Source: an uncultured bacterium (GTDB lineage: Bacteria; Patescibacteriota; Saccharimonadia; UBA4664). Taken from it: a stretch of 64,000 nucleotides of DNA. Each line of letters begins with the position of its first letter. Within the stretch, counting starts at the first letter, position 1. The DNA is taken from the NCBI GenBank assembly GCA_963720265.1, contig CAVRET010000002.1, positions 71,602 to 135,601 on the forward strand, given 5' to 3'. The notes under the pieces were generated by a model, which saw only the letters and a list, made by a program, of their open reading frames with translations, was not told the DNA's origin and searched no databases. A program made the translations under genes and the position numbers. This document shows positions 1 through 64,000 of this stretch, piece after piece.

Positions 1-370
1 TGTTGTCAGTGTTGCCAATCTCGGTGTCACTGCTGTTAGCGTTGGCCACATTACCCGAGCCGTTGCTGCCGTCGGTTGAGCAACCGCAGTCCGAACCGTC
101 GCCGCCGACGTTGGTGTTCTTGCTGGCGGTCACGTTACCCGAACCAGCCGCCTGCTCGTTGAGGTTGCCAACTTGGGTGTCGTTCAGGTTGAACGACTGT
201 GAGCTGAGACTGTTGTTCAGCTTCACCTGGTTGTTCGAGTCAGCACCAGTGCCGCCGAAGCCGCCGGTGCCCGAGCCACCGATGTTAACACTACTGGCAG
301 CGGCAAAACCGGCCAGGCTCACGCTAGCCAAACCGATGGCTGCGTAACGAAGTACAGATGTCTTTGTCAT
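1..370 (-). CDS. secreted Asn/Thr/Gly-rich repeat protein, 5' part only (C-terminus lies beyond window start)
   Basis: Minus-strand ATG at 370-368 preceded by GAAAGGA. Translation is MTKTSVLRYAAIGLASVSLAGFAAASS... with a signal peptide, then NTNVGG and DCGCS motifs shared with the ORFs at 952-1617 and 47710-48570. It is absent from the ORF track because it has no stop in the window. The plus-strand ORF 3-347 is its antisense. Confidence 0.5.
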   Translation of the reverse strand, partial: MTKTSVLRYAAIGLASVSLAGFAAASSVNIGGSGTGGFGGTGADSNNQVKLNNSLSSQSFNLNDTQVGNLNEQAAGSGNVTASKNTNVGGDGSDCGCSTDGSNGSGNVANANSSDTEIGNTDN

Positions 371-433
371 CTGAGATCCTTTCGTTTAAGTTAGTTTATT
401 GTTTCTTTAGTACCGGGCCCGTAGGCCCGCCCT

Positions 434-949
434 TCAGTCCGACGACGACTCGTTGGTTGTTGAGCTGGTGCTAAAGACACTGGTACTAGAGAAGCTGCTT
501 GAGCTTCCATGGGTGTTCTGGCTGTTGCCATCCACCTGGGTCGAACTCCAACTATTTCCAGAATTATCAGCATTGTTGGAGTTCACATTCACATTCACGT
601 TGCGATTCCCGCCGGAATTGCTGTTGGCCGATCCATCCGAGGTCGAAACCGTGGTATCGTCGCCCGATACATCGAGCCGGCCACCACCGGGCAGATCAAC
701 ACTCGCCGAACCATCCTTCCCTATTGGGACTTGCTGGCCGTTAACATTCACACTAGTCGTAGTCTTAGTCCCTGGGGTCGCCTGGGGCGATTGCAACGGA
801 GATGGCGAAGTCGTTGCCACAGTTGACTCAGGAGCGCCGCCTTGGTCCGCCACTGCTACGGCCACCAGGCCAAGCGCCAGCGGTACTACCGGCAACAGCC
901 TCTGCAGAGTCCGTGGAATGTGAAGTTTCTGTAATCTCACCTCTCTCAT
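434..949 (-). CDS. secreted Ser/Thr/Asn-rich low-complexity protein
   Basis: ORF 434-1102 trimmed to the ATG at 949 (MREVRLQKL...), which is preceded by AAAGGAGGG with a 7-nt spacer. It has an N-terminal hydrophobic signal and an NVNVNVNSNN repeat. It starts 3 nt after the TAG stop of the upstream gene at 952. Confidence 0.5.
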   Translation of the reverse strand: MREVRLQKLHIPRTLQRLLPVVPLALGLVAVAVADQGGAPESTVATTSPSPLQSPQATPGTKTTTSVNVNGQQVPIGKDGSASVDLPGGGRLDVSGDDTTVSTSDGSANSNSGGNRNVNVNVNSNNADNSGNSWSSTQVDGNSQNTHGSSSSFSSTSVFSTSSTTNESSSD

Positions 950-951
950 AG

Positions 952-1617
952 CTATACCCTCCTTTCGTTGCGGCGACCGTAAAGTGCGCTGCCCAAACCA
1001 CCGAGCAAACTTAGCAACGCCGCCACGCCGAGCATCCCGGTAGACAGGCCGTTTGTCGCCTTCACCAATGACGCGGTTGGGGCTGCACTCGGCGCTTGCC
1101 AAGCCGCCCGCAAAGCCGACACATCAACCGGCACAAGTGCACCGGTTACCGGCAAAATCGCCGGCGCCACTGTAGCGGCACCCAGCACACTGCCGGAACC
1201 CACACCGCCGACCGGCTTGGTTACGCCGCTCACGGTCTTGCAACCGCAGTTAGCGCCACCCTGGCCCGACGCAGTGGCACTCGGTACCACAACGCTTGGC
1301 GCCTGGTTGCTGGTGTTAATCTGCGTCGTTGTGCCGTTATTGTTAGCCGCGTTGCCCGAGCCGGTACCACCAACGTTGGTGTTCTTACTGGCCGATACGT
1401 CACCGCTAACAGCTACCTGCGTATTGCCGTTCGAGACGCTCGTCACATTGAGATTCGTGTTCGAGTAATCGACCGTGTTCTCAACCTTGATCGCCTGCGT
1501 CGAGTCGGCGCCGGTGTCAGTAATGACCGCATTTGAGTCGGCCAAAGCCGAACCGGCCAACACGAGTGCCAGACTGCACGAAGCCGTCGTCACGCCCAAG
1601 ATTCGCATGGACTTCAT
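952..1617 (-). CDS. secreted repeat protein with an LPVTG-like motif and a C-terminal hydrophobic/RR tail
   Basis: Internal start MKSMRILGVTTASCSLALVLAGSALADSNA preceded by a strong RBS (AAAGGAGGAtatgcgATG). The signal peptide and the ALADSNA and NTNVGG motifs match the gene at 47710. LPVTG sits about 55 aa from the end and is followed by GMLGVAALLSLLGGLGSAL YGRRNERRV. Confidence 0.55.
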   Translation of the reverse strand: MKSMRILGVTTASCSLALVLAGSALADSNAVITDTGADSTQAIKVENTVDYSNTNLNVTSVSNGNTQVAVSGDVSASKNTNVGGTGSGNAANNNGTTTQINTSNQAPSVVVPSATASGQGGANCGCKTVSGVTKPVGGVGSGSVLGAATVAPAILPVTGALVPVDVSALRAAWQAPSAAPTASLVKATNGLSTGMLGVAALLSLLGGLGSALYGRRNERRV

Positions 1618-2718
1618 CGCATATCCTCCTTTCTTCAAAGCATTGGGGACCATTCCTACGACCATAAAAATTGGGTTATGTGGTTGCGGCGGCAACTCTA
1701 CATAACCCAACAAAAATGGTGTAGCAATTGAAGGAGAACCCTGGCTGGTTGGCGTATCACTGCGTGCTGCCGTGGCAAACCCACCCCGGCGCAACCAGAG
1801 CCCGTAAGAAGATACGAAGATGTCGAACAAAAGCACGGCCAGAGCAGTCAAGCCGGCAGCCACTGCCGGGCGCGGGATGATAGTTGTGTGCAGGACGAGC
1901 GGTTGAGGAACGGTAATCGCTGCTAGCTCAGCCGTCAGTCCTCCCAGCATGCCGTTGGACTTCGCCGGTGTCGGCGCACGAGCTGGTCCCGGAGCCGATG
2001 GTGCGGCCGGTGCCAGATCCTCAGTAAACGGCAAACGGTTGGTAATCGTCGGCTGAATTGGCAAGATCGTAGTTTGAAAGACCTCGGGCGCAGGTACAGT
2101 CTGGCCCTGACTCTGCGCCACAGGAGTCTTCACGGCGACCTCCGGAATCGCAGTCTGAGCAGAAGTAAGTTGCGGATCCGTAGTAGTAGCGTTTGAAACC
2201 GCCGATGCCGTCGCTGGAGTAGTAGTATCGCTGCTCGCAGGCTGAGTGGAGGTGGAAGTCGCTGCCGGGCTAGAAGCCGACGCCTCGCTCGTTGTGACAG
2301 GCTGAACTGCCGGTTTGTTAGTAACACCACCGGAAATAGCGCTGTTGGTATCAGTCTTACTGGAAGTTGTGGTTGTTAGCGTGCTATCGCTAGTTTGCCC
2401 ACCGGCTGACTCCGTCGGTGCAGCTGTTCCAGATGCGCCGACAGTACTGGGGTTGGAACCACTATTGTCGGCCGCAGCCGTCCCGGTTGAGTCCGAGTTT
2501 GCGGAATCAGCGGGGTCGACCGAGCTAGTAGTAACTTGATCGTTCGTCTGATGACGCACCACAGTCTGAGTTGTAGAGGTAGTTTGAGAAGTCGTGCCCA
2601 AACTGCTGCTCTCAGCAGCCAGCGCACTGCCACTCAAAACCACCACGGCTCCACCACTGGCGGCCGCCACTCCAATCGCAAATTGCACGAACCGAACCAA
2701 TCTCATTGCACCCCTCAC
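952..2718 (-). CDS. continuous 588-aa ORF: an upstream Ser/Thr-rich secreted module (TM plus RRGG near aa 300) fused in frame to the 952-1617 module
   Basis: ORF track. N-terminal signal MRLVRFVQFAIGVAAASGGAVVVLSGSALA and a long S/T-rich region. A hydrophobic LTALAVLLFDIFVSSYGLWLRRGG segment looks like the end of a sorting signal, yet no in-frame stop occurs before the next module's RBS and ATG. Confidence 0.4.
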   Translation of the reverse strand: MRGAMRLVRFVQFAIGVAAASGGAVVVLSGSALAAESSSLGTTSQTTSTTQTVVRHQTNDQVTTSSVDPADSANSDSTGTAAADNSGSNPSTVGASGTAAPTESAGGQTSDSTLTTTTSSKTDTNSAISGGVTNKPAVQPVTTSEASASSPAATSTSTQPASSDTTTPATASAVSNATTTDPQLTSAQTAIPEVAVKTPVAQSQGQTVPAPEVFQTTILPIQPTITNRLPFTEDLAPAAPSAPGPARAPTPAKSNGMLGGLTAELAAITVPQPLVLHTTIIPRPAVAAGLTALAVLLFDIFVSSYGLWLRRGGFATAARSDTPTSQGSPSIATPFLLGYVELPPQPHNPIFMVVGMVPNALKKGGYAMKSMRILGVTTASCSLALVLAGSALADSNAVITDTGADSTQAIKVENTVDYSNTNLNVTSVSNGNTQVAVSGDVSASKNTNVGGTGSGNAANNNGTTTQINTSNQAPSVVVPSATASGQGGANCGCKTVSGVTKPVGGVGSGSVLGAATVAPAILPVTGALVPVDVSALRAAWQAPSAAPTASLVKATNGLSTGMLGVAALLSLLGGLGSALYGRRNERRV

Positions 2719-2890
2719 GGAATCGGCAGTTAGTGTAAATTTTTTAGGACAAGCCCCAACCGCGTAAATGCACAGGCTTATCGAGAGAACAGATATAACT
2801 GTATCTGCACACTCTATACGGCAACATTGGACATTTTGCTAAAAGAAGCGTCGATTTTTTCAAGATTTACTGTAAGTTCGCACAACAGAG

Positions 2891-5416
2891 CTATTGGCCT
2901 TCGGTCGCAACGTCCACCTCAGGCTCGCCCACGAGCGCTACCGAAGCAACCTTGTCTCCTTCAGCCATCCGCATAATGCGCACACCTTGGGTCGCACGAC
3001 CAATAAGTGAAATGTTGGCCAGCGCCACCCGAATAACCTGACCCTGCGTAGACACCACCACAACCTCATCACTATCATTACCAATCGCGCGGACATCAAC
3101 TGTCTTACCGGTCTTGCCGGTGACGACCCCGGCCTTAATGCCGACGCCCCCTCGCGCATGGGTCGCAAACTGGTCTACCTTGGTACGCTTGCCATAGCCG
3201 TTCTGCATCACTACCAGCATTTCCATGCCAGCCCGCACAATGTCCATGCCTACCACCTCGTCACCGCTGCGTAATCGGATCCCACGCACGCCCCGGGTCG
3301 CCCGCCCCATCGGCCGCACCTCGCTCTCCTTAAACCGAATCGCCTGCGCCAGCGCGGTCGAAATAATAATCTCGTCCTTCCCGCCGGTGAGCTTCACCCA
3401 TTTAAGCTCGTCACCAGAATCGAGCTTAATCGCAATCAAACCGTTTGCACGTACGTTAGCGTAGTCAGCCAACGGCGTCTTCTTCACCGTCCCCAGTTTG
3501 GTTGTCATAAACAGATACGACTGATCGCTCTTGGCATCAAACGTAACGAGCGATGTCACCCGTTCGCCCTGGCCCAGCTGCAACAAGTTCACTACCGCCT
3601 GTCCCTTGGCCGTCCTGGACGCCGCCGGTACCTCGTATACCTTCAAACGGAACACCCGCCCCTTATTGGTGAAGAACAGCATAAAGTCGTGGTTTTGAGT
3701 CAGCACCAAGTGCTCCACCACGTCTTCTTCTTTCGTGGTCATGCCCATAATGCCTTTGCCGCCTCTGCCCTGACTCTTGTAGGTATTGGCCGGGATACGC
3801 TTAATGTAATTGCCGCTCGTGAGCGTCACTATCACCTGCTCATTCGGCACCAGCTCTTCCTCGCTGAATTTACCCAGCTCAGAGCCCACAATCTCAGTCC
3901 GGCGCTCGTCACCATACTTTGCCTTCAGTTCTTCCAATTCCTCGCGAATCACCCGCAAAATCTCAGACTCGCTAGACAGAATCTTTTCGAGCTCAGCAAT
4001 CAATTTTACAAGCTCGACCAACTCATCTTCGATCTTTTTACGTTCAAGACCTGCCAAAGTCCGAAGCTGCATGGCCAAAATCGCCCGCGCTTGAATTTCG
4101 CTTAAGGTGAACGCTTCGATCAGGTTCAGACGAGCCTCGTCAGTCGTTTGGCTGGCCCGAATCGTCTTAATCACCTCATCAATATGGTCAAGCGCAATTT
4201 TCAGGCCTTCCAGCACATGCGCTCGCTCCTTGGCTTTTCTAAGCTCAAATTCGGTCCGCCGCCGTACCACTACCTGCCGGTGCTTGAGGTATTCATGCAA
4301 CATCATTTCAAGATTAAGCACGCGCGGCTGCCGCCCGTTATCAACCAGCGCCAGCATGTTAACGTGGAATGCTGACTGCAACGGTGTCATCTTAAACAGC
4401 TGATTCAAAATCTTATTCGGATATGAATCTTTCTTCAGATCGATCACAATTTTTACACCACCGTCGCGGCTCGAGCTTTCATCACGCAGGTCGGCAATGC
4501 CCATCACCCGCTTGTCGTGCACCAGTTCAGCAATCTTCTCCACTAGGGTCGCCTTATTCACGGCATAGGGAATCTCTGTGACCACAATCTGTTCGCGACC
4601 CTTCTTGTCTTCCATGATCTCAGCCCGCGCCCGCACCACGATGCTACCGCGACCCGTACCATAGGCTTGCCGGATCGAATCCCGGCCATAAATCACCCCG
4701 CCGGTTGGGAAATCAGGTCCCTTTACATGTTTCATCAAATCATCCAGGGTCGCCTGCGGGTTATCAATGAGCTCAACGATTGCATCAGCAATCTCGGTCA
4801 AATTGTGCGGTGGAATGTTGGTCGCCATGCCGACCGCAATCCCAACCTGGCCATTTAACAGCAAATTCGGTAATTTGGCCGGCAATACCACGGGCTCACG
4901 CTTCGATCCGTCGTAATTTGGCCTAAAATCAACCGTGTCTTTCTCAATGTCGTTCAACAGCTCCTCGGTAATCGTCTGCATCCGGGCCTCGGTATAACGC
5001 ATAGCCGCCGGCGGGTCGCCGTCGAGCGAACCAAAGTTCCCTTGCCCGTCGACGAGCGGATACCGATACGAAAAATCCTGTGCTAGTCGGGCCATGGCGT
5101 CATAAATGGCAGCGTCCCCATGCGGGTGAAAATTACCCATCACATCACCAACCACCGACGCACTCTTGCGATACCTGGCTGTATGCCTGAGACCTTGCGA
5201 ATTCATGACATGGAGAATGCGCCGATGCACCGGCTTGAGCCCATCGCGCACGTCCGGCAGCGCCCGCGCCACAATCACGCTCATGGCATAGGCCAGATAG
5301 CTCGTTTCCATCTCATGCTCAAGCTTTTGCAGCCGCACCGTACCAATGTCGGTCTTAACCTGCTCAGGTTCCTCAGCCGGATTCTCTAACTCGTTCAGTT
5401 CCTTATCGTCGTCCAT
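2891..5416 (-). CDS. gyrA: DNA gyrase subunit A
   Basis: The 841-aa product contains [26 protein letters not shown] and [10 protein letters not shown], and its C-terminal beta-pinwheel repeats are present. It lies immediately downstream of gyrB. Confidence 0.95.
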
Positions 5417-5425
5417 CTTGGGTCC

Positions 5426-7525
<2,100 letters not shown>

Positions 7526-7594
7526 CTAAATCTCGTCCCATACTCATATTCATTAACAAAAACAAAAAGCTGATTGGCTTCGGCTTCACATACC

Positions 7595-7623
7595 ATTATA
7601 CCGCTCTCGGCTACCTCGAGCAA
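7595..7623 (-). promoter_or_regulatory. candidate sigma70-type promoter for gyrB
   Basis: On the minus strand: TTGCTC, a 17-bp spacer, then TATAAT, about 65 nt upstream of the gyrB ATG. A second TGGTATAAT lies further upstream. Confidence 0.4.
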
Positions 7624-7662
7624 CGTATCTATTATACCAAACAAAAAGCGTAAACGAACTAC

Positions 7663-7691
7663 TTGACAATTAATCAATAAATGATTATAAT
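7663..7691 (+). promoter_or_regulatory. consensus sigma70-type promoter, divergent from gyrB
   Basis: TTGACA at 7663-7668, an exact 17-bp spacer, and TATAAT at 7686-7691. It would drive the plus-strand genes starting at 7746 and 8153. Confidence 0.45.
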
Positions 7692-7745
7692 CATGCAACT
7701 CGTCAGCCCACTAGCCAAATCTCCCTAGGAGTGTGAACTGCACAC

Positions 7746-8036
7746 ATGACGAATGTTAACGCAGACCAGCTGGAGGCAGCTCAGCGCTCGCTCGACATCG
7801 ATCGAGCTGCGACTGAACAACTGGGCAGCCATCAGGCCGTTACGCTGATTCTGCTCGTGATAGCAGTGGGCGTTATGGGCTTCCAAAACATCTGGCTCCA
7901 GGCCGTCCATTGGCTGGCCATTACAGCCTGCCTCGTATCAGCAATCGTCCAGCTAATACGCGGCCGACGGTTGCGTCGAGGAATGCCCATGTCGGCCGCG
8001 GCTGCGCAGGACTTGATCGAAGCCGCCCGTGAGTGA
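7746..8036 (+). CDS. small two-TM membrane protein (hypothetical)
   Basis: The 96-aa ORF has two hydrophobic helices and sits downstream of the consensus promoter. Its RBS is weak or distant, so support is low. Confidence 0.3.
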   Translation: MTNVNADQLEAAQRSLDIDRAATEQLGSHQAVTLILLVIAVGVMGFQNIWLQAVHWLAITACLVSAIVQLIRGRRLRRGMPMSAAAAQDLIEAARE

Positions 8037-8152
8037 TGCGGTTTCACCGCGGGCACCCAAGCGGCGGTCGGTCGGGCATTAACGCTCTTCCGGCCGCCGC
8101 CTCGCATTTGAGCCGCTTTATTGCCCGCCGGTGATGTTGTATTATAACGCTA

Positions 8153-9682
8153 ATGTTTGAGAAAATTGTCTCGAAACTGTCGCTCTCGCCGTCGGCCGCC
8201 TCTGACCTGGCATTTTATGCGCGTCGGCTCAAGGCCGAGAGCGTTACGCGCACCTTTAGTGCCATTGCCGCCGTGCTTATTGTTGGACTGCAATTCGCAG
8301 TCATCACGGCCCCACCCACAGCTTCCAACGCCGCTTCGCCCAACGACATTATTTATGGAGGCATTGTCTCCAAAAATGATCTTCTTAACCATTACGACGA
8401 TAGCTCTGAGCTCAAAGCGCTTTACAACTACTTCGGCATTTCGCGCCAAGATATCGTCAACAGCAAAGTCACAACCATTAATTCTACAGACCACAGCTTA
8501 AAGTCGATCGGCCGCCTGCAGCACTTGTCCAGCGATCAAAAGCTCACCATTGGCGGTAACACCTACTGGTCACGCGGGCTCTACACCTGGGACACCGGTG
8601 CTAATGTCACACGCGGCTCCACCTACCAGGTACTCGAAGGCACCCGTTCCAAGGACGGTGGTTTCTTCGCGGTTATGTTTACCTGCGGCAACATCGTCTA
8701 CAAAACCATCCCGGCCCAACCGGCTCCACCGCCTCCGCCCAAGCCACCGACGCCTCCGCCCACGCCCGTGCCAACCAAGGCCGCGGTGGCCTGCAGCGAG
8801 CTCATTGGCAACGACACCACGGGCGAAACCGGTGGCCAAGCTCCGTTTACCGTCAACTATACCGGCATCGGCAGCGCCAGCGGCCAGACCATTACCGGCT
8901 ATGAGTTCGACTTTGGCGACAACGCCACGACAACACTACCCACCGGCCAAACCTCGCATACATATAATGCAGTGGGCACGTGGCTGGCCACGCTCCGCAT
9001 CCAAGGCTCAACCGGCACACTCTCAAGCATTCCCACGCTCTGCACCTTTAAGGTCAATGTTACGGCCCCGCCGGTCAGCTTCGCCCTCTCCAAGTCGGCC
9101 CTCAACTTGACCCAAAACATCGACGCCACCACTGCTCCCGCCAAGCCCGGCGATGTCATCCGCTACATTCTTGAGACCAAAAACACTGGCCAAATCGCGA
9201 GCAACTACACCGTCGTTGAGCACCTCGATTACGTTCTCCAATACGCCGACCTCACCGACGCCGGCGGCGGCACGCTCAACAATAATGTCATGACCTGGCC
9301 GGCCGCCGTCATTCAGCCCGGTGCCGTCCTCTCCGAGTCGTTCGAGGTAACGGTCAAAAACCCGATTCCAGACACACCCGTCGGCGTATCTGACCCGGCC
9401 AGTTACGACCTCACTATGAACAATGTCTATGGCAACGCGGTAAACGTCGCCGTCCAGCCGCCGATCCCGAAGCAAATCGAGGCCGCCTCGACCCAGCTGC
9501 CAGACACCGGTGCGGCCAGCAGCACATTAATAGTATTGATTGTGGCAGCGCTCACTCTCTTCTTCTACCTCCGCAACCGCCAGCTCATAACCGAAATCCG
9601 GCTCCTGCGCGGCGAACGCGGCGAATACCACGGACCGCACCACACCGGCGGACATCACCAAGGAGGTCAGCATCATGCCTGA
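8153..9682 (+). CDS. LPXTG-anchored surface protein with Pro-rich linker, PKD-like domain and DUF11/CARDB-like domain
   Basis: N-terminal signal anchor, a PPPPPKPPTPPPTPVP linker, an FDFGDN...HTY PKD-like segment and a DUF11-like repeat. The C-terminus is LPDTG followed by a hydrophobic helix and RNRQ, then an unusual extra 35-aa His-rich tail. Confidence 0.7.
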   Translation: MFEKIVSKLSLSPSAASDLAFYARRLKAESVTRTFSAIAAVLIVGLQFAVITAPPTASNAASPNDIIYGGIVSKNDLLNHYDDSSELKALYNYFGISRQDIVNSKVTTINSTDHSLKSIGRLQHLSSDQKLTIGGNTYWSRGLYTWDTGANVTRGSTYQVLEGTRSKDGGFFAVMFTCGNIVYKTIPAQPAPPPPPKPPTPPPTPVPTKAAVACSELIGNDTTGETGGQAPFTVNYTGIGSASGQTITGYEFDFGDNATTTLPTGQTSHTYNAVGTWLATLRIQGSTGTLSSIPTLCTFKVNVTAPPVSFALSKSALNLTQNIDATTAPAKPGDVIRYILETKNTGQIASNYTVVEHLDYVLQYADLTDAGGGTLNNNVMTWPAAVIQPGAVLSESFEVTVKNPIPDTPVGVSDPASYDLTMNNVYGNAVNVAVQPPIPKQIEAASTQLPDTGAASSTLIVLIVAALTLFFYLRNRQLITEIRLLRGERGEYHGPHHTGGHHQGGQHHA

Positions 9683-10262
9683 GCACGCACCCCAGCACTC
9701 TGAACACGGCGAGCATCACAAAGATACTGCTGAACTAAACTCATCCGAACAACTCGAACATGCCCAACGGCACGTCGAGGCAATGGCCAAATCCGGCGAA
9801 ACCGACTCGGCCGACCGCCGCGCTGAGCAAGCCCGCGAAATCATTCACAAGCGCGAACACGGGCCCGAACCTTCGCCCGCACCGGCCGCCGAATCCGAGC
9901 AGTCCCACGCCCGCCCATCGTTTACCCACCTCCTCAACCCCAAACTAAATTACACCGAGACCTTGGCCAGCATTCAGCACCGCCTCACTCCTATGAGCCG
10001 CTCATTTAGTAAGGTTATCCATGCCCCGGCAATCGAGAAAACCAGCGAGGCGCTCGAAAAAACGGTGGCCCGCCCATCGGTCACGGCCGGTGCCACCTGG
10101 ACCGCGCTCATCATTGGCTCCATCTTCTACTTCACGGCCCGGCGCTATGGGTATACGCTTTCCGGCTCCGAAATTGAACTCTCATTTGTTATCGGCGCCG
10201 TATTCGGCCTGTTCATCGAGTGGCTCTGGCGCACCTTCATCCGCCGGCCCCGCCACCACTGA
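9675..10262 (+). CDS. His-rich N-terminus, two C-terminal TM helices (hypothetical membrane protein)
   Basis: Its start overlaps the upstream stop (ATGCCTGA). It begins MPEHAPQHSEHGEHH and has two C-terminal hydrophobic helices. Confidence 0.5.
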   Translation: MPEHAPQHSEHGEHHKDTAELNSSEQLEHAQRHVEAMAKSGETDSADRRAEQAREIIHKREHGPEPSPAPAAESEQSHARPSFTHLLNPKLNYTETLASIQHRLTPMSRSFSKVIHAPAIEKTSEALEKTVARPSVTAGATWTALIIGSIFYFTARRYGYTLSGSEIELSFVIGAVFGLFIEWLWRTFIRRPRHH

Positions 10263-10298
10263 TAGCTTTCTTAAGCCAAATATGCTATAGTTGGCGGC

Positions 10299-10955
10299 AT
10301 GCCAAAAACAAAGCTCATCTTTTTTGATCTCGACGGCACCCTGATTGACGGCTACGAGTATATCTACTCCCATCTTTGGGACTATTTCGGCATCGACCGA
10401 ATACAGCCTCGCGCCGTCTTGCACCGCTACCTGCGGCAAGAAATCAGTTACGACGACTGGGTTGCCAATGACGTCCGTCTGCTCCAAACCGCCGGTGCGA
10501 CGAAAGCGAAGATACTCGAGGCTATCGCAACACTCACGCCCATGGCCGGCGCACGCACCGTGCTACCTCAGCTCAAAGCCAGGGGTCATAAGCTGTTCAT
10601 ACTGTCTGGTAGCATCGATCTGGTCCTCGAGGCAATGTATCCAGATTATCAAAGCCTTTTCGATAATGTTTTTATTAACCGATATGTATTTAACGAAGAT
10701 GGGCTCATTCAACATGCAATCCCAACGAAGTACGACATGGAGCGCAAGGCAGCCTGCATCATCGATACCGCCGCAGGCTACGGCATGACACTAGCTGACT
10801 GTATCTTTATCGGAGACAACGTCAACGATGTAAACGCAGCCCTCGTCGCTGGAACCTCGATCGCTTTTAACGCTAAATCCCACGAGCTCGTCCAAGTTGC
10901 CACACACCACGTTGACTCAAACGATCTGCGTGATCTTTTGCCACTAATACCGTAG
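10299..10955 (+). CDS. HAD-superfamily hydrolase (subfamily IB, phosphoserine phosphatase-like)
   Basis: Motif I is FFDLDGTLIDG and motif IV is GDNVNDVNAA. Confidence 0.75.
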   Translation: MPKTKLIFFDLDGTLIDGYEYIYSHLWDYFGIDRIQPRAVLHRYLRQEISYDDWVANDVRLLQTAGATKAKILEAIATLTPMAGARTVLPQLKARGHKLFILSGSIDLVLEAMYPDYQSLFDNVFINRYVFNEDGLIQHAIPTKYDMERKAACIIDTAAGYGMTLADCIFIGDNVNDVNAALVAGTSIAFNAKSHELVQVATHHVDSNDLRDLLPLIP

Positions 10956-10962
10956 CAGTTCC

Positions 10963-13900
10963 TCACTCGCCGATCATAACGTTGCCGTTTTCGTCCACAT
11001 AGACCTCACCCGGTGCGAGTTTCTTCGGCTTTTCGGTCTTCACCTCGTTCGATTCCATTGGCTTGGTACCGGCCGTAGGCAAAATCAGCTTGCCGGGCAC
11101 TGCAGCTCCCTCGGCTTCCCCCGTCGAGGCCTGGGCGGGCTGCTGTGGCTGCGGAGGCGGCGGCGGAGGTGCGGACGGCGGAGCCGGCTTGCTCTCCGGC
11201 GGCTCAATGACCTTTTCCTTGTGGCTACCGTGATTTGCCGGCGCGTTTTCCTTATTCTTGTCGCGGTCACGCCAGTGCCGACGCTTATTGGCCTTACGAT
11301 TATCCGTTGAAACTGGGCGCTCAGCCTTGTCATCTTTGGCCGGTTTAGTCGGTTCGGGTTCAGGAGGTGGGGCTTGGGGCGCAGCCACCACTTCACTGGG
11401 AACATCTAATTTTTGGCTAGCCTCGCGCTCAGCCCGAGCTTTAGCCACATCGTCAGCTGCCAACGATTCCGCCTGCGGTACGTCCAAGTCTAAATCGTCA
11501 GATGCTGTCTGGACCACCCCGGACACCGGCATAGCTGCAGGTTGCGGTTTCGGCACATCAGGTGGCACTCCCATCATTTGTCCCGGATGTTTAATAACGG
11601 CAGCCTCAGGCTCGGCTCGGGCTTGCTGGACTGTGAGCACCGGCTCAGGCGTAGCAGGTGCAGCCAGAGGAGATGGTGGTGTTGGCTCAGGCCGTGGGGG
11701 CGGTACAGGCTTTGGCGCAGGCACTGGCGGCAGAGGTTCGGGTGTGGGCTCACGCACAGGCTCGGGCGCAGGGGCCGGCGGTCCCTGCGAGGCCGGTTCG
11801 CGTACTGGCGCTGGCTGAGTCGGTACCGGTGGGGGCGGCGGGGGCGCGGATACCGGTACGGACTGCGGAGCTAACGCGGCCGCCTCAGCCGCCTCTTCAC
11901 GCTTCAACTCACGCTGCAATTCCTCGCGTTTCGACTCAATTGGCTCGGTCGGCTGAATCACCTTAATGCCATGATGTTCAGACACCGGGACCAGCTCTTC
12001 CTTGGGCTGCAACTTCGTCGTCTTCGGTATCGGTAACCGACGATGCCGCTCCACTGATGAATCAAGCAACGACGTTCCGACCAACGCGTCGATCTGCTTC
12101 TCGACCTCATTGATTTGCTCAGCAGCCTGCGGCTGTGGCGCCACTACCACGGGCTGAACCTCCGCCGGCTCAGGCGCAACCGGCTCAGGCGACAAGATAG
12201 GTTCAGGAGTGGATGGTGGCACGGGTCTAGGCGCCAAAGCGGGAGCCAGCCTTACAGCCGGGAGTGGCTCCGGCGCCGGTGGGGTGGGTTCTATGGCTGG
12301 TTGCTCAGGCTGAGGTTCAGGTTCCGGCACTGGTTGCGGAGCAGGTGCAGGGACTGTAACAGGAGCCGAAGACTCAGGTTCTGGTTCTAGCGCTGGTGGC
12401 GGAAGTGGAGGTTCCGGCATTGGCTCGGGTTGCGGTATAAGCTCCGGTTCCGGTTCTGGCACGGGCAGGGGCGGCGGAGTTGGCGCAGGCTCGGGCACTG
12501 TTGGCGCCGCAACCGCCGGCATTGATTGGTCAATAAACGTCACACCCGGCGGCAAACCCTCGGTTGACATCAGACCCGAATCCGCTGAGGCGGGTTGCTC
12601 CGGCGCCGGCTTCGCTCCCGGATCAAGTACTTGGATCAGGTCCTCAGCGCCCTCCTCACTCGGCTGTGGTGGGGGAGCTACTGACGGCTGCATAGCGGCA
12701 GACCCGGCAACGCTCGCCGGCAAGCCAGAATCCGCCGCCGGGCCCATCGTCGGCCGCGCCGGCGTCTTACCACCGGTAATGTCGCTCAGCGATAATGTTC
12801 CGGGCGCGCTTGGCGCACTCGACCCAACTGGAGGGCGTAATGGCGACGGGGGTGGCGGTGGCACTGGTGGAGCCTCAACCGTTACGGTTGGTGCCTGCGC
12901 CACCGGCGAAGCATACGTAGTCTCTTCCATGACAGGTAACGGCTGTGGGGGCTGTGGAATCTGCTGTACCGGCGCTACCGGTGCTGGAGGAGGTGGCATG
13001 GATGGTAAGGGTAGAGGTGGCAGTGAGACAGGGGCCGGCTGTGGTGGAGGCGGTGGCGGTACTGGAGGTGTTGGCGGCGGAGCAGGCGCAGCGGCTGACG
13101 CCACTCCTTGCCCGTACAGGTCGATCGGCTGCATTGCAGCTCCAGCAGGCTGAATGGGAGCAGGTGCCGGCGGAGGAACCGGTGCCACGGGCAACGGGGG
13201 CGCCTGAACGGCCGCTACTTGACCACCCAAGGCTCCGGCCATACCCGCGAGACCCACTTGAGTAGCGGGATTTACGGCTGCAGGCTGCGGAGCCGGTGGC
13301 GGTACGGCGACTGGTGGCGCAACCGACCGCGCCGGCCGACCTGATAGCCGGTCCAAAATATCTTGCTCGACTTGAGCCCGCGCGTGGCCGAACTTAGCCG
13401 CGCTCAGTTGCTTAATCGCCTGCCCCAGCTCCAGGTTCGCACTCCCCAACGGCGGCGAATCGCGAATCGTAAACGGTTGACTCGGCAACCCGCCAATCAT
13501 GAGCCGCATGGCCGCGTTAAAGTTTGGCAAGTTCACCAGATCCCCAGCATCAAACACCGGCGAAAATTGCTTTACCATGAACTCAGCGTCTTCCGGTCCC
13601 ATCCGGTGTGCCACAATCGTACCGATATTGCCAAACACCGCATCGCGAATCTCCGGCCTGAGTTGGCCGATAAACTGGTTCGCCACGATCAGATTCAACC
13701 GATATTTCCTAGCCTCGCTCAAAATGCTCGCAAAGCTGTCGGTCGAAAAATTCTGAAACTCATCCACGTACAGCGCAAAGTCCGGCCGCTGATCTTCCGG
13801 CACCTCAGCCCGGCTCATGGCCGCCGCCTGGAACTTAATCACAAAAATCATACCGAGCAGTTGTGAGTTGAGCTCCCCTATTCGCCCCTTGCTCAGGTTC

Positions 13901-15768
13901 ACGATCAAGATCCGCCGCTGGTCCATCACCTCGCGCAAGTTAAACGCACTCTGCGTTTGACCGATAATGTTGCGCATCATTTCGTTGTTCATGAAAGCGC
14001 CAAATTTCGATACAAACCAGCCGAGCATTTCACTCTTGTGGTAGTCGCTCGTCTGGCCCATCTCTTTCGTCCAAAAATCGATCACGGTCGGATCACGCAA
14101 GTATTTGAACTTGTTCTTGAGGTACTCGGTGTCCGTAAACACCTTCGGAATCTCAATGAATGTACTGCCGTTCGGGTCGCTCATAAGCGTCAGTGCGGCA
14201 TTCCGGTACCAATGCTCGTACCGCGGTCCGATAATACCGGTGTGTCCGGGGTCGTACAGTTTGTACAGCATGTTGATCGTTTCTTGGACAATAAAGTCCT
14301 TTTGGGATGGATCCGTAAACTCAAACAAGTTGAGCCCCAATGGATAGTCGGTGTCTGCCGGGTTAAAGTAAATTACGTCCTCAGCCCGCTCTTTGGGCAC
14401 AAGCGCCAGCAGCTTCTCGGCCGAGTCGCCGTGAGGATCAATGAAGGCAAACCCGTTGCCCGCCAGCATGTCCTGCACTGCCAGGTTTTCGAGCATAGTC
14501 GACTTACCGGTGCCAGTTTGGCCCAAAATATAGGTATGCCGTCGTCGGTCCTCAGGACTCAGCCGGATTTCCTTTTGCACACCACGAAATTCGTTGTAGC
14601 CAAACAGGAGTCCCACCGGCGACACCTGGATCGGACCATCCACCTGCTTCGACTGCATCCGCTCCACTGCCGTACTCGGTGTAAACTGCGAATCCGGCAG
14701 ATGGAATAGCGTAGCCAGTTCTTCGCTCGATAACACCCCGCCTTTCAGCTCCGGCGGGAAAAAACGAAAAATAAATGCCGTCACCAGGCCTTGCACATCA
14801 AGCGCCGGCAAAAACTTAAACCCGTTCAATCCCGGGGTATCGAACAGCGCAAACGCCGTCGCGATATCCCTCAGTTCCTGCTGACTTCTAGCCACCGAAT
14901 CGGTCGATACCACTACCCGCACCAGGGCGTCAAAACCCGGGTGTTTGGTTTTTTCCTCGATCTGCTCCACCGCCGCCAGTTCCAGATTGGAAGCCAAGGG
15001 CACGCCGGCATCTTTCTCATCTGCTCGTCTGGCCGATGGCGCTTTGAGCGCAGCCTGAACTAAATCCTGCGGGGTAAATCCGAGTCCGGCTCCGCGGCCC
15101 TTGCGCAACCCATCGGCGACCACTGCCGACCGCCTAACCCACGTCGGGTTCGCCGGCCGAAGCATGATCTGAATCGCCGCACCGTCGGTACTGCCAAGGC
15201 TGGACAAAATGGCCAAGATTGCTTCCATCGGGTCGCGCTCAAGCGTTTTGTAGGTCGCGATCGGGTAGGCGCCTTCAGTTCGTAGCACCATTTCGCCGCC
15301 CATGGTCGCAGCCAACCGCCCCTCACGGTTAAAAATGTTGTAATCCTCAGTTTCTTCCAGCCGTGCACCCGGATAGGCCGTCAGAATCGCCTGCTTCACC
15401 AGGCTCACCAGTGGCACGGGAACGGCCGCGTAAAAGTGCACCACCCCACCGTTCGCAATCAGCTCCAGCGCAATCTGCCGCTGTCCGTACAGTCTAGCCT
15501 TGACGCCGGCCGTAGCCGTGCCGGCCAGCAAGTTGTATAGCACCTCAGCCTGAGCCACCTTTTCGCGCATGACCTCGCGCACGTCCCGGCTGCCAGCCGT
15601 GGTATCCTCCGACTGCGGCGGCAAATGAATCAGGATTGGCACCATCTTTAAGCCGCGCTCAATGGCCTTGGCCCGCCTGAGTTTGCGCTTGTATGTAAAG
15701 TAGGCCACGTAGCCTAAGCCCCCGGCCAGTGCAAAGAATATCAGCACTATGACGATGATTACGCTCAC
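10963..15768 (-). CDS. giant membrane-anchored FtsK/HerA/TraG-VirD4-superfamily P-loop ATPase with ~850-aa Pro-rich C-terminal tail
   Basis: The 1601-aa product has one N-terminal TM helix, then a ~380-aa domain. The ATPase carries a Walker A (YILGQTGTGKST), an FIDPHGD motif, an FALYVDEFQNF Walker B-like motif and a KYRLNLIVANQ segment. The remainder is extreme PAPEPV low complexity ending in a short conserved tail. Confidence 0.7.
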   Translation of the reverse strand: MSVIIVIVLIFFALAGGLGYVAYFTYKRKLRRAKAIERGLKMVPILIHLPPQSEDTTAGSRDVREVMREKVAQAEVLYNLLAGTATAGVKARLYGQRQIALELIANGGVVHFYAAVPVPLVSLVKQAILTAYPGARLEETEDYNIFNREGRLAATMGGEMVLRTEGAYPIATYKTLERDPMEAILAILSSLGSTDGAAIQIMLRPANPTWVRRSAVVADGLRKGRGAGLGFTPQDLVQAALKAPSARRADEKDAGVPLASNLELAAVEQIEEKTKHPGFDALVRVVVSTDSVARSQQELRDIATAFALFDTPGLNGFKFLPALDVQGLVTAFIFRFFPPELKGGVLSSEELATLFHLPDSQFTPSTAVERMQSKQVDGPIQVSPVGLLFGYNEFRGVQKEIRLSPEDRRRHTYILGQTGTGKSTMLENLAVQDMLAGNGFAFIDPHGDSAEKLLALVPKERAEDVIYFNPADTDYPLGLNLFEFTDPSQKDFIVQETINMLYKLYDPGHTGIIGPRYEHWYRNAALTLMSDPNGSTFIEIPKVFTDTEYLKNKFKYLRDPTVIDFWTKEMGQTSDYHKSEMLGWFVSKFGAFMNNEMMRNIIGQTQSAFNLREVMDQRRILIVNLSKGRIGELNSQLLGMIFVIKFQAAAMSRAEVPEDQRPDFALYVDEFQNFSTDSFASILSEARKYRLNLIVANQFIGQLRPEIRDAVFGNIGTIVAHRMGPEDAEFMVKQFSPVFDAGDLVNLPNFNAAMRLMIGGLPSQPFTIRDSPPLGSANLELGQAIKQLSAAKFGHARAQVEQDILDRLSGRPARSVAPPVAVPPPAPQPAAVNPATQVGLAGMAGALGGQVAAVQAPPLPVAPVPPPAPAPIQPAGAAMQPIDLYGQGVASAAAPAPPPTPPVPPPPPPQPAPVSLPPLPLPSMPPPPAPVAPVQQIPQPPQPLPVMEETTYASPVAQAPTVTVEAPPVPPPPPSPLRPPVGSSAPSAPGTLSLSDITGGKTPARPTMGPAADSGLPASVAGSAAMQPSVAPPPQPSEEGAEDLIQVLDPGAKPAPEQPASADSGLMSTEGLPPGVTFIDQSMPAVAAPTVPEPAPTPPPLPVPEPEPELIPQPEPMPEPPLPPPALEPEPESSAPVTVPAPAPQPVPEPEPQPEQPAIEPTPPAPEPLPAVRLAPALAPRPVPPSTPEPILSPEPVAPEPAEVQPVVVAPQPQAAEQINEVEKQIDALVGTSLLDSSVERHRRLPIPKTTKLQPKEELVPVSEHHGIKVIQPTEPIESKREELQRELKREEAAEAAALAPQSVPVSAPPPPPPVPTQPAPVREPASQGPPAPAPEPVREPTPEPLPPVPAPKPVPPPRPEPTPPSPLAAPATPEPVLTVQQARAEPEAAVIKHPGQMMGVPPDVPKPQPAAMPVSGVVQTASDDLDLDVPQAESLAADDVAKARAEREASQKLDVPSEVVAAPQAPPPEPEPTKPAKDDKAERPVSTDNRKANKRRHWRDRDKNKENAPANHGSHKEKVIEPPESKPAPPSAPPPPPPQPQQPAQASTGEAEGAAVPGKLILPTAGTKPMESNEVKTEKPKKLAPGEVYVDENGNVMIGE

Positions 15769-15790
15769 CTCACCGACCTCGCCCTAGTCA

Positions 15791-16267
15791 CTAAGCTGCT
15801 CCGGGTTTACCTGCCGCACTACCCCCTTGGTCCTTGTCCTTCGTGTTTGGATCACCGACCGACAGTCCGTAGCGCTTCTGCAAATAGTCCTCCTGCAGCT
15901 CTTCGATTGCCTCTTCCTCGCCGTGTGGGTCGCCGGCGTGCAACCGTACCTGCTCTTCCGCCTTGTTGACCCACTCCGGCTCAATCACATCGACATCCCC
16001 GGCTACAACCGGTGTCGGCACCACACCACCGCCGCTCACCTGTGGCGGCCCACCCGGCACGGCCGCAATCGCCGCCGCTACATCGGCCGGGCTCAGTCGC
16101 TGCTGTGAGCCGCCCGTTGGCTGGCCGCCTGTCGCGGCCCCCGTCTGTGGCGACAACTCCGGCTGCGCGGGCATCTCGCCACCCATCGGTTGCATGCCTT
16201 CCGGCCGCCCGCCCTGCGGTACCTCACCCGCCCCGGTTCCATTCGTAGGCAATGGTTGCTCGTTCAT
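15791..16267 (-). CDS. Gly/Pro/Gln-rich low-complexity hypothetical protein
   Basis: A 158-aa ORF immediately upstream of, and co-directional with, the giant ATPase. It has no recognisable motif. Confidence 0.4.
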   Translation of the reverse strand: MNEQPLPTNGTGAGEVPQGGRPEGMQPMGGEMPAQPELSPQTGAATGGQPTGGSQQRLSPADVAAAIAAVPGGPPQVSGGGVVPTPVVAGDVDVIEPEWVNKAEEQVRLHAGDPHGEEEAIEELQEDYLQKRYGLSVGDPNTKDKDQGGSAAGKPGAA

Positions 16268-16316
16268 TACCCGAAATTATATCATATATCACGCTTATGC
16301 TCGAACTAACTTGGGC

Positions 16317-17768
16317 TTAGTTGTGCACCCACACTGGCGTGCCAATAGTCGTCCAACCATACAAGAACTTGGCCGTGGCCAGCGGCAAGTTCACACACCC
16401 GTGCGACCCATCGTAGTAGTACCCGAATGGACCAGATGTTTCGCCAAAGTTGCCGTTACGCCAGCTCGCATCATGCAGCCCAAAGCCCTGGTAAAATGCC
16501 ATCCAGTACTGCACAAAATCATCATAGTCGTACGCCGGACCATAGGCATAGCCCACCAAGTCCGTATCCGTCTTCTTTTGGTAAATATGAAACATCCCGG
16601 TCACAGTCGGAAAACCAGCCCCCGTCGCACCGCTCGTTATTGGCGAGTCGTAAATCACCTGGCCGTTTTGCCACACCCACAAATGCTGCTTCGATAAATT
16701 CACCTCAACGTACTGCGGCAAATTAAGCGCTGTAAGCGAGGTCGAAACCGTCGCAAAGGCCACCGGTTGCGAGGTAATCGAATACGCCAGCGGCGCCTCG
16801 TTGGTAACGGCCGCGTCGAGTGCATTTTCGAGGCCGGCCGTATCAATCGCCGTGCCGTTCACGCCTGTCCGAGTGACCTTGCTCGCACCGTTCACTATGG
16901 TCATAGTCTGATTTACCGCGGCCACATCAAGCTGCTTAGCCAGCCCCTGCACATAGCCGGCCAACTTAGAACTATCGACCTGCGGCACCAGTTTGTAAGT
17001 CAACCCGTTGGGCTGCTTGACGAAATCAAGCCACGCACCGATTTGAGCCCGCGTTGGTGTAATGGTCTGACCGTTATAGGACAACTTAACCGGTGTTGCC
17101 ATCAGCTTTGTCGCTGCCGCCAGCGTTGGCCCAAGCATCGAAACCCGAATGTCGGCCGGCTCGGCCCGCGGCACCAAGGTAAGCGCACCACTCGAATCGT
17201 TTGCAACGTTCGTCTGCACCAGCTTCTCCAAGCCAATGCGATCAACAGTCCAGCCATTCTTGTCGGGTACAGTCGTAAGTTGGCCGTTCTTCACATTCAC
17301 GGTAGCATCTACCGGCGCGACCCCAATCTTGTCCACCACACCGATCGCAAACGCATTCAGCTTTGACCAATCAAGATCATAGGCCAGCGGCACCGGATCT
17401 TGGCTGAACGGCGGCACCCAATCATCACGTCCGCTGTCATAAGCGCTATCAATCGTTGCCTCGACGTTGTATGTCACACCAAGCTGCGCCGCGCCCAGGG
17501 TGTAATGGTCGCCGCCGGCGTTCAGGTTGAGTTGAAACCCGTTTGCTTCCGCCGCCACTACCCGGCGCGCCGCCGCCAGCGACATGCCCCCCACATCCTG
17601 GCTGCCGATCACAGTCCCTGGCAGCATCCGACCGTCATACCAAGCCTGAAGTGCTAAATGCGTTGCCAGAACACAAAATACAACCGCCAGACCAATGGCC
17701 GCCAGTCGGCTGCTCGAGGTATATCCCTCACTGCCATGGAGCTCCGGCTCCAATCTCCGCCTCAGCAT
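16317..17768 (-). CDS. L,D-transpeptidase (YkuD) family protein with N-terminal TM anchor
   Basis: The C-terminal catalytic motif is YYYDGSHGCVNL (S/T-H-G-C). It has a TM anchor near the N-terminus and long beta-rich spacer domains. Confidence 0.75.
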   Translation of the reverse strand: MLRRRLEPELHGSEGYTSSSRLAAIGLAVVFCVLATHLALQAWYDGRMLPGTVIGSQDVGGMSLAAARRVVAAEANGFQLNLNAGGDHYTLGAAQLGVTYNVEATIDSAYDSGRDDWVPPFSQDPVPLAYDLDWSKLNAFAIGVVDKIGVAPVDATVNVKNGQLTTVPDKNGWTVDRIGLEKLVQTNVANDSSGALTLVPRAEPADIRVSMLGPTLAAATKLMATPVKLSYNGQTITPTRAQIGAWLDFVKQPNGLTYKLVPQVDSSKLAGYVQGLAKQLDVAAVNQTMTIVNGASKVTRTGVNGTAIDTAGLENALDAAVTNEAPLAYSITSQPVAFATVSTSLTALNLPQYVEVNLSKQHLWVWQNGQVIYDSPITSGATGAGFPTVTGMFHIYQKKTDTDLVGYAYGPAYDYDDFVQYWMAFYQGFGLHDASWRNGNFGETSGPFGYYYDGSHGCVNLPLATAKFLYGWTTIGTPVWVHN

Positions 17769-17794
17769 AGCACCAGTATAGCGCTAATGCTTTT

Positions 17795-20116
17795 TCAGTT
17801 ACCAGCCCTAAATATCGCGCCCAACTTGCGCGTCAACTTTAAGCGCACGGCCCTCTCTATCTCAGTCGCCTCTGCCTCAGTCGGAGTTCGGTCATGACGC
17901 TCCACGGTTAAACGCAAGGTCAACGCTTTCTTGCCTGTTTCAATCTGGTCACCCTGATATTCATCCACGTATGTCACCGGCTGCGGAGCAACGGCACTCT
18001 CGACTTCATGCCATGTTACGGTGAGCGGTAGCTCCGCCGTAATGTCACGGCTGATCGCCGGGAACTTCGACAATCCTGCAAACTGCTTGGGGCGACTCGC
18101 ATTTAGCAGCGGCGCCAGGTCTAATTCCAGATACGCCACCTCATCACGGATTTTCATCTCCTGCAACACTTGCGGGTGCACCTGACCAAGCTCGCCGATG
18201 CGCCGCCCCCCCACCGCGACCGATCCAGTCCGTCCAGCTGCAAAGCCGGTCGGCTCTGCTATCGATTCCACGGTTAAGGTAACGTTGAGCTCCCGCGCCA
18301 ATCCGTCAACAATACCTTTCAGTTTGGCGAAGGCACCCTTTGGCCGGCGAATGGTCACGCCCAGCCTCTGCGGCTCGTTCGGCTGTTCGCCAGGCCCTTG
18401 CTTCAAGAACACGGCCGATAGTTCGTAAAACCCAACCGCCTCTGCATAGGTCCGGTTTCGCTCCAAGACCGCCATGTGGCTCGGCCACAGTGAACTCCGT
18501 AAGTAGGCCTGCTCCTGCGATAAGGGGTTCTTTAGCTTCAAATGCTCTTGTGGCAACAACCCGGCCGCCGATAACTGGCCCTCGGAGATGAAGGCGTAGG
18601 TTGTCACCTCAAACAATCCGGCCGCAAACAACACATCCCGAAGCTGACGTCGCTTGGCTCGGTCACGATCAAAAATCACTCGCCGGGGGCGCCATGCCGG
18701 CAAGGTCGAAGGTACCTGATCGTAGCCCACTACCCGTATCACCTCTTCGGCTAAATCCTCAGCCAACCGCAAGTCGGGTCGCCACCAAGGTACCTTTGAA
18801 ACCAAAATGTGATCACCCTCTGCGATTGCCTCTATTCCGAGTCGTAACAAACATTGAACTATTTCCTTACTCGAAAAATCTCGACCCACAAACCGCTCAA
18901 GCCATATCCGATCAAATGTAATCGAATATGCTGCCGGTTTAGCTTGGAGCGCATCACTGACGCCGACAAGTCGTGCACCAGCCACTTCCGTCAGTAGCTG
19001 TTCGGCGCGCGACATTGCAAAAGCCGGCAGCTCTACCGGTAGACCACGTTCAAACCTGGCACTGGCTTCGGTCCTCAGCCCATGCCGCTGCGCCGTCTTG
19101 CGCACTGTCGCTGCGTCAAACACTGCCGCTTCCAAAAGAATCTCAGTCGTTGCGGTCGTTACCTCTGTAGCCGCTCCGCCCATGACACCGGCTAGCGCAA
19201 TCGGCCCCGATGCATCTGTAATAATCAAGTCTTCAGGTGTGAGCCGCCGCTCTACCCCGTCGAGGGTCGTAAGCTCTTCTCCCGCCTTTGCTCGCCTCAC
19301 CGCAATCGGTGGCTTCACTTTTGCAGCGTCGAACGCATGCAGCGGCTGCCCAATGTCGAGCATCACATAGTTGGTTACGTCCACCACTGGATGGATTGCC
19401 CGTACCCCGGCCGCCTGCAACCACGATAGCATGTCCTCCGGCGTCGAGACGCCTGTCTTCACTGCAAAATGTCCAAGCATATACCGGCCGGCTTCGGTTT
19501 TTTTCTCAAGTTCCGGCCCCTTGCCTGCACGCAAAGACCGCGGCTCCTCAAGCTCAATGAGCTCACCATTGGTCATCGCAGCCACCTCTCTAGCCAAACC
19601 CAGCACACTCAAAACGTCGAAGCGATTGGCCGGGGTCTTCAAGTCGATTATCGTATCCGGGGGATAAACATTCTGCACCGCAGTACCGGGAACCGCGTCA
19701 TCTGGCAGCTCCAAGATTCCCTCATGGTCGTCACCCAGGCCAAGCTCACGTTCGCTACATAGCATGCCTTCGCTAATTTCGCCGCGCAATGTAACTTTCT
19801 CGATCTTTTCGCCGTTTGGAAGGACTGCCCCAATCTGCGCCAGCGCCACTTTGAGATCGGCTCGTACGTTCGGCGCGCCGCAGACAATCCGGAAGTCGCG
19901 CGTGCCATCTGTTACGAGCACCAAATGTAGTCGATCAGCGGCTGGATGTTGAACAACTTCTTTAACCAGACCGACGACAACCTTTTTGTCAATTTCAGCC
20001 AACAGATCAACGTGCTCAATTTCCATGCCTGCCCGCGCCAAGGCCGCCACAATTTCTTCATCACTCAACATTGTGCGACGTAGCCAAGTTTTAACCCAAG
20101 CCGATGAAACCTTCAT
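17795..20116 (-). CDS. pheT: phenylalanine--tRNA ligase beta subunit
   Basis: The 773-aa product starts MKVSSAWVKTWL, as is typical of PheT, and has B3/B4 and B5 regions. It is adjacent to pheS. Confidence 0.9.
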   Translation of the reverse strand: MKVSSAWVKTWLRRTMLSDEEIVAALARAGMEIEHVDLLAEIDKKVVVGLVKEVVQHPAADRLHLVLVTDGTRDFRIVCGAPNVRADLKVALAQIGAVLPNGEKIEKVTLRGEISEGMLCSERELGLGDDHEGILELPDDAVPGTAVQNVYPPDTIIDLKTPANRFDVLSVLGLAREVAAMTNGELIELEEPRSLRAGKGPELEKKTEAGRYMLGHFAVKTGVSTPEDMLSWLQAAGVRAIHPVVDVTNYVMLDIGQPLHAFDAAKVKPPIAVRRAKAGEELTTLDGVERRLTPEDLIITDASGPIALAGVMGGAATEVTTATTEILLEAAVFDAATVRKTAQRHGLRTEASARFERGLPVELPAFAMSRAEQLLTEVAGARLVGVSDALQAKPAAYSITFDRIWLERFVGRDFSSKEIVQCLLRLGIEAIAEGDHILVSKVPWWRPDLRLAEDLAEEVIRVVGYDQVPSTLPAWRPRRVIFDRDRAKRRQLRDVLFAAGLFEVTTYAFISEGQLSAAGLLPQEHLKLKNPLSQEQAYLRSSLWPSHMAVLERNRTYAEAVGFYELSAVFLKQGPGEQPNEPQRLGVTIRRPKGAFAKLKGIVDGLARELNVTLTVESIAEPTGFAAGRTGSVAVGGRRIGELGQVHPQVLQEMKIRDEVAYLELDLAPLLNASRPKQFAGLSKFPAISRDITAELPLTVTWHEVESAVAPQPVTYVDEYQGDQIETGKKALTLRLTVERHDRTPTEAEATEIERAVRLKLTRKLGAIFRAGN

Positions 20117-21145
20117 CTAAAACTGCTCCAGGAATGCCAAGTCAGGCCGCCAAAATTCCCTCACATCACCGACATTGTAGCGAATTGCCGCTATTCGTTC
20201 CGGCCCGAATCCAAACGCAAACCCACTGTATCGCTTAGGATCAATCCCCACGTTTTTCAGCACCTGGGGATGCACCATGCCCGCGCCACCAAGCTCGACC
20301 CAACCGGTCCCATCGCACAAGCGACACATGTGCCCATCAATTTTTCCGGTTCCGTGGCAAATTACACATGTTGCATCCATCTCAACACTTGGTTCAGTGT
20401 AAGGAAAATAGTTCGGTCTAAGCCGCAGTTTTGCATCGTCACCTAATATGCCCCGCATCATTGCTTCAAGCGTCCCTTTTAAATCAGATACGCTCACGCC
20501 TTCGTCAACAACCAACCCCTCAAGCTGATAAAAACTCCACGAGTGCCTTGGATCCTCATCCTCATTCCGATAAACTTTACCCGGTGCAACAATCCGAATT
20601 GGCAACTCATCGCGATGAGCTTCCATGTAACGAATCTGCACCGTTGACGTGTGCGTGCGCGGCAAATGCGCCTCCTCCAAATAAAACGTGTCCTGCAAAT
20701 CTCTGGCCGGATGATCACGACCAACCAGCAGTGCTTCAAAATTATGCCACTCGGTTTCAACCTCAGGCCCTTCTGCCACCTGATAGCCCATTTGCCAAAA
20801 CACATCTACCAAATCATCAAGCACTGTCACAACTGGGTGGCGGTGGCCGAGACCAAGCGGCAAACCGGGCGCCGTCACATCAAGTGGTCGAGCCAGCTCG
20901 TTGCTCCAATCAGCCGCTTGGAGCTTGGACTGTCGGGCTTCCAGTGCCTCTAAGACGCGTTGTCTCACCGCATTGGCTGCCGCACCAGCCGCCGGCCGCT
21001 GGTCTGCAGGCAGCGACCCTACTGCACGTAGCTCTTTGGTCACGCTACCGTTGCGGCCCAAATATTCGACCCGCAATTCTTCGATCTCGCCAAGCGACGA
21101 AGCGGCCGTGATCCTCGCCAGCATTTGGTCCTGATTCATGGCCAT
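20117..21145 (-). CDS. pheS: phenylalanine--tRNA ligase alpha subunit
   Basis: Class II aaRS motifs FPYTEPSVEMD and GWVELGGAGMVHP are present. It is directly upstream of pheT. Confidence 0.9.
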   Translation of the reverse strand: MAMNQDQMLARITAASSLGEIEELRVEYLGRNGSVTKELRAVGSLPADQRPAAGAAANAVRQRVLEALEARQSKLQAADWSNELARPLDVTAPGLPLGLGHRHPVVTVLDDLVDVFWQMGYQVAEGPEVETEWHNFEALLVGRDHPARDLQDTFYLEEAHLPRTHTSTVQIRYMEAHRDELPIRIVAPGKVYRNEDEDPRHSWSFYQLEGLVVDEGVSVSDLKGTLEAMMRGILGDDAKLRLRPNYFPYTEPSVEMDATCVICHGTGKIDGHMCRLCDGTGWVELGGAGMVHPQVLKNVGIDPKRYSGFAFGFGPERIAAIRYNVGDVREFWRPDLAFLEQF

Positions 21146-21540
21146 CGTAACCTCACATACACTTCAACAATTCCTAACAACAATGCCAGTAGTATACCAT
21201 CAAGCGTACTCAACTGATGAAGCGAACTTAAGGCCAGCAGCCCGGTCACCCAACCGCTAGCCAACAAACCTTGCCGCCATGAGTAGCGCAAGCGGTTAAG
21301 GCCGGTCGCGTGAACATGCAAAAACCATTTAACGGCATAAAGTACCAGGCAAATGGCCGCCGCCATTGTCACGAGTAACACCAAAAACCACAGTGTAACG
21401 CCGAGTGGTCCGAGCCCCAATGGATTGGTGAAAACCAGGCTCAGGCCAATCGCTGCGGCACCGATGATTAAACTTAGTACCAGTACACTCAACCAACCAA
21501 CAACAGTCACGTAACCCTCACCGTTAACGGTTACGCTCAT
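21136..21540 (-). CDS. four-TM membrane protein (hypothetical), first gene of the pheST operon
   Basis: The ORF track gives 21136-21588. I prefer the internal ATG (MSVTVNGEGYV...) with a GGAG RBS, because the longer start falls inside a terminator stem. It overlaps the pheS start by 10 nt. Confidence 0.45.
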   Translation of the reverse strand: MSVTVNGEGYVTVVGWLSVLVLSLIIGAAAIGLSLVFTNPLGLGPLGVTLWFLVLLVTMAAAICLVLYAVKWFLHVHATGLNRLRYSWRQGLLASGWVTGLLALSSLHQLSTLDGILLALLLGIVEVYVRLRWP

Positions 21541-21575
21541 TATCGCACTCCGCACAGTGCGTTCGCAAACAGCGC

Positions 21576-21607
21576 AAAAACCGTCCACCGGGTGTATCGG
21601 TGGACGG
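21576..21607 (-). terminator. rho-independent terminator/attenuator hairpin just upstream of the membrane-protein/pheST operon
   Basis: A 10-bp stem CCGTCCACCG/CGGTGGACGG with a 7-nt loop is followed on the minus strand by TTTTT. It lies about 36 nt before the preferred start at 21540. Confidence 0.5.
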
Positions 21608-21829
21608 GGAAAAATAAGTCCAGAGTTACGGGCCGAACAAGCATCCGTTATATGTGTAATTGACGCGTCGGCCCGTAAGGGGATCTCTACCCATGGGTCG
21701 CATTGCGTTACTTCCTTGTTAGAGGTTGTTGGCTCAATGTTTGTTTTTGAGTAAAGATTTTGGTTTGTGAACTTGCGCGCAACGTTTTTAGTTATCGTTT
21801 GTTAATTGCGTAAAGCAAGTTCATAGTGA

Positions 21830-22190
21830 CTTCCTCCTGCCCGTTCGGGCAGCCGGAAGGCAGCCGGCTACAATCAGGGATTGCAACCGCTTGCCCTCCG
21901 ACTCTCGTATTAGCGACCTTTGGCGCGCCGTCCTAGTTTGGGCCTAGGACAAAAAGGTGGCGGACGATAGTAGGGTGAACCCAGGTTAGAAATAAGGGGG
22001 ATACCTCTAACCAGGGCTGACCCTACCATCTGGGAAGGAGTTGAAGTAAGAGACTGGACTGTCAACGAACTTGGCCATAACTTAGCACAAGCGTGATAGA
22101 TTGTCAATTTCCCTACCCTGCTCTAACTGCATGTGAGGATTACCTACACGTAGGCAAAAAACGACGACTTCGTTGTAATTTTGATCTCCG
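21830..22190. other. GC-rich structured island inside a 700-bp AT-rich intergenic region (candidate ncRNA or leader; identity not assignable)
   Basis: Many nested stems are visible. Examples are CTGCCCG/GGGCAG, AGCCGG-GGAA-loop-CCGGCT, GTCCTAG/CTAGGAC, CCAGGTTAGA/TCTAACCAGG and GTAGGGT/ACCCTAC. A hairpin plus T-run lies at about 22157-22185 on the plus strand. No RNase P, SRP, tmRNA or T-box consensus was found. Confidence 0.25.
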
Positions 22191-22306
22191 TTCTATCGGA
22201 CGATGTTGATTTAAAAACAACACCCAGCCTCAAACTAACAAGTGCCTCGCAAGAGTAGAATCACAATTAGAATACGAACGGCTTAAATACGCAAAGGTCG
22301 CAAAGC

Positions 22307-23299
22307 CTAGACGAGACCAAGCCGCTCCTTAACCACGGTCAGCTTGGCATTGGCCAGCTCACTCGCCCGCCACCAGCCGTGCTCCAAGGCCTTATCAATA
22401 CGCTCGTTATCATCTTTCATCAGCTGCTGGAATGTGTGCTGCAGCGGCTTCAGCGTATGTACCACCAAATCAGCCAAGTCTTCCTTGAAATCGCCGTAGC
22501 CTCTTCCGGCATACTTTTCTTCAAGCTCAGGGATAGTCTTCCCGCTCAGCACCGACATGATCACCAGGAGATTCGTCAGCGCTGGCTTGTCCGGACCGCT
22601 TGCCACCTGACTACCGGAGTCGGTAACGGCGCGCATGATCTTCTTCCGAATCAACCCCTCGTCATCGGTCAACAGGATAGAGCCGCTGAGATCTTCATCG
22701 CTCTTGCTCATTTTGCGGGTGGGATCCTGCAAGTCCATAATGCGCGCCCCCTCCTCCTGAACCACCGGCTCCGGCACACGAAACGTATCGCCATGGATAT
22801 TGTTAAACCGGGTCGCGATATCACGCGTCAGTTCTACATGCTGTTTCTGATCATCGCCAACCGGCACTTCATCTGCATCGTAGAGTAAAATGTCAGCCGC
22901 CATCAATACCGGGTAATCATACAAGCCAACCAACTGGCCCTCGGGCCCAAACTTCTGAGCCTTATCTTTAAACTGGGTCATACGATTGAGCTCACCCACG
23001 GTCGTGTAGTTGTTAAAAATCCAGGTTAGCTCCGAGTGAGCCGGCACTTGCGACTGCATGAAGATGTATGAGTGGTCATGGTCAACTCCAGAAGCCAACA
23101 ACCAGGCCACTGCCGCCCGGCTGTTGTGCTTGAGCTCCTTTGGGTCAGGCCGAACCGTGAGAGCATGCAGATTTGGCACAAAGAAAAAGTGCTCGCTTCC
23201 CGACTCAGCACTCATCTCACCCCAGCGTCTGAGTGCGCCCAAGTAATTACCCAGTGTTAAATCACCCGTTGGCTTTACACCTGACACAACTCGCTTCAC
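22307..23299 (-). CDS. trpS: tryptophan--tRNA ligase
   Basis: The N-terminus is MKRVVSGVKPTGDLTLGNYLGA (HIGH-region variant) and a KMSKS motif is present. Confidence 0.9.
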   Translation of the reverse strand: MKRVVSGVKPTGDLTLGNYLGALRRWGEMSAESGSEHFFFVPNLHALTVRPDPKELKHNSRAAVAWLLASGVDHDHSYIFMQSQVPAHSELTWIFNNYTTVGELNRMTQFKDKAQKFGPEGQLVGLYDYPVLMAADILLYDADEVPVGDDQKQHVELTRDIATRFNNIHGDTFRVPEPVVQEEGARIMDLQDPTRKMSKSDEDLSGSILLTDDEGLIRKKIMRAVTDSGSQVASGPDKPALTNLLVIMSVLSGKTIPELEEKYAGRGYGDFKEDLADLVVHTLKPLQHTFQQLMKDDNERIDKALEHGWWRASELANAKLTVVKERLGLV

Positions 23300-23342
23300 T
23301 CTCGTACTCCTTTACCTTGGCGTTGGCCTTATTATAGCGTCA

Positions 23343-24407
23343 TTAATCGTCGACGGCAGGCCGCTCCAACGTCAGAGGTTCAATACTCGGCGTCGTATCC
23401 GAAATTCTGACCACATCCTTATCAACCTTCTTGAGCTCACGATGTGCCGCGTTAAAGTGATTCACCGTCGTTCCAAGTGAGTTGCCGAGTTTTTGCATGT
23501 ATTGCTCATGCGCCGCCATATGCTGGCCCAACTCTCCCACTCGCTTTTGAATGTCCTTGGTCTTCTCCTCGATTTGTAAGCTCCTGAGGCCTTGTATGAC
23601 TGTCTGCAAGTAGGCCATGAAGCTGGTTGGACTAACAATAATCACCCGCTTGTCCCGAAACGCGTATTCGATCAGATCACGGGCATTCGTTTGCAATGTG
23701 CCCACTTTATTAATCAATAAGTCGTAATAAATCGCTTCACTCGGGATAAACATAAAAGCAAAATCCATCGTATCCTCATTCGGCCGGATGTATTTCGCTG
23801 TTTCATCAATCCGCTGCTTTAAGTCGGATTTAATCGCCTTGATGAGGGCCTCCTGTTTGTCGTGGTCTTTTTCTTCCACTAGCCGGTTATAATTCTCAAG
23901 CGAAAACTTCGAATCTACCGGCAACATAAGCCCGCGGTCAAGCCGAATCACTGCGTCGACAATCTCGCCGTCACCAAATTTGTATTGCAGTTCAAACCGC
24001 TCTGGAGGCAACACATTCTCAAGCACACTCTGCAAGAAATACTCACCCAATACACCGCGCTGTTTGGGATTTTGTAGTGTATTTTGCAACAGCTTAAGCT
24101 CATCGGTAATACTCATGACCCGCTTGTTGCTCTCTTTTAATTCAGTTAAATCGCGCGTCACCTCGCCAATCAACCTACTCGATGCCGCAAACTGCCGGCT
24201 CATCGCCTCATTCATGGCCGCACTCGACTTATCCAGTCGCTCGTTCAACGTATTATGAATCCCCTGCAGATCCTGTTTAATGAGCCCCAGTGCGGCATCA
24301 TTCTTCTCCCCCTCTCTAAGAGCTTGGATTTGCCTGCCCAACACCAGCACCACAGCAACAAAACCAATGACAATCACCACCGCCACAACTATCAAAAGCA
24401 TCATCAT
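23343..24407 (-). CDS. rmuC: DNA recombination protein RmuC
   Basis: N-terminal TM helix, a long coiled coil, and the C-terminal FMFIPSEAIYYDLL and VSPTSFMAYL RmuC signature. Confidence 0.85.
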   Translation of the reverse strand: MMMLLIVVAVVIVIGFVAVVLVLGRQIQALREGEKNDAALGLIKQDLQGIHNTLNERLDKSSAAMNEAMSRQFAASSRLIGEVTRDLTELKESNKRVMSITDELKLLQNTLQNPKQRGVLGEYFLQSVLENVLPPERFELQYKFGDGEIVDAVIRLDRGLMLPVDSKFSLENYNRLVEEKDHDKQEALIKAIKSDLKQRIDETAKYIRPNEDTMDFAFMFIPSEAIYYDLLINKVGTLQTNARDLIEYAFRDKRVIIVSPTSFMAYLQTVIQGLRSLQIEEKTKDIQKRVGELGQHMAAHEQYMQKLGNSLGTTVNHFNAAHRELKKVDKDVVRISDTTPSIEPLTLERPAVDD

Positions 24408-24779
24408 AGAGCTACTATATCAGCGCCCTATCTTCCGAACAACACCCAAACAGCCTAAGACAAAGTAAGCGATCCTTTTGTCGCATAAGATATGACATTA
24501 TCCAGTGATTTTTTGGCTTTGTAGAGGAAAAGATTTTTAAAACTTTGACAAGAAACTCAGCCCGAACAAACGATGTTATGGTATGTTTTTGCAAATTAGA
24601 CCGATAGACGTTGTCGTCCTACGATTATGGGGTAACCAAAAAGGCCGGTACGTCTACCGACCATCGGCCATTTGGCTGCTAGGACCGTATCAAGATCGTC
24701 GCAATCTTTGTGGCGATCTTTTTGATCGCTAGCCACGCCAAGTCGCAAGTTTTTGCGACTAAAACGCTGGCGATCCATT

Positions 24780-25360
24780 AACCCCGCGAGGAACCCCGGA
24801 GCTTGCTCCGGGGAGGGATAGCGCCGGCGAGCACCTGTCCGCCTCTGGTGGACACAGCAGTCTTTCATTAGCACAATGGTGGTATGGACGTTCAAATCGG
24901 TGCCCACTGTCGGTATCAGATTCGGTACCATTTGGTATGGGGTGTCAAACTTCGACGCAAGGTACTGCTAGCCAACCGCAGCCAATACTTAAAGCGGGTG
25001 CTTGTCGAGATAGCCCAGGCTTACGACTGGGAGCTGGAAGCTGTTGGCACCGATGACGACCATGTCCATGTATTTATAGGTGCTCATCCAAAAATCGCGC
25101 CAGAGAAGTTGGTACAGATCTTAAAAAGCAAGAGCGCACGGGCCTTGTTTGTCCAGTTTCCCGAAGTCAAACAGTTCTTGTGGGGCGGTGCGATGTGGAG
25201 TGTCGGCTATTACATTAGGACCGTCTCTGACGGTCCGTTGGAAGGAGTTATAAAGACGTATGTTGAGCAACAAGGTAAGCACCGACCCACTCAGGCCAAA
25301 TCGTACCAACTGAAGCTGGTGCCCTAAGTGACAACCACGGAGCTTGCTCCGTGGGGGTGT
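24780..25360 (+). mobile_element. IS200/IS605-family insertion sequence (tnpA only)
   Basis: tnpA is flanked by near-identical direct-orientation hairpins. CCCCGGAGCttgCTCCGGGG lies at 24794-24813 and CCACGGAGCttgCTCCGTGG at 25335-25354. This is the typical subterminal LE/RE structure of Y1-transposase IS elements. Confidence 0.6.
24884..25327 (+). CDS. tnpA: IS200-like Y1 (HUH) transposase TnpA
   Basis: The 147-aa product contains YHLVWGVKLRRKVL, an HUH motif (DHVHVFI) and the catalytic-Tyr region (MWSVGYYI). Confidence 0.8.
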   Translation: MDVQIGAHCRYQIRYHLVWGVKLRRKVLLANRSQYLKRVLVEIAQAYDWELEAVGTDDDHVHVFIGAHPKIAPEKLVQILKSKSARALFVQFPEVKQFLWGGAMWSVGYYIRTVSDGPLEGVIKTYVEQQGKHRPTQAKSYQLKLVP

Positions 25361-25598
25361 CTTTGAAAGACCTACACGAGAAGGAGCCGGACAATCTCGT
25401 CCATGCTGGCCTCCGTGTTTATATTGGTTTTAAACGGAGGCGGTGTAACCCGCACCTCCAATAAACCACAAGAATTTTAGCTTTTAGCTTGACGATATTG
25501 ATTATATCCGTAAATGTATTCGAATGTGTTGTTAATACCACAACAAAGCCATATTTTGGCTTAAGTCAGTCCGCCGATGCTATGAGGGGTCACTCGAC

Positions 25599-26054
25599 CT
25601 AAACTATAGCTTTCAATAAACCGTCGATGCCCCGCTCAAACGCCGTCTCATCCTGCACACTCAAACGCTCAAATAATTCCTTTTGTCGCCGTGCCATCAT
25701 TGCCGCCGCCTCCCCCACTGCCTGCTTCCCTCGATCGGTCAAAGCTAGTACGTTCTCGCGCTTGCTCTTCGGATGCGGCTGCTGGATTACGAGCCCGCGT
25801 GTACCAAGTACTTCAACCTGCCGCGTTACAACTGCCGGCGTTACGTCCAAATAGCTGGCCAGCTCTCGCTGGCTCGCCTCGCCGAGTACGGCCAGCCCAT
25901 CAAGCAGCCTAAATTGAGAAAAGGTCAGCGCGAAGCTGACCTTTAACTCTGACTCCACCTCTCGCTCGAGGCTATTTGCGACTCGGGCGATTTTGTTGAG
26001 AAGTGATTTCTCAAATTTTGATTGAGAATTCCTTACCTGCACATTGAACTCCAT
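25599..26054 (-). CDS. MarR-family transcriptional regulator
   Basis: A winged HTH is present (FSQFRLLDGLAVLGEASQRELASYLDVTPAVVTRQVEVL). The ORF track extends to 26165 using a TTG. The internal ATG (MEFNVQ...) gives the typical ~150-aa size and has an AGGGG RBS. Confidence 0.7.
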   Translation of the reverse strand: MEFNVQVRNSQSKFEKSLLNKIARVANSLEREVESELKVSFALTFSQFRLLDGLAVLGEASQRELASYLDVTPAVVTRQVEVLGTRGLVIQQPHPKSKRENVLALTDRGKQAVGEAAAMMARRQKELFERLSVQDETAFERGIDGLLKAIV

Positions 26055-26353
26055 AAACAATATACCCCTAAATAATTTAGGGGTCAACAGTTTTCCCTCA
26101 CGATTTATCCACATGCTATCCCCCATCCGCGGCGCCAAACCGAACACCCAACCTAAATCCGTCAACTCTATCTGACAGTAAGCACGCTCCAGGATACGAC
26201 AGCATTAGAAATGCTATATTTTCCGAAATTCCGACTTAAAGTAAGGCTGAATCATATAGTATTTCTCTATTTATTAAATTAATGCATCTCGCAAGCTTAG
26301 GGATGCTAAAATAACAAAGCTGAAAAAGCCGACTTGAAAGGCGGTGTACCTAC

Positions 26354-26557
26354 ATGCCTGAAACCAATTGGATCGCCAGGCGGCACAGCGGAGGCCACTC
26401 CACCTATGCCACTGCCGAACACGCCGACTCGACCAACCAGACTACCCTAAGAGGACTGGCCATGCGCTTTCCAACCGAAGGACAGGCGAAGAAGGTTTTC
26501 GCCGACATGAACCCTGGCGAGCAAGCGCTATGGGAGACCCTCGAGGTACACAACTAA
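26354..26557 (+). CDS. small hypothetical protein (67 aa)
   Basis: It has an RBS-like AAAGG upstream and ends 8 nt before a perfect 16-bp stem hairpin. Support is weak. Confidence 0.25.
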   Translation: MPETNWIARRHSGGHSTYATAEHADSTNQTTLRGLAMRFPTEGQAKKVFADMNPGEQALWETLEVHN

Positions 26558-26564
26558 GTCCAGC

Positions 26565-26602
26565 CTGAACTCTTCCGGGGTTCATCCCCCGGAAGAGTTC
26601 AG
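26565..26602. repeat. perfect 16-bp stem hairpin (terminator-like, no U-tract; REP/IS200-end-like core)
   Basis: CTGAACTCTTCCGGGG ttcatc CCCCGGAAGAGTTCAG. Its CCGGGG...CCCCGG core resembles the IS200 end hairpins. Confidence 0.45.
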
Positions 26603-26776
26603 ATCCAGTTCGTGATTAAGTTAAAATTACTTTAACTACTTCTCTTTCTTTTAAAGTTTATTAAAAAATTCGATAATAATAAGGTTGCAGCGTGATTGAA
26701 TTATCATTTTTTTGGCCAACGATAATGTTATAAAAACTGAAATTATTGCAGAAATTAAGTGTGATTTGGCAACATT

Positions 26777-26807
26777 AAAACCGCCTACGTCGACGTTAGG
26801 CGGTTTT
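26777..26807. terminator. bidirectional rho-independent terminator
   Basis: AAAA-CCGCCTAcgtcgacgtTAGGCGG-TTTT is near-palindromic and sits between the convergent small ORF and vapC. Confidence 0.4.
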
Positions 26808-26812
26808 AATGT

Positions 26813-26844
26813 TCGTCCTGTGCGGCCAGCTTCGAAACTGGCAC
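26813..26844. repeat. direct repeat copy 1 (30/32 identical to 27625-27656), flanking the vapBC cassette
   Basis: TCGTCCTGTGCGGCCAGCTTCGaAACTGGcAC. The repeat contains the internal hairpin CCAGcTTC/GAAcTGG. Confidence 0.5.
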
Positions 26845-26854
26845 ACCTCAGATG

Positions 26855-27253
26855 CTACAAGCCCTCTATGATGATCTCATCAAGACGAAGATTGGTAAGC
26901 ATTTTATCGTTAGTAATAAAGACCTCAGCCTTATGCTCAACTGCGGTTGCAATGTGAACAGCGTCATAACCATAAACCGCCCTCCCATAATGCTTAGTCA
27001 ATTCAATCGCACGCTCGCAGATCCTTAAACTAACTGGCATAAACTTAGTTGCGCCCAAATCCCGCAATGCAGCTACTAGCTCAGTAGGATCGCCTTCCTG
27101 CAACATCACGCCCGTAAGAAGCTCTTGCCACGCTAGAACTGATAATACAGCTCCCTCATGCTCGCCTCTCTGCACAATAGATTGTGCCGCTTTTGACCAG
27201 GAACTTGTGCCTTCGAGAGCGTAGATCAGTATATTTGTGTCGTAGGCTATCAC
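26855..27253 (-). CDS. vapC: PIN-domain toxin VapC
   Basis: It starts MIAYDTNILIY and has conserved acidic residues. It overlaps the antitoxin stop by 4 nt. Confidence 0.8.
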   Translation of the reverse strand: MIAYDTNILIYALEGTSSWSKAAQSIVQRGEHEGAVLSVLAWQELLTGVMLQEGDPTELVAALRDLGATKFMPVSLRICERAIELTKHYGRAVYGYDAVHIATAVEHKAEVFITNDKMLTNLRLDEIIIEGL

Positions 27254-27528
27254 GATTTAAGTCTGGGTTGCATTGAATCACGCAACGTCCTAGTGTATTC
27301 GGCCGCATCTTGACCACGATTAGTCCATAGACCAGGAAGAGTACCGAAACGCCTCTCGATGGGCAGCTTCTCAGAAATCTTTAGATCGCCGTCATCCGTG
27401 ACAGTAACCGTAATCCGAGACCCAGGTTTTAAATTGAGCTGCTCACGCAAGTTCCTAGGCAAAGTAACCTGACTCTGCGACGAAACCTTTAGTGTGTAGG
27501 AAGTGTTCTTCATACACTGAATATACAT
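27250..27528 (-). CDS. vapB: AbrB/SpoVT/MazE-type antitoxin (VapB)
   Basis: A swapped-hairpin barrel motif is present (YTLKVSSQSQVTLPRNLREQLNLKPGSRITV). An alternative start lies at 27513 (MKNTSY...). Confidence 0.7.
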   Translation of the reverse strand: MYIQCMKNTSYTLKVSSQSQVTLPRNLREQLNLKPGSRITVTVTDDGDLKISEKLPIERRFGTLPGLWTNRGQDAAEYTRTLRDSMQPRLKS

Positions 27529-27624
27529 GATAATGGTACTAAAGTAAAGGTAAACGATTTACTTTATATATGACAGCTCAATCGTAAACATCTTGTCTGC
27601 ACAATAAAAGCATAAGAATCTTGG

Positions 27625-27656
27625 TCGTCCTGTGCGGCCAGCTTCGGAACTGGGAC
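27625..27656. repeat. direct repeat copy 2 (partner of 26813-26844)
   Basis: TCGTCCTGTGCGGCCAGCTTCGgAACTGGgAC. Confidence 0.5.
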
Positions 27657-27667
27657 GACTTATCCAA

Positions 27668-28231
27668 TTAGGACTTCGTAAATAGCTCCTCAGTGTCCTT
27701 CAAAAATACATCCAGCATATCCTTCTCCGACAGCCCCTTGTTCTTGTGCCCCAAATCAGTACGCATACACAGAATCACTCGAGCCGCCGCCTTCAACACA
27801 TTTTGGCTATCAGCAACGGCTGACCGCCGGAACTCAACAAATGCCTTTAGCGTGTTATCACTCCACCAAAGAGACCCATTTACCATCGCGCTTCTTAGCA
27901 TATCTCTTACGAAATTCAGATCTTTTGCCTTATCCGGGTCCTGAGTCACGGCCCAAATGTCACTCATAAACTTCGAGCAGACTTCCTCCTTTCTCTGCGC
28001 CTGCTGGGCTTGAATCTGGAGTTCCCGATCTTTCAGCTTTGTTGACCGTGCCACCCAAACCGATCCCCCTACAGTAAGCACTGCCACGACCAGGGTAACA
28101 TTGAGGTGCTTTAGATCAGCTCCAAAACTCTGCCAGAGCCATCTCAAGAATAATAATGCCAACACTAATAGCCCCAACGAAACGACCAAACCGAGCATAA
28201 TCTGTGCTTTCGACGGCTTAACTCTAGCCAT
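27668..28231 (-). CDS. membrane protein, two N-terminal TM helices (hypothetical)
   Basis: A 187-aa ORF with no recognisable motif, in the low-GC island. Confidence 0.4.
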   Translation of the reverse strand: MARVKPSKAQIMLGLVVSLGLLVLALLFLRWLWQSFGADLKHLNVTLVVAVLTVGGSVWVARSTKLKDRELQIQAQQAQRKEEVCSKFMSDIWAVTQDPDKAKDLNFVRDMLRSAMVNGSLWWSDNTLKAFVEFRRSAVADSQNVLKAAARVILCMRTDLGHKNKGLSEKDMLDVFLKDTEELFTKS

Positions 28232-28284
28232 ATATCGTACCTCTTACCTTAATTCTCTAGCGCAACACTATACAGTCTGCGCAC

Positions 28285-28575
28285 CTATTTCTGATTTTTC
28301 TGCGTACACGTACTGTATGGAAGACAAAACTGATTGAATATCGTGCCAGCACTTTTGAGCAATGCAGCTCCAAAGAATAATGTGGCGAGTATAACCGCGA
28401 TGCCTATCGCGCAAGCCATCATCTGCCCCGGACTAAACTTACGCAACTCAGCCAGAAAGTTACGCCTTGGGTGAGGTTTCGGCTTTCTATCGACACGCTC
28501 AACTATCCGAGCTTGCCGGATGTCCGGAATTTTAGGATTCTTTGCACGCCTGAGGTCGCGCATAACTCGTAGCAT
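28285..28575 (-). CDS. small membrane protein (hypothetical)
   Basis: A 96-aa ORF with one TM helix. Support is weak. Confidence 0.3.
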   Translation of the reverse strand: MLRVMRDLRRAKNPKIPDIRQARIVERVDRKPKPHPRRNFLAELRKFSPGQMMACAIGIAVILATLFFGAALLKSAGTIFNQFCLPYSTCTQKNQK

Positions 28576-28926
28576 GATGGTTGATAACCCTCATATCTCC
28601 CATCGCTACGGCACTACTACCAAAGGTTCACCTATCCAAAAAATACTCTCTGTAAAGCCATAAAATTGGCTTCAGGCTATTGAACGGCCTACAAATTTCT
28701 GTTAACCTTTGGTTACGTCACAGTAGACTTAGGGGGATGATTAATTTTTCAAAATCTGACAAAAGATCTGGAGCTAAGGGGGCAAAGCGTCGCCAAACAC
28801 GTACCCCTATTTTTGTCATGTGTTATCATTCCTCCTACTGTGATTTAGTAATACTCCGGCCTTACCGCTTATGCTTGGCTTTGCAAAGCCACTAAAGCTA
28901 ATGACGGTTACATTATGGCCCGGCCC

Positions 28927-28962
28927 ATAGCCTCCTGACAAGTGGAGGCTATTTATTTTGGC
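28927..28962 (+). terminator. rho-independent terminator with no obvious upstream CDS (possible sRNA 3' end)
   Basis: ATAGCCTCC tgacaagt GGAGGCTAT followed by TTATTTTGGCGTCTTTTTTT. Confidence 0.4.
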
Positions 28963-29083
28963 GTCTTTTTTTATTCACGCCTATACTAGTCACACTACCT
29001 TATCTGATATACCCTGCCATCAGTAGACAGTGACCACATCTCGGTAGTCTCGATACCCTGCCTAGCTCTACATATGATATATT

Positions 29084-29812
29084 TTGCCCATGCTAACAAA
29101 ACAACAGATTATCGATGAGATTAAGCGCACTGCCAGTGACAACGAAGGCAAACCATTGGGAGAGCGCAAGTTCAAAAGCGAAACCGGTATCAGCTCATGG
29201 GATTGGGGCAAGTATTGGGCAAGGTTTGGTGATGCACGGAGAGAAGCTGGTTTTGAGCCCAACCAAAGAAATGTCGCCTATGAGGACGAGGTATTAAATG
29301 AGAAAGCCGTTGAGTTGATACGTAGCTTAGGCAAGCTACCCACATATCGCGAACTACATCTAGCCTCGGTGAATGACCTGGACTTTCCATCCATTCACGC
29401 GTTTCGAAGGCGTTATACGACTATACCTGGCCTTATCGAGGGGTTATACGAGTTCTATAAAGGCAAAGATGGCTATCAAGACATAGTTAGCCTTTGTATA
29501 CCTGTACTAGAGAACACTGTTGGGGCACCAGCTACTGCAAAAGATAACGCTAGTGCCGGTGAAGTTTACCTTGTCAAATCGGGCCGCTATTACAAGATCG
29601 GCATGACTCGTGACATTGTACGACGAGGAAGTGAACTTAGGATTCAGCTTCCAGAGCGAATGGACTTGATTCATTCAATTACTACCGATGACCCGAGTGG
29701 CATTGAATCCTACTCGCACAGACGTTTTGAGCCTAAGCGAATGAACGGTGAATGGTTTGACCTCACTTCTACCGAAGTTAAGGCATTTAAGCGTTGGAAG
29801 CGGATATACTAA
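29084..29812 (+). CDS. T5orf172/GIY-YIG-like (MUG113) domain protein
   Basis: The C-terminal half contains VYLVKSGRYYKIGMT...EL, a conserved His and an EWF motif, the T5orf172 hallmark of phage and mobile-element proteins. Confidence 0.6.
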   Translation: MPMLTKQQIIDEIKRTASDNEGKPLGERKFKSETGISSWDWGKYWARFGDARREAGFEPNQRNVAYEDEVLNEKAVELIRSLGKLPTYRELHLASVNDLDFPSIHAFRRRYTTIPGLIEGLYEFYKGKDGYQDIVSLCIPVLENTVGAPATAKDNASAGEVYLVKSGRYYKIGMTRDIVRRGSELRIQLPERMDLIHSITTDDPSGIESYSHRRFEPKRMNGEWFDLTSTEVKAFKRWKRIY

Positions 29813-30010
29813 GCGTACACTCTTTCAATTTCAGCTAGATCTGGTATCCTCTCTTTTTCTAAGAAGGAGGATTCAGTTTATGATGACTAACAACCGTATC
29901 TCAGCCCTTCCGACGGCTATTCAAATCATGTGGTCCACAGAGCGGGCTGAATCGCTTGGGGGACATGTCGGACGGCCAGATGTGCATGTGACTTATATAC
30001 AGGCTTATTC

Positions 30011-30808
30011 GTGATGACTACACAAGCCTTACCTACAACTGCGTATGTTAAGCGTCGTGCCTATGAACTAAGCGAGCGTGATCTTGCAATTCTCCAAACG
30101 TTAGCAAAAGTGAGGTTAGCGACCACTCGACAGTTACAGAGGTTACATGTTTATGAAGGCACTCCAATTGGTAACGCTCGAGTAACCGCTAGAGTCCTTA
30201 AACGGTTAGCAGATAACCAGATCCTCATTCGATTGCCCCGACAGGTTGGTGGTATAAGGGCGGGATCAGCGAGCATAGTGTTCACATTGGCTCGTCCTGC
30301 CATAGCATTACTCAACCCAGAATCGACCACGATAAGGACGCCATCCATTCCCGGCGACCAATACGTTGGTCACGCCCTGGCCGTCACTGAGCTGTATGCG
30401 AACTTAAAAGAAATCGAACGCGCTGGTCTGCTAACTGTAGTCCTATTTAAAGTTGAGCCGCGGCGGTCCGTCTCGATGTATATGAGCCGTAAACTACTGC
30501 GCCCAGACGCTTATGCCAAGATTCACATTGGCCAATACTCATACTCCTGGTTCATTGAAATGGATTTAGCAACTGAGCGTCGGCCGCAATTGAGACAAAA
30601 AATAGATAGCTACCTCAGGTACTGGGGTAACGGTAAGGAGCAGGCTCGCAACAGAGTATTCCCGAAAGTCCTTTTCTTAGTCCCCGACAGTAATCGCAAG
30701 ACGCTACTTGAAGAACTCATTATGCATGTACCTAGCTATGCGAGAGAACTGTTTCAAGTTGAACTGATTCAAGACTCACAAAACACTTTGAGTAAAGAGC
30801 ACGACTAA
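30011..30808 (+). CDS. replication-relaxation (Replic_Relax)-like protein
   Basis: N-terminal wHTH (LSERDLAILQTLAKVRLATTRQLQRL), a length of about 265 aa, and a position next to a recombinase. Family assignment is inference. Confidence 0.5.
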   Translation: MMTTQALPTTAYVKRRAYELSERDLAILQTLAKVRLATTRQLQRLHVYEGTPIGNARVTARVLKRLADNQILIRLPRQVGGIRAGSASIVFTLARPAIALLNPESTTIRTPSIPGDQYVGHALAVTELYANLKEIERAGLLTVVLFKVEPRRSVSMYMSRKLLRPDAYAKIHIGQYSYSWFIEMDLATERRPQLRQKIDSYLRYWGNGKEQARNRVFPKVLFLVPDSNRKTLLEELIMHVPSYARELFQVELIQDSQNTLSKEHD

Positions 30809-30896
30809 GCAAGCAGAACCGCATCGTGAAAGCTCCTTGCTTCCAGTTCCTGATCTGGTATCCTCTCTGATCCAATAACCAGGAGCAACCAAGCCT

Positions 30897-32714
30897 ATGA
30901 AGCAAGCCGTTATTTACGTTCGAGTCAGCACACTCGGCCAAGCTAAGCGAGACCGCGACCCTGAGGGCTACTCTATCCCCGCTCAGCGCGAAGCTTGTAC
31001 CCGAAAAGCCGAAAGCTTAGAAGCTACCGTTATCGCCGAATACGTAGATGCCGGTGAATCTGCCCGCTCTGCTGACCGTACGGAGCTACAACGTATGTTG
31101 AACTTTTTGCAACAGAATAGGTCTGTTGACTACGTAATCGTCCATAAAGTCGACCGTTTAGCCCGTAATCGTGAGGACGACGTTAATATCAACCTCGCCA
31201 TTCGCAAAGGTGGAGCCAAGCTTGTCTCATGTACTGAAAACATCGATGAAACCCCCTCCGGTCGTCTAGTCCATGGCATCATGGCTACCATCGCCGACTT
31301 CTATTCCTCCAATCTGGCCGCCGAAGTCGCCAAAGGCATGACCCAAAAAGCCAAGACCGGCGGCACAGTCACGCGCGCTCCACTCGGTTACACTAACCGT
31401 CACGAGCTTACCGATGGGCATGACATTCGCTGGGTGGATATCGATGAGAGCCGCGCCGATCTCGTCCGACTGGCTTTCAAGCTGTATGCCACCGGCGACT
31501 ACTCGCTAGTTGCCCTCGCAGAGATCTTAACTAAGAAGGGCTTACTATCGCGTGCGACCAAGCGCCACTCTGAACACGCTCTCACCAAAACCACGCTGGC
31601 GCAAATGTTAGCCAACCCGTATTACACCGGCATCACCACCTACCAAGGCGTTGAGTACCCCGGCAAGCACCCGGCGCTTATCGATCCTGGCCTCTTCGGG
31701 CAGGTTCAAGACGTACTAAAGGCCCGCTTAATTGGCGAAAAACAACGGGTGCACATGCATTACCTCAAGGGCACAATCTTCTGTGGCCGCTGCGGCTCAC
31801 GGCTGTGCGTGACTTACCAGAAACAACAATACTTGTACTACTTCTGTCTCGGTCGCTCCAAGAACAACGGTTGCACTCTACCTTACCTAAATGCCGACGA
31901 CATCGAAACCCAAATCACGCGCTATTACTCCCTGATTAAGCTAAGTAAAGCTGAAGGTGAGCATGTCCGCTCAGAAGTCCACACCTACATCAAAGAAAAC
32001 CAGGCCGACTTTACTACTGAGGCCAAGCGGCAACGGCTGCTGCTTGAACAGCTTGAAGCCGAGCATGCGAAATTGCTCCAAGCCTACTACGCCGGTTTTA
32101 TGCCACTCGATACCTTCGGTGCCGAGCAAAGCCGCATAGCAACCGCCAAACAACACGCCACTGAAACACTCGCCACAGCCGAGCAAGGATTTGACGACGT
32201 GGCTGGTAAATTAGACCAGGCCTTACATCTAATGCAAAACTGGAGTGAAGTGTATGAGGAAGCTCCCAAACGGCTCAGGCGCAAGCTGAACCAAGCCTTC
32301 TTTGAGGCTATCTATGTTCAAGAATCCGATGATCTCGTTACAACAAATGGGTCGCAACTGACCGAGCCATTCGCGGGCATTATGACGATCTCTGGCAGGC
32401 CTCGTGCCGCAATAACCAAAATGACTGCTCAGGTACGAAAAAACCAACCTGTTCGGTCGGTCCCTTCGAACATACCTGTTTTTTATACAGAAGGTTCCAA
32501 AGCGGAACCTCTGGTCGGGGTGAGAGGACTTGAACCTCCGACCTCAGCGACCCGAACGCTGCGCGCTTCCAACTGCGCCACACCCCGAAGGCCTCTGAAC
32601 CAAATAATAATAACCTTAAATTGCGAAGTTTGCCAGTCTAAGACCGCCCAAACCAGAACGGACGTGGCACTCTCACCTCATCGCCAGCGGGTCGGGCGCG
32701 TCTGGTTGAAGTGA
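30897..32714 (+). CDS. large serine recombinase (resolvase/invertase N-domain, recombinase domain, zinc ribbon)
   Basis: It starts MKQAVIYVRVSTLGQ with the catalytic Ser. It has the DRLARN motif, a recombinase domain and a CGRCGSRLCV...FCLG zinc ribbon. The last ~70 codons of the ORF run antisense through tRNA-Pro, so the true C-terminus is uncertain. Confidence 0.85.
   Translation: MKQAVIYVRVSTLGQAKRDRDPEGYSIPAQREACTRKAESLEATVIAEYVDAGESARSADRTELQRMLNFLQQNRSVDYVIVHKVDRLARNREDDVNINLAIRKGGAKLVSCTENIDETPSGRLVHGIMATIADFYSSNLAAEVAKGMTQKAKTGGTVTRAPLGYTNRHELTDGHDIRWVDIDESRADLVRLAFKLYATGDYSLVALAEILTKKGLLSRATKRHSEHALTKTTLAQMLANPYYTGITTYQGVEYPGKHPALIDPGLFGQVQDVLKARLIGEKQRVHMHYLKGTIFCGRCGSRLCVTYQKQQYLYYFCLGRSKNNGCTLPYLNADDIETQITRYYSLIKLSKAEGEHVRSEVHTYIKENQADFTTEAKRQRLLLEQLEAEHAKLLQAYYAGFMPLDTFGAEQSRIATAKQHATETLATAEQGFDDVAGKLDQALHLMQNWSEVYEEAPKRLRRKLNQAFFEAIYVQESDDLVTTNGSQLTEPFAGIMTISGRPRAAITKMTAQVRKNQPVRSVPSNIPVFYTEGSKAEPLVGVRGLEPPTSATRTLRASNCATPRRPLNQIIITLNCEVCQSKTAQTRTDVALSPHRQRVGRVWLK
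32512..32587 (-). tRNA. tRNA-Pro (anticodon CGG)
   Basis: Manual cloverleaf: acceptor CGGGGTG/CACCCCG, U8, D-stem GCGC/GCGC, anticodon stem CAGCG/CGCTG with loop TTCGGGT, T-arm GGAGG-TTCAAGT-CCTCT, discriminator A, and an encoded CCA. Length is 76 nt. Confidence 0.85.
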
Positions 32715-33120
32715 ATTTACGCTCAATAACTCCCGGCCAGTTCTCTTTCAGCCAACGCTTCTGCTGCAGATACAATTCGAGCAGCCCGCGCTCGGCAAAC
32801 TCACGTCGCATCACCCCGCCCGCGTGGGGATGTCGTTGCGCCTGCTCCAGGGGTGAGTTAAACCCGTGGGCGTAGTGCGTCAGCTCATGAAAGACCGTTG
32901 CTTCAACCACATATTCTGGGATGTCTGGATCCTTAAAAAGTGAATTAACTACGATGAGACTCGTCTTGCCGTCATCCGGGTCTAGACTAATCGAACCTAA
33001 CCTACGCTTGGCACGCCGGCCAAACACGATTCGTACATCGTTTGCCTGGGGCACATCCTGAAAGTAGTTGTCCCAAATCTTATCGAGCATCTCTTGCAGC
33101 CAAGCTTCATCGCGCTTCAC
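32638..33120 (-). CDS. SprT-like/DUF45-type HExxH zinc metallopeptidase-like protein
   Basis: The only motif is VFHELTHYAHGF (HExxH). It overlaps the helicase stop by 4 nt, which suggests an operon. Confidence 0.5.
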   Translation of the reverse strand: MKRDEAWLQEMLDKIWDNYFQDVPQANDVRIVFGRRAKRRLGSISLDPDDGKTSLIVVNSLFKDPDIPEYVVEATVFHELTHYAHGFNSPLEQAQRHPHAGGVMRREFAERGLLELYLQQKRWLKENWPGVIERKFTSTRRARPAGDEVRVPRPFWFGRS

Positions 33121-36026
33121 GGCTCGGTCTCCGATGTCAAAGCCAGCTCAAGCAGCTCATCACGCTCGCCGGTCCCATAAAACTGAATTGCAGCGCAACG
33201 ATGCAGTGGCGACGGATTGGGCGCAAACTCACGCGCCCGAATACTATCTGCCAATTTGACCAGTTTTTCGCGATGATGCTTCATGATCGTGTCGGTTAAT
33301 ACCGCCGTTCCCTCAATACCTGTTACCACATAATCTAGCACAACCTGAGCCGGTGGCGTGCCTTTCAGCGACTCATACGCGAGCGCATACGTTCTAAGCT
33401 GTAAGTCGTCCTTGGCCTTCTTGGACAATTTCTCCACGTCCGTCTTGGTGCGCCCGGTCTTAAAATCCCGTAACTCCACACCATCCGCAAGCTGAAATAT
33501 CGCGTCGATTTTTCCCCGCAGTCGCAGCCTTGCCTCCGCCACCTCAAGTCGTATTGGCACCTCGCTGCCAATAAGCACGCGCTGCGTGTGTGCTTCTCGC
33601 TCGATAAAACGGCCCAACGTTTCGCGCGCCAGGCGATGGTCAGCATCAGCGTCCTCACGGCGTTCGTAGCCTCGGTCGCTCCACAGCTCTTCCAGCCAGT
33701 CCCCGGGTTCTTGCGGCGCGAGCCTCTGTCCAGTCAGCCGAGCCTTATAATAGCGCTCGAATACCTTATGTAACGCATTCCCAAAGGTGATCTGCGGGCC
33801 AATCGGTTGTTTTATTTGCAACACATGCGCCAAATAAAACTCGAACGGGCAATACTCATACGATGCCAAACCCGTCGCACTGATATCCAAGGTTCCGTCA
33901 GCCGCCTCAAACGGTAATCTAGCGGATTGATCTGACTGCTGTTGCAAAGGATAATACTTTTGCAGTGTCTTAATAACATCTCCAAGGTGATCTCCCGCCA
34001 CACTCGGGGTAGCATCGGTCTGTTCTGTCCGCTCATCACCAAACAACTCGCCTACCAGCCGGCTAACCCGTTGACGCCCACCACCGGCTGAGCCGCCAAC
34101 GGCCGCACTCACGAACAGCTGACGCTTGGCCCGTGTTACCCCCACATACAGCAGGCGCCGAAACTCGTGCTCGGCCGGCAGTATGTCGTGGGGCTGGAGC
34201 GCTTCCGGAAGATCACGAATTGCATGATGGGCCTTTGACCATGCCCGCTGAGTACAACCAATCAAATAAACAGTGCCAAACTCAAGCCCCTTGGCAGCAT
34301 GGACCGTAAGCAGCTGCACCCCGGCCGCGTCGCCAATCGGTTCGGCCACTTCCACAGTCGGCGGCTTCGGAAAGGTTGCCACATACTCAGAAAGCTTCGG
34401 CTCGATCGCTACGCTTTCAAAATCTTGCATTTGGTCAAGCCAGCGCTGCAGATCTTCAAACACTCTCACCATTCTGGGACTTACCGCGGCCTGCCGCTGC
34501 CATGACTCAGCCAGGCCAGTTTCGAATACGAGCCGATATAGCAATTGACTAACCGGTAGCTCCACCGCCCACTCACGCCACAGGCCCAACTGGGAAGTTA
34601 GCGCCCGAGCATCTTCACCCGCATCAGTCGCCAAAGCCTCCTCGATGCCGATAAGTGCCTCCTGACTGGCTGTCACAACTGCCTGCACTCGATCCGCCGG
34701 CCACCCGAGGACAGGTCCCATCATGATATGGCTCATCGCCGCATCGTCAGTTTGCCATAACAGCCATCGCAGCAAGAACCACAGCCCAATCAATTCCGGC
34801 TGCTCAAAAATATTCACCCGGGTCGACAAGGCAAATGGTAGCCCGCGCTGACGCAAGAGCCTGCCCAGCGCGGCCAAGGGTGCGTGTTGAGCCGACAGCA
34901 CGGCAATTTGGTCTGAAGGTACACCCATTTGCAACTGCTCGTATATATGAGAGGCCACACGCTCAAGTTCCTCGTAGCTGTTGGAGTACGCGCTAAAGTC
35001 AATCGTAGCCTCATCATTGTTCGCGATTAAACGTTTATTAAGTCCAAGCTTAGATTCAAGTCGTTCCGGATTATTGTTCACTACCATTCGGTAGGCCGCA
35101 TCAAGAATCTGCTGACCGGAACGATAATTGTGTACTAGTGTAATCGGTTGGCTAATTGAGAAATGTTGTGAAAAATTCAATATATTTCGAATATCCGCAC
35201 CTCGAAAACCGTAAATTGCTTGGTCATCGTCACCAACTGCAAACAAATTCCCCGTCGGCGAAACCAGTTTGCGCAGGAGCTGATCCTGCACGGGGTTCGT
35301 ATCCTGATACTCGTCTACCAAAACGTAGGCATACTCATGCTGCAGCTGCTCAGCCACGTTCGGCCGCTGCCGCATGATCTCAAGCGGCACCCCGAGCTGG
35401 TCGTTGTAGTCATATGTTCCAGTCTCTACTTTGAGCTCCTCATAAAGCCGATATAGCCGTGCGAGGTCAGCCTGCTCAACCACTGCCTGAGGGTGTAAGT
35501 CACCTGGTTCCGCCTCAAGCTCGGCCAGATAGTGAGCATAATCAGCTACACTCACACCGGCATTTTGGAGCTGTCCAATATAGGCAACGATCCCCTCGAG
35601 AAACTCAAACATATCCTGTTGCGGGCCAAAATACTTCAGGTCTACCCGATCAATGTGTTGCTTCATGAGCAACGCTTTTTGCGTGTCGTTGAGGAGTCCG
35701 CCTGAAATCGAACGCCCGATGTGACTCGCAAACCTGCCTAATAATTCCGCGCCAAAAGCATTAAACGTCATCACCGGAACCTGAAAAGACTCCCAGCCTA
35801 TGAGCTCATAAAGCCGCTCCTCCATCTCTCGAGCCGCCTTTTCTGTAAATGTCAGGGCCAGGATTTGACCCGGCCGGGCGCGCCCGGATCGAATCAGGTA
35901 AGCAATTCGATGAGTAATAACCCGGGTTTTACCGGTACCGGCGCCTGCTACGACCAGCAGCGGTCCGGTACCGTGCTCGGCAGCCGCTCGCTGCTCGTCA
36001 TTGAGTCCGGCCAGAATATCGTCCAT
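33117..36026 (-). CDS. UvrD/AddA-like SF1 helicase with C-terminal PD-(D/E)xK (RecB-like) nuclease domain
   Basis: The start is LNDEQRAAAEHGTGPLLVVAGAGTGKT (Walker A) and helicase motifs I-VI are present. A C-terminal RecB-family nuclease region follows (YEYCPFEFY..., DAIFQL..., RDFKTG). Confidence 0.8.
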   Translation of the reverse strand: MDDILAGLNDEQRAAAEHGTGPLLVVAGAGTGKTRVITHRIAYLIRSGRARPGQILALTFTEKAAREMEERLYELIGWESFQVPVMTFNAFGAELLGRFASHIGRSISGGLLNDTQKALLMKQHIDRVDLKYFGPQQDMFEFLEGIVAYIGQLQNAGVSVADYAHYLAELEAEPGDLHPQAVVEQADLARLYRLYEELKVETGTYDYNDQLGVPLEIMRQRPNVAEQLQHEYAYVLVDEYQDTNPVQDQLLRKLVSPTGNLFAVGDDDQAIYGFRGADIRNILNFSQHFSISQPITLVHNYRSGQQILDAAYRMVVNNNPERLESKLGLNKRLIANNDEATIDFSAYSNSYEELERVASHIYEQLQMGVPSDQIAVLSAQHAPLAALGRLLRQRGLPFALSTRVNIFEQPELIGLWFLLRWLLWQTDDAAMSHIMMGPVLGWPADRVQAVVTASQEALIGIEEALATDAGEDARALTSQLGLWREWAVELPVSQLLYRLVFETGLAESWQRQAAVSPRMVRVFEDLQRWLDQMQDFESVAIEPKLSEYVATFPKPPTVEVAEPIGDAAGVQLLTVHAAKGLEFGTVYLIGCTQRAWSKAHHAIRDLPEALQPHDILPAEHEFRRLLYVGVTRAKRQLFVSAAVGGSAGGGRQRVSRLVGELFGDERTEQTDATPSVAGDHLGDVIKTLQKYYPLQQQSDQSARLPFEAADGTLDISATGLASYEYCPFEFYLAHVLQIKQPIGPQITFGNALHKVFERYYKARLTGQRLAPQEPGDWLEELWSDRGYERREDADADHRLARETLGRFIEREAHTQRVLIGSEVPIRLEVAEARLRLRGKIDAIFQLADGVELRDFKTGRTKTDVEKLSKKAKDDLQLRTYALAYESLKGTPPAQVVLDYVVTGIEGTAVLTDTIMKHHREKLVKLADSIRAREFAPNPSPLHRCAAIQFYGTGERDELLELALTSETEP

Positions 36027-36098
36027 ACTTCTATCTTATCAGGTGAGTCGAATCGCATATGTGAAGAAAATGCTATAATTAAGCATAAGAGGTGCGAT

Positions 36099-38147
36099 GT
36101 GGCTGAAGTGATTACCCAGACAGCTAGGCTTACCCCGTACGCCAAACGTCCAAAGCAGGCTTCCGGATTTGTCACCGCCTATTATTATGAGCCGATGGCC
36201 ACGGATCCTGGATTTGACCGCGGCAATCTTTATGCTGTCATTGAAGTACTGGTCACCGGACGTGCCAGCGAGGATGTTGCGAACCTCATCATCGATACCA
36301 TTGGCGACTACTATTACAATCAACCTGATACTGCCCACGCCGATGCCTCATCCCGTTTCGAAGGTGCGATTCGTGCGGTTAACCATGAGCTCGGAGCCCA
36401 CGTCAACCGAGGTAACGCTGCTTGGATTGGCAAGCTCAGCGCCGTTGTCGCAGTTGAAGTCGACGGTGAACTCCATGTTGCTCAAAGCGGATCCGGCGAA
36501 GCCTTTTTATACCGTGGTAGTTCACACACCCGCATTACCACCACACCAACCAACCGCCCTGCCTCACCCACAAAAACCTTTGGCTCCATTGCCAGCGGAC
36601 AACTCGAGATCGGCGACCGCATCTTGCTTGCCACGCCGGCGCTCATCCACCAGATTCCACTCGAGCGCCTGCAGAGCATTATTGGCGGCGCCAATCCTAA
36701 TACCGTGATTGCCGAATTTCATGACCTGCTTGACGGCACCAGTGCAGACCGTATTGCTGCGCTCGTCGTTGAGATCACCACACCTGAGCTCGCAGCCCTC
36801 AGGGTCAGGTCTGAACAGCCGAGTGAAATCCACTTAGCCCCGGCAGAAAGCCCACTTGTGGTTGCTAAACACGTCGCCGCCCCCCTCGCCCACAATACCG
36901 CCGACTCAACGAAAAAAATTGCCGGAAAACTGCATATAGGATGGAAAAGCCTTCGTCCACGCCTCAGAGCGGCCGGGCTTGCGGTAGCCGAGCGCATCCG
37001 TAATTTGCTTGGCAGTCGTCGCGGCCGAATCGGCTTGTTGGCAGGAGTAGTCGTGCTTGTGACGCTTATTGGGCTGGCGATTTGGCACCAGGCCGACACC
37101 GGTTCAGACACCGCGCTTCTTAACTCCTACCAAGCAGCCTATTCCGAATACACTCATGCCCAGCAACAACTAAGTGCAGGCGAAAAGCCGGCCGCGCAGG
37201 AATCACTCAACTCTGCCCAGCAGCAATTGGCCGAGCTCACAGCCAAACAGGCAGTGCTCAACCGTGAGCTCGCCAAGGCCAAGCAGCTATCGCCAGGCGA
37301 GCCACGAACATTATCCGCTCTAAAAGTTCTCATTGCTGCTTCACTGAATCAAATTGCCGGCCTTGTTGAAGTAAACGCTACAACAGTCGCATCTCTACCA
37401 AGCACCAACGCCCAAGCCAAACAATTCGAAATTTACCATGGCGAAGCCTACATATTTGACGCAAGCAACGACAACAAACTGACAATCGTAAATCTATCAA
37501 CCGGCGCTCTCGTCGCTTCAAATGCCAAAACGAGTCAGCTCGGTGTAGTAGTAGATACAGCGATATCTGCCAGCGATACTGGGATTTACATCCTCACGGC
37601 CCAGCCGTCCGTCTGGTTCTATAGCTTCGCGACCGACGACATCACAAGTGTAGGCACGTCCGCGAACAACTGGCCATCCGCTGAAGCCATCGGTTCATTC
37701 GGCACCAACCTCTATCTACTCGTAAACGGCTCCGTCATTAAGTACACCAAAACCGGCGATACCTATTCAAGCGGCAAGCCTGAAGTTGTGCCGACCAACA
37801 GCACACCGTCCACCAGCCTCGCTGTTGACGGCTCAATTTACATTGCCACGACAACCAGCCTAAATCGTTATTTCGGCGGCACGCTCTCGGGTGCGGCAGC
37901 TCTGCCAACCGGCATCACAAAGCTGGTTCATCTGCGCTCGACCGACAACACCACTCTCATCATCGGCACCGATTCGCCGGCCGGACGCATCGCGCTTTGG
38001 TCTGACACTGGCAACTCGCCGGCATTCAAGGAACAGATCAGCCTGAACCACGTCGCGACTATTTACGGCGCAAACTATGATCAGACAACCGACCTTATGT
38101 ATGCCACAAGCGGTGGCACACTCCTCAGTTTCCCTTACAGTCAGTAA
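36099..38147 (+). CDS. membrane protein with cytoplasmic PP2C-like phosphatase domain, one TM and a large extracytoplasmic domain
   Basis: A GTG start is preferred (AGAGG RBS with 6-nt spacer, TATAAT at 36074-36079). The ORF-track start at 35865 overlaps the helicase. PP2C-like motifs include LSAVVAVEVDGELHVAQSGSGEAFLY and GDRILLATPAL. A TM helix IGLLAGVVVLVTLIGLAIW is followed by a coiled coil and a beta-rich C-terminus. Confidence 0.5.
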   Translation: MAEVITQTARLTPYAKRPKQASGFVTAYYYEPMATDPGFDRGNLYAVIEVLVTGRASEDVANLIIDTIGDYYYNQPDTAHADASSRFEGAIRAVNHELGAHVNRGNAAWIGKLSAVVAVEVDGELHVAQSGSGEAFLYRGSSHTRITTTPTNRPASPTKTFGSIASGQLEIGDRILLATPALIHQIPLERLQSIIGGANPNTVIAEFHDLLDGTSADRIAALVVEITTPELAALRVRSEQPSEIHLAPAESPLVVAKHVAAPLAHNTADSTKKIAGKLHIGWKSLRPRLRAAGLAVAERIRNLLGSRRGRIGLLAGVVVLVTLIGLAIWHQADTGSDTALLNSYQAAYSEYTHAQQQLSAGEKPAAQESLNSAQQQLAELTAKQAVLNRELAKAKQLSPGEPRTLSALKVLIAASLNQIAGLVEVNATTVASLPSTNAQAKQFEIYHGEAYIFDASNDNKLTIVNLSTGALVASNAKTSQLGVVVDTAISASDTGIYILTAQPSVWFYSFATDDITSVGTSANNWPSAEAIGSFGTNLYLLVNGSVIKYTKTGDTYSSGKPEVVPTNSTPSTSLAVDGSIYIATTTSLNRYFGGTLSGAAALPTGITKLVHLRSTDNTTLIIGTDSPAGRIALWSDTGNSPAFKEQISLNHVATIYGANYDQTTDLMYATSGGTLLSFPYSQ

Positions 38148-38168
38148 CAAAGCAGCCCTAAGTCGCAG

Positions 38169-39911
38169 CTACAGCCGCTCAGGCGCCGCAATCGACAGCA
38201 AACGCAAGCCGCTTACTAACACGTCGGCATACGCGCGAACGAGCCCTAGCCTTACATCTTCACGCTTATCGCCGACCACCCGATTCTGCTCGTAAAAACG
38301 ATTGAACGCTTGTGCCAATTCATAGAGGTATGTGCAAACGTAGTGCGGCATAAGCTCATCGACCGCTTGTTGTACGACACTGGGATATTGCGCGATCATC
38401 CGGGCGAGCGATCGTTCCATTGGCTCAAATCCAGTGCCCAGCCAGTCAGCTGTGTGGTCTGCCCCGCTGTCCGCTTTCGCCAAAATGCTTCTCGCCCTGG
38501 CATGGGCGTACTGCAAATACGGCCCGCTATTGCCCTCAAGCGAAATCGACTCTTTGGGGACATATGTCACATCGCCGCCGATGCGCGTTTTCAAAAAGGC
38601 ATACTTGACCGCGCCGAGCACCGACTCGTCAGTCGCCTCTCGACCGGCGTCCTTAAACGCAGCCGCGGTCATGTCGAGCACTTCAGTCGCGCGAATAATG
38701 TTGCCTTCCCTGCTGCTCATGCGCTCACCTCCGCCAAGCTTCAGCTTGCCGTGAGGTATATGCGTGGTAGCACGAGCCAGTTTTGGCCAAAATTGCTCAA
38801 TCGCCTTCAGCACCACTTGCATGTATTGCATCTGCTCGTAGTCAGTCAAAATTACCGAACGATCAAAGTGATAGTCTTCATTCTTCTTCTCAATGAGACC
38901 AACATCTTTGGTCTCATACGTCGGCAACCCCTGTCTGGTAATAAACACCCGCGTGTGCAGGCCATACTTCTCACCGCGGAATACTACGGCTCCGTCCGAC
39001 TCATCAAAGACCGTACCGATATGCTTCTTGACCTCGGCCAGACCGGGCCCTGCCACCTCGCTTTCCGGATAATATTTCTCCAACCTGGTACCGAATCTGG
39101 CATAAAAGGCGTCAAACGCCTCGTAACTCCATCGGCGACAGGTCCAATAAATCTGCGCCACCGGTGAAGTGTGGTCGCGGGTTGCGTGAATTTCATACAC
39201 ACGTTTATTAAGTGCCACGATTTCGGCCTTCGCCTTGTCGTCTTTCTGATAGGCCCGCTCACCCTCAACGTACCGCGCCGCCAACCATTGCGCCCGCTGT
39301 GACGGTTCGATTTCAGCCAATCCGTCCGGCTGCTCACCACCCAGTGCCTGCACAATCGCCCACATGGTTTTACCCACATGCAATCCCACATCGCCGCCGA
39401 AATTCACCCGATGCACATCGCCGCCGGCCAGCTCCATCAAATTCGCCACTGCATCACCCACAACTGTCGTATATACATGTCCGGCATGTAAAACTTTAAA
39501 CGGATTAGCATCGGAATACTCTGCCACCACTACTTGGCCGGCATAATTTACCGGGCGAAACTCAGCTGCACTAGCCGTGAGTTCAGCCAGCGCCTCATCA
39601 CGCAGTGTCATATTAATGAATCCCGGCCCGGCTACCTCAATTCGCTCAAGCTGTGGTACGCGCCGCTTGAGCTCACTGGCCAAGTCGGCCGCCAGTTCGC
39701 GCGGCACCCGCCCCGCATCCTTCGCGTAAATCATGGCAGCATTCGTGGCGAAGTCACCAAAACCAACCTCGCCGGCCCAACTCACATCTAGCCGCTGACG
39801 ATCAAGCTGATCAGAGCCGATTACCTCAGCCGTGGCTTCCAAAATGCTACGTTTTAGTTCTTGTAAGGTCATGTCCGCCCGATTATACCAATCCAAACCG
39901 GGTAAAACCAC
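38169..39911 (-). CDS. argS: arginine--tRNA ligase
   Basis: Class I motifs are LHAGHV and MSSREGN (a KMSK variant), with a DALR-type C-terminus. The likely true start is the ATG at about 39872, immediately downstream of TGGTATAAT. Confidence 0.9.
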   Translation of the reverse strand: MVLPGLDWYNRADMTLQELKRSILEATAEVIGSDQLDRQRLDVSWAGEVGFGDFATNAAMIYAKDAGRVPRELAADLASELKRRVPQLERIEVAGPGFINMTLRDEALAELTASAAEFRPVNYAGQVVVAEYSDANPFKVLHAGHVYTTVVGDAVANLMELAGGDVHRVNFGGDVGLHVGKTMWAIVQALGGEQPDGLAEIEPSQRAQWLAARYVEGERAYQKDDKAKAEIVALNKRVYEIHATRDHTSPVAQIYWTCRRWSYEAFDAFYARFGTRLEKYYPESEVAGPGLAEVKKHIGTVFDESDGAVVFRGEKYGLHTRVFITRQGLPTYETKDVGLIEKKNEDYHFDRSVILTDYEQMQYMQVVLKAIEQFWPKLARATTHIPHGKLKLGGGERMSSREGNIIRATEVLDMTAAAFKDAGREATDESVLGAVKYAFLKTRIGGDVTYVPKESISLEGNSGPYLQYAHARARSILAKADSGADHTADWLGTGFEPMERSLARMIAQYPSVVQQAVDELMPHYVCTYLYELAQAFNRFYEQNRVVGDKREDVRLGLVRAYADVLVSGLRLLSIAAPERL

Positions 39912-39934
39912 TCTCGGCCAGCTATAATAGCGCC

Positions 39935-40375
39935 ATGAAAGTTCTGGCCAAAAATCGTCGCTCCACCTTCGACTACGACCTCTCGCAGCGGCTTATCGCT
40001 GGCTTGGTGCTGACCGGAACCGAAACCAAAAGCATTAAGTCTGGAGCCGTCAGTCTCAAGGGCTCATTTGTGATACTGCGAAATAATGAGGCGTTTCTCA
40101 CCGGCGCCCATATCACGCCGTACGCACCAGCGGCCGGGCAAACACAGTCCGACCCCTCTCGCTCTCGCAAGCTACTGCTCCACCAACGCGAGCTGGCACA
40201 ACTTGTGGCACACAAGCAAGCCGGCTTAAGCGTTGTCCCTACTGCTTTGTTGTTGGACCGCAATTTGATTAAGCTTGAAATCGGCATCGGCCGGGGCAAG
40301 AAACGCTACGACAAACGAGCCGACATTAAACGCCGTGACACCGAACGAGACATTGCCAGACACCTTAAACGCTAA
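39935..40375 (+). CDS. smpB: SsrA-binding protein
   Basis: MKVLAKNRRSTFDYDL...GTETKSIK is a typical SmpB N-terminus, and the C-terminal tail is basic. Confidence 0.9.
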   Translation: MKVLAKNRRSTFDYDLSQRLIAGLVLTGTETKSIKSGAVSLKGSFVILRNNEAFLTGAHITPYAPAAGQTQSDPSRSRKLLLHQRELAQLVAHKQAGLSVVPTALLLDRNLIKLEIGIGRGKKRYDKRADIKRRDTERDIARHLKR

Positions 40376-40490
40376 TGTTTGCAAAAAGCTAAAAAACTTG
40401 CTTGACGGGCACGACATTGAGCGTTAATCTAGCAATAGGTACCTGCACAAAAAAAGTACTCAAAACAAAAAAGAACAAACTCCATCACCC

Positions 40491-40524
40491 GAAAACGGCT
40501 CCACCAAGGGCCGTTTTCGTTTGT
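40491..40524 (+). terminator. rho-independent terminator after smpB
   Basis: GAAAACGGC tccaccaagg GCCGTTTTC followed by GTTTGTG. Confidence 0.5.
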
Positions 40525-40606
40525 GACAGAAAATGCAACGCTCCCCAATTCCGCTTGTGCTTGCATGTCGGGGTCCAAGTACTAAAATTGTGGATTCGCT
40601 TGTGAA

Positions 40607-41356
40607 TTGGTCAATAACACTATGTCAGTTTCAGTATTCAGCCACCCAGCTGCGTCGTCGTCTTATCTTGCCCAGCCACACCCCCAGCGCCCGCTTTATC
40701 GCTGGCCTAATTTGCATGCCGTCATCGCAGAGGTTAGGCGGCGCCACCCGCTCATAATTTGGAGGACATCGTTAGCACTCTTGCTTTGGACCAGCGCCAA
40801 TGCCAGCATTAGCTACCTCCTTCATAAGCCGCTCTTACCATACGCGCAAACCATTGCCAGCGTCGCCTCAGCCCAACCGGCAGCCACGCCCACGACTACC
40901 AGCGCCAAAGCCCCTGCAGCCGCCACAGCGTCGTCTCCGGCCGTCAAATTGGCCACGGCCACCACGGTCGCTTCGCCCCCGGCTACGAACCTTAGCTCAG
41001 ATGCCATCGGCCAAATTCTTGCCCCCATTGCCATGGCTCCGGACTACACCTATCCCAACGACTACGACTGGGGCAATTGCACCTGGTATGTCGCCGGTCG
41101 TCGTCGCGTACCTAATAACTGGGGCAACGCTGACAACTGGTACTACGCCGCCAAAGCCGACGGCTGGAATACTGGCACGACCCCGGCCGTGGGCGCCATT
41201 GCCACCACCGAAGCCGGTCCCTACGGCCACGTCGCCCTTGTAGAGCGCATCTCAGCTGACTACACGCAAGTCTATGTCTCAGAGATGAATTACATCGGCA
41301 CCGGCGTTAAAAGCTACCGCTGGGTCGCTGCAAGCTCTTTCAGGTACATTTACTAA
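40607..41356 (+). CDS. CHAP-domain cell-wall hydrolase with N-terminal TM and Ala/Pro-rich linker
   Basis: GNCTWYVAGRR supplies the catalytic Cys and GPYGHVALVERI the His. Confidence 0.75.
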   Translation: MVNNTMSVSVFSHPAASSSYLAQPHPQRPLYRWPNLHAVIAEVRRRHPLIIWRTSLALLLWTSANASISYLLHKPLLPYAQTIASVASAQPAATPTTTSAKAPAAATASSPAVKLATATTVASPPATNLSSDAIGQILAPIAMAPDYTYPNDYDWGNCTWYVAGRRRVPNNWGNADNWYYAAKADGWNTGTTPAVGAIATTEAGPYGHVALVERISADYTQVYVSEMNYIGTGVKSYRWVAASSFRYIY

Positions 41357-41377
41357 CTCTTTGCTAAAATAACCTTC

Positions 41378-42754
41378 ATGAACCCCAAGCGCTGGCGCCC
41401 CGAACTCGCAGGACTCATAGCGGCTGCGTTTCTAACCCGTTTTTGGGATGTCTTTAGTCCGCATGCCACGGTCTTTGACGAAATCTACTTCAAGACTTTC
41501 CCGGCACACTACCTTGATCACCGCTATTTTTTTGATATTCACCCCCCGCTCGGCAAACTAATCCTGGCCGGCTTTGCCAAACTACTCGGCTACACACCTG
41601 CGCAAATGCTCGGCGGTACACCGGTGGGCATGCGGCTCTTGCCCGCGTTTGCCGGTGCCCTATTGGTACCACTCATGTGGGGTATCTTGCGTCGTTTTGG
41701 CGCCTCCCGGCCTTTTGCCTTCACGGCAGCGTTTCTCGTCCTTTGCGACAATGCCCTCCTGGTTGAGTCACGTTTCATCTTAATGGACTCAATGCTCCTC
41801 TTAGCCGGACTCGGTGCTCTCTATTTCTACCTCGTCACACGTAGCACAACCGGCCGGGGACGCTGGCTCTGGCTCGTCCTCACAGCCATGAGCGCAGGCA
41901 TTGCGGTAAGCATCAAGTGGACTGGCGCCAATGCTCTAGCAGTGATATTTCTGGTCTGGCTCTGGGATCAGCGGAGTCTCGGTGCAAGTTGGACCCGCCG
42001 AGCGGGAGAGCTCGCTCTCATCGTGCTCATACCAGCCGTTATTTATCTGTCTAGCTTTTGGGCCCACTTCGCACTTTTGCCACATTCCGGCGACGGCGAT
42101 GCTTTTATGAGCCCGGCCTTCCAAGCCACACTGGTCGGTAATCCGTATTACAACCCCCATGCCCACATGAGTTTCTGGCAAAAATTCATTGAGCTCAATA
42201 AGGAAATGTACGAAGCCAGCGCCACCCTCACGGCCACGCACCCGTATGGTTCGAAATGGTACACCTGGCCGCTCGAAATCCGCCCCGTCTACTATTGGGA
42301 AGGCAAGGTCCTGCCGAACGGCACCCAAGGCAACATCTATCTGCTCGGCAATCCCGTTATTTGGTGGGGCTTATGGGTTGCACTCATTTCCGGAGCCTTT
42401 TATGCCGTCACGAATCGGCACAAATTGCAGCCGCAAACCAGGTTCGCGCTTGTTGTTACCGCAGTAGCATACCTCATCAATCTCGTGCCCTTTATTGGTG
42501 TTACCCGGGTCATGTTCCTGTATCACTACCTGTTTGCGTTCCTCTATAGCATCATATTCGTGGTGATGCTCATCAACGATCTCGCAACCGATAAACACGG
42601 TCACACCCTAGTCCAACCGGCCGCTAGGCGCCGTCTCGCAGCGGTACTCATACTTGTTGCCCTTGGATTCATCTACTTCGCCCCTATAAGCTACGGAACT
42701 CCGTTATCGCCGGCCGGCCTGCAGGCCCGCATGTGGCTCCATTCCTGGCGCTAA
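41378..42754 (+). CDS. GT39 (PMT/ArnT-like) polyprenol-phosphate-dependent mannosyltransferase family membrane protein
   Basis: Multi-TM protein with an FDEIYF loop-1 DE motif and an overall PMT-like topology. Confidence 0.7.
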   Translation: MNPKRWRPELAGLIAAAFLTRFWDVFSPHATVFDEIYFKTFPAHYLDHRYFFDIHPPLGKLILAGFAKLLGYTPAQMLGGTPVGMRLLPAFAGALLVPLMWGILRRFGASRPFAFTAAFLVLCDNALLVESRFILMDSMLLLAGLGALYFYLVTRSTTGRGRWLWLVLTAMSAGIAVSIKWTGANALAVIFLVWLWDQRSLGASWTRRAGELALIVLIPAVIYLSSFWAHFALLPHSGDGDAFMSPAFQATLVGNPYYNPHAHMSFWQKFIELNKEMYEASATLTATHPYGSKWYTWPLEIRPVYYWEGKVLPNGTQGNIYLLGNPVIWWGLWVALISGAFYAVTNRHKLQPQTRFALVVTAVAYLINLVPFIGVTRVMFLYHYLFAFLYSIIFVVMLINDLATDKHGHTLVQPAARRRLAAVLILVALGFIYFAPISYGTPLSPAGLQARMWLHSWR

Positions 42755-42757
42755 GAG

Positions 42758-42786
42758 TTGACAAACTATACTTGTTATGTTAATTT
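42758..42786 (+). promoter_or_regulatory. candidate promoter plus long structured leader for the methyltransferase-pilB unit
   Basis: TTGACA, a 17-bp spacer, TAATTT. A long-range hairpin GGTTCCTGGTAA...TTACCGGGAACC follows in a ~150-nt leader. Confidence 0.3.
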
Positions 42787-42930
42787 GCCTACACCCAAAC
42801 GAAAGGAACTATATGGGTATTAACCACGCAATCAAATTCTAGGTTCCTGGTAACAAGCTCCTAATCCACTTTAGAAGTTTATTACCGGGAACCTCATCGG
42901 GAGTTTCCCAGGCTAGGAAGGCATACGCCA

Positions 42931-43662
42931 ATGTCCTATGACCAATCAGCCAGACTCGGTGTCTACGACGCAATCTATACGCACATGAAGAGCTACCCAA
43001 ACGAGGCCGCCAGGCTCGTTGAGCTTATCGGCCAATATCTGCAGACGAACTCGAAGAGCATCCTCATGGTAGCCCCCGGCACCGGCCTGCACGAGTATAC
43101 CCTGCTTAAACTCGGCTACCCGAATATCACTGGGCTCGACCAAAGCCCTGCCATGCTCGAAGTAGCCCGCGGGCGTAACCCCGGTGTTACCTATCACCAG
43201 GGCAATATGCAGGACTTCAACCTGGGGCAGCAATACGCGGTTGTCGCCAACCTGTTCAGCGCCATCGGCCACATCGGACCAAACGAGCTACATAAAACCA
43301 TTCGGACGCACGCCCGGCACACGCTGCCCGGCGGGGTGATCATTATCGAGCCCTGGATAATGCCGCACATGTGGCAGCCCGACCACCTTACCTACAACGT
43401 CGTAAACGAACCCAGCCGACTCATCGTCCGCACATCAAGAAGTACGCTTCGCGACGGCAACATCACCGAGGTTGAGCTGAGCCATCTCGTGGTAACGCCT
43501 GAGCGAAGTGAGTACTTCGTCGAGCGCCACACACTCACCATGTTCACCGAGGAGGAATTTATGGCCGCTTTTCAGGCCGCCGGCCTCAAAGTCTGGTACC
43601 TTCCCGAGGGGCTAAGCGGTAATGGCCGAGGCATATTTATCGGCCGCCAACCCCTGCGCTGA
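42931..43662 (+). CDS. class I SAM-dependent methyltransferase
   Basis: Motif I is ILMVAPGTGLHEY, with post-I and II motifs. Its stop overlaps the pilB ORF. Confidence 0.75.
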   Translation: MSYDQSARLGVYDAIYTHMKSYPNEAARLVELIGQYLQTNSKSILMVAPGTGLHEYTLLKLGYPNITGLDQSPAMLEVARGRNPGVTYHQGNMQDFNLGQQYAVVANLFSAIGHIGPNELHKTIRTHARHTLPGGVIIIEPWIMPHMWQPDHLTYNVVNEPSRLIVRTSRSTLRDGNITEVELSHLVVTPERSEYFVERHTLTMFTEEEFMAAFQAAGLKVWYLPEGLSGNGRGIFIGRQPLR

Positions 43663-43741
43663 GGTTCTCGCACAACCCGGTACCCGCAGCTGGCAGGCTG
43701 CGGGTACCGGGGAGAGACACCCATGGTGTACCATAAGAAGC

Positions 43742-45319
43742 ATGGACGACGCCGATCGTGATGAAATTGAAGCCGCGGCCAAGGATTTTGCCGACCAGAT
43801 AGCACTACCCTATTTTGATACGCGGCCGGAAATCAACCTAAAACCGTTGGTTGGCAAGCTCACCCTAGCTGGTATGCAGGCCTACGGTATTGTGCCATTG
43901 GCCCTAAACGAAGACAAATTGACACTTGGTACGAGCGAGGTGACCGACCGCGGCCAGCTTGAATCCCTGCGCCAACGTTTGGCCGGCTATGATATTGAAT
44001 ACGTTTTTATCTCACAGTACGCTTGGAACCGGTTAATGAACCGCTACACTATCGCGCCCAACCAAGATGCTATCGACAGAGGCGACTTCAGTGCCCTGTC
44101 CAACCAACTCGCTAATATCGAACCCAAATTCATGTTTGAACCTTTGGCTCAACTGGCGTACCAGTTCGGCGCGTCCGACATCCACATTGAGCCCAGCGCC
44201 GACGACGCCCGCATCCGGCTCCGTATCGACGGTACACTGCACCCCATTGTTACCATACCCCATGACCGCTACGAGCTCTTCGCGTCCGACCTCCAGATGC
44301 GCGCCGGCGTCAAATGGGGCGGTGACGAACCGCAAGGCGGCCGTGTCAGTATGACGGTGATCAACAACGACGGCGACGAGCTACCGCTCAACATGCGGCT
44401 TGAGACCATACCCTCGCTGCATGGCGAAGACGTGGTGGTTCGTCTTTTCAACATCAGTGTCAAATATCTCAACCTCGATAATCTCCACCTCAGCGCCGAA
44501 CAGACCAAAACTCTGCTCCGCAGTGTCGCCCATCCACGCGGCCTCGTGCTATGTGTCGGTCCCACCGGCTCTGGTAAAACCTCTACTCTCTATTCGGTAA
44601 TGAACTATCTCAATAATCCTGAGGTTAAAATCGTTACGCTCGAAGACCCGGTTGAATACGAACTTTCCGGCATCAGCCAAGTTTCGGTCCACACCGACAA
44701 TCACGAGCTCTTCATGTCCGAGCTCCGAGCGGTTTTGCGCGAGGATCCCAATATCATTATGATCGGGGAGATTAGAGACGCTGATACGGCCAAGACAGCC
44801 CTCCAGGCCGCGCTCACCGGCCACCTCGTGCTTTCGACCTTCCACGCCGCCAATGCCTCTGCCGCCATCTCGCGCCTCATGGACATGATTGGTGAAAACC
44901 CACTCCTGGCCTCGTCAGTCAAACTCATTATGGCCCAGCGCCTTGTCCGCCGCCTGTGTCCGGTCTGCAAGAAGACCTACACGCCCAGCAAGGAAGAATT
45001 ACTACAAATCAAAACCGCGTTCGATAATCTGCCGGAAAGCCGGCGCCCGTCATTGGAACATATCAAGCTGGCTAAGCCGGTCGGCTGTGACGTCTGTCAC
45101 CACTTCGGCTACCAAGGCCGCATTAGCGTAGTTGAGCAACTCGAGATCACGCCCTCAATGCAAGATCTGATTGCGCACGGGACCGCTGCAACCACCGCTA
45201 CTGCCCTTGAGCAAGCCGCTATTAAAGAAGGCTTGGTCACGCTGCTGCAGGACGGCATTAGCAAGGCTTTGCAGCGCGAAACGACACTCGAAGAGGTCTA
45301 CTCACAAATCGGCGAGTAA
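43742..45319 (+). CDS. pilB: type II secretion/type IV pilus assembly ATPase (GspE/PilB family)
   Basis: Walker A is GPTGSGKTSTLYS. The protein has TLEDPVEYEL Asp and His boxes and a tetracysteine motif (CPVCKK...CDVCHHFGYQGR). The ORF track starts at 43622; the start here is an internal ATG. Confidence 0.8.
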   Translation: MDDADRDEIEAAAKDFADQIALPYFDTRPEINLKPLVGKLTLAGMQAYGIVPLALNEDKLTLGTSEVTDRGQLESLRQRLAGYDIEYVFISQYAWNRLMNRYTIAPNQDAIDRGDFSALSNQLANIEPKFMFEPLAQLAYQFGASDIHIEPSADDARIRLRIDGTLHPIVTIPHDRYELFASDLQMRAGVKWGGDEPQGGRVSMTVINNDGDELPLNMRLETIPSLHGEDVVVRLFNISVKYLNLDNLHLSAEQTKTLLRSVAHPRGLVLCVGPTGSGKTSTLYSVMNYLNNPEVKIVTLEDPVEYELSGISQVSVHTDNHELFMSELRAVLREDPNIIMIGEIRDADTAKTALQAALTGHLVLSTFHAANASAAISRLMDMIGENPLLASSVKLIMAQRLVRRLCPVCKKTYTPSKEELLQIKTAFDNLPESRRPSLEHIKLAKPVGCDVCHHFGYQGRISVVEQLEITPSMQDLIAHGTAATTATALEQAAIKEGLVTLLQDGISKALQRETTLEEVYSQIGE

Positions 45320-46120
45320 TTGCTGGCCGCGCCACAAAGCTCCACGCAAGCCGGCTTCGTCACCTAATTTCGCCCGCACGAGCTTCGGTTCATGCTGCCA
45401 TACCTCCGGCCATGCAGCCAGATCATTACGCAGGCGCTCAAGATCAATATCTTTCATCATGCTGCCGCCAAACACCACAACCGTTGGCATCCAGTACAAC
45501 ATCATGTTGTACAAACCTCGCGCCAGATAGCCGGTTTCGGCCAGCCAAACAGCCCTCTCTTTGATAGTCGCCGGAGGCCGCCCAAAATGGTCTTCCATCG
45601 CACGGCCACTGGTCATTGCCTCCAGCGACGTTGGCCGGCCGGCAATATCACCCACCAGCTGACCGCCAAGTTCAAACCGCGCCACCGTCGGGTCAGGTTG
45701 GCCGTCCACCATGCGCACAAAATTCACGCCCGTGCTAACGGTCACATACACCATCACGCCACGCTGTATGCCGGCTCCCAGGTGCGCTTCGCCAATACCC
45801 GCCATTACCGCGTCATTCTCGACTCGCACTGGGCACGCAAATGCCTCCTCGAGCCGTCGTTTGACCGGCACACCCAGCCACGCTGTTAAGTTGGCTTCAA
45901 GCACCAAACGCCCCTCAGCACCCTCACGCTGGGCCCTCATGCCTCCCACCACGGCATCCAACTTGGCATCACCCACCACGGTTCGCATTTGGGCCACCAG
46001 CCGATCAAAACCATCACTGTGATGGTCGGTCGCGAGATGCACCACATTTCCGAGCTGATTACCATCGGCCAAGGCCAGACGGGTATTGGTGGCGCCGATA
46101 TCAAATAGGAGGACGCTCAT
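45302..46120 (-). CDS. ROK-family sugar kinase (glucokinase-like)
   Basis: N-terminal LLFDIGATNTRLAL ATP-binding motif and ROK-like central region. Confidence 0.7.
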   Translation of the reverse strand: MSVLLFDIGATNTRLALADGNQLGNVVHLATDHHSDGFDRLVAQMRTVVGDAKLDAVVGGMRAQREGAEGRLVLEANLTAWLGVPVKRRLEEAFACPVRVENDAVMAGIGEAHLGAGIQRGVMVYVTVSTGVNFVRMVDGQPDPTVARFELGGQLVGDIAGRPTSLEAMTSGRAMEDHFGRPPATIKERAVWLAETGYLARGLYNMMLYWMPTVVVFGGSMMKDIDLERLRNDLAAWPEVWQHEPKLVRAKLGDEAGLRGALWRGQQLLADL

Positions 46121-46133
46121 CCTCGTATGCCGT

Positions 46134-47489
46134 TCACGTCGATCGCTTCACGTTGGGCAAATTAAGCTTCTCGCCAACCCGCTTCAGCGTCCGCCGGGGG
46201 TTTCGCACGAGCTGGCCGAGCGGCGACACGGTGACAGACGACGAGCGGTTAATGTGCGGCATTTCATCAATCCGCAGATAGCGCTGGCAAAACCGGTCAA
46301 ACACCGCGTTTGACCACCCAAAGCCCGGGTGCGTCGGGTAGACCCCCTCCATTGGCGGCTCATCCGGGTTCACCACGTTGTACTTTTCGAGAAACTCGCC
46401 CTTTTGCTCAAACCACACTAGGTTAGTTTCAAGCCACTTGCGCGCGATTCGTTCCGCCGCTACATGATAGTCGTACCGCTCCATAGCTTCGACTGCAATG
46501 AAGTGAAGCGGCGCCCACCCGTTCGGAAATGCCCATTGCACTGGAATTGGGCTTTCTATTTCCGGCTGATCGGCCGTTGTCACTAATCCGCCCTTATACT
46601 CGAATTTATCCAAATTCTGCATGATCCGCTCAGCGGTCTTGGCATCATCCATGCCGGCCCACATTGGAAAAAACGCCGCCAGCGACCACACTGGTCCGCG
46701 CTTGCCCGCCATATAGTCAAAATCGAAGTAACAACCCTTGTCCTCGTCCCAGAGATACTTCAGCATCATGTTTTTGCGCGCCAGAGCCCGTTTGGTCCAC
46801 TCAGCTGCCTCCTCGGTCTCGCCCAAAATCAAGGCCGCTTCAGCAAAGTCCCGCTCGTATTTGTACAGCAAAGCGTTCAAGTCAACAGGCAAAAACGACA
46901 ACGCTCGCCGGTCAAACCGGGTCGTCATATCCCAGCCACTCTCCGCTTCAGCCAGATCGTTCAGCACGTTAATGTCATACCACCGCGACAGTCCGTGGAA
47001 CACCTGCCGCCAATTCGGATGCGTCGTCCCCATCCATACCGTCCGGTACTCGTCTTTCGCAATTGTCATGGCCTGATCCAGCCAACGCTTGTTTCGCTCT
47101 ATCTGATAAACAAGCATGATGAAGCTGGTCAAAAACGGCGCCTGCGACCGCGACGTATGATACAGCCGGCCCGAATTAGGTATAATCCCAAACCGTTGCT
47201 GCAAGTCCAGCAGGTTCTCGACAATCCCTTTAATCAAATATTCGCGCTCAGTGCCCAGCAGACCCTGAGCTTGAAAGTAGCTGTCCCAGTAGTAGATTTC
47301 CTCAAACTGATGGCCTTTGCCGGTGTCAAAGCTCGGCACAAAGTACGGGTTCGGCAAACCTACTAACGTACCGTCGTCATGCGGCCGAAAGCGCTCTAGC
47401 TTCTTCCAGTAAGCATCAATGTACTCGAGTGCAGGCTTTAAGCGCTGCGGGCTAAACTGTGGTCCTAATTGTGAATTCTGTGTCGTCAT
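46134..47489 (-). CDS. trehalase (GH37-like)
   Basis: Signature EEIYYWDSYFQAQGLL matches the GH37 consensus (ExYYWDSYW). Confidence 0.65.
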   Translation of the reverse strand: MTTQNSQLGPQFSPQRLKPALEYIDAYWKKLERFRPHDDGTLVGLPNPYFVPSFDTGKGHQFEEIYYWDSYFQAQGLLGTEREYLIKGIVENLLDLQQRFGIIPNSGRLYHTSRSQAPFLTSFIMLVYQIERNKRWLDQAMTIAKDEYRTVWMGTTHPNWRQVFHGLSRWYDINVLNDLAEAESGWDMTTRFDRRALSFLPVDLNALLYKYERDFAEAALILGETEEAAEWTKRALARKNMMLKYLWDEDKGCYFDFDYMAGKRGPVWSLAAFFPMWAGMDDAKTAERIMQNLDKFEYKGGLVTTADQPEIESPIPVQWAFPNGWAPLHFIAVEAMERYDYHVAAERIARKWLETNLVWFEQKGEFLEKYNVVNPDEPPMEGVYPTHPGFGWSNAVFDRFCQRYLRIDEMPHINRSSSVTVSPLGQLVRNPRRTLKRVGEKLNLPNVKRST

Positions 47490-47709
47490 TTGGCTTATTC
47501 GCGCGCCGGCAACCCGGCTAAGTGGTTATGCTGTCTTACTTAGAGGTTATCGTGCTCACTAATATCTGTAAAGCCGTGAGCCGTTACAGGCCATGGTTAT
47601 TCTTACAGACCGAAAACGTCCGACCCCGGCCATCTCTTGGCACTTTACCTACTGAAGTCCAATTTCCAGATGAGTATCGTGGAAAACGGTGTAGTAATAA
47701 CAAGGAGGA

Positions 47710-48570
47710 GTGTGTATGAATCAACTGTTCGTCCGTCTGGCAGCCAGCGGGGTATTTGCGCTTGGGCTTGGAGCCACAGCCCTGGCCGACAGCAATGCCA
47801 GCATTGGCATGACCGGAGCAAACTCGACGAATACAATTACTAACCGCAGCACGAACTCGTGGATGTCCACGAACCTAAACCGGGCTGAGATTGGTAATTG
47901 GAACAACCAAAACGCCAAATCTGGCAACGTCTGGGTAACTCGCAACACCAACGTCGGCGGCGGAGTTGCGAGCGGCTGGGCCGGCAACGATAATAACACC
48001 GATAACCAAGTTTCGTTCGATAACAACGGCACCGGACCAGTATGGTTAGGCCCTAGCGGCGGCGACTCAGCCGTCATAACCAACACCGGAGCAAACTCAG
48101 ACAACCGTATCAACCAAAGCACCAATAACCGCTTCAGCCAAACCAACGTCAACGACGTCACGGCCACAAACAACAACGATCAGTCCGCCAGATCAGGCAA
48201 CGTTGACGTCGCCTATAATACCAATGTCGGCGGCCCGGTTACAAGCGGCAATGTGTCTAACCAAAATGCCACCACCAACTCGTTTGATATCACGAATCAA
48301 ACGCCGGATGTAAGTTTTGCGAGCAGTAATCCAAACATGTTCCAAATCTCAGACACCGGCTATGGCTCAAACAACCGTATCAACTCGAGTACCAACAACA
48401 GTTTCCGCAGCCTAAACGACAATCAGGTTACGATCGCAAACGACAACCAGCAAACTGCCCGCTCTGGCAATGTCAGCGTGATCGGCAATACCAACGTCAA
48501 TGGCCCGGTCTCAAGCGGAAACGTCAGCAACACTAACTCAACCCAAAACACGGTCAACATAAACAACTAA
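47710..48570 (+). CDS. secreted Asn/Thr-rich repeat protein (paralog of the 1-2718 cluster)
   Basis: Strong RBS AAGGAGGAGTGTGT-ATG. The signal peptide ends in ALADSNASIG. Repeated TNVGG(P)V(T/S)SG and NQSTNN units fill the rest. Confidence 0.6.
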   Translation: MCMNQLFVRLAASGVFALGLGATALADSNASIGMTGANSTNTITNRSTNSWMSTNLNRAEIGNWNNQNAKSGNVWVTRNTNVGGGVASGWAGNDNNTDNQVSFDNNGTGPVWLGPSGGDSAVITNTGANSDNRINQSTNNRFSQTNVNDVTATNNNDQSARSGNVDVAYNTNVGGPVTSGNVSNQNATTNSFDITNQTPDVSFASSNPNMFQISDTGYGSNNRINSSTNNSFRSLNDNQVTIANDNQQTARSGNVSVIGNTNVNGPVSSGNVSNTNSTQNTVNINN

Positions 48571-48634
48571 CTCTCTGGGTCTTTTGCCCCACACCCGGCA
48601 ACGATGAGCCTGTGACAACGAGGCTCATCGTTTG

Positions 48635-49726
48635 TTATTGGTTCAAAATTGTCTGAGCCTTTTGCTGCATAGCGCTGAAATTCCCCCCAATCGGCAGCAA
48701 ATCACTTGAATCAGGCGCATCGGTCAACAAACCACCCGGAGCCGTTGAATACACGAACTGCACAGGATTGTTCTTCTGCGCCTGTTGCCAGCCCACAGCA
48801 AATTCCGCCAGCTGCACCGACCCCAGATCGGTCGTCACGTTATTGCGCACGGCTGAAGCGATTTTTTGCATGGTCATCGGGTTTAGCAGTACCTGTGGGG
48901 TCAAAATCTTGGCCCGCACCAAATTAAGTACCTCTTGCTGGCGGGCAGCCCGACCAAAATCATTACCACATGTCCCTTTGCGGCACCTTACATATTCAAG
49001 CGCCAGCGCTCCGTCCATGTGCTGCTCGCCCGGCTTAATGTCGAGACCGCAGACCTTATATTGGTTATTCGCGCATGGATACTCCGGATCTTCAAGCTCC
49101 TGCGTAACGTTCACATTAATCCCCCCGACGGCATCAACAATATCGCTCAGTCCGGTGAAGTCGGTCAGCACGTAGTAATTAATGGGGATCCCCAGCGTAT
49201 TGCTCACGGTTTGCTCCGCCAGAGCGGGTCCACCTTCAGCGTTGGCGGCATTAATCTTCGATACCCCATAGCCGGGCACATCCACCCGCAAATCGCGCGG
49301 GACGCTCAATTGCGCGGCCCGTTTCGTTTTTGTGTTCAAGCTCAGCACCATCATGGTATCGGATAGGTTCTGGCCGGCATGCCCGGGATCACCAACACCG
49401 AGTACTAAGATGTTAGTTCGGCCGCTATCGTCAGTACTCAATCCGCTAAAGCTAATGGGCTGCGTTGAAATTTTTGCAACGTATTGAGTCAAAAACGCTG
49501 CGTATCCAAGAAATGCGACCACAATCAGGAGCAACGACCACCGTAATACCCTAAACACCCGCTTCCGACGCGGCCGGTGCACCCGCGGTGGCCGTTGTGG
49601 CAGCCGCTCATCTTCACTCGGCTGAACACCCGCCGCCGTGCTTTCGAGATACTGCTCAGGAGTCGGCATATAGTGACTCGAACCTGCCACCTTATCATGA
49701 GCCACGCCGTCAAGCCGTTTTTTCAT
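48635..49726 (-). CDS. LytR-CpsA-Psr (LCP) family phosphotransferase
   Basis: N-terminal TM followed by the LCP core (MMVLSLNTKTKRAAQLSVPRDLRVDVPGYGVSKINAA). Confidence 0.8.
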   Translation of the reverse strand: MKKRLDGVAHDKVAGSSHYMPTPEQYLESTAAGVQPSEDERLPQRPPRVHRPRRKRVFRVLRWSLLLIVVAFLGYAAFLTQYVAKISTQPISFSGLSTDDSGRTNILVLGVGDPGHAGQNLSDTMMVLSLNTKTKRAAQLSVPRDLRVDVPGYGVSKINAANAEGGPALAEQTVSNTLGIPINYYVLTDFTGLSDIVDAVGGINVNVTQELEDPEYPCANNQYKVCGLDIKPGEQHMDGALALEYVRCRKGTCGNDFGRAARQQEVLNLVRAKILTPQVLLNPMTMQKIASAVRNNVTTDLGSVQLAEFAVGWQQAQKNNPVQFVYSTAPGGLLTDAPDSSDLLPIGGNFSAMQQKAQTILNQ

Positions 49727-49788
49727 CGTGAGAATAACCTTATTACCCGCATTATACCCCGATAAATCAAAATTCTGCCTTTGCTATA

Positions 49789-50973
49789 ATGCCCGTAACC
49801 ATGAAGATCCTACTCGTCACCGAGAGCTACTGGCCCAATGCCGACGGTGGCGCCTTATTTGAACGCCGCCTCGTGCTCGGATTAATTAACCGCGGTCATA
49901 AACTAAGTGTTTGGACCCCGGGTACCAAACTGAGCTCATATGACGAACAAGACGGTGCATACACCATCCATCGCGAAAAATCCGTCCGCTTTATTGTTAA
50001 TCCGAAATACCGAGTAAGCTACTGGCCGTTCCTGCGCGCGCGCAAGCTTATCCGCGCTGAGCGGCCGGACGTTATTCACATTCACAACTTCTGGTTCCTA
50101 GGCTTAAGCGCCATGTGGTGGGCGAAGCGCTATCGCATTCCCATTATCGCAACCAATCACTTCATGCCTGAAAACGCCCTGCTTAACTTACGGTTCCTCA
50201 GGCCGGTTGCCAAACCGGCCGGTCGCATGGTTTGGTCGTATCTGGTAAAACTTCACAATCGTTGTAATTTTGTCACCAGCCCGACCCAAACAGCCGTAAA
50301 TCTACTACTGAAACACGGCCTAACCGCACCCGTTGAGGCCATAACCAACGGCATTGACACAAATGTCTTCAAACCGGACCTCGATACAACTGCAGTCCAA
50401 GAGAAATACCGGTTGCCCAAAGATCAGCCGATTATCCTCTACCTCGGCCGCGTTGACGGCGAGAAGCGCCTGGACCTCCTCGTGTCTGCCATCACTGAAG
50501 TCAAACCGCCGGCTCACCTTGTCATTGCCGGCTTCGGAGTGGCCCAAAAGACACTTGAGCAACAAGCAGCCAAGCTCGGCATCACTGATCGTGTCACCTT
50601 CACCGGCTACATCGATGAAGACGACAAAGCCGCGATCTACAACACTGCAACCGTATTTGCTATCTCGTCACCGGCTGAGCTGCAGAGCATTGTCCTGCTC
50701 GAGGCCATGGCATCAGCACTTCCGCTCGTGGCTGTAGATGTCGCCGCCCTCAGCGAGCTCTGCCGGAATGGCGAAAACGGCTATCTCTTCACTCGCGACG
50801 ACTGGCACGCCCTGGCCGCCGCTCTCAACCACCTCCTTGCCAACCCCAGGCTCGCCCACCGCTTCGGTCAAGCCAGCCGCCGCATCGTCGAACAGTCACA
50901 CAGCACAAACTACACCTTCGATCGCTACGAAGCCGCCTACGAGCGCCTCGTCACTTCACGCTCACAAGTGTAA
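49789..50973 (+). CDS. glycosyltransferase family 4 (GT-B, group 1)
   Basis: C-terminal EX7E-like region (LLEAMASALPLVAVDVAALSELCRNGENGYLF). Confidence 0.8.
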   Translation: MPVTMKILLVTESYWPNADGGALFERRLVLGLINRGHKLSVWTPGTKLSSYDEQDGAYTIHREKSVRFIVNPKYRVSYWPFLRARKLIRAERPDVIHIHNFWFLGLSAMWWAKRYRIPIIATNHFMPENALLNLRFLRPVAKPAGRMVWSYLVKLHNRCNFVTSPTQTAVNLLLKHGLTAPVEAITNGIDTNVFKPDLDTTAVQEKYRLPKDQPIILYLGRVDGEKRLDLLVSAITEVKPPAHLVIAGFGVAQKTLEQQAAKLGITDRVTFTGYIDEDDKAAIYNTATVFAISSPAELQSIVLLEAMASALPLVAVDVAALSELCRNGENGYLFTRDDWHALAAALNHLLANPRLAHRFGQASRRIVEQSHSTNYTFDRYEAAYERLVTSRSQV

Positions 50974-51652
50974 CGTCAAACACCAGCACCGCATTGGCCG
51001 GCACCTGCGGGCTCTTGCCCTGCGAGCCATACCCCACGCTCGGCGGCACGATAATACGCCGTTCACCACCAACCTTCATCCCAAATACCCCCTCCTGAAA
51101 TCCCACGATCACGTTCGAAGAGCCAACCGTAAAGGTATAGGGGTCTCCAGAGGTGGCGGCGTCAAATTCCGTTCCATTTGTCAGCCAAGCCGTATATTCA
51201 ACCGTTACAACACTACCCTTCGCCACTGTCGTACCGGTCCCAGGCTGAGTATCGATATAAAGCGCGTCCGCGTTCGTTGCATACTTGTCGTATACACTAA
51301 ACCCGCTCGGATCCGGCAGCGAATTCGAGCTCGAATTCGAGCCTGAGTCCGAACCCCCGCTCGAATCACCGCTGCTCTCATTCTGGCCACTACTCGTCTG
51401 ATCACCCTCCACTGACCCTTGGCTCCCACCGTTCGTCACTTCCAACCCGTTGAAAGGCGTCGGGGTCGGCGAACCCGTAAGCGGAATCGCTGTCCCGTCA
51501 TTATTCGGATTCAAATTTGCTGCCAGCTTTCCCCCGCTCGCACTGGCTGTTGTATCATTCCGATGTAAAAATAACCACGCCACCACGCCAAATCCTACGA
51601 GTACCCCCGCACCAACCGTCACACCACTAAACTTCACCCACCTACGCATCAC
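50951..51652 (-). CDS. FKBP-type peptidyl-prolyl cis-trans isomerase, TM-anchored with Ser-rich linker
   Basis: The C-terminal FKBP domain contains GSVVTVEYTAWLTNGTEFD...GFQEGVFGMKVGGERRIIVPP...VFDVTLVSV. Confidence 0.75.
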   Translation of the reverse strand: MMRRWVKFSGVTVGAGVLVGFGVVAWLFLHRNDTTASASGGKLAANLNPNNDGTAIPLTGSPTPTPFNGLEVTNGGSQGSVEGDQTSSGQNESSGDSSGGSDSGSNSSSNSLPDPSGFSVYDKYATNADALYIDTQPGTGTTVAKGSVVTVEYTAWLTNGTEFDAATSGDPYTFTVGSSNVIVGFQEGVFGMKVGGERRIIVPPSVGYGSQGKSPQVPANAVLVFDVTLVSVK

Positions 51653-51705
51653 GTCCGATTGTATCAGAAAAGCCCTTATGACACTCTGAGGTTGTTTACA
51701 AATCG

Positions 51706-52668
51706 TTACAGTTCTAACGAACGCGGCGCAAGTAGGGCTTCTAGCTCTATCATCAAACGCTCGCCGAGCCGATCCGCAGACTCTTTCGTAATACCGCCGA
51801 TGTGAGGAGTAATGACCACGTTGTTTGAGTTAACCATCTCCTGAATACGCGGGTCAGCCTTGCTTATATTAAACGGCTCACCCTCAATTACATCCAGTGC
51901 AGCACCAGCCAATTTTTTCTCATATAGCGCCTCAGCCACGGCCAAGGTATCTACTACCACGCCACGGCCAACGTTTACTAGGATTGCATCGGGCTTCATA
52001 CGAGACAGCGCTGATGAACCAATCATATGCTCCGTGTCATTGCTAGCCGGAACGGCCACTACCAGAAAATCTGCCTTAGCCAAAACCTCGTTAAAGCCCC
52101 AAAACTTTTGCAGTCCCAACTGCTTTGCTCGCTCCACACTGGGATTTTTAGTATATGCCACAACATTCATCTCAAATCCATGCCCAATATTAATCAATTC
52201 ACGCCCAATATTGCCTGCGCCAATTATCCCAATGGTCTTGCCGGCCAACTCATCACCCTCAAAGTACTGAAAATCCCAACCTCCGCCTCGCGCATAGTTG
52301 TTTGCCATTGGCACCTTCCTGAGCAAACTAATTAATATCGCGAACGCCATCTCGGCCACACCGCGCGCGTTATACCCCGGAAAATTAACCACCTTGATCC
52401 CTCGCTGCGCACAGTACTCGGTGTCAATGTGGTCGGTACCCACGCTCGTCGTAATAATGGCTCGCAGCTTCGGCCATTTGCGCAGCACAGTCTTATACTG
52501 AGAGAGGTCGGTCACGATAATGTCCGCGTCCTTGCCACGTTCCGATAATTCTGCTTCGTCGGCAGCAAACTCCGAGTACTGTTCTACTTCCAACCCTGGT
52601 AGGCGACATATACGCTCAACTATCTCAGGCGTCAGTACAACTGGCGGATCTGTAAATACGAGATTCAT
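51706..52668 (-). CDS. D-isomer-specific 2-hydroxyacid dehydrogenase (NAD-dependent), canonical
   Basis: GIIGAGNIGRE NAD motif; catalytic Arg (VGRGVVVD), Glu (LDVIEGEP) and His (ITPHIGG) are all present. Confidence 0.8.
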   Translation of the reverse strand: MNLVFTDPPVVLTPEIVERICRLPGLEVEQYSEFAADEAELSERGKDADIIVTDLSQYKTVLRKWPKLRAIITTSVGTDHIDTEYCAQRGIKVVNFPGYNARGVAEMAFAILISLLRKVPMANNYARGGGWDFQYFEGDELAGKTIGIIGAGNIGRELINIGHGFEMNVVAYTKNPSVERAKQLGLQKFWGFNEVLAKADFLVVAVPASNDTEHMIGSSALSRMKPDAILVNVGRGVVVDTLAVAEALYEKKLAGAALDVIEGEPFNISKADPRIQEMVNSNNVVITPHIGGITKESADRLGERLMIELEALLAPRSLEL

Positions 52669-53921
52669 CGTGCACTTCTCCCCAATTTCAGCTGCTTGAG
52701 AATAGCTAGGACCTCTTGGTTATTGCGCGCCATCGACTGCTTCGTATAAAAGCCGAGCTCAGGGGTTATCACTACGTTGGGAAAATTCATAATCTTACGA
52801 TACTTACTGGCCGGAAAATTATTAAAAATCCCGACCGCATCGGCGAAATAATCGAGAGCGATCGCGATAATATCTCTTGAAATTATCAGCTCTCGCAACA
52901 AATCAACGTCTAAATCGAGTGAATAGCTCAAGAACAGAAAGTACTTTGCTCTCATTTTCCTGTTCATCAAATTTGGACCAAGTTCAACCATCGCATTCAA
53001 ATCCTCGGGGAAAATCACGACATCACAGGAGTGAAAGAGCTCACTTAGGGGCGTATATGCTGCTACGCCCAAATCACCGGGAGGCAAAGATGTCTGATCC
53101 GGATCGCAAACCATTACCCCACAACCAAAAGCTCTCAGCAGCGGTATGATCTCGCGGCCTTCGCGCTTTACACCTACAACTCCAACAGTTTTCCCGTGTA
53201 GCTCCTCCGACACAAAACCGCGGTAATCAAACTGGCCCAGCCTCAGTGCCTCTGCCGCCGGATATAGAGGCCGCAAGACGTGGAATAACGAGGCAAACAC
53301 AAACTCAGTTCTGGCAGCTTTCTTGTAATATTCATACGGCGTCAAGGAACGCACCTCAATGCCCAACTCACGACACGCCTCAACGTCGACCATCTCCGTA
53401 GTTATCGAGGCTGTCACAATACACTTCAGCCTAGGGCACTTCATCAGCATTTGCTTATCTATGGCGACGGAAAAAAATGTCACTACCACGTCAGCATCAG
53501 AACATCGCAAAATAAACGCCTCCGGGCTGATGCGCACTGGTGAATCAGGGTAGCTCACCACTTCGTAGTCGCTGAGTTGATCGAGTGCCTCTTTCGACAA
53601 CACGTACCAGTCGCAAAAAACCAGTTTGGGCTTCTTGCCAGCCACCGTTGACCTTGGTGAATCCAATAGGAGCTCAGTTAGAGCCCGCTGCTGCTCCGCA
53701 ATCACTTTTTGCAGCCTGGAAGTCTCTGCTACTCGGTAAATAACCCGCCGTGTCGATACCTTCACCTCCTCAAGTACCCCCTTGTGAACCAGTGATTGCA
53801 GCTGATAATGCAACGTTGAGCGGTGCATTTGCAAATCCCGTGCTAAATTAGGCAAGGTCGCATGGCCCCGTTCTTGTATAGCCCGTATCGTTTTTGTCTC
53901 TTCCGGCGAAATCAAAAGCAT
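52665..53921 (-). CDS. wHTH DNA-binding domain fused to a catalytically degenerate D-2-hydroxyacid-dehydrogenase-like domain
   Basis: N-terminal wHTH (ATLPNLARDLQMHRSTLHYQLQSLVHKGVLE). The C-terminus has a Rossmann motif (GKTVGVVGVKREG) but reads TPELG instead of TPH, and lacks the catalytic Arg and Glu. Its stop overlaps the start of the canonical paralog. Confidence 0.6.
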   Translation of the reverse strand: MLLISPEETKTIRAIQERGHATLPNLARDLQMHRSTLHYQLQSLVHKGVLEEVKVSTRRVIYRVAETSRLQKVIAEQQRALTELLLDSPRSTVAGKKPKLVFCDWYVLSKEALDQLSDYEVVSYPDSPVRISPEAFILRCSDADVVVTFFSVAIDKQMLMKCPRLKCIVTASITTEMVDVEACRELGIEVRSLTPYEYYKKAARTEFVFASLFHVLRPLYPAAEALRLGQFDYRGFVSEELHGKTVGVVGVKREGREIIPLLRAFGCGVMVCDPDQTSLPPGDLGVAAYTPLSELFHSCDVVIFPEDLNAMVELGPNLMNRKMRAKYFLFLSYSLDLDVDLLRELIISRDIIAIALDYFADAVGIFNNFPASKYRKIMNFPNVVITPELGFYTKQSMARNNQEVLAILKQLKLGRSAR

Positions 53922-53989
53922 TTTCTCATCCTAAAGCGTTTCTTTAGTTTTGTAAAATTAATTTAGTATTTAGTTTAAATTTATTCTCT

Positions 53990-54017
53990 ATTATGTATGA
54001 AAATTTTCATACATAAT
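53990..54017. promoter_or_regulatory. 28-bp perfect AT-rich palindrome (candidate operator)
   Basis: ATTATGTATGAAAATTTTCATACATAAT. It lies about 70-95 bp upstream of the wHTH-dehydrogenase start, in the promoter region between it and ssrA. Confidence 0.4.
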
Positions 54018-54086
54018 AAAATGCAACGAGCTCAATAGGCCTTAGCCGTAATCAAAAAAACCCCAGCACGTTGGCTAAGGCTCTTT

Positions 54087-54464
54087 TGGTGGAGCTGCGG
54101 GGAATTGCACCCCGGTCCGCCGAGTCACACGACAGCGCACTACAGGTTTAGTCTACCTGGGAGTCTTAGCCAAGCGTCTGTGAGCAGACGAAACGGCGCT
54201 TGGAGCAGCCTCAAATCTTAGGGTTCGAGCAGAGGCGCACTCGAAACTGCAACCCGATAAATTGACACCGGCGAACCCCTACCGGGTATCAGGTGCCGAT
54301 GGCTTTCGTTATTAGGCGAAAGCAGGAGCGAGCGAAGGCATGCTAAAAGCAGACTTCACCCGCGAAAGAAAGTTGGCAATTGAGCTAACTTGATGGAATC
54401 TGACGTTTGCCTCCGACCTGCGCGTATGTCCTGTAAAATTCCCGACGTCGAAGCTGATCAGCCC
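54087..54464 (-). ncRNA. ssrA: tmRNA (ssrA)
   Basis: The 5' end is GGGGCUGAUCAGCUUCGACGUCGGG (E. coli begins GGGGCUGAU...UUCGACGGG). The 3' end is GGACCGGGGUGCAAUUCCCCGCAGCUCCACCA (E. coli ends ...CCAGCUCCACCA). The acceptor stem has the G3-U70 Ala identity pair. An internal tag frame ends ...PSLAPAFA-TAA-TAA. Confidence 0.8.
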
Positions 54465-54647
54465 CACGTTTATGGACCAAAGTATAGCATATTGAGCTAA
54501 TTGAGGCAAGAATAAGCATAAGAAGTGTTGTGGTAAAAACGACGTTTTAACAAAAACTGCTTGCCTGTGTCCAAGCTTTTTGGTGCAACCGCCGAAGCAC
54601 TATGGCAGCCGCTTCCCTACCATTATGGGCATAAGGAGGAACGTTAA

Positions 54648-54884
54648 ATGACATACGACGAAGAACTAGACTACTTGGAAGATGATGAGATGATGACAGC
54701 TGACCTCAGCGACGACAGTGCCGAAGCTGACGCTGCTGACACCTTCGGTGAGCGACTCGACTACGACATCGACGAGACCCTAACCGAGGACGAGGCCACG
54801 CCAGACGGCGAGGAAGACGAGGCTATCAGCACGACGCCCGAGGACCTAGTCGGCGAGGAGGTCGAGGATCATCGAGCCTTCTAG
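54648..54884 (+). CDS. small highly acidic protein (78 aa, about 40% Asp/Glu)
   Basis: Strong RBS AAGGAGGaacgttaa-ATG. A strong terminator follows immediately. No recognisable domain. Confidence 0.5.
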   Translation: MTYDEELDYLEDDEMMTADLSDDSAEADAADTFGERLDYDIDETLTEDEATPDGEEDEAISTTPEDLVGEEVEDHRAF

Positions 54885-54897
54885 TAGTTACTAGCTG

Positions 54898-54936
54898 AAA
54901 AAACGCGGCCGCATGATTATCTCGGCCGCGTTTTTT
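54898..54936 (+). terminator. rho-independent terminator (bidirectional-looking)
   Basis: AAAAAACGCGGCCG catgattatct CGGCCGCGTTTTTT. Confidence 0.6.
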
Positions 54937-54952
54937 GCGCTAAAATAACGTT

Positions 54953-56242
54953 ATGAGAATTGGCGTCTTCACAGACCGGTATCTCCCCCAGACCGATGGA
55001 GTGTCCGTAGCCGTCGAAATCATGCGGACCGAGCTGGAGAAAATGGGCCACGAGGTCTATATTTTGGCGCCTCGCCCCAGCTGGCGCTATCGTGAACGCT
55101 CACCGCGCATTATCCGCTTCGCAGCGGTCAAAGGCTTATTTTTTGATGACTATCTCATGACTTTTTACTTCCCTTTCCAAGCTACCCGCCAGATCGATAA
55201 ATTGAACCTCGACATTGTTCACTTCCAAACTCCAGGGCAAATTGGGCTTTTGGGAGCCTATTACGCCATTCATGCCAGTAAACCACTCATCACCACATAT
55301 CACACCGATTTGGTCGAATACATCAAGCATTACCCGAAGGTCATTGTTGGGACGATTGCGCTAGCAGCCTTAGCGCCGGCCATCGTGGATGGGCACTTTG
55401 AGGATTATCGCAGGAATCTTGTCGCCATGATGCCCAAACGCAACATTGCTCAATGGCACGAAAAGATTGTCATCCATGGCCTTACGCTCCTGCACAATCA
55501 CTGCGATCTGGTCATCGCACCCTCGGACAAAATCAAACAACAGCTCGAATCATTTGGAACTACAACCGAGGTGAAAGTTTTAGCCTCCGGAATTGACAAA
55601 ATTACAACAACAGATGCCGACATCGAGCATTGGCGACATGAGCTTAACTATGCCGCTTCAGACAAAGTTATCATCTTTGTTGGGCGTATTGGAACCGAAA
55701 AAAATATTGGGCTGCTGATTCGCAGCTTCAACATCGTTGCCAGACGGAACTTAAACGCCAAGCTCCTCATTATTGGTGCCGGCGATGACCTCACGTTTTT
55801 CAAAACCCAAGCCTCAGAGTCACCTTATGCCGACCGGATTACATTTACCGGACAAATCGAAAATTCACGTCTCGGCGCGCTGTACGGCCTCTCAACTGTC
55901 CTTGGTTTCCCAAGTCTGAGTGAGACCCAAGGCCTTGTTGTGAACGAAGCTGTAGCCGCCGGTTTACCCGTTGTAATGATCGAACACGACATCACAACAG
56001 CTGTAATTGAGGGAGAAAATGGCTTTTTCGCACGCAATTCGGCCAGAGATTTTGCCGCCAAACTCCTCCGAATCATTTCCGATCAAGACCTACAGCACCG
56101 CTTTTCCGGGCGTAGTCTCGAGCTGGCGACCAAAGTTACGGCCGCCAAGCAAACAGCTAAACTCCTCGGCCTCTACCACGAAACCGCCGAGCTTCACCAA
56201 GCTAAGATCCGCGCCCGCTCGGGTACCGCTGTGTCGCGCTAG
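54953..56242 (+). CDS. glycosyltransferase family 4 (diacylglycerol glycosyltransferase-like)
   Basis: It begins MRIGVFTDRYLPQTDGVSVAV, as is typical of GT4. The C-terminal EX7E region is LVVNEAVAAGLPVVMIEHD. Confidence 0.8.
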   Translation: MRIGVFTDRYLPQTDGVSVAVEIMRTELEKMGHEVYILAPRPSWRYRERSPRIIRFAAVKGLFFDDYLMTFYFPFQATRQIDKLNLDIVHFQTPGQIGLLGAYYAIHASKPLITTYHTDLVEYIKHYPKVIVGTIALAALAPAIVDGHFEDYRRNLVAMMPKRNIAQWHEKIVIHGLTLLHNHCDLVIAPSDKIKQQLESFGTTTEVKVLASGIDKITTTDADIEHWRHELNYAASDKVIIFVGRIGTEKNIGLLIRSFNIVARRNLNAKLLIIGAGDDLTFFKTQASESPYADRITFTGQIENSRLGALYGLSTVLGFPSLSETQGLVVNEAVAAGLPVVMIEHDITTAVIEGENGFFARNSARDFAAKLLRIISDQDLQHRFSGRSLELATKVTAAKQTAKLLGLYHETAELHQAKIRARSGTAVSR

Positions 56243-57024
56243 TTGACAGGACCAGCGGCCTCCCAGGCCACACTAAATAGCGCCCTCAGCCCGGCCGCCA
56301 ACGCATCGCTCCGCACTGCTAAGCCTATCGGGTTGGCAGCGCCAAGCGACAGCATCAAGATATTGTCGCCGGCAATCGTGAAATCACCGGTCATTGGAAA
56401 CATATCGCGCGGCAGCCAGCGCGATTGGTGATACGTTCCGTCGCTCACACTTTTGAGCAACGGTCCCGCTTCAGCCGTATACAAAAACCGGCTCTTGAGG
56501 CCGGTTTTGCGCCGCCACTGAGTTGCCATCTCGGCTCGAAACTCCGGAACATAGTTAAGCAGCAAATCCAGGTTGCTGAATCCATATACCGTATCCACTT
56601 GCGGCCCTCGCTCTTGCTGCAAAAAGGCGTTAAGGATAGTTTTAATACCGGCTGTGCTGTCGTAAAACTTCACATCCGGAGAATCCCTGGGTAATGATCG
56701 CAACGACTGCAAATCATCCAGCACCTGCGTAAAGCTATGCTGTTGCCGTTTGAGCTCCAATTCCCGCTTCTGGAGCAAGCGTTGTAGCCTAACCGGCTCT
56801 TCGGCCACAAACAGCGTTTTCTTACCCCTCACGGCCTGCGTCACGAGCCCCAGAGCCACCAGCGACTCCAATACCACATATGTGGTCACCCGTTTAATAC
56901 CGGCTTGCACTGCAATGTTCTGGACAGATGCCGGACCGAGCTGCAAACACGCAATATAGACCGAGGCCTCTTTATTGCTCAGGCCCAACTCCTCAATTCT
57001 TGGAACCAGGTGCCGGTTATTCAT
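56239..57024 (-). CDS. TrmB-family sugar-responsive transcriptional regulator
   Basis: N-terminal TrmB HTH (LGLSNKEASVYIACLQLGPASVQNIAVQAGIKRVTTYVVLESL) and a C-terminal sensor domain. Confidence 0.75.
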   Translation of the reverse strand: MNNRHLVPRIEELGLSNKEASVYIACLQLGPASVQNIAVQAGIKRVTTYVVLESLVALGLVTQAVRGKKTLFVAEEPVRLQRLLQKRELELKRQQHSFTQVLDDLQSLRSLPRDSPDVKFYDSTAGIKTILNAFLQQERGPQVDTVYGFSNLDLLLNYVPEFRAEMATQWRRKTGLKSRFLYTAEAGPLLKSVSDGTYHQSRWLPRDMFPMTGDFTIAGDNILMLSLGAANPIGLAVRSDALAAGLRALFSVAWEAAGPVN

Positions 57025-57100
57025 ATCGAGATTATATCAGCATATTACATTTTCGGATTTCGTTCGGTATTATCAAGTTCACCTGGCTTGGAGGCTACAA

Positions 57101-57322
57101 TGCTTGGCTGCCCTAGCCATAAACCGCTTAAATCTATCAGCCCGCGGCTACAACCGCATGCTCAAAATCGCCCGCACCGTTGCCGATCTGGATAGCTCTC
57201 CAAATATTGAAGTGAATCATTTTTCTGAGGCGTTACAATACCGGCCACGTCTAAAGCAGGCCAACGCAGTGAGCATCACCACTCAAGCCACACCGGTTAT
57301 ATCAGCTAACACTAAACGATGA
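57101..57322 (+). pseudogene. comM: remnant of comM/yifB (Mg-chelatase-like AAA ATPase), C-terminal ~50 codons only
   Basis: LNLSARGYNRMLKIARTVADLDSSPNIEVNHFSEALQYRP matches the conserved ComM C-terminus (LSARGYHRILKVARTIADL...HLAEALQYR). No N-terminal AAA or Lon parts are present, and the ORF overlaps the trmB end. Confidence 0.55.
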
Positions 57323-57661
57323 ATACACGCTGTTGCCGATCCCGGTGTGAGCAAAGAGGTACCAAAGGACAAGCTCAAGTGCTACTAGACAAACCGCAAA
57401 GACGGCAATCCGCCGCACATCTTTACCAACGTAAGAAAAGTCGCGGGCGCCAATCGCAACCACGCCCCTACTACTAGCGGATGATACCTGCTTGCGTGGA
57501 CCAACAGCTTCCCCCGGCCTCGTTTCCGCCGACCTATCACGACCCCCGGCCAGCTCCAAACCGGCCGCAACCGTTGGCTCCGTATATTTAAAACGATGCT
57601 TCTTAGATTGCTTCTTCTTCGCCATTGGCGACATAGTATCACATCTGGAACAGCGCGGCAC
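57302..57661 (-). CDS. basic N-terminus, C-terminal TM helix (hypothetical)
   Basis: A 119-aa ORF. The likely start is the internal MSPMAKKKQSKK or MAKKKQ. Support is weak. Confidence 0.35.
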   Translation of the reverse strand: MPRCSRCDTMSPMAKKKQSKKHRFKYTEPTVAAGLELAGGRDRSAETRPGEAVGPRKQVSSASSRGVVAIGARDFSYVGKDVRRIAVFAVCLVALELVLWYLFAHTGIGNSVYSSFSVS

Positions 57662-57728
57662 GTCAGTTGCACTGGTGCACGCACAAACTCTATACTGTGA
57701 AGGAACAAACAGGATGTGATGGTTATTT

Positions 57729-58196
57729 ATGGTAGTACCGATCGCAGTCGCGATACTGGCGCTTGTACTCGCAGCCTACAGTGTAAACGAAAATATACGC
57801 CTCAAGCGTCGCTTTCAGGCAGCGCTCGGCGGTACTAGCCCAAAGTCACTTGAAAGTCTGCTCACCGACCACCTCGCCAGGGTTAATGAAGTGGATCAAC
57901 GGCTCGTTATTCTAGACGATAAATACACGCGGCTTACCGATATGAGTAGTCTCGCGTCGCAAAAAATCTCAATCGTTCGCTTCAACCCGTTCGGCGACAC
58001 CGGCGGCGACCAGAGCTTCAGCTTAGCCGTCCTCGACGCACACGATTCCGGTTATATCTTAAGCAGCATCCACGGTCGCACTGGCACCCGAGTTTACGTA
58101 AAGCCAATCGACTTTGGTAAAAGTAAGTACACGCTTTCAACCGAGGAGCAGCAGGCGTTGTCGCAAGCAATGAAGCGTATACCCAAGGTCGCATAA
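57729..58196 (+). CDS. DUF4446-like protein with N-terminal TM
   Basis: Contains FNPFGDTGGDQSFSLAVLD and YVKPIDFGKS, which are typical of DUF4446. Confidence 0.6.
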   Translation: MVVPIAVAILALVLAAYSVNENIRLKRRFQAALGGTSPKSLESLLTDHLARVNEVDQRLVILDDKYTRLTDMSSLASQKISIVRFNPFGDTGGDQSFSLAVLDAHDSGYILSSIHGRTGTRVYVKPIDFGKSKYTLSTEEQQALSQAMKRIPKVA

Positions 58197-58214
58197 TCGC
58201 AGGAGGTCATTTTC

Positions 58215-58613
58215 ATGGCACGTAGAACACAAGATGAAGCTCTAGGTGTAATCGGTTCCGAAACCTTCATTGGCTCAGGAGTTGTTGTTAAAGGCAACCT
58301 CGCGAGCGATTCGGACATCACCATTGATGGTAATCTCGAAGGCGATATCAAGGCCGGCGGTGATGTCACGGTCGGTATCAACGCTCGCATTACTGCCAAT
58401 ATTGCAGCCACCAACGTAACAGTCGCCGGCACGGTAGTCGGCAGCATAATCGCCAGCGGTGAGGCCAGAATTGCTGAAAGCGGACACGTGAAGGGCGATA
58501 TCACAGCCGGCGGCCTAGCAATTAGCTCCGGCGGAGTCTTCATTGGCAACAGCCGCATGGAAGCCGGGCCTCGCCTGTCGCATCATAGCGATTCTGACAC
58601 CCCAAGGAGCTAG
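58215..58613 (+). CDS. bactofilin (CcmA/DUF583) cytoskeletal protein
   Basis: Beta-helical repeats: GNLASDSDITIDGNLEGDIKAGGDVTVG and GTVVGSIIASGEARIAESGHVKGDITAGG. Confidence 0.8.
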   Translation: MARRTQDEALGVIGSETFIGSGVVVKGNLASDSDITIDGNLEGDIKAGGDVTVGINARITANIAATNVTVAGTVVGSIIASGEARIAESGHVKGDITAGGLAISSGGVFIGNSRMEAGPRLSHHSDSDTPRS

Positions 58614-58627
58614 CAGGCCCAGCCGCC

Positions 58628-59521
58628 ATGTACTACTACGTCGTCAATCCAGCTGCGGGCCGCGGTCAAGTCAAGAACCTCCAAGATAAAATAAGAACTC
58701 GTCTCGACGAGCTCCAAATCCGCGGCGAGTGGGCTAAAACGACCGGGCCCGGAGACGCCACTCGCATGACCAAAGCCGCCGTTGCCAGCGGCAAGTACAC
58801 GACGATTGTTGCGGTCGGCGGCGACGATACCGTCAACGAAGTCATTAACGGTATCGACGAGCAAAATGTTGCGGTCGGCATCATTCCGATTGGAAATACT
58901 AATCGTGTCGCAACCCAGCTTGGAATTATCACCTGGCCACAAGCCTGCGAGGCCCTGGCAGCCCGCCGACTAACCGGTTACTCTCTGATTGCCGCCGGGC
59001 AAAAATTCTTTTTATCAACCCTCACGATCGGCTTTGAAACCGACCTCGACAAAACAGTCGACACCAGCGACCCCGGGTGGCGCGCCAGAACCAAACAGTT
59101 CACCGAGAGCTTCGGGCAGGCCAGACGATATCAAACCCTCCACTGTCGCATCGATGTTGATGGCGAGTACAAACTCGAGTCCGACTTTTTTACCCTCGGC
59201 ATTACGAATCAAAAGTTCCTCAATCCCCTAGCCGAAAACCGACTGATCGTGTCGATTAGCGACCATCCAGGACGAAGTCTGGGCCTCGGCCGATTCGTCT
59301 GGCAAACCCTGCGCAACCGCACTGGAGTTGTGTCTGACGCGCCCACCACCCGATTTCTGGCCGACCGCGTCGTTATCGACACCGAACCATCGACCGGCAT
59401 CACGGTCGACGGCAAAGTCGCCGGACGCACCCCAATCGCTATCCGACTGACCGACCGCCGCATTCGCTTCGTCACTGAAAAAATCGTGGCCGATTTCAAA
59501 GGCGCCGTCGCAACCAACTAA
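58628..59521 (+). CDS. diacylglycerol/lipid kinase catalytic-domain protein (YegS/DgkB-like)
   Basis: The DAGK_cat motif is IVAVGGDDTVNEVINGI...VGIIPIGNTN. Confidence 0.8.
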   Translation: MYYYVVNPAAGRGQVKNLQDKIRTRLDELQIRGEWAKTTGPGDATRMTKAAVASGKYTTIVAVGGDDTVNEVINGIDEQNVAVGIIPIGNTNRVATQLGIITWPQACEALAARRLTGYSLIAAGQKFFLSTLTIGFETDLDKTVDTSDPGWRARTKQFTESFGQARRYQTLHCRIDVDGEYKLESDFFTLGITNQKFLNPLAENRLIVSISDHPGRSLGLGRFVWQTLRNRTGVVSDAPTTRFLADRVVIDTEPSTGITVDGKVAGRTPIAIRLTDRRIRFVTEKIVADFKGAVATN

Positions 59522-59523
59522 CC

Positions 59524-60688
59524 CTGAACCACCCCACACTTCCTTGAGCTGCAACTAAAAAGACGACACACTGTTTTCTGTCCACTTCAAAACAAACAGG
59601 AAAACAAATATGTCGTCACCCAATATTGTACGGGGTATCCGTACTCGTATACAAAAGCAATTAATGCCCAGTGTGCCGAGCCGTTGGCGGACGCAGCTGT
59701 CGTTTGGCCTGCAGGCATACGGACTTAGAGCTTTCCAGAGCGCCAGTGGCAATGCCCGCATGGTAGTGGCCAACCCCCACACCGGTCTGCGTAAGGCAGA
59801 GCGCATGTTCCAAAACACCGCCTTTACCGACCAGCTCGGAGAGGTTTTTGACCAGCTGGCGCTCGTCAAACCACGCAGCTATGTAAATGTAGATCACTCG
59901 GACATGCATGGGCTCACAGCCTTGGTAGGTGCCGTACAAACCCGGAAGGGCAGATCCCTCCCTTGTATGGTTGAGACCACTTACGCTCACCATATTCCTG
60001 CCCACGAGAATGCCGCTCCGCACTGGAAGAAACTCAGAGCTGCCATGCAAGCGGCCCGCCGGCAGCAGTCTTTTACCGAGCATACCGTCACTAGCCTCCA
60101 AGCCATGGCTGACCGGCTCGGCTTCTGGCCCCGACTGGTCTTTGACCGCGGTTTTGGCAACCGGTCCATTGTGACGCATCTAGCAGCAGCAAACGCTACC
60201 TTCTATGTCCGCCTCAAGGCAGGGCGATATGTTGAATGTGACGGCGAGGTGACCGAGGTTAGTTCCTTAGTAGACCGGGATACCACGGTCCAGATATATG
60301 GACTGACTCTCCGGGTTATCCGCTCGCCCAAAAGCCGGCGTGCCAAAGAGTCCTGGTACATACTCACTAACGATTTCAGAAGCAGTCGAACTAAGATTAT
60401 CCGAATTTACTACCACCGATTCGAGATTGAAGAGACCTTTCGGGACATTAAACACATCTTTGAGTACAAACGCACCAGGTTAACCAAGCCGCATAACCTA
60501 AAGCTCATCTTGTGGCTGGTCAGCCTTGGCATTGCACTACTTTATCTGGAAACGAAGCCCACTAAACAAACCGTGACAAGCGCCAACCCCAAGAAGCAAA
60601 CGTCCTGGCTCCGCCAGGCCTACGAGCAACTGCAGCAGGCGTTAACCGAGCAGGTCTGGGGCGGGGTGTGAAGTGTGGGGTGGTTCAG
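59524..60688 (+). mobile_element. IS4-family (IS4/IS1634-like) insertion sequence with 19-bp perfect terminal inverted repeats and a 9-10 bp target-site duplication
   Basis: IRL is CTGAACCACCCCACACTTC at 59524-59542. IRR is its exact reverse complement at 60670-60688. The flanking direct repeats are CAACTAAACC at 59514-59523 and CAACTAACC at 60689-60697; the duplication includes the TAA stop of the upstream kinase gene. Confidence 0.8.
59610..60671 (+). CDS. IS4-family DDE transposase
   Basis: Candidate DDE residues lie in NVDHSD, VFDRGFGN and EIEETF. The C-terminal YHRFEIEETFRDIKHIF matches the Y-x2-R-x3-E-x6-K signature. Confidence 0.8.
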   Translation: MSSPNIVRGIRTRIQKQLMPSVPSRWRTQLSFGLQAYGLRAFQSASGNARMVVANPHTGLRKAERMFQNTAFTDQLGEVFDQLALVKPRSYVNVDHSDMHGLTALVGAVQTRKGRSLPCMVETTYAHHIPAHENAAPHWKKLRAAMQAARRQQSFTEHTVTSLQAMADRLGFWPRLVFDRGFGNRSIVTHLAAANATFYVRLKAGRYVECDGEVTEVSSLVDRDTTVQIYGLTLRVIRSPKSRRAKESWYILTNDFRSSRTKIIRIYYHRFEIEETFRDIKHIFEYKRTRLTKPHNLKLILWLVSLGIALLYLETKPTKQTVTSANPKKQTSWLRQAYEQLQQALTEQVWGGV

Positions 60689-60754
60689 CAACTAACCATT
60701 GACCCCTTAGCCTCAAACTGCTATAGTACGGTCGAGCTTTTAAGGAGAGGTCAG

Positions 60755-61309
60755 ATCAACAAAATCCGCTTGAACCGTGAGATTACCGCCCAAACTGTGC
60801 GTTTGGTTGATAGTGACGGTTCTCAGCTCGGCATCGTCAGCCTCAGAGAGGCGCTCGATGCGGCAGCCGAAGCGGACCTCGACCTGGCCGAAATCGCTCC
60901 TAGCGCCAACCCTCCGGTTGTAAAAATTCTGGACTGGGGTAAATATCGCTACGAGCAAACTAAGCAGCAGGCCAAAAACCGCAAGGCTCAAAAGCAAGTT
61001 GAAGTAAAGCAAGTCCGTCTTGGGCTGAAAATCGGTCAGCACGATCTTGATGTTAAGCTCGATCGCGTTCGCCGCTTTCTGTCTCAAGGCAATAAGGTCA
61101 AAATCAGCCTCCTCTTCCGAGGTCGCGAAATTACCCACCCAGACCTCGGCTATGCTATTCTAGCCAGGGTCATGGACCAGCTATCCGATGTTGCTACGCA
61201 AGAGCAGGCTCCGCAGCTCTCCGGCCGTGATTTAAATATGATTGTAGGATTAAGAAAAGATGCCAAAGCTCAAGACTCACAAAGGAATGGCGAAGCGGAT
61301 CAAGCTTAG
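60755..61309 (+). CDS. infC: translation initiation factor IF-3
   Basis: INKIRLNREITAQTVRLVDSDGSQLGIVSLREAL matches the IF-3 N-domain. The ORF track starts at 60668, inside the IS right end. The native start is more likely the non-AUG ATC at 60755, 6 nt after AGGAGA, as infC commonly uses AUU or AUC. Confidence 0.75.
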   Translation: MNKIRLNREITAQTVRLVDSDGSQLGIVSLREALDAAAEADLDLAEIAPSANPPVVKILDWGKYRYEQTKQQAKNRKAQKQVEVKQVRLGLKIGQHDLDVKLDRVRRFLSQGNKVKISLLFRGREITHPDLGYAILARVMDQLSDVATQEQAPQLSGRDLNMIVGLRKDAKAQDSQRNGEADQA

Positions 61310-61460
61310 CGCCAACGGCAAGCTCATGCGTCGCCGCGCCTTTCGCAACCACATGCTAACCAAAAAACAGGCTTCCACCAAGCGCGAATATGTGAAAGAG
61401 TTCGAGATTTCTAGCGGTGACGCAGCCAACGTTAGAGTTATGTTAGGGACGTACAAATGA
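61260..61460 (+). CDS. rpmI: 50S ribosomal protein L35
   Basis: [31 protein letters not shown]. Confidence 0.9.
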
Positions 61461-61804
61461 GAGTCAAGCGCGGAGTTACCAGCCACGCCAAGCACAACCG
61501 TCTGCGAGCCCAGACCAAAGGTTACAGTCTTGTCCGGCACTCAAGCGTACGGCAAGCCCGCCAGGCAGTCCTCAAGGCGCTCCAGTACCAATATCGCGAC
61601 CGGCGCAACAAAAAACGCGACCTGCGCTCACTTTGGATTACCCGTATCAATGCCGCTGTGCGACCCTTCGGCCTGTCCTACTCGACCTTCATGGGCGCGC
61701 TTAAAAAAGCCGGCATCAGCCTCGATCGCAAAATTCTAGCTGAGCTCGCCGTCAGCCAGCCCACAGCCTTTGAAGCTATCGTAAAGGCCTCAAAAGCCAA
61801 ATAA
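61457..61804 (+). CDS. rplT: 50S ribosomal protein L20
   Basis: [23 protein letters not shown]...[23 protein letters not shown]. Confidence 0.9.
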
Positions 61805-61822
61805 CAATCTTATCGACGAACA

Positions 61823-61863
61823 CGCAGAGCCCCCATTAAAACATGGGGGCTCTGCGTTTGATA
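61823..61863 (+). terminator. rho-independent terminator after rplT
   Basis: CGCAGAGCCCCCA ttaaaaca TGGGGGCTCTGCG followed by TTTG. Confidence 0.6.
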
Positions 61864-61983
61864 GCGCGCTCGCACCATAAAATGAAGCTTATGACGATTA
61901 GATTTGGCAGCTTGGCTCTTTGAAGCTGCTCTAGGTCAACTTCGCTCAAAAACCGGTCTTCAGCTCGTCCGGGGTCATAGTAT

Positions 61984-63114
61984 TCATGACTGCCTCTTGG
62001 CTTCAAACTTCTTCCATTCAGCGTCCACAAACTCGCGCATGCGGAGTCGGAATACCTCGACATCAAATTCGCGTGCACGAGCCCGTATCTTATCATTGTC
62101 CAACTGCATACTCTCAAACCGCCTGACTGCAGCGATTAGCGCTTCCGGAGACTGCTCCTTAAACAACACTCCGGTCTCGCCGTCAGTCACATACTCGGGC
62201 GCCCCGCCGGCACTATAGGCAATTACCGGCGTACCTGCGGCCATCGCTTCAAGCGGAACAATGCCAAAATCCTCTTCCGGTGGGAATACAAAAGCCTTCG
62301 CGCCAGCCATCAAGCGATTACGCTCATCATCGGGCACCCAACCCAGAAACGAAATATTAACCTTTGCTCTAGCCTTGAGAGCAGCGAGCTCTTCGCCAAT
62401 TCCGACCACCTTAAGCTCAAGTCCCAATTCGTTGAACACATCAATTGCTAGATCAATGCGTTTACTCGCCACCTGTCTGGATACAATTACGTAATAATTT
62501 CCCCGAGTTCGTGGCGTTTTTAACAACGGTTGAGTAGAAACCGGCGGATATATTACGGCTGAATCTCGATGATAATAGCGTTTAATGCGCTTCTGGATAA
62601 AGGCCGAATTCGCTACGTACACATCAACGCCCTGAGCACCCTTATAGTCAACCCGGCGGAGAATACCGATCACCAGTGGGAAAACTATTCGTCCCAGCCA
62701 ATTAAAATAACCAAACGGCATATGTTCAAGCCGCCATTCGTAATCCGACCAATAATAGCGCACGGGCGTATGGCAGTAGCAGATGTGCAAAGTATTAGCT
62801 CCGGTCTTAACATACTTGGCTTCTGCCGCACACGACGAAATAACCAGATCGTATTCGCTCATATCAAGCGTCTTAAATGGTAATCCGAGAAAAATCGGGA
62901 AGAGCTGATGTTTATGCTTAAGCAAAGGAATCTTATCTAAAAACGTGGTACGAACGTCTGCCTTTGCAAACTCAGGAAACTTATCCGGAATGTAGGCAGC
63001 TGTGTATATCGGCGCTTCAGGCCACATTCGATGTAGTTCATACAACACAGTCTCCGCCCCACCTCTGGATACCAGCCAGTGATGGGCCAAAGCAACCCTA
63101 AGTTTAGGCATCAA
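61984..63114 (-). CDS. glycosyltransferase family 4
   Basis: The C-terminal GT-B motif is FVFPPEEDFGIVPLEAMAAGTPVIAYSAGGAPEYVTDGETGVLF. Confidence 0.8.
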   Translation of the reverse strand: MMPKLRVALAHHWLVSRGGAETVLYELHRMWPEAPIYTAAYIPDKFPEFAKADVRTTFLDKIPLLKHKHQLFPIFLGLPFKTLDMSEYDLVISSCAAEAKYVKTGANTLHICYCHTPVRYYWSDYEWRLEHMPFGYFNWLGRIVFPLVIGILRRVDYKGAQGVDVYVANSAFIQKRIKRYYHRDSAVIYPPVSTQPLLKTPRTRGNYYVIVSRQVASKRIDLAIDVFNELGLELKVVGIGEELAALKARAKVNISFLGWVPDDERNRLMAGAKAFVFPPEEDFGIVPLEAMAAGTPVIAYSAGGAPEYVTDGETGVLFKEQSPEALIAAVRRFESMQLDNDKIRARAREFDVEVFRLRMREFVDAEWKKFEAKRQS

Positions 63115-63887
63115 TAAGCTCCCTCATGCCGAAATATTGCCAGCACCGTCTTGAACAATATTTTTGCATCCAGCGTTAAGCTCCAATTCTCAACATAGTA
63201 GATGTCCAACTTCACCCGGTCCTCATAACTCAAGTCGCTACGACCTGATATTTGCCACAATCCTGTCGCGCCGGGCTTTAAGGCCAAGAAGCTTGCTCCG
63301 TGAGACCCATAATGCTCAAGCTCAGCCGGAACAATCGGACGCGGCCCCACCATACTCATATCACCAAACAGCACATTGAAAAGCTGTGGAAGCTCATCCA
63401 GGCTCAGTTTGCGTAAGAATCCTCCAAGCTTGCTCACGCGAGGATCGTTATCAAGTTTCTGTAGCTTGTCAAACTCCGGTATGAGCTCGGGCCGGCCCAT
63501 CGCTCGAAACGTATCAGCAGCAGTCTTGTACGGCCTGTCAGGGCCGTCGCAGTACTTCCATGCCATTGTACGAAACTTTAAGACATACAATTCTTTACCA
63601 TTCCTACTCAGACGGCGATGACGGTACAGAATAGGGCCGCTCGAATCAGCCAGTTTCTCGGCAATCGCAATGGCAACGAAGAGCGGTGACAGAATAATAA
63701 TGCCAAATGTTGCACCAACTACATCAAATATCCTTTTCACCACCCTACCCCAACCCTCCAGGGGTGTGAGTCTAAGCTCGATCATCGGCAAACCCGCCAG
63801 ACTCCCAAACGCGGCATTAGAGGCATACAGGCCAAACTGGTTCGCAACAAAGCGGTAGCCAATGTGCTCGTTTGTCGCATAGTTCAC
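63111..63887 (-). CDS. polyprenyl-phosphate sugar phosphotransferase (bacterial sugar transferase, WbaP/EpsL-like catalytic domain)
   Basis: Contains LDELPQLFNVLFGDMSMVGPRP and GLWQISGRSDLSYEDRVKLDIYYVENWSL. It overlaps the GT4 start by 4 nt, which suggests an operon. Confidence 0.8.
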   Translation of the reverse strand: MNYATNEHIGYRFVANQFGLYASNAAFGSLAGLPMIELRLTPLEGWGRVVKRIFDVVGATFGIIILSPLFVAIAIAEKLADSSGPILYRHRRLSRNGKELYVLKFRTMAWKYCDGPDRPYKTAADTFRAMGRPELIPEFDKLQKLDNDPRVSKLGGFLRKLSLDELPQLFNVLFGDMSMVGPRPIVPAELEHYGSHGASFLALKPGATGLWQISGRSDLSYEDRVKLDIYYVENWSLTLDAKILFKTVLAIFRHEGAY

Positions 63888-64000
63888 TATCGCCAGGATA
63901 TCGCCCTGCTCAAGCGCAGAATCAGCCTGAATAATGTCGTCGATCGGATATTTCCGCTTTAAGTGGGTTAGAGCCGACTCGAAGTCGTTATATACCGGCA

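Follow-up and report, generated by a model that had tools for sequence, protein, structure and literature searches.

The locus considered here raises a specific question: why should a vapBC toxin–antitoxin module in an uncultured Saccharimonadia bacterium be tightly bracketed by two copies of the same short sequence? A preliminary description of the window (the whole 64-kb stretch of DNA analysed) had reported ~32-bp direct repeats with 30/32 identity on both sides of vapBC, and this pair is real. A pattern search returns exactly two matches with that identity, at 26813–26844 and 27625–27656, both on the + strand and in direct orientation, and 0/100 dinucleotide-preserving shuffles gave any match. 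The claimed spacing is also upheld, with copy 1 lying 10 nt past the vapC stop and copy 2 lying 96 nt upstream of the vapB ATG. With a repeat finder, the pair lengthens to 35 nt (26810–26844 and 27622–27656, 91% identical), and no third copy is present in the 64-kb window with up to 8 mismatches allowed. Comparison with ten copies elsewhere delimits a conserved unit of 32 nt at 26810–26841 (copy 1) and 27622–27653 (copy 2), which is 3 nt off the coordinates first given and reads CCAGTTCCGAAGCTGGCCGCACAGGACGACCA on the minus strand. Copy 1 reads CCAGTTTCGAAGCTGGCCGCACAGGACGAACA on that strand, with 2 mismatches to the consensus; copy 2 matches the consensus and is 100% identical to the copies designated L023, L027, and L021_8464 at related loci. 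Copy 2 also lies 14 nt past the stop of an upstream 187-aa ORF, a position that the preliminary description does not mention.

The bracketed genes are conventional. vapC (26855–27253, minus strand) encodes a PIN-domain toxin (Pfam PIN, E 1.6e-17) whose relatives with 79–86% identity sit in the same kind of genomic island. vapB (27250–27528, minus strand) encodes a MazE/AbrB-type antitoxin (Pfam MazE_antitoxin, E 9e-12) with a true start that is likely to be at 27513, since the gene calls for relatives (L021–L024) give 87 aa. Upstream of vapB, an inverted repeat, AAAGTAAA-N10-TTTACTTT (27541–27566, minus strand), overlaps promoter-like hexamers (promoter-like sites run from 27554 to 27527), is separate from the 32-mer, and is kept in the window and in loci L021, L022, L023, L024, and L042. 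This interval is probably the vapB promoter and a putative VapB operator. The suggestion that the 32-mer could be a repeated operator is not supported in view of this different, conserved inverted repeat at the vapB promoter; moreover, copy 1 lies downstream of vapC and copy 2 lies outside the promoter-like hexamers.

A generic extragenic nature of the 32-mer, whether REP-like or terminator-like, is scarcely credible, as is a role as a VapB operator or as a regulatory RNA motif that follows stop codons. Both copies do lie 10–14 nt past a minus-strand stop codon and each has a short CCAG/CTGG stem, but the only two copies in the window are both in the island described below, and copies elsewhere have a single setting. 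Among 185,579 species-representative genomes there are only 8 chance 20-mer matches, in high-GC coding DNA; viral contigs (two scans) and plasmids contain no 32-mer match; and a metagenome scan gave 3 matches, of which one is by chance and the others are at tRNA-Pro arrays. In the collections searched, repeat copies occurred in tRNA-Pro arrays only, and the REP-like alternative in the preliminary description is not supported. The repeat also has no Rfam match, no ARAGORN match, and no terminator-like site. The internal hairpin attributed to it exists as a 4-bp CCAG/CTGG stem, but the copy-2 region folds no better than shuffles (z −0.4 to −0.65) and variant copies disrupt the stem without compensating changes. 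An outer stem of copy 2 (GTCGTCC/GGACGAC) occurs in the window only, is absent from every other locus, and was dropped. Strong folding around copy 1 (−37.8 to −42.8 kcal/mol, z −5.1 to −6.4, for the 91-nt stretch at 26770–26860, which contains copy 1 and an adjacent hairpin) is due to that hairpin, which is a neighbouring terminator. A regulatory or operator reading is, on this evidence, largely refuted. A coding remnant also received no support when frames across the repeat were inspected by hand.

The repeat pair lies inside a 5.7-kb island (26810–32511) that has a GC content of 0.44–0.49 versus ~0.55, is bounded by tRNA-Pro(CGG) (32512–32587, minus strand), and sits at the 3′ end of that gene. 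The island contains an intact large serine recombinase (LSR) gene, a Replic_Relax (replication-relaxation) protein, and cargo genes. The LSR (605 aa; 30897–32714, + strand; Pfam Resolvase, E 1.4e-31, Recombinase, E 1.7e-13, and Zn_ribbon_recom, E 1.3e-11) has the catalytic motif YVRVSTLGQ at its N-terminus, is matched by the TP901-1 integrase catalytic domain (3bvp, E 4.4e-13), and is 88% identical to the L021 recombinase and 80–87% identical to that of L023. The Replic_Relax gene (30011–30808, + strand; Pfam E 1e-31) co-occurs with the recombinase in related islands (L001, L016/L017, L021, and L023). Cargo includes a protein with a MUG113/T5orf172 (GIY-YIG-like) domain (29084–29812, + strand; Pfam E 5.8e-16) and the 187-aa protein (27668–28231, minus strand), which has no Pfam match; PADLOC gave no matches to this or the other island proteins. 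The possibility that the repeat travels with the 187-aa gene was rejected, given that homologues of the gene, which adjoin Type ISP restriction and GmrSD genes, have no repeat close by. A low-GC patch near the tmRNA gene contains ordinary metabolic genes and is not a second island.

The two ends of the island are distinctive. On the tRNA side, where the tRNA gene ends in ...CACCCCGACCA, the adjoining island sequence, here called P′ (32432–32511, minus strand), begins GAGGTTCCGCTTTGGAAC, contains two hairpins, and lies antisense to the 3′ end of the recombinase ORF, which it overlaps; recombinase ORFs happen to run antisense through this att region. At the far end, copy 1 is abutted by a bidirectional terminator hairpin, AAAACCGCC...GGCGGTTTT (26771–26813), and the host-type terminator is followed by an AT-rich spacer. 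Empty sites predicted by a site-specific insertion are present in relatives: loci L030–L033, which come from organisms with ~83% RmuC identity and not from the same species, have tRNA-Pro, terminator, AT-rich spacer, and MarR–RmuC without the repeat, and this layout matches the window sequence beyond copy 1. The hairpin at 26771–26813 is, thus compared, probably the original terminator of tRNA-Pro and would represent the B′ side of attB.

The repeat does not duplicate the tRNA gene. Against the last 32 nt of tRNA-Pro it matches at 13/32 positions, with only the terminal 6 nt, CGACCA, contiguous, which does not fit the tRNA 3′-end duplication typical of tyrosine integrases. A tRNA or tmRNA fragment was also rejected: a TTCGAA stem is T-arm-like, but loop and stem lengths misfit and CGACCA is the only match to tRNA-Pro. 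A core limited to CGACCA fits the short-core sites of serine recombinases instead. Every copy has a sharp left edge at CCAG, which lies ~26 nt from the approximate centre of symmetry. Since copy 1 and copy L021_9756 have GAACA in place of GACCA, the crossover cannot be placed exactly.

Related Saccharimonadia metagenome contigs place the repeat in a broader setting, in which the 32-mer is always at the distal end of whatever occupies tRNA-Pro. The cargo that it terminates includes vapBC (in several lineages), an AbiE toxin–antitoxin cassette, and an HD-domain gene. In L026/L027, the order is tRNA-Pro, AbiEii toxin–antitoxin cassette, perfect 32-mer, and host flank, and the HD_3 gene of L021 is similarly bracketed. 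Five same-strand copies in L021 separate three LSR islands, of which two have decayed and one is full; the full LSR (the relative with 88% identity) adjoins the tRNA, and the first two junctions of repeat and P′ are each followed by LSR-gene remnants (residues 303–529 and 363–544). The P′ sequence (GAGGTTCCGCTTTGGAAC...) that follows the tRNA in the window also follows repeat copies in L021 and L023, where it forms attP-like junctions, which means that either the tRNA end or the repeat can stand to the left of P′. With the repeat denoted P, the junctions seen are tRNA–P′ (window and L021), P–P′ (L021 and L023), and P–host flank (window and L027). The P–P′ junctions, including a vapC–repeat–LSR junction in L023, are compatible with either a tandem array or a circle.

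These observations make it probable that the 32-mer is the element-borne P arm of an LSR attachment site, with copy 1 marking the island end and copy 2 marking a junction between two elements. The attL, attR, and attP sequences at these loci differ by an exchange of half sites about a short common core and have no long segment of identity with the target. The circular element would carry attP as P followed by P′, with P′ overlapping the 3′ end of the recombinase gene, and the LSR, presumably bound to these arms, would cross over within the 6 nt CGACCA common to P and the 3′ end of tRNA-Pro(CGG). After integration, P′ would follow the tRNA to give attL at 32511/32512, and the P arm would be moved to the far end of the island, beside the tRNA's former terminator, where it would be seen as copy 1 (attR, 26810–26841). 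The predicted attP junction is ...GCACAGGACGA(A/C)CA, then GAGGTTCCGCTTTGG, and the predicted restored attB junction is ...CTCTCACCCCGACCA, then TTAAAACCGCCTAACG. Against this reading, a circular or excision junction was never directly observed. Symmetry between the arms is compatible with the att model and is no proof of it. P (GTTCCGAAGC) mirrors P′ (GCTTTGGAAC) at positions 14–23 on either side of the centre in 3/3 P–P′ junctions tested, with 9–10 of 10 positions matching in the outer block for a centre at position 27, which is not the single best-scoring centre; the symmetry is modest and is confounded by P′ itself being a small palindrome. Mirror geometry of this kind fits serine-integrase attP sites.

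The right flank of copy 2 is a spacer, X′ (27529–27621, minus strand), with ~70% identity among vapBC cassettes. Its first 11 nt (AGATTCTTAT) also occur after the repeat copy that precedes the HD_3 gene in L021. The P′ motif was not found at the correct spacing in X′, and local alignments against shuffles gave a likeness to P′ that is confined to ~15 nt and does not reach significance; that X′ is a P′ in decay is accordingly kept as conjecture only. The vapBC unit (812 bp, 26810–27621) contains the vapB promoter, vapB, and vapC only, with no recombination or transfer genes, and has the 32-nt P arm on both sides, but the right half of its left junction, X′, is without a properly spaced P′ motif. 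Copy 2 is perfectly conserved although it is not an obvious intact att site, because X′ lacks the spaced motif and is not significantly P′-like.

Under the att-arm reading, copy 2 (27622–27653) would be a second P arm and would mark where two elements, stacked head to tail, meet. The first of these would be an autonomous 4.9-kb element with genes for the LSR, Replic_Relax, the T5orf172-like protein, a 96-aa protein, and the 187-aa protein; the second would be the 812-bp, integrase-less, ‘cis-mobilizable-like’ element with its own promoter/operator, vapBC, and P arm. The composite would be inherited as a unit and would probably move as a unit. If the 4.9-kb element alone were excised via copy 2, the predicted junction between tRNA and X′ would be ...CCCCGACCA, then AGATTCTTATGC. 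The model serine integrases (phiC31 and Bxb1) are not known to recombine attP with attL, and tandem accretion would therefore need either Ccr-like relaxed specificity or homologous recombination.

An alternative is that copy 2 arose inside one island, either by internal duplication or by recombination of a homologous or illegitimate kind, as would happen if vapBC had been captured beside attP together with a duplicated site; it would then have no present function, and its similarity to other copies would be maintained by gene conversion. In its favour, X′ is not P′-like, the two-copy layout was already present in the ancestor of the entire vapBC clade, and direct repeats 812 bp apart could be homogenised by conversion. 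Yet 100% identity of copy 2 with the L023, L027, and L021_8464 copies would need conversion or selection in each lineage, and L021 has a like bracket around another gene together with true tandem islands that contain LSR remnants, so accretion demonstrably occurs in this island family. We regard internal duplication as distinctly improbable.

The age and distribution of the bracket bear on whether vapBC moves by itself. The copy upstream of vapB is present in 6/6 lineages examined; it is truncated or degenerate in L022, L024, and L042, in which a downstream copy was not found. Between lineages, the 32-mers are 91–100% conserved, the vapBC coding DNA is 79–87% conserved, the spacer is ~70% conserved, and the outer flanks are unalignable. 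The two-copy bracket is kept in lineages with vapBC DNA that has diverged by 13–21%, which indicates that it is old and inherited and not the product of a recent insertion at this locus. The preliminary proposal of recombination-mediated insertion is partly supported: with the repeat linked to an LSR island at tRNA-Pro, it holds with respect to site-specific acquisition and the cassette-like form of vapBC, but not if a recent event is meant. Similarly, the repeats bracket vapBC as positioned, but bracketing is not a property of the toxin–antitoxin module: copy 1 is the island end and copy 2 is an internal junction.

Independent mobility of vapBC as a non-autonomous mini-cassette, which would form an 812-bp circle with one P–X′ site and would be inserted and excised by the neighbouring LSR working in trans on P arms, is unlikely. 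The region downstream of tRNA-Pro would in that case behave as an integron-like cassette array, as might be suspected from the different cargoes (vapBC, HD_3, and AbiE) that all end in one 32-mer, from the identical first 11 nt of X′ (AGATTCTTAT) after the repeat before two of those cargoes, and from an internal copy that is as well conserved as the terminal copy. The place of vapBC also differs: it is distal to the full island in the window, whereas in L023 it precedes a full island. Vertical inheritance weighs against such traffic: P–X′–vapBC has been inherited with the islands, with ~70% spacer identity in three lineages and comparable VapC and LSR divergences. The vapBC units found were in tRNA-Pro arrays only, a circular form was not seen, and L022, L024, and L042, with their truncated or degenerate upstream copies and no downstream copy found, look like decay and not cassette traffic. 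Nor is any serine-integrase reaction known in which two attP-type half sites recombine with each other.

Integron cassettes resemble such an array, as small cargo units, often toxin–antitoxin modules, that end in a conserved site and lie in one orientation beside a recombinase gene. Integron cassettes occur with or without promoters, and toxin–antitoxin cassettes occur in chromosomal integrons. Their attC sites are imperfect palindromes of 57–141 bp with RYYYAAC and GTTRRRY cores. The tRNA-Pro array, in contrast, has no IntI or attI and no attC palindrome (R″/L″/L′/R′) or GTTRRRY core, and is anchored on a tRNA gene and a serine recombinase. An integron cassette was rejected because none of the ORFs tested from 24.6 to 32.7 kb has a tyrosine-integrase domain and the adjacent recombinase is a serine enzyme, and an attC site was rejected on the 32-nt conserved unit, 4-bp stem, lack of GTTRRRY on either strand, and folding no better than shuffles.

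Further parallels are found among islands that stack at a shared target. In Dehalococcoides, tandem islands at ssrA have a CcrB-like serine integrase beside attL, and 15 islands without an integrase have been proposed to be cis-mobilizable (McMurdie et al. 2011, PMC3146451). As in those islands, the LSR gene here lies on the reverse strand directly beside attL, where a tRNA-like gene has its 3′ end, several tandem islands follow downstream with direct repeats as their limits, a conserved element-side motif that is unalignable to the target gene lies beside the repeat, and units without an integration module can be read as cis-mobilizable. Differences include the host (Saccharimonadia, of the candidate phyla radiation), the target (tRNA-Pro(CGG) versus ssrA), the integration module (LSR and Replic_Relax versus the six-gene DsiB/DsiA module), the cargo (toxin–antitoxin or defence-like versus reductive dehalogenases), and the repeat, which has 32 nt, is nearly all element-derived, and shares 6 nt with its target, whereas the Dehalococcoides repeat is a 20-bp copy of the target 3′ end. 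The CIME (cis-mobilizable element) and accretion model, developed on the Streptococcus thermophilus elements ICESt1/ICESt3 (Pavlovic 2004 and Bellanger 2011, in the review PMC5704250), proposes a history in three steps: integration, decay to a CIME, and a second integration. The vapBC unit resembles a CIME in having att-type repeats but no recombinase or transfer genes, and in sharing its target site with a related autonomous element arranged in tandem. The ICESt1/ICESt3 systems use tyrosine integrases, and their CIMEs have full att sites with a target identity segment at both ends, unlike the present case, in which the integrase is a serine enzyme, the left junction P–X′ has no recognisable complete site, and cis-mobilization is only putative. 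SCCmec/ECC elements and their composite islands, inserted by Ccr at rlmH, likewise depend on serine recombinases, occupy a conserved gene's 3′ end, carry highly variable cargo, and have direct repeats of ~50 bp as att sites with multiple attR sites or remnants in one locus (PMC6222049). They differ in having two recombinases (CcrA/B), a protein-gene target, lengths of tens of kb, and repeats with a conserved central motif in common with the target. Judged by these analogies, an integrase-less passenger stacked on an LSR island is an arrangement of a known kind.

The odd repeat bracket around vapBC can thus be explained as the footprint of site-specific integration and element stacking at a tRNA gene. 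It is doubtful that Saccharimonadia maintain an LSR-driven, integron-like array at tRNA-Pro(CGG) in which short integrase-less units (vapBC, AbiE, an HD-domain gene, and others), each ending in the 32-bp site, are captured, shuffled, and excised in trans by the LSR of a resident or incoming element; if true, this would be a cassette system with no mechanistic relation to IntI/attC integrons, in bacteria whose genomes are very small and whose mobile elements are largely undescribed. No description of small (~5 kb) LSR and Replic_Relax islands in Saccharimonadia was found in the literature searched, and this island family adds to the few mobile elements known in these ultra-small episymbionts. 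The locus also yields a candidate attP (the 32-mer and ~20 nt of P′) and a candidate attB (the tRNA-Pro 3′ end and terminator) for a new serine integrase; attP/attB pairs are useful genome-engineering reagents, and Saccharimonadia are a host group without genetic tools. The most likely role of vapBC is that of an addiction module, which would account for its survival where the remaining island has decayed, and its persistence at the distal end of decayed arrays would then illustrate how toxin–antitoxin addiction can retain island fragments.

The degenerate 32-mer of the preliminary description has exactly two matches in the window (26813–26844 and 27625–27656), both on the plus strand and, as reported there, 30/32 identical to each other. 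Shuffled sequences gave no match; in the repeat finder (D16) each copy grows to 35 nt, with 91% identity between the two. The bracketed genes are vapBC as first described: vapC (26855–27253, minus strand) encodes a PIN domain and vapB (27250–27528, minus strand) a MazE/AbrB-type protein. The spacing also agrees, with copy 1 lying 10 nt beyond the vapC stop and copy 2 96 nt upstream of vapB; copy 2 also follows, by 14 nt, the stop codon of the 187-aa ORF upstream. The proposed internal hairpin holds in part: a 4-bp stem is present, but the fold of the copy-2 region is no more stable than that of shuffles. Beside copy 1, the strong fold is due to a neighbouring terminator hairpin (26771–26813). 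Comparison of 11 copies defines the conserved unit (26810–26841 and 27622–27653), which reads CCAGTTCCGAAGCTGGCCGCACAGGACGACCA on the minus strand, with a sharp start at CCAG and an end of ...CGA(C/A)CA.

The repeat pair lies within a low-GC stretch (0.44–0.49 versus ~0.55) whose far boundary is tRNA-Pro(CGG) (32512–32587), on the minus strand like the repeats. Named relatives of the flanking RmuC put the host among the Saccharimonadia (TM7). The stretch encodes a large serine recombinase (LSR; 30897–32714, plus strand) with Resolvase, Recombinase and Zn_ribbon_recom domains and a TP901-1 integrase-like catalytic domain. A Replic_Relax protein, a MUG113/T5orf172 protein and two small ORFs of unknown function are encoded between tRNA-Pro and the repeats. 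Neither Pfam nor PADLOC matches the 187-aa cargo protein (27668–28231, minus strand). Homologues of it (L010–L020) are encoded immediately after Type ISP restriction enzymes or beside GmrSD-like genes, in neighbourhoods resembling defence islands; the protein may have an uncharacterised association with defence.

The sequence GAGGTTCCGCTTTGGAAC...AAAAAACAGGTATGTTCGAAGG, here termed P', comes after the tRNA 3' end (...CACCCCGACCA) in the window and is contained, in antisense, in the 3'-terminal part of the recombinase ORF. P' also follows the repeat downstream of vapC in two related loci, L021 and L023, and two more repeat copies in L021. Because P' follows both, the tRNA end and the 32-mer (P) are alternative left partners of P'. 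They match at 13/32 positions and have only the last 6 nt (CGACCA) in common, so the repeat lacks the defining feature of a tRNA-3'-end duplication. Directly beyond copy 1 lie a strong terminator hairpin, an AT-rich spacer and MarR, the layout that follows tRNA-Pro at the empty sites found in relatives (L030–L033), where tRNA-Pro, terminator, AT-rich spacer and MarR occur without the repeat. Judged from sequence, these junctions are what a serine recombinase would be expected to leave: tRNA|P' would be attL, P|P' would be attP or else a tandem junction, and P|host flank would be attR. The outer block of P (GTTCCGAAGC) mirrors that of P' (GCTTTGGAAC) in all three P|P' junctions analysed, at positions 14–23 on each side of a centre within ...GGACGA..., and the sharp left edge of the 32-mer lies ~26 nt from this centre. 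We take this to be the right size and geometry for a serine-integrase attP half-site; the symmetry is compatible evidence only, because it is modest and P' is itself palindromic. The right flank of copy 2 (X') has no P' motif at the right spacing and no significant similarity to P', so copy 2, for all its perfect conservation, is not demonstrably a whole att site. The 32-mer is most likely one arm of an att site that recurs where elements meet in a tRNA-Pro island array.

P' and the whole tRNA-Pro gene are both read through in antisense by the recombinase ORF, which takes its last ~60 residues (...RGLEPPTSATRTLRASNCATP...) from antisense tRNA and host DNA. The homologous ORF in L023 (1130–2413) instead ends 19 nt past the P arm; the C-terminal tail thus varies with integration state. 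A similar LSR and Replic_Relax island occurs at tRNA-Leu in L016/L017, where the recombinase ORF also overlaps the tRNA.

L021 carries five same-strand repeat copies (at 6528, 7600, 8464, 9029 and 9756). A tblastn search with the window recombinase found a full gene adjoining the tRNA (88% identity) and remnants directly after the P|P' junctions at 6528 (residues 303–529) and 8464 (residues 363–544), which shows L021 to hold three or more islands stacked in tandem, at different stages of decay. Its vapBC (7741–8399) and HD_3 gene are each bracketed on the left by the repeat plus X' (AGATTCTTAT...) and on the right by the repeat plus P'. The best reading of the window island (26810–32511) is a stack of two units: a 4.9-kb autonomous element, which copy 2 terminates, and an 812-bp unit of X' spacer, vapB promoter, vapBC and copy 1. 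From the vapC stop to the conserved downstream repeat there are 13 nt in the window (26842–26854) and 64–68 nt in L021 (8400–8463) and L023 (1083–1150); the window lineage has lost ~52 nt here. An unrelated LSR island with an MFS transporter at the same tRNA (L028, 4132–8295) and other small cargo at the tRNA-Pro(CGG) 3' end (L034–L038) mark this end as a hot spot in this Saccharimonadia lineage.

The earlier alternative of a REP-like element found no support in the window or in the collections searched, and the repeat lacks the defining features of both REP elements and integron attC sites. Its 20-mer core, searched over 185,579 species genomes, gave eight matches, which are taken as chance in coding DNA because none is longer than the 20-mer and all are in high-GC genomes; viral contigs and plasmids gave no match. 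Metagenomic loci with close VapC relatives (79–86% identity) do carry the repeat. It lies upstream of vapB in L021, L023 and L024 (truncated or degenerate in L022 and L042) and downstream of vapC in L021 and L023. All five are islands, or what is left of them, that are linked to tRNA-Pro(CGG) and share the LSR and Replic_Relax pair, and the window host flanks (UvrD/AddB-like ... tRNA-Pro ... MarR-RmuC-tRNA-synt_1b) are common to L021 and L022. The metagenome scan also yielded L026/L027, in which tRNA-Pro is followed by an AbiEii type IV toxin–antitoxin cassette, a perfect 32-mer and host genes.

Elsewhere in the window, an IS200-like Y1 transposase gene (24884–25327; Pfam E 6.5e-33) between RmuC and MarR has a copy of one GC-rich hairpin on either side (24792–24816 and 25333–25357), and 24792–25357 is probably an insertion of the IS200/IS605 family. 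Dense imperfect glycine-rich coding repeats (11100–13400; GGN-rich, families D1–D4, GC 0.60–0.64) probably belong to a repetitive surface or secreted protein. The tmRNA gene (54087–54465, minus strand; Rfam 89.9 bits) adjoins a slightly low-GC patch, which is not an island because its neighbours are 2-hydroxyacid dehydrogenases and a glycosyltransferase.

The 32-mer had also been suggested as a repeated operator. A separate perfect 8-bp inverted repeat, AAAGTAAA-N10-TTTACTTT (27541–27566), lies in the vapB promoter region, overlaps promoter-like hexamers and is conserved across six diverged lineages; it, and not the 32-mer, is the likely VapB operator. Between lineages, identity is 91–100% in the two 32-mers, 79–87% in vapB and vapC coding DNA and ~70% in the spacer, and the outer flanks do not align. 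This pattern indicates that both repeat copies are constrained or homogenised. The members of this vapBC clade share the P-X'-vapBC unit by descent from their ancestor. Recombination was rightly suspected insofar as the repeat is a predicted att-site arm, but the vapBC bracket is not a recent insertion.

Recombination of attP with attL is not known from model serine integrases, so stacking needs either a specificity relaxed as in Ccr enzymes or homologous exchange within the P'/LSR region. Static sequence is compatible with two histories of the stacked units: accretion followed by decay, which is the more probable, and the more novel scheme of integrase-less cassettes moved in trans, which is unlikely. 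The closest described system is that of the Dehalococcoides ssrA islands. There a CcrB-like serine integrase adjoins attL, the target is a tRNA-like gene, and the islands are tandem and bounded by direct repeats with a conserved element-side motif beside them (PMC3146451). Fifteen integrase-less islands there were proposed as cis-mobilizable elements (PMC3146451). The concepts of cis-mobilizable elements and accretion (PMC5704250) and SCC/ECC elements with multiple attR sites (PMC6222049) give a general frame. The window differs from known systems in its Saccharimonadia host, tRNA-Pro(CGG) target, LSR and Replic_Relax module, and a repeat that is nearly all element-derived, with 6 nt common to the target. 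Literature searches turned up no description of these LSR and Replic_Relax tRNA-Pro islands in Saccharibacteria. vapBC is still present in the decayed arrays L022, L024 and L042, a persistence that would fit an addiction role, as the general literature on toxin–antitoxin systems of integrative elements supports (PMC5704250).

What the first reader, a model, noticed from the sequence alone, without database searches (positions are those of the whole stretch)
51706..54017. One-component regulator built from a wHTH fused to a degenerate D-2-hydroxyacid dehydrogenase fold, next to its catalytic paralog and a 28-bp palindrome
Gene 52665-53921 joins an N-terminal winged helix to a D2-HDH-like NAD(H)-binding domain. 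The Rossmann motif is retained, but TPHIGG has become TPELG and the catalytic Arg and Glu are missing. The gene immediately downstream is a canonical, catalytically complete D2-HDH, and the two overlap by 4 nt. A perfect 28-bp palindrome (ATTATGTATGAAAATTTTCATACATAAT) lies in the promoter region upstream. This resembles the eukaryotic CtBP logic, where a dehydrogenase fold acts as a redox or NAD(H)-sensing transcription factor. A sensor paralog controlling its enzymatic twin would be an undescribed bacterial regulatory design.
Basis: partly seen in the sequence, partly recalled or inferred. Interest (0 to 1): 0.6.

Follow-up and report, generated by a model that had tools for sequence, protein, structure and literature searches.

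The report
Dead-dehydrogenase DNA regulator beside its enzyme
A tiny-genome bacterium (Patescibacteria) encodes a DNA-binding protein whose second half is a catalytically dead copy of the dehydrogenase encoded right after it. The pairing is rare, conserved and uncharacterised, has its own DNA docking site, and does not look like the NADH sensor first proposed.

Summary
Gene A (52665-53921, minus strand, 418 aa) is an N-terminal MarR/TrmB-type winged helix, a long helix, and a complete two-domain D-2-hydroxyacid dehydrogenase (2HADH) fold (AlphaFold pLDDT 90.5). Gene B (51706-52668) is a canonical 2HADH and overlaps A by ATGA. The palindrome is 30 bp, not 28 (53989-54018), and is the longest in the window. 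The claim that the Rossmann motif is retained is wrong. GxGxxG is G-V-K-R-E-G in the window protein. Across 35 family members the second Gly survives in 4, the catalytic His in 0 (Glu/Asp in 31), Arg in 2 and Glu in 2. About 30 clusters at 50% identity exist among 1.84 billion representatives; every member with a named source is Patescibacteria. A is immediately followed by a B-type enzyme in 12 of 13 informative loci, despite unrelated flanks. B orthologs are the closest active relatives of A's dead domain. Dyad sites sit upstream of leaderless promoters: TGTAYGAA-N4-TTCRTACA about 81 nt upstream of the ATG in the window clade, and RTTCA-N7-TGAAY elsewhere (6 exact hits in 169 kb, all next to gene A). 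Best reading: a one-component autoregulator of the A-B operon with an enzyme-derived, non-NAD sensor or dimerisation domain. This is a new variant of a known kind.

The parts
52665..53921 (-). Gene A: 418-aa wHTH + pseudo-2HADH protein (includes stop codon 52665-52667)
   Evidence: ORF list. Pfam domain hits. 100% identical protein P0001 on a 1.1-Mb NCBI contig. AlphaFold model with pLDDT 90.5.
53724..53921 (-). aa 1-66: winged helix-turn-helix. Predicted recognition helix around HRSTLHYQLQSLV.
   Evidence: HTH_IclR scores 23.8-27 bits against a cutoff of 22. Of 27 family N-termini, 20 match TrmB, 19 match HTH_24 and 18 match MarR. The PDB profile search finds AdcR, Lrp/AsnC and ArsR/SmtB wHTH proteins. 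The model shows H6-18, H23-30, H34-46, E50-54 and E60-64.
53631..53723 (-). aa 67-97: long helix (67-87) followed by a low-confidence linker (88-97)
   Evidence: DSSP on the AlphaFold model. pLDDT is below 50 at residues 87-89.
52668..53630 (-). aa 98-418: complete two-domain 2HADH fold, catalytically dead
   Evidence: Foldseek against PDB: 1wwk, 2g76, 6ih2 and others, E as low as 1e-20, target-normalised TM 0.73-0.78. phmmer against PDB: 1wwk, E 1.3e-17. Residue table.
53157..53174 (-). Codons for G250-V-K-R-E-G255, the degenerate remnant of the GxGxxG dinucleotide-binding loop
   Evidence: Read directly from the sequence. HMM column mapping. KREG is conserved in the window clade only.
52758..52760 (-). 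Codon for Glu388, which replaces the catalytic His (TPH to TPE)
   Evidence: This position is Glu in 21, Asp in 10 and His in 0 of 35 family members.
51706..52668 (-). Gene B: 320-aa canonical D-2-hydroxyacid dehydrogenase with GAGNIG, Arg235, Glu264 and His289. The beta-B end is Thr-Lys rather than Asp.
   Evidence: Pfam 176 bits. NCBIfam PGDH and glyoxylate reductase hits are below their equivalog cutoffs. Best PDB match is 1wwk, E 3e-52. Ortholog alignment.
52665..52668 (-). ATGA overlap: stop codon of A and start codon of B
   Evidence: Sequence. The same 4-nt overlap occurs in 7 of 12 loci; the rest range from an 8-nt overlap to an 8-nt gap.
53989..54018 (.). Perfect 30-bp palindrome. The core TGTATGAA-AATT-TTCATACA is the candidate operator. 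Its centre is about 82 nt upstream of A's ATG.
   Evidence: longest in the window. It is the only match to TGTAYGAA-N4-TTCRTACA in the window at up to 3 mismatches. Same motif at the same position in L001 (0 mismatches), L004 (2) and L003 (3).
53928..53956 (-). Promoter-like site TTTACA-17 nt-TAGGAT. The ATG starts 6 nt after the -10 hexamer, implying a leaderless or near-leaderless mRNA.
   Evidence: Consensus scan. The same architecture (TTGACA/TTGACT, 17-18 nt, TAGNNT/TATACT/TACGAT, then 6-8 nt to the ATG) is seen in L001, L003, L004, L005 and L017.

Best explanation
Gene A encodes a one-component transcription factor. Its MarR/TrmB-type winged helix binds, as a dimer, the dyad-symmetric site upstream of its own near-leaderless promoter. 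It thereby controls the bicistronic, translationally coupled A-B operon, meaning itself plus a probably NADP(H)-preferring D-2-hydroxyacid dehydrogenase.

The C-terminal part is an ancient, strongly constrained pseudoenzyme. It derives from a 2HADH whose closest active relatives are the B-type enzymes next door. It has lost the catalytic His, Arg and Glu, the substrate-positioning Gly, and the glycine-rich NAD fingerprint. It therefore most likely serves as the dimerisation scaffold, and as a sensor that uses the hinge between its two lobes for a ligand other than canonically bound NAD(H).

Shown here: the architecture, the fold, the loss of catalytic and cofactor motifs, the family, the synteny, and the conserved co-located dyad sites.

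Inferred: DNA binding by A, autoregulation, and the direction of regulation. My guess is ligand-dependent activation in the window clade, because the site is centred near -82 and the hexamers are weak. The identity of the ligand is also inferred; the old active site has changed from cationic (Arg/His) to acidic (Glu/Asp388 plus Asp/Glu361).
For: Architecture and fold:
- Pfam wHTH plus both 2HADH domains.
- N-terminal profile matches wHTH repressors and activators.
- AlphaFold model with pLDDT 90.5.
- Foldseek target-normalised TM 0.73-0.78 to solved 2HADHs.

Pseudoenzyme status, 225 ordinary enzymes against 35 family members:
- G-G-G of the NAD fingerprint: 100/100/99% against 24, 4 and 10 of 35.
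- Catalytic Arg: 98% against 2 of 35.
- Catalytic Glu: 95% against 2 of 35.
- Catalytic His: 98% against 0 of 35.
- Substrate-positioning Gly: 98% against 0 of 35.

Not a decaying gene:
- About 30 clusters at 50% identity, with a clear score gap (165 to 128 bits) to ordinary enzymes.
- dN of the dead domain (0.161) is lower than that of enzyme B (0.226) between the window and L004.
- dN/dS is 0.17 for L004 against L001.

Functional link to B:
- A is immediately followed by a B-type gene in 12 of 13 informative loci with otherwise unrelated flanks.
- B orthologs keep all catalytic motifs in 9 of the 10 aligned; L011 is the exception.
- B orthologs are the best single-domain hits to A's C-terminal profile.

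Operator:
- The 30-bp perfect palindrome is unique in the window.
- The motif and its 33-35 nt spacing to the -35 hexamer are conserved in L001, L003 and L004, while the DNA between them is not.
- In clades with a different recognition helix (N-K/R-S-S/T instead of H-R-S-T), the exact motif RTTCA-N7-TGAAY occurs 6 times in 168,651 bp.
- All 6 are at gene A. Four lie 13-81 nt upstream of the ATG, one overlaps a start codon, and one lies in the divergent intergenic region of L007, 90 nt from the 2HADH start.
- L018 has a 40-bp near-perfect palindrome with an N8 variant about 85 nt upstream of the inferred start of an EamA-A-B operon.
Against: - There is no experimental evidence that A binds DNA, or binds this site.
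- The operator is degenerate in L003 (3 mismatches) and L004 (2), although the recognition helix there is the same as in L001.
- No clear dyad was found upstream of A in L009 or L013, and L012 has a different GC-rich palindrome.
- The RTTCA-N7-TGAAY motif was defined after looking at three of the loci. The independent confirmations are therefore only L002 and L007. The L011 hit may be a coding coincidence.
- A site centred near -82 is not a typical repressor position, whereas in L002 it overlaps the transcription start. The sign of regulation is therefore unresolved.
- No ligand can be named.
- Only 64 kb of the genome could be scanned for further sites.
- Another regulator could bind the palindrome.
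Confidence: 0.6

Rival explanations
1. A is a redox or NAD(H)-sensing regulator, following CtBP or Rex logic. Its retained Rossmann domain binds NAD(H) and couples the NADH/NAD+ ratio to DNA binding and to expression of the dehydrogenase.
For: - The 2HADH fold is intact.
- The window protein keeps Asp273 at the end of beta-B, and the invariant Asp357.
- The palindrome resembles the Rex operator TTGTGAA-N4-TTCACAA reported in PMC2883068.
- Controlling a dehydrogenase by redox state would make physiological sense.
Against: - The second Gly of GxGxxG, which must be Gly for pyrophosphate contact (established Rossmann-fold knowledge), is Lys252. The motif reads GVKREG.
- Across the family this loop is not conserved at all, with examples such as GTDYIT, FTDSGI and MTGGTN.
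- The beta-B acidic residue is Asp in only 5 of 35 members.
- There is no Pfam hit to the Rex DNA-binding or CoA-binding domains.
- The half-sites are 2 nt longer than Rex half-sites.
Confidence: 0.1
2. A is a pseudoenzyme partner of B. It heterodimerises with the active enzyme through the conserved 2HADH dimer interface. It then either acts as a regulatory subunit of B (prozyme-like), or uses B's substrate or cofactor state as the signal that controls A's DNA binding.
For: - Adjacency is near-obligate and translationally coupled, with an ATGA overlap in 7 of 12 loci. This is tighter than most regulator-target pairs.
- B orthologs are the closest active relatives of A's dead domain.
- 2HADHs act as homodimers (PMC6303947).
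- The dead domain is more constrained than B itself.
Against: - There is no direct evidence.
- No natural A-B fusion was found. The long hits P0156, P0157 and P0167 are unrelated tandem D-LDH-like proteins.
- In L007 the nearby 2HADH is divergent and not a B ortholog (27% identity).
- In L011 the partner is itself degenerate.
- A and B share only 28% identity.
Confidence: 0.15
3. The palindrome has nothing to do with gene A. It is a tmRNA terminator or processing element, the site of another regulator, or a chance AT-rich hairpin. A may regulate genes elsewhere.
For: - The palindrome lies between the tmRNA 3' end and gene A.
- It would fold as a 15-bp hairpin if transcribed.
- It is centred about 82 nt upstream of the ATG, outside the core promoter.
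- A TrmB-like regulator gene lies 2.3 kb away.
Against: - tmRNA has its own stem plus U7 terminator at about 54054-54080, upstream of the palindrome.
- The same motif sits at the same distance from gene A in L001, L003 and L004, where the upstream genes differ and no tmRNA is present.
- The motif type changes together with A's recognition helix.
- The palindrome has no following U-run.
- Its length far exceeds chance.
Confidence: 0.1
4. A is still an enzyme with non-canonical chemistry, a moonlighting 'trigger enzyme' that both catalyses a reaction and binds DNA.
For: - The complete two-domain fold is retained.
- The acidic replacement of His (Glu/Asp in 31 of 35) is itself conserved. This suggests a functional pocket.
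Against: - The cofactor fingerprint, Arg, Glu, His and the substrate-positioning Gly are all lost.
- The loop sequences differ widely between clades. That does not fit a conserved catalytic mechanism.
Confidence: 0.03

Closest known systems
Rex (redox-sensing repressor; wHTH + Rossmann domain)
   Same: It has an N-terminal winged helix and a C-terminal Rossmann-type domain that dimerises. It binds an AT-rich dyad operator of similar look: TTGTGAA-N4-TTCACAA in S. aureus (PMC2883068), against TTGTAYGAA-N4-TTCRTACAA here. It regulates fermentative dehydrogenases.
   Different: - Rex has a single CoA-binding-type Rossmann domain with an intact NADH site. Here there is a two-domain 2HADH fold with a degenerate GxGxxG.
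- There is no Pfam match to Rex domains.
- The half-sites here are 2 nt longer.
- NAD(H) sensing is unlikely.
CtBP (eukaryotic transcriptional corepressor of the 2HADH family)
   Same: A 2HADH fold has been recruited into transcription control.
   Different: CtBP keeps the catalytic triad, NAD(H) binding and weak dehydrogenase activity. It has no DNA-binding domain and is recruited through PXDLS motifs (PMC6303947). Protein A has its own wHTH and has lost the triad and the NAD fingerprint.
Enzyme-derived one-component regulators: MocR/GabR (wHTH + aminotransferase fold), ROK repressors NagC/Mlc (wHTH + sugar-kinase fold), SorC/CggR, NrtR (Nudix + wHTH), TrmB (own knowledge)
   Same: The design principle is the same. 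A wHTH is fused to a domain descended from a metabolic enzyme. That domain has lost catalysis and serves as effector-binding and oligomerisation module, and the gene often sits next to the pathway it controls. The N-terminal domain type (MarR/TrmB-like wHTH plus a long helix) is also shared.
   Different: None of these uses a 2HADH fold. No HTH-2HADH fusion is mentioned in the 2HADH classification paper (0 occurrences of 'helix-turn-helix'). The near-obligate translational coupling to the active paralog is tighter than usual.
Catalytically degenerate 2HADHs: plant ANGUSTIFOLIA, and the archaeal X4 subfamily (PAE1175, PDB 1qp8)
   Same: These are 2HADH-fold proteins lacking catalytic residues. 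In about half of X4, His is replaced by Trp and the Glu is lost (PMC6303947).
   Different: They have no DNA-binding domain. PAE1175 still binds cofactor in the crystal. They are unrelated lineages.
Pseudoenzyme-enzyme paralog pairs: trypanosomatid AdoMetDC/prozyme, HisZ-HisG (own knowledge)
   Same: A dead paralog is encoded with, or acts on, its active relative.
   Different: In those cases the dead paralog regulates the enzyme allosterically, and no DNA binding is involved. Heteromer formation was not tested here.

Membership tests
D-isomer-specific 2-hydroxyacid dehydrogenase superfamily (Pfam PF00389 + PF02826) | Sequence match above Pfam gathering scores for both domains | tested here: met
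   51.3 bits (cutoff 24.6) and 52.6 bits (cutoff 25.1).
D-isomer-specific 2-hydroxyacid dehydrogenase superfamily (Pfam PF00389 + PF02826) | Two-domain 2HADH fold | tested here: met
   AlphaFold model with pLDDT 90.5. Foldseek target-normalised TM 0.73-0.78, E as low as 1e-20, to PHGDH, GRHPR and PTDH.
D-isomer-specific 2-hydroxyacid dehydrogenase superfamily (as an active enzyme) | Catalytic triad Arg-Glu-His, plus the substrate-positioning Gly | tested here: not met
   The window protein has Tyr333, Ala362 (with Asp361 adjacent), Glu388 and Thr174. In the family: Arg 2/35, Glu 2/35, His 0/35, Gly 0/35. Ordinary enzymes keep these in 95-98% of 225 sequences.
D-isomer-specific 2-hydroxyacid dehydrogenase superfamily (as an active enzyme) | GxGxxG dinucleotide-binding fingerprint | tested here: not met
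   The window protein reads G250-V-K252-R-E-G255. In the family the second Gly is present in 4/35 and the third in 10/35, against 225/225 and 223/225 in enzymes.
CtBP | NAD(H) binding with an intact Rossmann motif and a retained catalytic triad | tested here: not met
   CtBP chains appear only as weak PDB sequence hits (E about 5e-9), behind many ordinary enzymes.
CtBP | PXDLS-motif binding cleft; acts as a corepressor without a DNA-binding domain | not tested
   Protein A carries its own wHTH, so the architecture differs. The cleft was not examined.
Rex | Rex-type N-terminal DNA-binding domain (PF06971) and CoA-binding Rossmann domain (PF02629) | tested here: not met
   Neither family appears among the Pfam hits at E up to 1.
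Rex | Operator TTGTGAA-N4-TTCACAA | tested here: not met
   The site here is TATGTATGAA-AATT-TTCATACATA, and in L001 TTGTACGAA-TTTA-TTCGTACAA. It has the same outer TTGT/ACAA and N4 core, but each half-site is 2 nt longer.
MarR/TrmB/ArsR-type winged-helix DNA-binding domains (Pfam HTH clan) | Sequence match to wHTH models and a helix-helix-helix-wing topology | tested here: met
   HTH_IclR scores 27 bits against a cutoff of 22 for aa 1-97. TrmB matches 20/27 members, HTH_24 19/27 and MarR 18/27 at E up to 0.01. PDB profile hits include AdcR at 9.6e-9. The model topology is H-H-H-E-E.
TrmB family proper | C-terminal TrmB sugar-binding domain | tested here: not met
   The C-terminal part is a 2HADH fold.
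One-component transcription factor with a cognate operator | Sequence-specific DNA binding to the dyad site, and ligand-dependent regulation | not testable with these tools
   Only indirect evidence: conserved, co-located dyad motifs that change with the recognition helix.

The most novel reading that the evidence does not exclude
The dead-dehydrogenase regulator A pairs physically with the live dehydrogenase B through the ancestral 2HADH dimer interface. The catalytic or cofactor state of a working enzyme would then be read out directly by a DNA-binding pseudoenzyme partner. This would be a 'split trigger enzyme', in which the sensor is the enzyme itself and the transducer is its dead paralog. 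It would explain the near-obligate translational coupling and why A's own ligand sites are destroyed yet the domain is under stronger constraint than B.
Probability: 0.15. Interest if true: 0.8.

Novelty: new variant of a known kind. Interest (0 to 1): 0.55.

Why it matters
Patescibacteria (the candidate phyla radiation) have tiny genomes and few, essentially unstudied, transcription factors. This locus offers a complete and testable regulatory module: a regulator, a candidate operator with clade-specific variants, a near-leaderless promoter, and a target enzyme.

It also adds the 2HADH fold to the list of enzyme folds that bacteria have converted into regulator domains. It is a bacterial counterpart in spirit to CtBP, but evidently without NAD(H) sensing. 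If the dead domain senses a metabolite, it points to the unknown physiological role of the conserved B-type dehydrogenase. If instead it pairs with B, that would be a new signalling design.

Tried and rejected
- **A-B heterodimer prediction.** I built a paired alignment of 7 concatenated A-linker-B sequences.
- **Natural A-B fusions.** The long hits P0156, P0157 and P0167 turned out to be tandem D-LDH-like proteins, one also carrying a histidine-phosphatase domain, with no wHTH and no link to A.
- **Profile re-search of the 5.8-billion database.** The search with the 31-member alignment was swamped by ordinary 2HADHs and added only P0148.
- **Metagenome scan.** The 6-member alignment returned only two contigs whose upstream DNA is identical to L005.
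- **AFDB search.** The afdb50 fold library was not available.
- **Palindrome as tmRNA terminator.** Rejected. tmRNA has its own terminator, and the motif recurs without tmRNA in other loci.
- **RTTCA-N8-TGAAY as a general motif.** Not specific: 8 hits, including hits in coding DNA. Only the L018 copy, inside a 40-bp palindrome, is notable.
- **Catalytic Glu merely shifted.** MAFFT aligns Asp361 with the Glu, while HMM alignment puts Ala362 there. This is left as ambiguous.
- **dN/dS.** dS is saturated between the window and its nearest relatives, so only dN comparisons and one L004/L001 ratio could be used.
Full report
**What is at the coordinates.** Two ORFs lie on the minus strand. Gene A is 52665-53921 (418 aa) and gene B is 51706-52668 (320 aa). 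They share the four bases ATGA, which form A's stop and B's start. Pfam places weak but consistent wHTH hits at aa 4-67 of A (HTH_IclR, HTH_20, MarR, TrmB, Penicillinase_R). Both 2HADH domains follow, above their gathering scores (51 and 53 bits). B is a strong canonical member at 176 bits. NCBIfam gives only sub-threshold PGDH, glyoxylate reductase and D-LDH hits for both. A and B are 28% identical over 281 residues.

The palindrome is real and perfect, but it is 30 bp (53989-54018), not 28. It is the longest perfect palindrome in the window, with arm 15. The maximum arm in 100 Markov-1 random sequences was 11.

The finding did not mention a tmRNA gene on the same strand at 54087-54465 (Rfam, 89.9 bits). 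It has its own stem plus U7 terminator at about 54054-54080. The palindrome therefore lies between that terminator and A's promoter.

**Fold.** An AlphaFold2 model of A was built on 69 sequences and has mean pLDDT 90.5. It shows:
- a three-helix, two-strand winged helix (aa 1-66);
- a long helix (67-87);
- a short low-confidence linker;
- a complete two-lobed 2HADH fold (98-418).

Foldseek against the PDB returns PHGDH, glyoxylate/hydroxypyruvate reductases, phosphite dehydrogenase and D-LDH, with E as low as 1e-20 and target-normalised TM 0.73-0.78. No solved chain covers the wHTH plus 2HADH combination. The refutation condition 'the C-terminal domain does not adopt the D2-HDH fold' is therefore not met.

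| Position | Ordinary enzymes (n=225) | Family A (n=35) | Window protein |
|---|---|---|---|
| Gly 1 of GxGxxG | 100% | 24 | G250 |
| Gly 2 of GxGxxG | 100% | 4 (Lys 11, Asp 8) | K252 |
| Gly 3 of GxGxxG | 99% | 10 | G255 |
| Catalytic Arg | 98% | 2 | Y333 |
| Catalytic Glu | 95% | 2 | A362 (D361 adjacent) |
| Catalytic His | 98% | 0 (Glu 21, Asp 10) | E388 |
| Substrate-positioning Gly | 98% | 0 | T174 |

The second Gly must be Gly for pyrophosphate contact, and it is Lys here. The loop is not conserved between clades either, with examples such as GTDYIT, FTDSGI and MTGGTN.

The former active site has changed from cationic (Arg, His) to acidic (Glu/Asp at the His position, and Asp/Glu at +4 from the invariant Asp). 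That argues against binding a 2-oxo-acid carboxylate in the ancestral mode.

**A real, constrained family.** A word-indexed search of 5.8 billion proteins found only six full-length relatives (100, 75, 73, 65, 51 and 37% identity). Everything else was an ordinary ~330-aa enzyme at about 25% identity.

An exhaustive profile search of 1.84 billion cluster representatives found about 30 full-length (397-462 aa) clusters with the same architecture. There is a clean score gap (165 to 128 bits) to ordinary enzymes (alignment).

Taxonomic evidence:
- Named sources are Patescibacteria-group MAGs and Candidatus Roizmanbacteria.
- One member (P0125, locus L018) has 11 in-frame UGA codons at positions where relatives have Gly. 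That indicates a code-25 lineage.

IMG's automatic annotation already labels some members 'phosphoglycerate dehydrogenase-like enzyme/predicted transcriptional regulator'. I found no paper describing the fusion. The 2HADH classification paper has no occurrence of 'helix-turn-helix'.

The dead domain is not decaying:
- Between the window and L004, its dN (0.161) is lower than that of enzyme B (0.226) and that of the wHTH (0.278).
- dN/dS for L004 against L001 is 0.17.
- dS is otherwise saturated.

**Link to gene B.** In 12 independent loci, gene A is immediately followed on the same strand by a ~315-325-aa 2HADH. These loci are the window, L001, L002, L003, L004, L008, L009, L011, L012, L013, L017 and L018.
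- A's identity to the window protein in these loci goes down to about 26-28%.
- Junctions range from an 8-nt overlap to an 8-nt gap. ATGA occurs in 7 of the 12.
- The flanking genes are unrelated from locus to locus.

The one exception with information is L007 (Roizmanbacteria). There a different 2HADH (27% identical to B) lies divergently upstream. The L005-type contigs end before the downstream gene.

The downstream enzymes are mutual orthologs (39-71% identical to B) with GxGxxG, Arg, Glu and His intact. Two are exceptions: L011, whose partner is itself degenerate, and L003, where the gene is split by a frameshift. They share Thr-Lys/Arg instead of Asp at the end of beta-B. By the known specificity rule (PMC6303947) this suggests NADP(H) use.

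A profile of A's C-terminal domain ranks B orthologs as its best single-domain hits: B_L004 at 179.6 bits, P0150 at 177, and B_window at 172. The dead domain is therefore most closely related to the enzyme type it sits next to. That supports an old duplication-plus-fusion origin.

**Promoter and operator.** A TTTACA-17-TAGGAT promoter-like site lies at 53956-53928, and the ATG begins 6 nt after the -10 hexamer. The same layout recurs in L001, L003, L004, L005 and L017: TTGACA/TTGACT, 17-18 nt, TAGNNT/TATACT/TACGAT, then 6-8 nt to the ATG. This implies leaderless or near-leaderless mRNAs.

In the window clade (recognition helix H-R-S-T-L-[HY]-Y-Q-L-Q-S-L-V), a dyad TGTAYGAA-N4-TTCRTACA sits 33-35 nt upstream of the -35 hexamer.
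- Its centre is about 81-82 nt from the ATG.
- It is perfect in the window and in L001, with 2 mismatches in L004 and 3 in L003.
- It is the only hit at that stringency in each locus. The expected number of hits at up to 3 mismatches per shuffled locus is 0.015-0.05.
- The DNA between the dyad and the promoter is not conserved, and the upstream genes differ.

In clades with an N/V-[KR]-S-[ST] helix, a different dyad appears, RTTCA-N7-TGAAY. Its exact form occurs only six times in 168,651 bp of window plus loci, and all six are at gene A:

| Locus | Position of the RTTCA-N7-TGAAY site |
|---|---|
| L002 | centre 13 nt upstream of the ATG |
| L005 | 79 nt upstream |
| L008 | 68 nt upstream |
| L017 | 81 nt upstream |
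| L011 | overlaps the start codon; possibly a coding coincidence |
| L007 | in the divergent intergenic region, 90 nt from the 2HADH start |

Spacers of 5, 6, 8 or 9 show no such association. The motif was defined from three of these loci, so L002 and L007 are the independent confirmations.

L018 has a 40-bp near-perfect palindrome containing an N8 variant. It lies about 85 nt upstream of the inferred start of an EamA-A-B operon. More distant members (L009, L012, L013) have other palindromes or none that is clear.

**How it most likely works.** The most economical reading is a one-component regulator with these features:
- A dimer is held together by the 2HADH-derived domain. Dimerisation is the ancestral state of the fold.
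- The dimer presents two MarR/TrmB-type winged helices to a ~20-bp dyad upstream of its own promoter.
- It thereby controls the A-B operon.

The direction of regulation is not determined. A site centred near -82, together with weak hexamers, suggests activation in the window clade. The L002 site overlaps the transcription start, which suggests repression there.

The dead domain probably still uses the inter-lobe hinge to respond to a ligand. That ligand is unlikely to be NAD(H) bound in the canonical way, or a 2-oxo acid bound in the ancestral way. I put 0.6 on this overall model.

The rivals and their confidences are:
- NAD(H) sensing: 0.10.
- A-B heteromer: 0.15.
- Palindrome unrelated to A: 0.10.
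- Residual catalysis: 0.03.

**Comparison with known systems.** The protein works like the enzyme-derived one-component regulators (MocR/GabR, ROK repressors, SorC/CggR, NrtR, TrmB). In outline it also resembles Rex: wHTH plus Rossmann domain, an AT-rich dyad operator, and control of a dehydrogenase. It is not a member of Rex, because neither Rex Pfam domain matches and the half-sites are longer. It is not a CtBP analogue in mechanism, because the triad and the NAD motif are lost and it carries its own DNA-binding domain. It belongs to the 2HADH superfamily by sequence and fold, but fails every feature that defines an active enzyme.

**Verdict.** This is a genuine, conserved, uncharacterised wHTH plus pseudo-2HADH regulator family in Patescibacteria, coupled to an active paralog and to a clade-specific dyad operator. 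It is a new variant of a known kind, not the proposed NAD(H) sensor. Interest is moderate to good (0.55).

Noticed in passing
window 54087-54465 (-): Rfam finds a tmRNA gene (RF00023, 89.9 bits, full-length model match). ARAGORN misses it, both on 50000-58000 and on the whole window. A stem plus U7 terminator follows at about 54054-54080.
   Followed up: partly
L018 3001-4224 (and L019): The family member P0125 has 11 in-frame TGA codons at positions where relatives have Gly (GKTIGIVGIK, TPEIGFY). This indicates genetic code 25 (UGA = Gly, Gracilibacteria/Absconditabacteria). The database protein shows Trp at these sites because the wrong code was used.
   Followed up: yes
L018 1968-2007: A 40-bp near-perfect palindrome, AAAATAGTTTTATTCAATAATTTTTGAATAAAACTATTTT, lies upstream of an EamA-A-B gene string. 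An EamA transporter gene also lies upstream of gene A in L009, hinting at a transported metabolite linked to the module.
   Followed up: partly
L011 1818-2696: In this locus the downstream partner 'B' is itself degenerate: GTKPAC instead of GxGxxG, Arg changed to Ser, and His lost. Both paralogs therefore look catalytically dead.
   Followed up: no
L003 7170-8119: The B ortholog is split into two ORFs of 111 and 210 aa. This could be a frameshift or an assembly error. The called gene A there is also N-terminally truncated; the real start is probably 84 nt upstream, at 5917.
   Followed up: partly
L007 3540-3960: The divergent intergenic region between the 2HADH and gene A contains a GC-rich insert with hairpins (for example ATTCCCGAGCAGGTCGGGAAT) that looks like a MITE-type repeat. 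It may have displaced the operator from gene A.
   Followed up: no
window 56239-57024 (-); L002 1844-2626: A TrmB-family regulator gene (about 260 aa) lies 2-3.5 kb from gene A in two otherwise different loci. It is absent near gene A in the other loci.
   Followed up: no
window 53921-53956; L001, L003, L004, L005, L017 upstream regions: The promoter-like -10 hexamers end only 6-8 nt before the ATG in six loci, with little or no room for a Shine-Dalgarno sequence. This suggests these Patescibacteria genes are expressed from leaderless mRNAs.
   Followed up: partly
window 51320-51339: This is the second-longest perfect palindrome in the window (arm 10). It lies inside the low-complexity Ser/Gly/Asn-rich part of the ORF 50951-51652, whose C-terminus reads like an FKBP-type isomerase.
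   Followed up: no
window 54648-54884 (+): A 78-aa ORF encodes an extremely acidic (Asp/Glu-rich) product, directly upstream of a GT4-type glycosyltransferase-like ORF.
   Followed up: no
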